DNA from: Candidatus Eiseniibacteriota bacterium
GTDB lineage: Bacteria; Eisenbacteria; RBG-16-71-46; JABDJR01; JAWXBZ01
Length of the DNA stretch: 19,456 nt
Assembly: GCA_034440375.1 (NCBI GenBank)
Contig: JAWXBZ010000093.1
Span: forward strand, 1 to 19,456
Direction: 5' to 3'
The notes under the pieces were generated by a model that was not told where the DNA came from, did not search any database, and saw only the letters and a program-made list of their open reading frames with translations. A program made the translations under genes and the position numbers. Below, one piece after another: positions 1 through 19,456 of this stretch (position 1 is the first letter of the stretch; the number at the start of each line of letters is the position of its first letter).

Positions 1-20
1 TCCCACCCCCGTACGGTAAT

Positions 21-3370
<3,350 letters not shown>

Positions 3371-3374
<4 letters not shown>

Positions 3375-3901
3375 CCCGCGTCCTGTTCCTGGATGTCGAC
3401 GGCACGCTCACCGATGGCGGCATCATTCTTGGCGAACGGGACGACCTGCGCCGATTCCATGCCCATGACGGGGTCGGCATCCGGCTTGCGATGCTGGCCG
3501 ACATCGAGGTCGTTTTCCTGTCAGCCCGGGAAAATGCCGCGGCCGAACGGCGGGCCAGGGAGCTCGGTGCCCGGGCCATTCTCGGAGCGGCCAGGAAGCA
3601 TGAGCACGTGGCACGCGTCTGCGCCGAACTGGGGTGCACCACCGCCGACGCCGCTTTCGTCGGCGACGACTTACAAGACTTCTCGGGGATGAAAGCGTGC
3701 GGCCTGGCCATCGCCGTGGGCGACGCGGTCGCCGAGGTTCGGGAGGTGGCTCACTACGTCACTATCCGGAATGGCGGTTACGGAGCGGTTCGAGAGGCGG
3801 TCGAGTGGCTGCTCCGGCGGGAAGGGCGCTGGGAGGAAACGCTGTCGCAGTTTCTTTCGACCAGCGATTTCGTGATCCGGAAGGACGCGGGCGCGCGGTG
3901 A
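3371..3901 (+). CDS. kdsC: Kdo-8-phosphate phosphatase (HAD superfamily)
   Basis: LDVDGTLTDG, HDGVGI, FVGDDLQD, GGYGAVREAVE; GTGA overlap with the kdsA stop. Confidence 0.92.
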
Positions 3902-3917
3902 CGGGCGAACGCTGCCC

Positions 3918-4904
3918 ATGAGCGATGATCGCGAGGCACTTCTGGCCGCCGCCCGTCAGGTCATCGAGGCCGGGCGTGATGCCATCATCGGCCTCTCCGA
4001 CGCACTCGACGAACGATTCCTGGCCGCGGTCGAGCTGCTCGACAAGGCGCGGGGACGCATCGTCGTGACCGGCATCGGAAAGTCGGGTCTTGTCGGCGCC
4101 AAGATTGCGGCCACGTTGAGCTCGACCGGCACGCCGGCCCTGTTCCTGCACACTTCCGACGCGCTCCACGGTGATCTCGGAGTCGTGACGAAGGATGATG
4201 TGGTGCTGGCCTTCTCGAAGAGTGGCCGGACAGCGGAGTTGACGCAATTGTTGCCGCTGCTGGCGCGCCTTGGCGTGCCCGTGGTGGCCCTGGTGGCTGA
4301 TCTCGATTCACCGTTGGCCCGGGCGGCCCGGATTACGCTGCCGCTTGGACGGGTCCGCGACGCCGGACCGGAGGATCTGATTCCCACGGCTTCGACGACG
4401 GCGGCAATGACCCTTGGCGACGCGCTCGCCGTGGCCCTCATGCACCGGCGCGGCTTCGATGCGCGAAGCCTGGCATTCATTCACACCGGCGGCCTGATCG
4501 GCCGCCAGGCCGGATTGACGGTGGCAGAGATCATGCACTCCGGCGAGGCATTGCCGGCGGTGCCCCAGACGGCCACGCTCCGGGAAGCCCTGGTCGAGAT
4601 CCTGGGAAAGAAGCTCGGTGTGACGACGGTCACCGGGGCCTGTGGCCGCCTGGCCGGCATCCTCACCGACGGCGACCTGAAACGGATCTTTCTGTCCGAC
4701 ATGGGCGCCGCGGCGCTGGACCAGCCGGTGTCTTTGTTCATGAGCAATCGTCCGCGCACGATCAATCGGGAGGCACCCGTGGCCGAGGCGGTTCGGGTCA
4801 TGGAGGACCCGGCTCAGGGATTTGTGACCTCACTGGTGGTGATTGATGATGTCGACCGCGCGGCCGGAATCGTGCACCTGCATGATTGTCTGAAGCCAGC
4901 CTGA
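3918..4904 (+). CDS. kdsD: Arabinose-5-phosphate isomerase (KpsF/GutQ family; SIS domain plus CBS pair)
   Basis: IVVTGIGKSG, KIAATLSSTGTPA, ALHGDLG, PTASTT, GDALAVAL, GILTDGDL, C-terminal HLHD; located in the kds cluster. Confidence 0.92.
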   Translation: MSDDREALLAAARQVIEAGRDAIIGLSDALDERFLAAVELLDKARGRIVVTGIGKSGLVGAKIAATLSSTGTPALFLHTSDALHGDLGVVTKDDVVLAFSKSGRTAELTQLLPLLARLGVPVVALVADLDSPLARAARITLPLGRVRDAGPEDLIPTASTTAAMTLGDALAVALMHRRGFDARSLAFIHTGGLIGRQAGLTVAEIMHSGEALPAVPQTATLREALVEILGKKLGVTTVTGACGRLAGILTDGDLKRIFLSDMGAAALDQPVSLFMSNRPRTINREAPVAEAVRVMEDPAQGFVTSLVVIDDVDRAAGIVHLHDCLKPA

Positions 4905-4912
4905 TATCGAAA

Positions 4913-4928
4913 TGGCATATTAGTTGCT
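4913..4928 (+). promoter_or_regulatory. Putative sigma54 (-24/-12) element TGGCATATTAGTTGCT
   Basis: Matches TGGCA-N6-TTGC(A/T) with exact GG-N10-GC spacing, in the only sizeable AT-rich intergenic gap of the window. Confidence 0.65.
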
Positions 4929-4955
4929 TGACCGGACCCCCCAAGGTCGGATACT
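4928..4955 (+). promoter_or_regulatory. Putative sigma70-type promoter TTGACC-N16-GATACT
   Basis: -35 matches TTGACA at 5/6 and -10 matches TATAAT at 4/6; AT-rich sequence follows; GGGAG SD precedes ATG 5001. Confidence 0.45.
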
Positions 4956-5000
4956 TACTTATATGATGACAAATCACGAGACAATTTCCCGGGAGCAGCG

Positions 5001-6485
5001 ATGACGGCACAATCGACCACCGATCTGGGTCGGATGATTCGCTGCCATGCCGGTCGATTCCTCATGGAATCACTGGCTCGGTGCCCCCGCCCGATTGGAC
5101 TGCGAATCGGGCGCCGCCTTGGATCGCTCGGATTTCGGCTGGTCCGGAGGGATCGATGGATCGCCCGAGACAACCTCGCGCACGCCTGGCCGGAACTGTC
5201 CGAAGTGGAACAGGGGGTTCTGGCCCGTGCGGTGTTCGAACGCCTCGGAGAGAACATCTTCGACGTGGCGGCCCTTCCGCGTTGGAGTCCGGAAGAACGG
5301 CGGCGCCGTCTTGACGTGGCCGGTCTTGATCATCTGACCGCCGCCCTGGCGGCGGGGCATGGCGTCATCCTGATCGGGGGTCACCAGGGGGCATGGGAGC
5401 TCATCGCACCCGCGCTCTCCGATCGAGGCGTGTCGGTCATTGGGCTTGCCCGGCCGATTCGTGAAGCCCGGCTCGATCAGTGGCTGGATGCGCATCGCGC
5501 AGCAATCGGTACGCAAACCATCAAGGTCGGTGGCCTGGCTGCCGCCCGCAGGGCGCACCGGATCCTCGCGGATGGCGGCGTCCTCGGGCTTCTGATCGAT
5601 CACCGTGTTCGAAACGGGGGGCGATGGTTCGACTTCTTCGGCCGCCCGTCACGATTTGCCACGGGGCCAGCCCGGCTGGCCATCGCCACCGGGGCGACCC
5701 TGGTGCCGGTGACCATCGGCCGGCGCGAGGACGGCGGGCATCGAATCACGATCGGCCCGGCCATTCTTCCCGTCGGGGCGGGACCTTTGTCCGTCGACCG
5801 TCTGCTGGGGGAGGCCGTTGCGGCGCTGGAGCAGATGATCCGCCGGGACCCGGCCTCCTGGGCCTGGATGCATCCCCGATGGGGCCGGCCGGTGCGGCTC
5901 TGCGGGGCGAAAACCTCCAGCGCCGCCGTCCAACCTGGCCTGTCACTTCCAGCTCTGCTCACGCTTTCATCTCTCCTTGCCGGTGCGGCCCTGTTCGCGA
6001 CGGGATGCAGCGAGTCAAAGCCCCCGGGTGGCGCTCCCGCCAACGAGGAGTCGAGTTCCATGCTTGCCGGCGTCACGCTTCGGGAAACTTTCGACGGACA
6101 GCTGCGCTGGGTTCTCAAGGCCGATTCCTCGGAGACCTTTCGCCAGCCCGATCAGACCATTGCCACCCGGGTGCATGTCGATTTCTACAACTCGACCGGG
6201 CAGATCACATCGGTCCTGACGGCTGACGAGGGCGTCGTCCAGCGCAGCAATAACGACATGACGGCCCGGGGTCACGTCCTCGTCGTCACGGCACAGGGCG
6301 ATACGCTGACCACCGAACGGCTCGACTGGAGCAGCGTGCAAAACCGCGTGAAGACCGATCTGCCGTTCCGCCTGGCCCGGCCGGACGGCGTGATGACCGG
6401 GGTGGGCTTCGAGAGCAATCCCGATCTCACTGACTACACGACACAGCAGGTGCGAATCGATGCCCGTGACCGTCCCCATGACTGA
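5001..6485 (+). CDS. Fusion: LpxL/HtrB-family lipid A acyltransferase (aa ~1-294), hydrophobic segment (aa ~314-335), LptC-like beta-jellyroll domain (aa ~336-494)
   Basis: N-part: HQGAWE (HxxxxE), [26 protein letters not shown]-part: [49 protein letters not shown], typical of LptC. Directly upstream of lptB, with no internal stop codon. Confidence 0.85.
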
Positions 6486-7236
6486 TCGCGCCGGGCGCTC
6501 CGCCCTTGCGTCCACGGACGTTCTCTCGGCCATCGACCTGGTCCGCTACTACGGCAAGACCCGGGTGGTCGACGGCGTCAGCCTCACGGTGAGCCCCGGG
6601 CAGGTTGTGGGGCTTCTGGGTCCGAACGGTGCCGGCAAGACGACGACTTTCTACATGATCGTGGGCCTCCTGGCGCCAACATCGGGGAGCATCCGACTGG
6701 GCCAGGCCGACCTGACGCGCATGCCGATGTACCGCAGAGCCCGGCTCGGCGTCGGCTATCTGCCGCAGGAGCCCTCCGTCTTTCGAAAACTGTCGGTGAA
6801 GGAGAATATCGAGGCCATCCTCGAAACGATGCCGATGACAAAAGTGGAGCGACGTGCCCGCCTGGAGGAGTTGCTGGCCGAGCTCGATTTGGGGAAGCTC
6901 GCCGATCGCAAAGCTTGGAACCTGTCGGGTGGTGAACGGCGGCGCCTGGAGATCACGCGCGCGCTGGCCTCGTACCCGCGATTCCTCCTGCTCGACGAAC
7001 CGTTCGTTGGCATCGATCCGATCGCGGTTGCCGAGATCCAGGAGATCGTGCTGCGACTCAAGGCGAAGGGACTGGGGATTCTGATCACCGATCATAACGT
7101 GCGCGAGACCTTGTCCTCCACCGACCACGCGTTCATTATGTTCCAGGGGCGCATCAAGCTCTCGGGAACGGCCAGCCAACTGGCGGCGGATCCCGAGGCC
7201 AGGCGCCTCTATCTCGGAGAGAAGTTTCAACTGTGA
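6478..7236 (+). CDS. lptB: LPS export ABC transporter ATPase
   Basis: [80 protein letters not shown]. Start is ATG 6478 (or 6460), overlapping the upstream stop. Confidence 0.96.
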
Positions 7237-7273
7237 TTCACCGGTCGATGGCACCTCGCGAAAGGACGCCGTA

Positions 7274-8710
7274 ATGGAGATGAGGCAGGGCCTGCGTCTG
7301 ACGCAGACGCAGAAGCTCGTCATGACGCCGAAGCTCCAGCAGGCGCTGAAACTGTTGCAGGCGCCGACACTGGAGCTGCAGCAGATGTTGAAGATGGAGA
7401 TGATCTCGAATCCACTCCTCGAGGAAGTCGACGAGCTGACCGAGGAACCGGAAAAGGAAACCTCCGCCGATGATTTCGGCGAGGAGAACCGCCTCGAACG
7501 TGACGAGGCCGAGCCCCAGGAAGCGCCCGAGTCGAATGAGGAAGTCGACTGGACCGAGTTCATGCAGCAGGGGTCGGACTCCTCCACGACCCGGTCGGAA
7601 GAACGGCACGAGGAATTCGTCGAACGGGTTCCGGTCTCGCGCCCCTCGCTGGACGAGCATCTGGCCGAGCAGCTCCGCTACCGTGGCCTTGGCGAAGACG
7701 CCGAGGCGATCGGCGACTACCTCATCGGTTCCATCGATGAGCGGGGCTATCTCACCATGACCATCGAAGAAGTGGCGGCCGAACTCGATCAGCCTGTCAC
7801 CCTGGTCGCGGAGGTTCTTTCGGCCGTTCAGACGCTCGATCCACCGGGCATCGGTGCCCGTGACCTGCGCGAGTGCCTGCTTTTGCAGCTCCGCGCGCGG
7901 GGTCACGAGGGGAGCCTCGCCTGGCGCATTGTCGACACGCACTTCGAAGACCTGGTTCGACGCCGGCAGATCGACATCGCCCGGGCGCTCAAGGTGCCGG
8001 TGGAGGAGGTGCAGACCGCGCTCGACCTGATCGGTACGCTCTCCCCGGTTCCGGGCAACCAGGTTTCCGGCGCCGACGCGCAGTACGTCTACCCGGATCT
8101 CATCGTCGAGCGGGTGGGGGAGGACTACGTCGTCACGCTCAACGATCGCAACGTGCCGCGGCTTCGCATCAGCTCGGCTTACGAGCATGTGCTGAAGGAT
8201 GGAGCGGCCGCCAACGGCGCGACGCGCGAATACGTGGTTACCAAGCTGAACTCCGCGCGCTGGCTGATCCAGACGATCGAGCAGCGGCGGAAGACGATGG
8301 TCAAGGTCATGCGGGCCATCGTCGTGGAGCAGCGTGATTTCTTTGACAGCGGGGTCTTCCACTTGAAGCCCCTGACGCTCCAGGACATTGCCAGCAAAAT
8401 CGGCATGCACGAATCGACGGTCAGCCGTGTGACCAGCGGCAAATACGTTCAGACTCCGCGCGGCGTGTTCGAACTCAAGTACTTTTTTTCGAGCGGACTC
8501 GACACGCAGGGAGGCGATGAAATTTCGGCCAAGAGTGCAAAGGCCATCATTGCCCGGATGATCGAGGGAGAGGACAAGCACGACCCGGTATCCGACCAGA
8601 AGCTGATGGACATGCTCCGGGCGCAGGGTCTCGACATCGCCCGGCGCACGGTGGCCAAGTATCGTGAACAGTTGAACATTCCGAACGCCCGGTTTCGCAA
8701 GCGTCATTGA
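7274..8710 (+). CDS. rpoN: RNA polymerase sigma-54 factor
   Basis: Gln/Leu-rich region I, NPLLE, DPPGIGARDLRECLLLQL, HESTVSRV, RpoN box ARRTVAKYRE; SD AAGGA. Confidence 0.98.
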   Translation: MEMRQGLRLTQTQKLVMTPKLQQALKLLQAPTLELQQMLKMEMISNPLLEEVDELTEEPEKETSADDFGEENRLERDEAEPQEAPESNEEVDWTEFMQQGSDSSTTRSEERHEEFVERVPVSRPSLDEHLAEQLRYRGLGEDAEAIGDYLIGSIDERGYLTMTIEEVAAELDQPVTLVAEVLSAVQTLDPPGIGARDLRECLLLQLRARGHEGSLAWRIVDTHFEDLVRRRQIDIARALKVPVEEVQTALDLIGTLSPVPGNQVSGADAQYVYPDLIVERVGEDYVVTLNDRNVPRLRISSAYEHVLKDGAAANGATREYVVTKLNSARWLIQTIEQRRKTMVKVMRAIVVEQRDFFDSGVFHLKPLTLQDIASKIGMHESTVSRVTSGKYVQTPRGVFELKYFFSSGLDTQGGDEISAKSAKAIIARMIEGEDKHDPVSDQKLMDMLRAQGLDIARRTVAKYREQLNIPNARFRKRH

Positions 8711-8732
8711 CGCTCATCTGAGGTAAGGCACA

Positions 8733-9104
8733 ATGAGACTACAGATCACCACCCGTCACTATGAATTGCCGGCCGACCTGAAGAGCCTTGCCGAGGAGCG
8801 ACTCACGAGGCTCAAGAGGTTTTTTGATCAGATCATGGACATCGGCCTGGTGCTGTCCACCGAGAAGCACCGCAACCACGCCGAAATCACGCTCCGGGTC
8901 GGGGGACATGACTGGGCGGCGAGCGCGGAGGCCGCTGACATGCGCTCGGCCATCGATGATGCCGCGGCCAAGATCGAGATTCAGCTCAAGAAGTACAAGG
9001 ATCGACTGACGGACAAGAAGGGACGAACTCATCTGGGCGAGGCCATGGCCGACGAGGTGGCAGAGGCCGAGTCGGGCGTGGTGGAGTTCGAGGAAGAGAG
9101 TTGA
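8733..9104 (+). CDS. hpf: Ribosome hibernation promoting factor (HPF/RaiA family, short form with acidic tail)
   Basis: ITTRHYEL, AEITL, DMRSAIDDAAAKIEIQLKKYKDRL; canonical position after rpoN. Confidence 0.9.
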   Translation: MRLQITTRHYELPADLKSLAEERLTRLKRFFDQIMDIGLVLSTEKHRNHAEITLRVGGHDWAASAEAADMRSAIDDAAAKIEIQLKKYKDRLTDKKGRTHLGEAMADEVAEAESGVVEFEEES

Positions 9105-9107
9105 TTC

Positions 9108-10100
9108 GTGGCCACGCATGACGGGGGAACCGATTCGGTAAAGGAAATTCCGGTCTCCCGGCTCGCCGAACAAAAGGACATGGAGTTGACGCTCCTCACG
9201 GAGTCGATTGATTCACCCGTGCCGATCACCGTCAGCGACATCAATCGACCGGGCCTGGCCATGGCCGGTTTCGTCGAGAACTTCCTGGTCGAGCGAATCC
9301 AGGTCATCGGGCAGACGGAAGTGGCCCTCCTCGAGAGCCTCACGCCACCGGCCAGGTATGAGGCCATCAACCGGCTCTTGCAGTTCCAGGTGCCGTGCAT
9401 CGTGGTGGCGAAGGACCTCGACCTGCCGGTCGAACTGATCGAGGGGGCCGCCCGTCGGGGCATTCCCGTTCTCAAGACCCCGATGTCGACCACCCCGTTC
9501 ATTCACGAGTTGACGGCCTATCTGGATGATGTCTTCGCGCCGACCGTGGCAATCCACGGATCGCTGGTCGATGTCTATGGCGTTGGCCTCCTGTTCACCG
9601 GGCGGAGCGGCGTCGGCAAGAGTGAGTGCGCGCTCGACCTGGTGGAGCGCGGACACCGGCTGGTGGCGGATGACGTGGTCACCGTGAAGCGACGACACAC
9701 CAGTGTCCTGATCGGCCAGGCCAACCAGACCCTCGGCCATTACATGGAGATTCGGGGCATCGGCCTCCTGGATCTGCAGAGCATCTTCGGTATTCGGGCC
9801 ATCCGGTTTCAGAAGCGCATCGAAGTGGAGGTGCGCCTCGAGGATTGGGACAACAGTCAGGCCTACGAACGGATCGGTCTTGATGACAAGATGACCTCGC
9901 ACCTCGGCATCAAGATTCCCATCGTGACGGTTCCGATCAACCCGGGGAAGAACATCACGGTCATCGGTGAAGTCATCGCGCTGAACTACCTGGTCAAGGC
10001 CTATGGCTTCGATCCGGCGCGGGAGTTCGAAAAACGCCACAGCGAGATGCTGGGCAAGAATGCCCGTCTGCAGCGGTTGGCCCGGGACGACTCGGAGTGA
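9108..10100 (+). CDS. hprK: HPr kinase/phosphorylase
   Basis: INRPGLAMAGF, HGSLVDVYGVGLL, Walker A GRSGVGKSE, RGHRLVADD, MEIRGIG; start uncertain (GTG 9108). Confidence 0.96.
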   Translation: MATHDGGTDSVKEIPVSRLAEQKDMELTLLTESIDSPVPITVSDINRPGLAMAGFVENFLVERIQVIGQTEVALLESLTPPARYEAINRLLQFQVPCIVVAKDLDLPVELIEGAARRGIPVLKTPMSTTPFIHELTAYLDDVFAPTVAIHGSLVDVYGVGLLFTGRSGVGKSECALDLVERGHRLVADDVVTVKRRHTSVLIGQANQTLGHYMEIRGIGLLDLQSIFGIRAIRFQKRIEVEVRLEDWDNSQAYERIGLDDKMTSHLGIKIPIVTVPINPGKNITVIGEVIALNYLVKAYGFDPAREFEKRHSEMLGKNARLQRLARDDSE

Positions 10101-10504
10101 CCGTTCCCGCCCGGGTGCCGGCCCTTCTGGTGGGACACGGGAATTTTGCCCGCTCGCTCTTGTCCGTGGCCGAGGCGATTTCCGGACCGGTCGATGACAT
10201 TCCCTGCCTTTCCAACGAAGGGCGCTCGCCTGAAAGATTGGCGGCCGAAATCAAGTCGGGGCTTGATCGACTCGGACTGCCGGCTCTGCTCCTGGTCGAT
10301 GTGGCCAATGGATCGTGCTTCGCCGCCGCCCGCCGGGCCTCGCGCGGCCTCCGTGACGCCCACCTGCTCACCGGCGTCAATCTACCCCTCCTGCTCACCT
10401 TCCTCCAGAATCGCGATCGATTGGGCGTGGAGGAACTCGTGGCGCATGTGCTCGAGCGGGGGCGAACCGGTCTTGCCCGACACCGGGATGGAGACGGCAC
10501 GTGA
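10097..10504 (+). CDS. PTS mannose/fructose/sorbose-family IIA component
   Basis: LLVGHGNFA (phospho-His), LLLVDVANGS, TGVNLPLLL; GTGA overlap. Confidence 0.9.
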   Translation: MTVPARVPALLVGHGNFARSLLSVAEAISGPVDDIPCLSNEGRSPERLAAEIKSGLDRLGLPALLLVDVANGSCFAAARRASRGLRDAHLLTGVNLPLLLTFLQNRDRLGVEELVAHVLERGRTGLARHRDGDGT

Positions 10505-10989
10505 GTGTTCTCCTGGTCCGGATAGATGACCGTCTCATCCATGGTCAGGTGTCGGTCGGCTGGGCCACCCACCTCCGACCCGACCTGATTCTTGTTCTCG
10601 ATGACGAGGTGGCTGCGGATAACTGGGAAAACGACCTGGTCTGCGCGGCCTGTCCGGATTCCGTACGCGCCCGCGTCATGCGAATCGCGGAGGGCTCCCG
10701 TTTCCTTTCCGACGAAGCACCGTCCGCCGATCGAATCGTCGTGCTGTTGCGGGGAACGAAGCAGGCGCGCCTGATGCTCGATGGTGGATTCCGGCCCCAA
10801 TCGATCAACATCGGCGGACTGCACCATCACGAAGGGAGTCGCAGCCTTCTTCCGTTCGTCTATCTCGATTCGTCGGAAGTGGCCGATCTGCGTTACCTGG
10901 CGGATCATGGTGTCGGGCTGAGCGCCCAGGACCTGCCGGGCAATCGAAGCGTCGACCTGGTGCCGCTCCTTCCTGATCCCGTCCGGTGA
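10501..10989 (+). CDS. PTS mannose/fructose/sorbose-family IIB component
   Basis: LVRIDDRLIHGQV signature, INIGGLH, AQDLPG; GTGA overlap. Confidence 0.93.
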   Translation: MSVLLVRIDDRLIHGQVSVGWATHLRPDLILVLDDEVAADNWENDLVCAACPDSVRARVMRIAEGSRFLSDEAPSADRIVVLLRGTKQARLMLDGGFRPQSINIGGLHHHEGSRSLLPFVYLDSSEVADLRYLADHGVGLSAQDLPGNRSVDLVPLLPDPVR

Positions 10990-11011
10990 GCGGTCATTCG
11001 GCGGCCGCTTC

Positions 11012-13183
11012 GTGAGGCCGATCACCTTCCTGTTCGGCGTCCACAACCACCAGCCGGTTGGCAATTTCGATTGGGTGATCGAGGACGCGTATCAGAAAGC
11101 CTACAAGCCATTCCTCGACGTGCTCGAGCGGCACCCCGGCATACGTCTCGCGCTGCACAACTCGGGCATCCTGCTGGACTGGTACGACCGGAACCACCCC
11201 GAATATCTCCAGCGCATCGGCGTCCTGGTGAAACGGGGCCAGATCGAACCAATGACCGGCGGATATTACGAACCGATTCTGCCGTCGATCCCGGACGCCG
11301 ACAAGGTCGGCCAGATTCGCAAGATGAGTGCCTGGATCGAAGAGCGCTGGGGCCAGCCGCCGACGGGCCTCTGGCTTACCGAACGCGTGTGGGAACCGAC
11401 GCTGGTTGGCCCCCTGGTGGAAGCCGGGGTCCGCTACCTCATGGTCGATGACGCCCATTTCCTTGCTGCCGGCGCGGAGCCGGACCGACTCTGGAACTGG
11501 TGGTTGACCGAGGACAATGGTGCCTCCGTGGGCGTTTGGCCGATTTCCAGGCAGCTGCGATATCTCGTCCCCTTTGAGCCGCCCGAGCAGACGATCGATC
11601 TGTTGAGGGATCTGGCGGCCGGCGGGACCGACCGGGTGGCCCTGCTGGCGGACGACGGCGAAAAGTTCGGGGTCTGGCCGGACACGTTTGAGCGCGTTTA
11701 CGCCGGGGGGTGGCTGGACAAATTTTTCACGCTCCTTGCGGCGAATGCCGACTGGCTCAAGATGGAACTTCCGGGCCAGGTCGCTCGCTCACGTCGTCCG
11801 GCCGGACGCATCTACTTGCCGACGGCGTCCTACGGCGAGATGATGGAGTGGGCGCTCCCGACCAGTGTGCAGAAGGTGTATCACCCCTTCCATGCGAAAC
11901 TGGAGCGCGACCAGGCGCCGGAAGCTCGTTTCGTGCGCGGGGGATTCTGGCGAAACTTCCTGGCCAGGTATCCCGAGTCGAATCTGATGCACAAGCGGAT
12001 GCTCGACTTGAGGCGCCGACTTGTGGCCGGCAGCCCTCCCGATGAAACGCGCACGGCTGTTCTGGATGACGTCTGGCAGGCCCAGTGCAATTGCGCCTAC
12101 TGGCACGGCGTCTTCGGCGGTCTCTATCTGCCGCACCTGCGCGACGGGTTGTACCGGCACATTCTCAGTGGTCAGGTGCGTCTGGATCAGGCCGTCGCGG
12201 GGGGGAAGCCGTTCCTCCGCGTCGAGCGACTCGACCTGGATGTCGACGGCGAGGAGGAGATCCTGCTGTCGAATGCGAGTCTCGGCATTCTGCTGGCGCC
12301 GGCCAGAGGCGGTGCCATCGAATCGATCGACTATTACCCGCGGCTGCGCAATCTCTCCCACGGCATGACGCGCAGACCCGAGGCCTATCACGACGCCCTG
12401 ATCGCCGCCGGAACTCCGGGGCCAACAGAACCCGCCGCAACCGTGACAGCCGCCCCGGCCGACGACGGTGCCATCCAGAGCATTCATGACCGGGTCGAGA
12501 TGAAGGAGCCCGGACTGGATCGAAAGCTCGTCTTCGACTGGTATCGCCGCCTCTCGCTCCTCGATCATCTCCTAAAGGACGATGTGACGATCGAACAGTT
12601 CGATCGCGCCGATTTCGCCGAGCAGGGTGATTTCCTGACGCAGCCCTATGAAGGACAGATCCTTCCGTCGGCCGACCGGTCCCGGGTGACACTCTCCCGC
12701 GAGGGGACCGTCTGGCTTTCCGGCCGAAGCCGTCAAATGCGCATCGAAAAGGTGGTGGCGATGGAGGCGACGACCTCGCGGGTCGACATCGAGTATCACC
12801 TGACCTCGCGGGAGGCGACATCGATGGAATTTCGATTCGGTGTCGAGTTCAATTTCACCATGCTGGCCGGCGACGCCCCCGACCGCTGGTACGAGATCGA
12901 TGGCCAAAAGCCCGTCGATCAGCCGAACCTGGGCGGGCGTGGCGAACACAAGGGCGTGCGGGGGGTGAGCCTTCACGATGCCTGGGAAGAATTCTCGATT
13001 CACCTTTCCTGGTCGCCGGCCGCCGATCTGTGGCGGGTGCCCATTGATACCATCTCGCAGTCCGAAGCCGGTTTCGAGCGGGTCTATCAAAGTTCCTGCC
13101 TCGTGCCGCACTGGTGTGTCCGCCTTGCGCCCGGCGAAGTCTTCAATCTCTCACTGTCACTCACGGTGAACGACCGGGCCTGA
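11012..13183 (+). CDS. GH57 alpha-amylase/4-alpha-glucanotransferase (C-terminal DUF1925/DUF1926-type domains), cytoplasmic
   Basis: HNHQPVGN, GGYYEPIL, GLWLTERVWEP (nucleophile Glu), DDGEKFGVWP (acid/base Asp), QCNCAYWHGVFGGLYLPHLR, SQSEAGFERVYQ; no signal peptide. Confidence 0.92.
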   Translation: MRPITFLFGVHNHQPVGNFDWVIEDAYQKAYKPFLDVLERHPGIRLALHNSGILLDWYDRNHPEYLQRIGVLVKRGQIEPMTGGYYEPILPSIPDADKVGQIRKMSAWIEERWGQPPTGLWLTERVWEPTLVGPLVEAGVRYLMVDDAHFLAAGAEPDRLWNWWLTEDNGASVGVWPISRQLRYLVPFEPPEQTIDLLRDLAAGGTDRVALLADDGEKFGVWPDTFERVYAGGWLDKFFTLLAANADWLKMELPGQVARSRRPAGRIYLPTASYGEMMEWALPTSVQKVYHPFHAKLERDQAPEARFVRGGFWRNFLARYPESNLMHKRMLDLRRRLVAGSPPDETRTAVLDDVWQAQCNCAYWHGVFGGLYLPHLRDGLYRHILSGQVRLDQAVAGGKPFLRVERLDLDVDGEEEILLSNASLGILLAPARGGAIESIDYYPRLRNLSHGMTRRPEAYHDALIAAGTPGPTEPAATVTAAPADDGAIQSIHDRVEMKEPGLDRKLVFDWYRRLSLLDHLLKDDVTIEQFDRADFAEQGDFLTQPYEGQILPSADRSRVTLSREGTVWLSGRSRQMRIEKVVAMEATTSRVDIEYHLTSREATSMEFRFGVEFNFTMLAGDAPDRWYEIDGQKPVDQPNLGGRGEHKGVRGVSLHDAWEEFSIHLSWSPAADLWRVPIDTISQSEAGFERVYQSSCLVPHWCVRLAPGEVFNLSLSLTVNDRA

Positions 13184-13229
13184 GGTCCGGCCGGCCCTGG
13201 CCGGCATCACGAATACCGGGAGTTCGTCC

Positions 13230-14000
13230 ATGGACGGCGACGCTTTTCAGATCCTCCTTCTCCTGCTGCTCGGGGCCTGGGCCGCCGTTGATACCGCGGC
13301 CTGGGGCCAGTTCATGGTCGGACAGCCACTCGCGGCCGGCTGGCTGGCCGGCGTCATTGTTGGCGAACCGCTGGCTGGCCTCCTGATGGGGGCTGCCTTG
13401 CAGATGCTCTGGAGTCGACTGGCACCGGTTGGTGCGGCGGCCTATCCCGATGTCGGCCCCGCCACGGTGGGAGGGGTTGGTCTCCTGAGCTTCTGGCCCG
13501 GGCCGCGGGCGCCCCATGACGGCGTGCTCGATTGGCCGGTGCGTCTCGGTTTTCAACGGGTTCCCGAGGGGTGGCAACTCGAGACGTCCCCGCTGGCGAT
13601 ACTCGCCGGTATCGGTCTGGCGCTGCTGGCCGGGTGGGCCGGTCAGCGGTTGGTCGCCCGGATGCGGCACGCCAACGCGGACCTGGGTCGTGTGGCGGAT
13701 GAGGCGGCCCGTCGCGGTGACTTTGGTGGCGTCGAGCGGGCCAATCGACTCGGCCTCCTCCGGGCGGCAGTTCTCGGTACTGCCCAAACCGGTGCCATCC
13801 TTGCTGCCGGGTGGCTGGCGGCGATCGCCCTGGCCAGGGTTCTGCCCGCGGCTCCAATCGGCTCCAACCCGGGAGTTCATCTCTTCTGGTGGATCGCCCT
13901 CGCCGCCCTCGGCACGTCGCTCTGGTCCGGCGTCCGGCGCGACTGGATCTGGATTGCCTCCGGTCTTCTGGCCGGTACCACCCTGGTCGGAATTCTCTGA
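13230..14000 (+). CDS. PTS mannose-family IIC permease subunit
   Basis: Multi-TM protein; GQFMVGQPL, GLLMGAALQMLW, PVGAAAYPD; GGGAG SD. Confidence 0.85.
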   Translation: MDGDAFQILLLLLLGAWAAVDTAAWGQFMVGQPLAAGWLAGVIVGEPLAGLLMGAALQMLWSRLAPVGAAAYPDVGPATVGGVGLLSFWPGPRAPHDGVLDWPVRLGFQRVPEGWQLETSPLAILAGIGLALLAGWAGQRLVARMRHANADLGRVADEAARRGDFGGVERANRLGLLRAAVLGTAQTGAILAAGWLAAIALARVLPAAPIGSNPGVHLFWWIALAALGTSLWSGVRRDWIWIASGLLAGTTLVGIL

Positions 14001-14001
14001 C

Positions 14002-14817
14002 ATGAGGGTCGACGAGCGTCGTCCGACACTTCCCGAAGCCCGACTCGGGCGGCGGCGCCATCTCGCGCTCCTCGGCCGGTCGCTGCTGCTGCAATCCTCG
14101 TGGAGTTTCGAACGAATGCAGGCGGTCGGTTTCGCCTCGCTTCTGGCGGGAGAGGGCCGGCGACTGACGAAAGGGCGACCCGATGCGGCGGCCGCATTCC
14201 TCAACCGGCAGCTGATGCTCTTCAACACGAATCCGCCCCTGGCTGGCTACCTGGCCGGGGTCATCCTGCGCCTCGAGGAAGAGGTAGCCCGACACGAGGC
14301 GGAGAGGCCCGACGAGGCCGCCCGGACATTGGAAGAGATTCGGCGATTCAGGCGGGCCGCTGCCAGCGCTTTCGCCGCCTGGGGTGATCGATTTTTCTGG
14401 GCCACTCTGCGTCCCGTGGCCACCGGCCTCGGAGTCCTGCTCGTCATACTGGGCGGGGCCTGGGGGGCGGTGGCCTGGCTGATCGTCTACAATGCCGCCC
14501 ACCTTTACTATCGCTACCAGGGCCTGTCCGACGGATACCGTTTTGGTCCGGCCGTGGCGAAACGGGTTGCCGAGTCGATTCTGAAACGGTTGCCGGATGG
14601 CGTCCGGCCCCTGGGCCTTCTGGCCGTGGGGGCCTTGATACCCGTCTCCCTGGCGGCGGGGAAGGCGGCTTTCGGGTGGCCCACGGCGGCCGGGTTTCTG
14701 GCAACGGGCCTGTTGATGGCGCTGGTTCTAAGGCGCCGGGGCGGTCTCGGCTGGGCCTGGGGCTTTGTGGCAGTGCTGTTCGGTTTCGCTTGGGCCGTCC
14801 GTCTGCACGGTCGATGA
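14002..14817 (+). CDS. PTS mannose-family IID subunit
   Basis: LQSSWSFERMQAVGF, FNTNP, GDRFFWATLRP, YN...YRYQG...GYRFG. Start is ATG 14002, 1 nt after the IIC stop; the ORF-track extension to 13516 is spurious. Confidence 0.9.
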   Translation: MRVDERRPTLPEARLGRRRHLALLGRSLLLQSSWSFERMQAVGFASLLAGEGRRLTKGRPDAAAAFLNRQLMLFNTNPPLAGYLAGVILRLEEEVARHEAERPDEAARTLEEIRRFRRAAASAFAAWGDRFFWATLRPVATGLGVLLVILGGAWGAVAWLIVYNAAHLYYRYQGLSDGYRFGPAVAKRVAESILKRLPDGVRPLGLLAVGALIPVSLAAGKAAFGWPTAAGFLATGLLMALVLRRRGGLGWAWGFVAVLFGFAWAVRLHGR

Positions 14818-14845
14818 ATAGTGATGATTTGCGGGATGGAGCTCG

Positions 14846-15115
14846 ATGCCTGAAATCACGATCAAGATCACGAACGAAAAGGGGATGCATGCCCGGGCCG
14901 CGGCACTTTTTTCGCGCGAGGCCAGCCTCCACAAGGCCAGCGTTTTCGTTGCCCGGGAGGGGCTCGAGGTCAACGGCAAGAGCATCATGGGAGTCCTGAT
15001 GTTGGCCGCCTATTGCGGCAGTGAGATCACGATCAAGACGGACGGGGATGGGGCCGACGATGCGATGACCGCTCTGGTCGGGCTGATCGAGAACAAGTTC
15101 GGCGAGGATTCCTGA
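14846..15115 (+). CDS. ptsH: Phosphocarrier protein HPr
   Basis: NEKGMHARAAA (His15), VNGKSIMGVLMLAA (regulatory Ser46), C-terminal FGE. Confidence 0.96.
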   Translation: MPEITIKITNEKGMHARAAALFSREASLHKASVFVAREGLEVNGKSIMGVLMLAAYCGSEITIKTDGDGADDAMTALVGLIENKFGEDS

Positions 15116-15145
15116 CGTGACGACAAACAGGATCGTTGACAGGCG

Positions 15146-16948
15146 ATGAGCGGGGAAACCTGGTACGACGGCGTGGCCGCCTCGCCCGGAATCGTCATCG
15201 CCGAGGCCAGACGCTTCGTGGCGAAGGACATCGATGTCGAGGAAACCGTGCTGGCTCCTGACGACATCACGGACGAGATTTCACGTTTTCGCCGCGCCAT
15301 CGACGACGCCCGCCAGGAATTGAACGATGTCCGCGCGACCACCGCCGAACTCCTGGACGAGGAGCACGCCCAGATTTTCGACACCCACCTCTCGATTCTC
15401 GACGACCCGATGGCTTTCGATGACACGATCGGCCATATCCGTTCCGAGAAAAAAGGGGCGGCCTGGCTGTTCCGGCGAAACCTGTCCCGAATCGCCGATG
15501 CTCTCGAGCAGCGCGGCGACCCCTACTTCAGCGAACGCGCCCAGGACATTCGTGATGTGAAGCGGCGCGTCCTGCGCCGTCTGCTTGGCGCTCCGGACGC
15601 CGGACGTCCCGTGCTCGACCGCCCGGGGATCCTGGTCGCGCATGAGATCTCGCCCAGCGACGCGGTCTTCCTTGATCCCAGGATTGTCCTTGGCCTGGTT
15701 CTGGACATCGGCGGGCGGACCAGTCATGCCGCCATCATGGCCCGTTCGCGGGGTATTCCGGCCGTATCCGGACTCGACACGACCAGTCATGAGATCAATT
15801 CCGGCGATATGCTCATCCTGGACGGCCTGAAGGGCCGGGTCATCTCGAATCCACTGGAAGAGACGCTGTTCGACTACCGCCGAAGGCTTGTCCGATGGCG
15901 CGAAGCGGAGGTTCGCTGCGAGGCGCTCCTCACACTGCCGGCGGAGACGATTGACGGACGAATGCTCACGCTGGCCGCCAACATGGAAATGCCCGAGGAG
16001 GCTGATCAGGCGCTGGCGCGCGGGGCCATGGGCGTGGGACTTTTTCGGACCGAGTTTTTTCTCGTCCGCCATCACCGCTTCCCGGACGAGGAAATCCAGT
16101 ACCAGGCCTATCGGAGCGTCGTCGAAAAAATGGCCCCGTGGCCGGTGATCATCCGCACACTCGACGTCGGGGGCGACAAGTTTGCCAGCTATCTCGGGGC
16201 GGCCCCCGAGGACAACCCGTTCCTTGGCATGCGCGGCATCCGGTTCCTGCCGGACCACCGCGAGCTCTTTCGCAGTCAGATCCGGGCGGCGTATCGGGCC
16301 AGCGGTCACGGCAAAGTGAAGATTCTCCTGCCGATGGTGTCGGGCCTCGAGGAAGTCCGCCATATGCGCGCCCTGTGCGCGCAGGTGATGACCGAGTTGA
16401 CGGCCGAACAGAAGGCGTTCGACCCGGAGGTCGAACTCGGCATCATGGTCGAAGTGCCGTCCACGGTCATCCTGGCCGACCTCCTGGCCCGCGAAACCGA
16501 TTTTTTCAGCATCGGTTCAAACGACCTGATTCAATACACGCTGGCGGTCGACCGCGGTTCCTCGCGCGTGGCTCATCTGTACGAACCGCTCCATCCCGCC
16601 GTCCTCCGGTCGATCCGGCGCGTGGTCGATGTGGCCCATGCCGAAGGGCGATGGGTCGGCATCTGCGGCGAGATGGCCGGCGACCCCACGGCGGCCGTCC
16701 TGCTCATCGGTCTCGGCCTCGATGAATTTTCCGTTGGCTCCTCGCTCCTCCCGGAGGTAAAGCGGGTCATCCGCGGCGTCAGCTACGCGGAGGCGCGCGG
16801 CTGGGCCGACCACGCGGCCACGTTGGCCACCGCCCTTGAGGTTCGAGGGTTCATGGAGCCGCTCATGAACCAACGATTTGCCGACATCCTCGGCGACACC
16901 GGGAACGGAAACGGGTCACCACATGCCGCAACCGGCGTGGCTCCATGA
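15146..16948 (+). CDS. ptsI: PEP-protein phosphotransferase (Enzyme I, no GAF domain)
   Basis: GVAASPGI, GGRTSHAAIMARS (phospho-His), GVGLFRTEF, IIRTLDVGGDK, NPFLGMRGIR, FSIGSNDLIQY, GICGEMAGDP. Confidence 0.97.
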   Translation: MSGETWYDGVAASPGIVIAEARRFVAKDIDVEETVLAPDDITDEISRFRRAIDDARQELNDVRATTAELLDEEHAQIFDTHLSILDDPMAFDDTIGHIRSEKKGAAWLFRRNLSRIADALEQRGDPYFSERAQDIRDVKRRVLRRLLGAPDAGRPVLDRPGILVAHEISPSDAVFLDPRIVLGLVLDIGGRTSHAAIMARSRGIPAVSGLDTTSHEINSGDMLILDGLKGRVISNPLEETLFDYRRRLVRWREAEVRCEALLTLPAETIDGRMLTLAANMEMPEEADQALARGAMGVGLFRTEFFLVRHHRFPDEEIQYQAYRSVVEKMAPWPVIIRTLDVGGDKFASYLGAAPEDNPFLGMRGIRFLPDHRELFRSQIRAAYRASGHGKVKILLPMVSGLEEVRHMRALCAQVMTELTAEQKAFDPEVELGIMVEVPSTVILADLLARETDFFSIGSNDLIQYTLAVDRGSSRVAHLYEPLHPAVLRSIRRVVDVAHAEGRWVGICGEMAGDPTAAVLLIGLGLDEFSVGSSLLPEVKRVIRGVSYAEARGWADHAATLATALEVRGFMEPLMNQRFADILGDTGNGNGSPHAATGVAP

Positions 16949-16985
16949 CGTCGATCGAATTCGTGCCCGATCGAGTGGCTCCATG
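16937..16985. repeat. 11-bp direct repeat GTGGCTCCATG (16937-16947, 16975-16985) enclosing a 7-bp inverted repeat TCGATCG/CGATCGA
   Basis: Read directly from the sequence at the ptsI / pgi-pmi junction. Confidence 0.7.
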
Positions 16986-18080
16986 GCGTTGATCGATGCC
17001 GCCAGGGCCCGCCAGCTTGATGACTTAGCCTTCGTGAGCCGCCTGGACTCGGCGGGGATGCTCCAGCGCGTCGCCGAGTTTCCCGCCCAGTTCGCCGTGA
17101 GGCCATCGGGTGAGGAACTCCATGACCTGGAACAGCTGCCTCCGGCCCGCCACTTGTGGATTGCGGCGATGGGCGGCTCGGCCTTCGCCGGCGAGATGCT
17201 GGCGGCCGGCCTGTATGTATCCGGCGTCGAGACTTCGCTGATCCGGGGGTATCAACTGCCGGCTGCCGCCCGTCCCGGGGACTGGCTGCTGACCATCTCG
17301 TACTCCGGCAATACCGAGGAGGCCCTCTCGGTCTTCGACGAGGCCGAGGCGCGGGGTCTTTCCCGGGTGGCGATCACGTCCGGCGGGGCGCTGGCCGAAC
17401 GCGCCCGCGCCGCCGGGGTGCCGCTTCTCATGCTGATCGGTGGATCGCCCCCCCGCGCGGCGGCAGGACTGGCCTACGCAGCCGCCTTTGAAGTTGGCGC
17501 ACGACTTCTCGCGCTGGGGACCGGGAGTCCCGAATGGCTCACGGATCCCGGGATGCTCGGCCAGCATCTGTCGCGCTGCGCTGGACTCTGGGGGCCGGAG
17601 GCGCCGACGGAACGTAACGAGGCCAAGCAAATCGCGCTGGCGCTGGACGGCCGTCTGCCGGTCATTTATTCCGGGGTCGGTCCCCCCGAGGCGGCTGCGC
17701 TGCGCTGGCGGACGCAAATCAACGAGAATGCGAAGGCACTCTGTCACACGGCCGCCGTCCCGGAGCTGGATCATAACGAGGTGGTTGGCTGGAGCGGCCC
17801 GGATGACTTCGTCCGGAGTGCCACGGTCGTCTTCCTCCGCGAGGGGGAGGAGGATCCGGGCACCAAGCGACGGCTGAGCGCCACACGCGAGTGGCTCGAG
17901 GGGCGCGGCGTGGTCACGCTTCTGGCCCGGGGGGAGGGAGGAAGCCCCCTCGAGCGCCTCTGGTGGCTCTGTCACCTCGGCGATTGGGTCAGCGTGTACC
18001 TCGGAGCGTTGCGCGGCGTTGATCCCACGCCCGTCACGGCCATCGATGAATTGAAAAGCCGCCTCAAAGAGATGTCGTAA
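16983..18080 (+). CDS. Bifunctional phosphoglucose/phosphomannose isomerase (SIS family)
   Basis: AMGGSA, ISYSGNTEE, ITSGGAL, PPRAA, WRTQINENAK, PELDHNE, VDPTPVTAIDELK. Start uncertain; ATG 16983 is the first in-frame ATG after ptsI. Confidence 0.9.
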   Translation: MALIDAARARQLDDLAFVSRLDSAGMLQRVAEFPAQFAVRPSGEELHDLEQLPPARHLWIAAMGGSAFAGEMLAAGLYVSGVETSLIRGYQLPAAARPGDWLLTISYSGNTEEALSVFDEAEARGLSRVAITSGGALAERARAAGVPLLMLIGGSPPRAAAGLAYAAAFEVGARLLALGTGSPEWLTDPGMLGQHLSRCAGLWGPEAPTERNEAKQIALALDGRLPVIYSGVGPPEAAALRWRTQINENAKALCHTAAVPELDHNEVVGWSGPDDFVRSATVVFLREGEEDPGTKRRLSATREWLEGRGVVTLLARGEGGSPLERLWWLCHLGDWVSVYLGALRGVDPTPVTAIDELKSRLKEMS

Positions 18081-18089
18081 GGAGACGAA

Positions 18090-19079
18090 GTGAACACCAG
18101 ACCGATCGCCATCATTCCCGTGGCTGGCGTAGGTTCGCGCCTGCGCCCGCATACGCACACGGTCCCCAAGGCCCTGATCAACGTGGCCGGCAAGCCGATG
18201 CTGGCCCACATCCTCGATGAACTGGAGAAGATCGGCATCGATGAGGCGGTGTTTGTCATCGGCCACATGGGGGATCAGATCGCGAACTACGTACAGAAGA
18301 AGCATCCGCGCATCAAATCGACGTTCATCGAGCAACCCGATCGAAAGGGACTCGGCCACGCCATCTGGCTGACGAAAGAGGCCGTGGGAGAGCGACCGGC
18401 CCTGATCATCCTCGGTGACACGATCTTTCGCGCCGACTTTCGGGGCGTTCTGGCCGCCGGTATTTCGAGCCTCGGCGTGAAGGAGGTCGAAGACCCACGC
18501 CGGTTCGGCGTGGCCATCGTCGTCGACGGGCGGATTACGCGCCTGGTGGAGAAGCCGGACTCGCCGATCAGCAAACTGGCGATCGTCGGCATTTACTACC
18601 TGATTCACTCGGGTCGGCTCTTTGCCTGCCTTGATGAACTGATCGCCATGGATCAGACAACGAAGGGGGAATACCAGCTGACCGATGCCCTCGAGCTGAT
18701 GCTCAGGAAGGGGGAGCCGATGACTGTTTTCGCGGTCGACGGCTGGTACGACTGCGGCAAGACCGAGACGCTTCTCTCCACTAATCAGGAACTGCTTGAT
18801 CTGGAAGCAAAGCCGATGACCCTGCCGGGATCCGTGATCGTTGATCCCGTGGCCATCGACCCGAGCGCCGTCATCGAGAACTCGATCATCGGTCCGCATG
18901 TCAGCATCGCCGCCGGGGCCGTCGTCCGCTGCGCCGTCGTCAGGAATTCCATCATCAACGAAAACGCCCACGTCGAGCTCATCCTCCTGGACGGCTCCCT
19001 GATCGGCGAACAGGCGGTGGTGAAGGGGCATTTCAAGCGGCTTAACGTGGGGGATTCGAGCGAAATCGAGATGGCGTAG
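18090..19079 (+). CDS. Sugar-1-phosphate nucleotidyltransferase (long RmlA/GCD1-like, C-terminal left-handed beta-helix)
   Basis: IIPVAGVGSRLRPHTHTVPKALINVAGKP, GLGHAI, LGDTIF, DPRRFGVA, LVEKP, GEYQLTDAL, WYDCGK, hexapeptide-like C-terminus; SD TAAGGAG. Substrate not determinable. Confidence 0.88.
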   Translation: MNTRPIAIIPVAGVGSRLRPHTHTVPKALINVAGKPMLAHILDELEKIGIDEAVFVIGHMGDQIANYVQKKHPRIKSTFIEQPDRKGLGHAIWLTKEAVGERPALIILGDTIFRADFRGVLAAGISSLGVKEVEDPRRFGVAIVVDGRITRLVEKPDSPISKLAIVGIYYLIHSGRLFACLDELIAMDQTTKGEYQLTDALELMLRKGEPMTVFAVDGWYDCGKTETLLSTNQELLDLEAKPMTLPGSVIVDPVAIDPSAVIENSIIGPHVSIAAGAVVRCAVVRNSIINENAHVELILLDGSLIGEQAVVKGHFKRLNVGDSSEIEMA

Positions 19080-19107
19080 GGAGGGGCAACCGGCATAGAA
19101 TTCCGGC

Positions 19108-19413
19108 ATGACCGATGACATTCGAATTCTGATCGACCCGGAGCGAATCGCCGACATCTGCCGCCGCCACCGAATTCGACGGATGTCACTGTACGGGTCT
19201 GTCATTCGCGACGACTTTACCGCGGACAGCGATGTGGGCGTCCTGGTCGAGCTCGATCCGGAATATCTCCCCGGCCTCGAGTACTTCGGCATCACCGTCG
19301 ATCTGGAAGCTCTCTTCGGTCGCCGCGTGGATGTCGTCCGCCCTACCGAGTTAAACCGTTATTACAAGGCCGATGTCCTCAGGGAGGCGGTTCCGATCTA
19401 TGTCGCGGCGTGA
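19108..19413 (+). CDS. Minimal nucleotidyltransferase (MNT) family antitoxin
   Basis: 101 aa; LYGSVIRDDFTADSDVGVLVE, LEALFGRRVDVV; overlaps the downstream HEPN-like start. Confidence 0.88.
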   Translation: MTDDIRILIDPERIADICRRHRIRRMSLYGSVIRDDFTADSDVGVLVELDPEYLPGLEYFGITVDLEALFGRRVDVVRPTELNRYYKADVLREAVPIYVAA

Positions 19414-19456
19414 TCCGTGGATCAGCCTGCGGCAGATGCTCGATCATGCGGAAGAA
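19400..19456 (+). CDS. Probable DUF86/HepT-like HEPN toxin, 5' fragment (runs off the window)
   Basis: ATG 19400 reads MSRRDPWISLRQMLDHAEE, resembling DUF86 N-termini; GGAGG upstream; 14-nt overlap with MNT. Only 19 codons are visible. Confidence 0.65.
   Translation, partial: MSRRDPWISLRQMLDHAEE

Follow-up and report, generated by a model that had tools for sequence, protein, structure and literature searches.

A lipid A acyltransferase–LptC fusion of Candidatus Eisenbacteria with a conserved internal lipobox: a probable polyprotein of the lipopolysaccharide pathway

Acyltransferases of the LpxL family act on the inner face of the inner membrane, before core assembly and flipping by MsbA, and LptB2FG extracts lipopolysaccharide from the outer leaflet. 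LpxL and LpxM bear an N-terminal transmembrane (TM) helix. Internal cleavage of a bacterial chain is exemplified by FbcH of Bradyrhizobium japonicum, a cytochrome b-c1 polyprotein that is cut at an internal signal peptidase I (SPase I)-type site.

With regard to LptC, the consulted parts of Wilson and Ruiz (2022; PMC9544173) describe the natural proteins as mostly bitopic, with few predicted lipoproteins across 12 groups that do not sample the phyla treated here (Table S1 gives mean lipoprotein probabilities of 0-0.20), and the TM helix as dispensable in wild-type Escherichia coli. An engineered E. coli lipo-LptC is mostly, although incompletely, processed according to the same source, which states, without showing the data, that the modified protein does not function. 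An LptC carried on a predicted lipid and not on a TM helix, BB0464, is reported for Borrelia burgdorferi in the consulted part of 10.1101/2022.12.21.521298; there the signal is an ordinary N-terminal one of 14 aa and the organism lacks LPS, whereas the signal described below is internal.

We have analyzed a window of 19,456 nt from a Candidatus Eiseniibacteriota genome, in which a single ORF joins an LpxL-family domain to LptC. The features of the locus are the following:

2631..4904, + strand: upstream Kdo genes, kdsA-like (DAHP_synth_1), kdsC-like (HAD) and kdsD-like (SIS-CBS), found with Pfam and named from domains and gene order
4992..4995, + strand: Shine-Dalgarno (SD)-like GGAG ahead of ATG5001, anti-SD pairing -6.3 kcal/mol
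5001..6485, + strand: fusion ORF of 494 aa (LpxL-family acyltransferase, predicted internal lipoprotein signal, LptC), from ORF translation, Pfam and TIGR04409
5046..5882, + strand: Lip_A_acyltrans domain, aa 16-294, with amphipathic N-terminal helices and no TM helix (Pfam, hydropathy, AlphaFold2, Foldseek)
5382..5399, + strand: HX4E motif H128-E133 (HQGAWE), which aligns with the H...D motif of PatA (alignments)
5883..5933, + strand: variable cytoplasmic linker, pLDDT <50, containing a non-conserved GTG at 5892-5894 (alignment, AlphaFold2)
5934..6005, + strand: hydrophobic h-region of the putative internal lipoprotein signal, predicted helix 316-333 (alignment, AlphaFold2, lipobox rule)
5997..6008, + strand: lipobox A333-T334-G335|C336, a predicted Lgt/LspA site with Cys336 at 6006-6008 (invariant Cys in 18/18 aligned fusions)
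6009..6056, + strand: polar periplasmic tether of fixed length, 24-28 aa from the Cys to a conserved domain motif (AlphaFold2, alignment)
6057..6464, + strand: LptC beta-jellyroll, aa 353-488 (Pfam, TIGR04409, AlphaFold2, Foldseek)
6460..7236, + strand: lptB, overlapping the stop of the fusion, start at 6460 or 6478 (ORF calls, NCBIfam)

The first-pass annotation had described an uninterrupted 494-codon ORF with an LpxL/HtrB-like and an LptC-like domain and had suggested a profile search, which bears this description out. The translation of 5001-6485 is stop-free, and both Pfam domains score above their cut-offs: PF03279 (Lip_A_acyltrans) over aa 16-294 with 146.2 bits (gathering 22.3, E 1.6e-42) and PF06835 (LptC) over aa 358-475 with 55.2 bits (21, E 8.8e-15). 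TIGR04409 (LptC) is also exceeded (82.6 bits vs a cut-off of 38), and every NCBIfam acyltransferase equivalog cut-off is missed; TIGR02207 (LpxL) gives 91.9 bits, or 93.9 with the domain alone, vs 297.8. The positions given earlier for HQGAWE, for the end of WAWMHPRW (5882) and for the hydrophobic stretch are also correct. We take the HX4D/E motif to be the catalytic one. Its form here, H128-E133, is at least 90% conserved across the 18 fusion rows, and the title of a PDB entry calls E127 of LpxM catalytic.

The AlphaFold2 model (mean pLDDT 80, pTM 0.58) contains two well-folded domains joined by a disordered junction with a single helix, 316-333. According to Foldseek, the acyltransferase domain matches PatA and LpxM (E 1e-14 to 1e-15; TM-score to target 0.70-0.88; GPAT-type fold), and the LptC jellyroll matches 3MY2 and 4B54 (TM to target 0.84-0.85). 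The first domain thus shares with LpxL/LpxM/HtrB (PF03279; Acinetobacter baumannii LpxM 5KN7, Mycobacterium smegmatis PatA 5F2Z/5OCE) the Pfam family, the HX4E motif and the fold, and it is encoded in a kds-lpt operon; it differs in falling below the equivalog cut-offs, in lacking the N-terminal TM helix and in its C-terminal signal and LptC. The first-pass annotation had noted that the acyltransferase N-terminus has no anchor and may use the LptC helix. The first part stands (best 19-residue hydropathy 0.25), but as a reason for the fusion the second does not, since all 24 unfused relatives listed are also without an N-terminal anchor (best 19-residue hydropathy 0.4-1.5). The second domain resembles E. 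coli-type LptC (TIGR04409; 3MY2, 6MIT) in its jellyroll, in clearing the family cut-off and in lying directly 5' of lptB; however, a lipobox replaces the uncleaved TM anchor, a 300-aa enzyme stands in front of it and no free LptA was found.

The Kdo genes lie 5' of the fusion, which is followed by lptB-rpoN-hpf-hprK. Between 4800 and 6600, one promoter-like site was found vs 0.3 expected, none of them within the ORF, and two terminator-like sites on the opposite strand vs 1.1 expected. The fusion is the sole match for PF03279 and the sole match for the LptC domain in the source genome (93.7% complete), which also encodes waaA, lpxK and, as Lpt partners, the adjoining lptB, two LptF/G genes and LptD. 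No lptA lies between lptC and lptB at this locus, and the search of the source genome turned up no free LptA. Throughout 41 genomes, every match to PF03968 or TIGR03002 (27/41 each) falls within a frame of 859-1789 aa. The LptD of the source genome has 1219 aa (G000:C67; L229 2438-6097, minus strand) and holds LptA-like matches in its N-terminal part, which has relatives in 31/31 genomes. This part models as approximately 490 residues of continuous strands (pLDDT 88.6); in structure it is most like LptD and resembles LptA and LptC locally, its length keeping the global TM-scores low. LptD may therefore carry the LptA function, and the Eisenbacteria Lpt bridge would depart from the textbook at both ends, with a beta-stranded LptD N-terminus of about 490 residues in place of a free LptA and an LptC without a TM helix.

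The fusion is real and conserved, and misassembly does not account for it. Run X3 provides a contig identical to the window over 5377-6600, and a contig of run X6, from another study, spans 5319-6238 (920 nt) in frame over the junction with 31 substitutions and one 3-nt insertion. The only other genome of the family likewise has the fusion in frame, and a protein search returned 38 matches, with both Pfam domains in 18 clusters (query included) at 47-73% identity to the query; relatives carry the name Ca. Eisenbacteria. The one point in favor of an assembly error is that the junction is bridged by two of the four runs (X3 and X6) and not by X5 and X7. Taking into account the in-frame junction in the independent strain of X6, in the second genome of the family and in 18 clusters with identities as low as 47%, we regard an assembly error or an isolated lost stop as extremely improbable. 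The first-pass annotation had allowed for an indel or stop in the reads, and for close relatives that all have separate genes and an unconserved junction. The two bridging contigs show no stop and no frameshift, X3 being identical and X6 in frame, and the relatives include the 18 fused clusters, in which Cys336 is invariant. In the same protein search, 11/38 matches were fusions of the LpxL-family domain to a heptosyltransferase (PF03279+PF01075). These also join an LpxL-family domain to an LPS-pathway protein, but both of their halves are cytoplasmic, with no membrane crossing and no cut site expected.

Among predicted proteins, the fusion recurs in other Eisenbacteria lineages, in Gemmatimonadota and in an Omnitrophota family. 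Of 206 genomes of the phylum, 35 match a two-domain profile at E 1e-55, a threshold at which weaker fusions could be missed, and six give one stop-free match across both domains, namely G000 and G001 (family f1), G006 (one of the eight in f2, which include one locus cut by a contig end) and all three of f13. G063 and G066 have the acyltransferase and lptC in one frame, separated by a stop. A profile search of 1.84 billion representatives yielded, among the matches listed, 147 new 50%-cluster representatives, 19 of them with both domains; judged by eye, 17 of these have a lipobox, two an SPase I-like signal and none a plain TM segment, and one is named Gemmatimonadota. The Omnitrophota protein has an extra LptA-like domain, giving an LpxL-LptC-LptA order in about 550-770 aa (L115, L099, L039, family of G206). 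A search for it gave 167 matches, and all 120 listed bear both Pfam domains, 119 of them being scorable for the lipobox. Within this family 34/35 genomes match, and the 30 loci examined comprise 26 fused, three split and one incomplete; 150 other genomes drawn from Omnitrophota gave no stop-free full-length two-domain match. The Omnitrophota fusions are one family and not independent events.

At least 12 changes of the fused state are needed on a tree built from 76 acyltransferase domains; this tree comes from a quick search (LG+G4) that left out seven redundant rows, two partial proteins and two duplicate ones, and it includes few Omnitrophota matches. A single origin of the fusions was rejected by the AU test (p 1.5e-41 for all 38 fused rows, p 0.0019 for the 20 Eisenbacteria rows). 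The changes in the tree do not separate gain from loss, and P0159, L272 and L276 look like re-splits. The idea that all of family f1 is fused was also discarded: P0159 is an unfused acyltransferase within the clade, and P0173 is a free LptC with its own signal.

The first-pass annotation was right about the position of the hydrophobic segment ahead of LptC, but it missed the lipobox A333-T334-G335|C336 at the end of this segment. As far as sequence can tell, the segment is a lipoprotein signal and not an uncleaved LptC helix of the E. coli type, in fused and unfused relatives alike. In the alignment of 18 fusions, Cys336 is the only invariant column of the 67-residue junction between W294 and E362, and it sits after the hydrophobic stretch and a small residue and before a polar tether. 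Of what defines a bacterial lipoprotein, the h-region, the lipobox Cys and the polar tether are present, and the N-terminal position is not, the Cys being residue 336. Where the genes are separate, lptC opens with a short signal that ends in the same lipobox and usually overlaps the acyltransferase stop. A lipobox rule holds in 92 of 98 distinct adjacent acyltransferase-lptC loci, about half of which belong to related Poribacteria, and 9/9 fused loci are among the 92.

A single rule recognizes a lipobox in 18/18 Eisenbacteria-type fusions and 113/119 scorable Omnitrophota fusions. The six Omnitrophota misses are two with G-C behind an acidic residue, two SPase I-like by eye and two unclear; P0062 and P0086, both Omnitrophota fusions, have no Cys and no clear cut site. 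A genome-wide lipobox rule, similar to but not the same as the junction rule (both are our own), was applied to 3605 putative ORFs and found 71 N-terminal vs 10 internal matches, and the one other internal match inspected was a mis-started gene. The A-T-G|C-S motif fits the consensus of the 71 N-terminal lipoboxes, and lspA, lgt and lolA are present in the genome. A cleavable-looking signal was seen in 26/26 fused Omnitrophota loci, and TM-type LptC in 18/29 unfused ones; these 29 are the best-scoring of the 150 other Omnitrophota genomes, with 10 lipoprotein, one SPase I-like and 18 TM-anchored LptC, the last two classes having been called by eye. Ascertainment partly explains why the fusions seem always to keep a cleavable signal, since a lipobox LptC is the rule (92/98) in the lineages that the profile reaches.

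The linker from the enzyme to the Cys varies from 29 to 49 aa in the 18 Eisenbacteria fusions and from 31 to 114 aa in the 113 Omnitrophota fusions, whereas the distance from the Cys to the jellyroll is held at 24-28 aa in the Eisenbacteria fusions, as expected if only the geometry of the mature lipoprotein is selected. These distances bear on the proposal of the first-pass annotation, in which the hydrophobic segment is the LptC TM helix and tethers the enzyme to LptB2FG as a synthesis-export checkpoint. The chain would then stay whole, perhaps lipidated by Lgt yet uncut, its helix would lie in the LptF/LptG gate like the TM helix of E. coli LptC, and the acyltransferase, putatively held by LptB2FG, would couple acylation to export. 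The topology proposed earlier (enzyme in, TM, jellyroll out; N-in/C-out) appears self-consistent in the AlphaFold2 model, repeated fusion could reflect selection, and two Omnitrophota fusions are without the Cys. The uncharged stretch is also longer in fusions (medians 17 and 22 vs 15), which fits either cleavage or an uncleaved anchor. In addition, the TM helix of E. coli LptC has a role in the extraction cycle and lipo-LptC, once modified, was called non-functional, according to the consulted parts of PMC9544173.

However, an uncleaved helix needs no invariant G-C, and the substitutes tend to be SPase I-like sites. The lipobox is conserved in fused and unfused relatives, and a cytoplasmic linker of 29-114 residues next to a fixed periplasmic tether also speaks against this model. 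The genes are separate in most relatives (a stop-free two-domain match in 6/206 genomes of the phylum), and split forms recur within fused clades (P0159; L272, L276). Since core sugars and the established MsbA flipping step come between LpxL and LptB2FG, a tether would not channel substrate, which leaves the checkpoint weak. We therefore consider an uncleaved tether unlikely.

Another explanation is that one frame yields two products, LptC from an internal and possibly non-canonical start, with its lipobox kept for this short product, and a read-through acyltransferase with a dispensable LptC tail. Some ATG, GTG or TTG occurs in the linker of 24/26 fused Omnitrophota loci and 6/8 Eisenbacteria loci, that of L004 with an SD of -6.3. 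Poribacteria lptC, in turn, seemingly begins without a nearby canonical codon. Nevertheless, no start is conserved in position, and a Met before the h-region is absent in 13/18 and 81/119 fusions. The 72-codon linker of G021 is devoid of ATG, GTG and TTG, and G006 has only one such codon, inside the h-region. A credible LptC start of its own, i.e., an SD of -6 or better or a start within 12 nt of the upstream stop, was found in 1/8 fused vs 15/22 separate Eisenbacteria-type loci, and an ATG lies 14-45 codons 5' of the Cys in just 7/26 fused Omnitrophota loci. The GTG at 5892, which the first-pass annotation had singled out as a possible separate start for LptC, is not the explanation: its anti-SD pairing is no better than that of 26% of 276 internal codons, and the close strain of X6 reads GCG there while keeping G335-C336.

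Separate genes have an n-region with a net charge of 2.5, which has fallen to 0.83 and 0.51 in the fusions, so that both the internal starts and the positive n-region of the signal appear to decay in fusions. A missing start codon is itself no proof, because the SD values of real starts within the window span 0 to -7.2, some of them weak, and Poribacteria lptC seems to have no canonical start near its signal though it is separate. Taken together, we hold an internal start to be improbable.

Some observations on the Poribacteria loci deserve mention in their own right. In L037-L108, a lipobox lptC follows the acyltransferase in a different reading frame, and in most loci no ATG, GTG or TTG separates the stop from the h-region. 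Upstream of the Cys, 49/49 loci, which are close kin, keep the lptC frame free of stops over at least 54 codons, and most have a TTG about 50 codons upstream. A long overlap start, a non-canonical start or recoding into a fusion could account for this arrangement; a slippery site, sought by eye in 19 loci, was not conserved.

Partial or conditional processing can also be envisaged, in which LspA would cut part of the pool, so that cut and tethered forms coexist in a ratio that may tune export. The consulted parts of PMC9544173 give 10-15% of an engineered N-tagged lipo-LptC as unprocessed in E. coli, and those of 10.1101/2022.12.21.521298 propose LptC lipidation as a checkpoint in Borrelia. 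The sequence bears no sign of regulation, however, and the linker is unconserved, and we find this explanation quite improbable. The most likely reading is a polyprotein, ahead of the tether and the internal start, with partial processing behind them.

We propose that LpxL-LptC is probably a polyprotein from which Lgt and LspA release an acyltransferase anchored by its tail and an LptC anchored by a lipid. We prefer this reading because Cys336 is the sole invariant column of the junction, the lipobox is kept in 18/18 and 113/119 fusions, internal lipoboxes are few genome-wide, LptC has mostly lost its own start, one origin is rejected, the n-region charge has decayed, lspA and lgt are encoded, and the same genome joins ModB to a porin via an SPase I-like signal. 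P0062 and P0086, without Cys, speak against cleavage, as does the loss of function stated for modified E. coli lipo-LptC, and the longer uncharged stretch also fits an uncleaved anchor.

In these lineages, lptC would code for a lipoprotein and overlap or abut the stop of an upstream lipid A acyltransferase gene, and loss of this stop would have fused them many times. One chain would be translated from ATG5001, where the ORF and its SD are observed. The enzyme would remain cytoplasmic, as the topology suggests, and the old signal, now internal, would send the LptC domain across the inner membrane. Lgt would then place diacylglycerol on Cys336, and LspA would cut between Gly335 and Cys336, as lipobox conservation and the presence of both enzymes in the genome indicate. 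The first product, of 335 aa, would be an acyltransferase that ends in a membrane tail and that, from its family and operon, may add a secondary acyl chain to Kdo-lipid A. The second would be a 159-aa lipid-anchored LptC that could link LptF to the long N-terminal jellyroll of LptD, with no free LptA. The fusion would fix a 1:1 synthesis without necessarily keeping the enzyme and LptC together, and it could be nearly neutral.

Like FbcH, this polyprotein would be a single bacterial chain that gives rise to two membrane proteins by cleavage at an internal signal; however, FbcH yields two subunits of one complex through an SPase I-type site, whereas here an LspA site would separate an enzyme from a transporter subunit. 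In more general terms, we think there is a reasonable case that a lipoprotein signal about 300 residues into a chain can serve as a polyprotein cut site, with Lgt and LspA acting behind a folded cytoplasmic enzyme, that this evolved many times at the lpxL-lptC junction in several phyla, and that the outcome is an LptC naturally anchored by a lipid within a bridge that has no free LptA. A bolder idea, to which we give little credence, is that the helix remains attached to the acyltransferase after the cut and inserts in trans into the LptF/LptG gate, so that the enzyme would act as the brake of the extractor.

If the proposal is true, LspA would naturally cut a polyprotein far from its N-terminus; such proteins would escape N-terminal signal predictors, and hidden lipoproteins may be common. 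Lineages whose LptC has no TM helix would also bear on the question of what that helix is for. Databases label such proteins LptC or lauroyltransferase, overlooking the other half and the lipid anchor. Both domains belong to known families; what appears new to the literature searched is their architecture, together with the internal LspA site that it implies. This literature, sparse in subscription papers, gave no published report of an LpxL-LptC fusion or internal lipobox, no earlier case of LspA cleaving a chain as far in as residue 335, and nothing that treats lipopolysaccharide and LptC together in Omnitrophota; the consulted sections of Antunes et al. (PMC5007114) mention neither lpxL nor such a fusion.

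Several other fusions were noticed. A 606-aa ORF (G000:C25; L307 1363-3183) links a ModB permease to Porin_O_P via an SPase I-like internal signal. P0278 (522 aa) has the same design with another cargo, as an SPase I-like signal behind its LpxL-family domain leads into an exported domain that is unrelated. P0162, P0167, P0169, P0170 and others among the representatives are tandem double acyltransferases of about 470-650 aa.

Downstream of rpoN-hpf-hprK, the window carries mannose-type PTS genes (IIA, IIB, IIC, IID) with HPr-like and EI-like ORFs at 10097-18080, interleaved with genes for a GH57 glucanotransferase and a SIS-type isomerase. Further on, at 19108-19413, there is a 101-aa ORF resembling a minimal nucleotidyltransferase, presumably of the antitoxin type.
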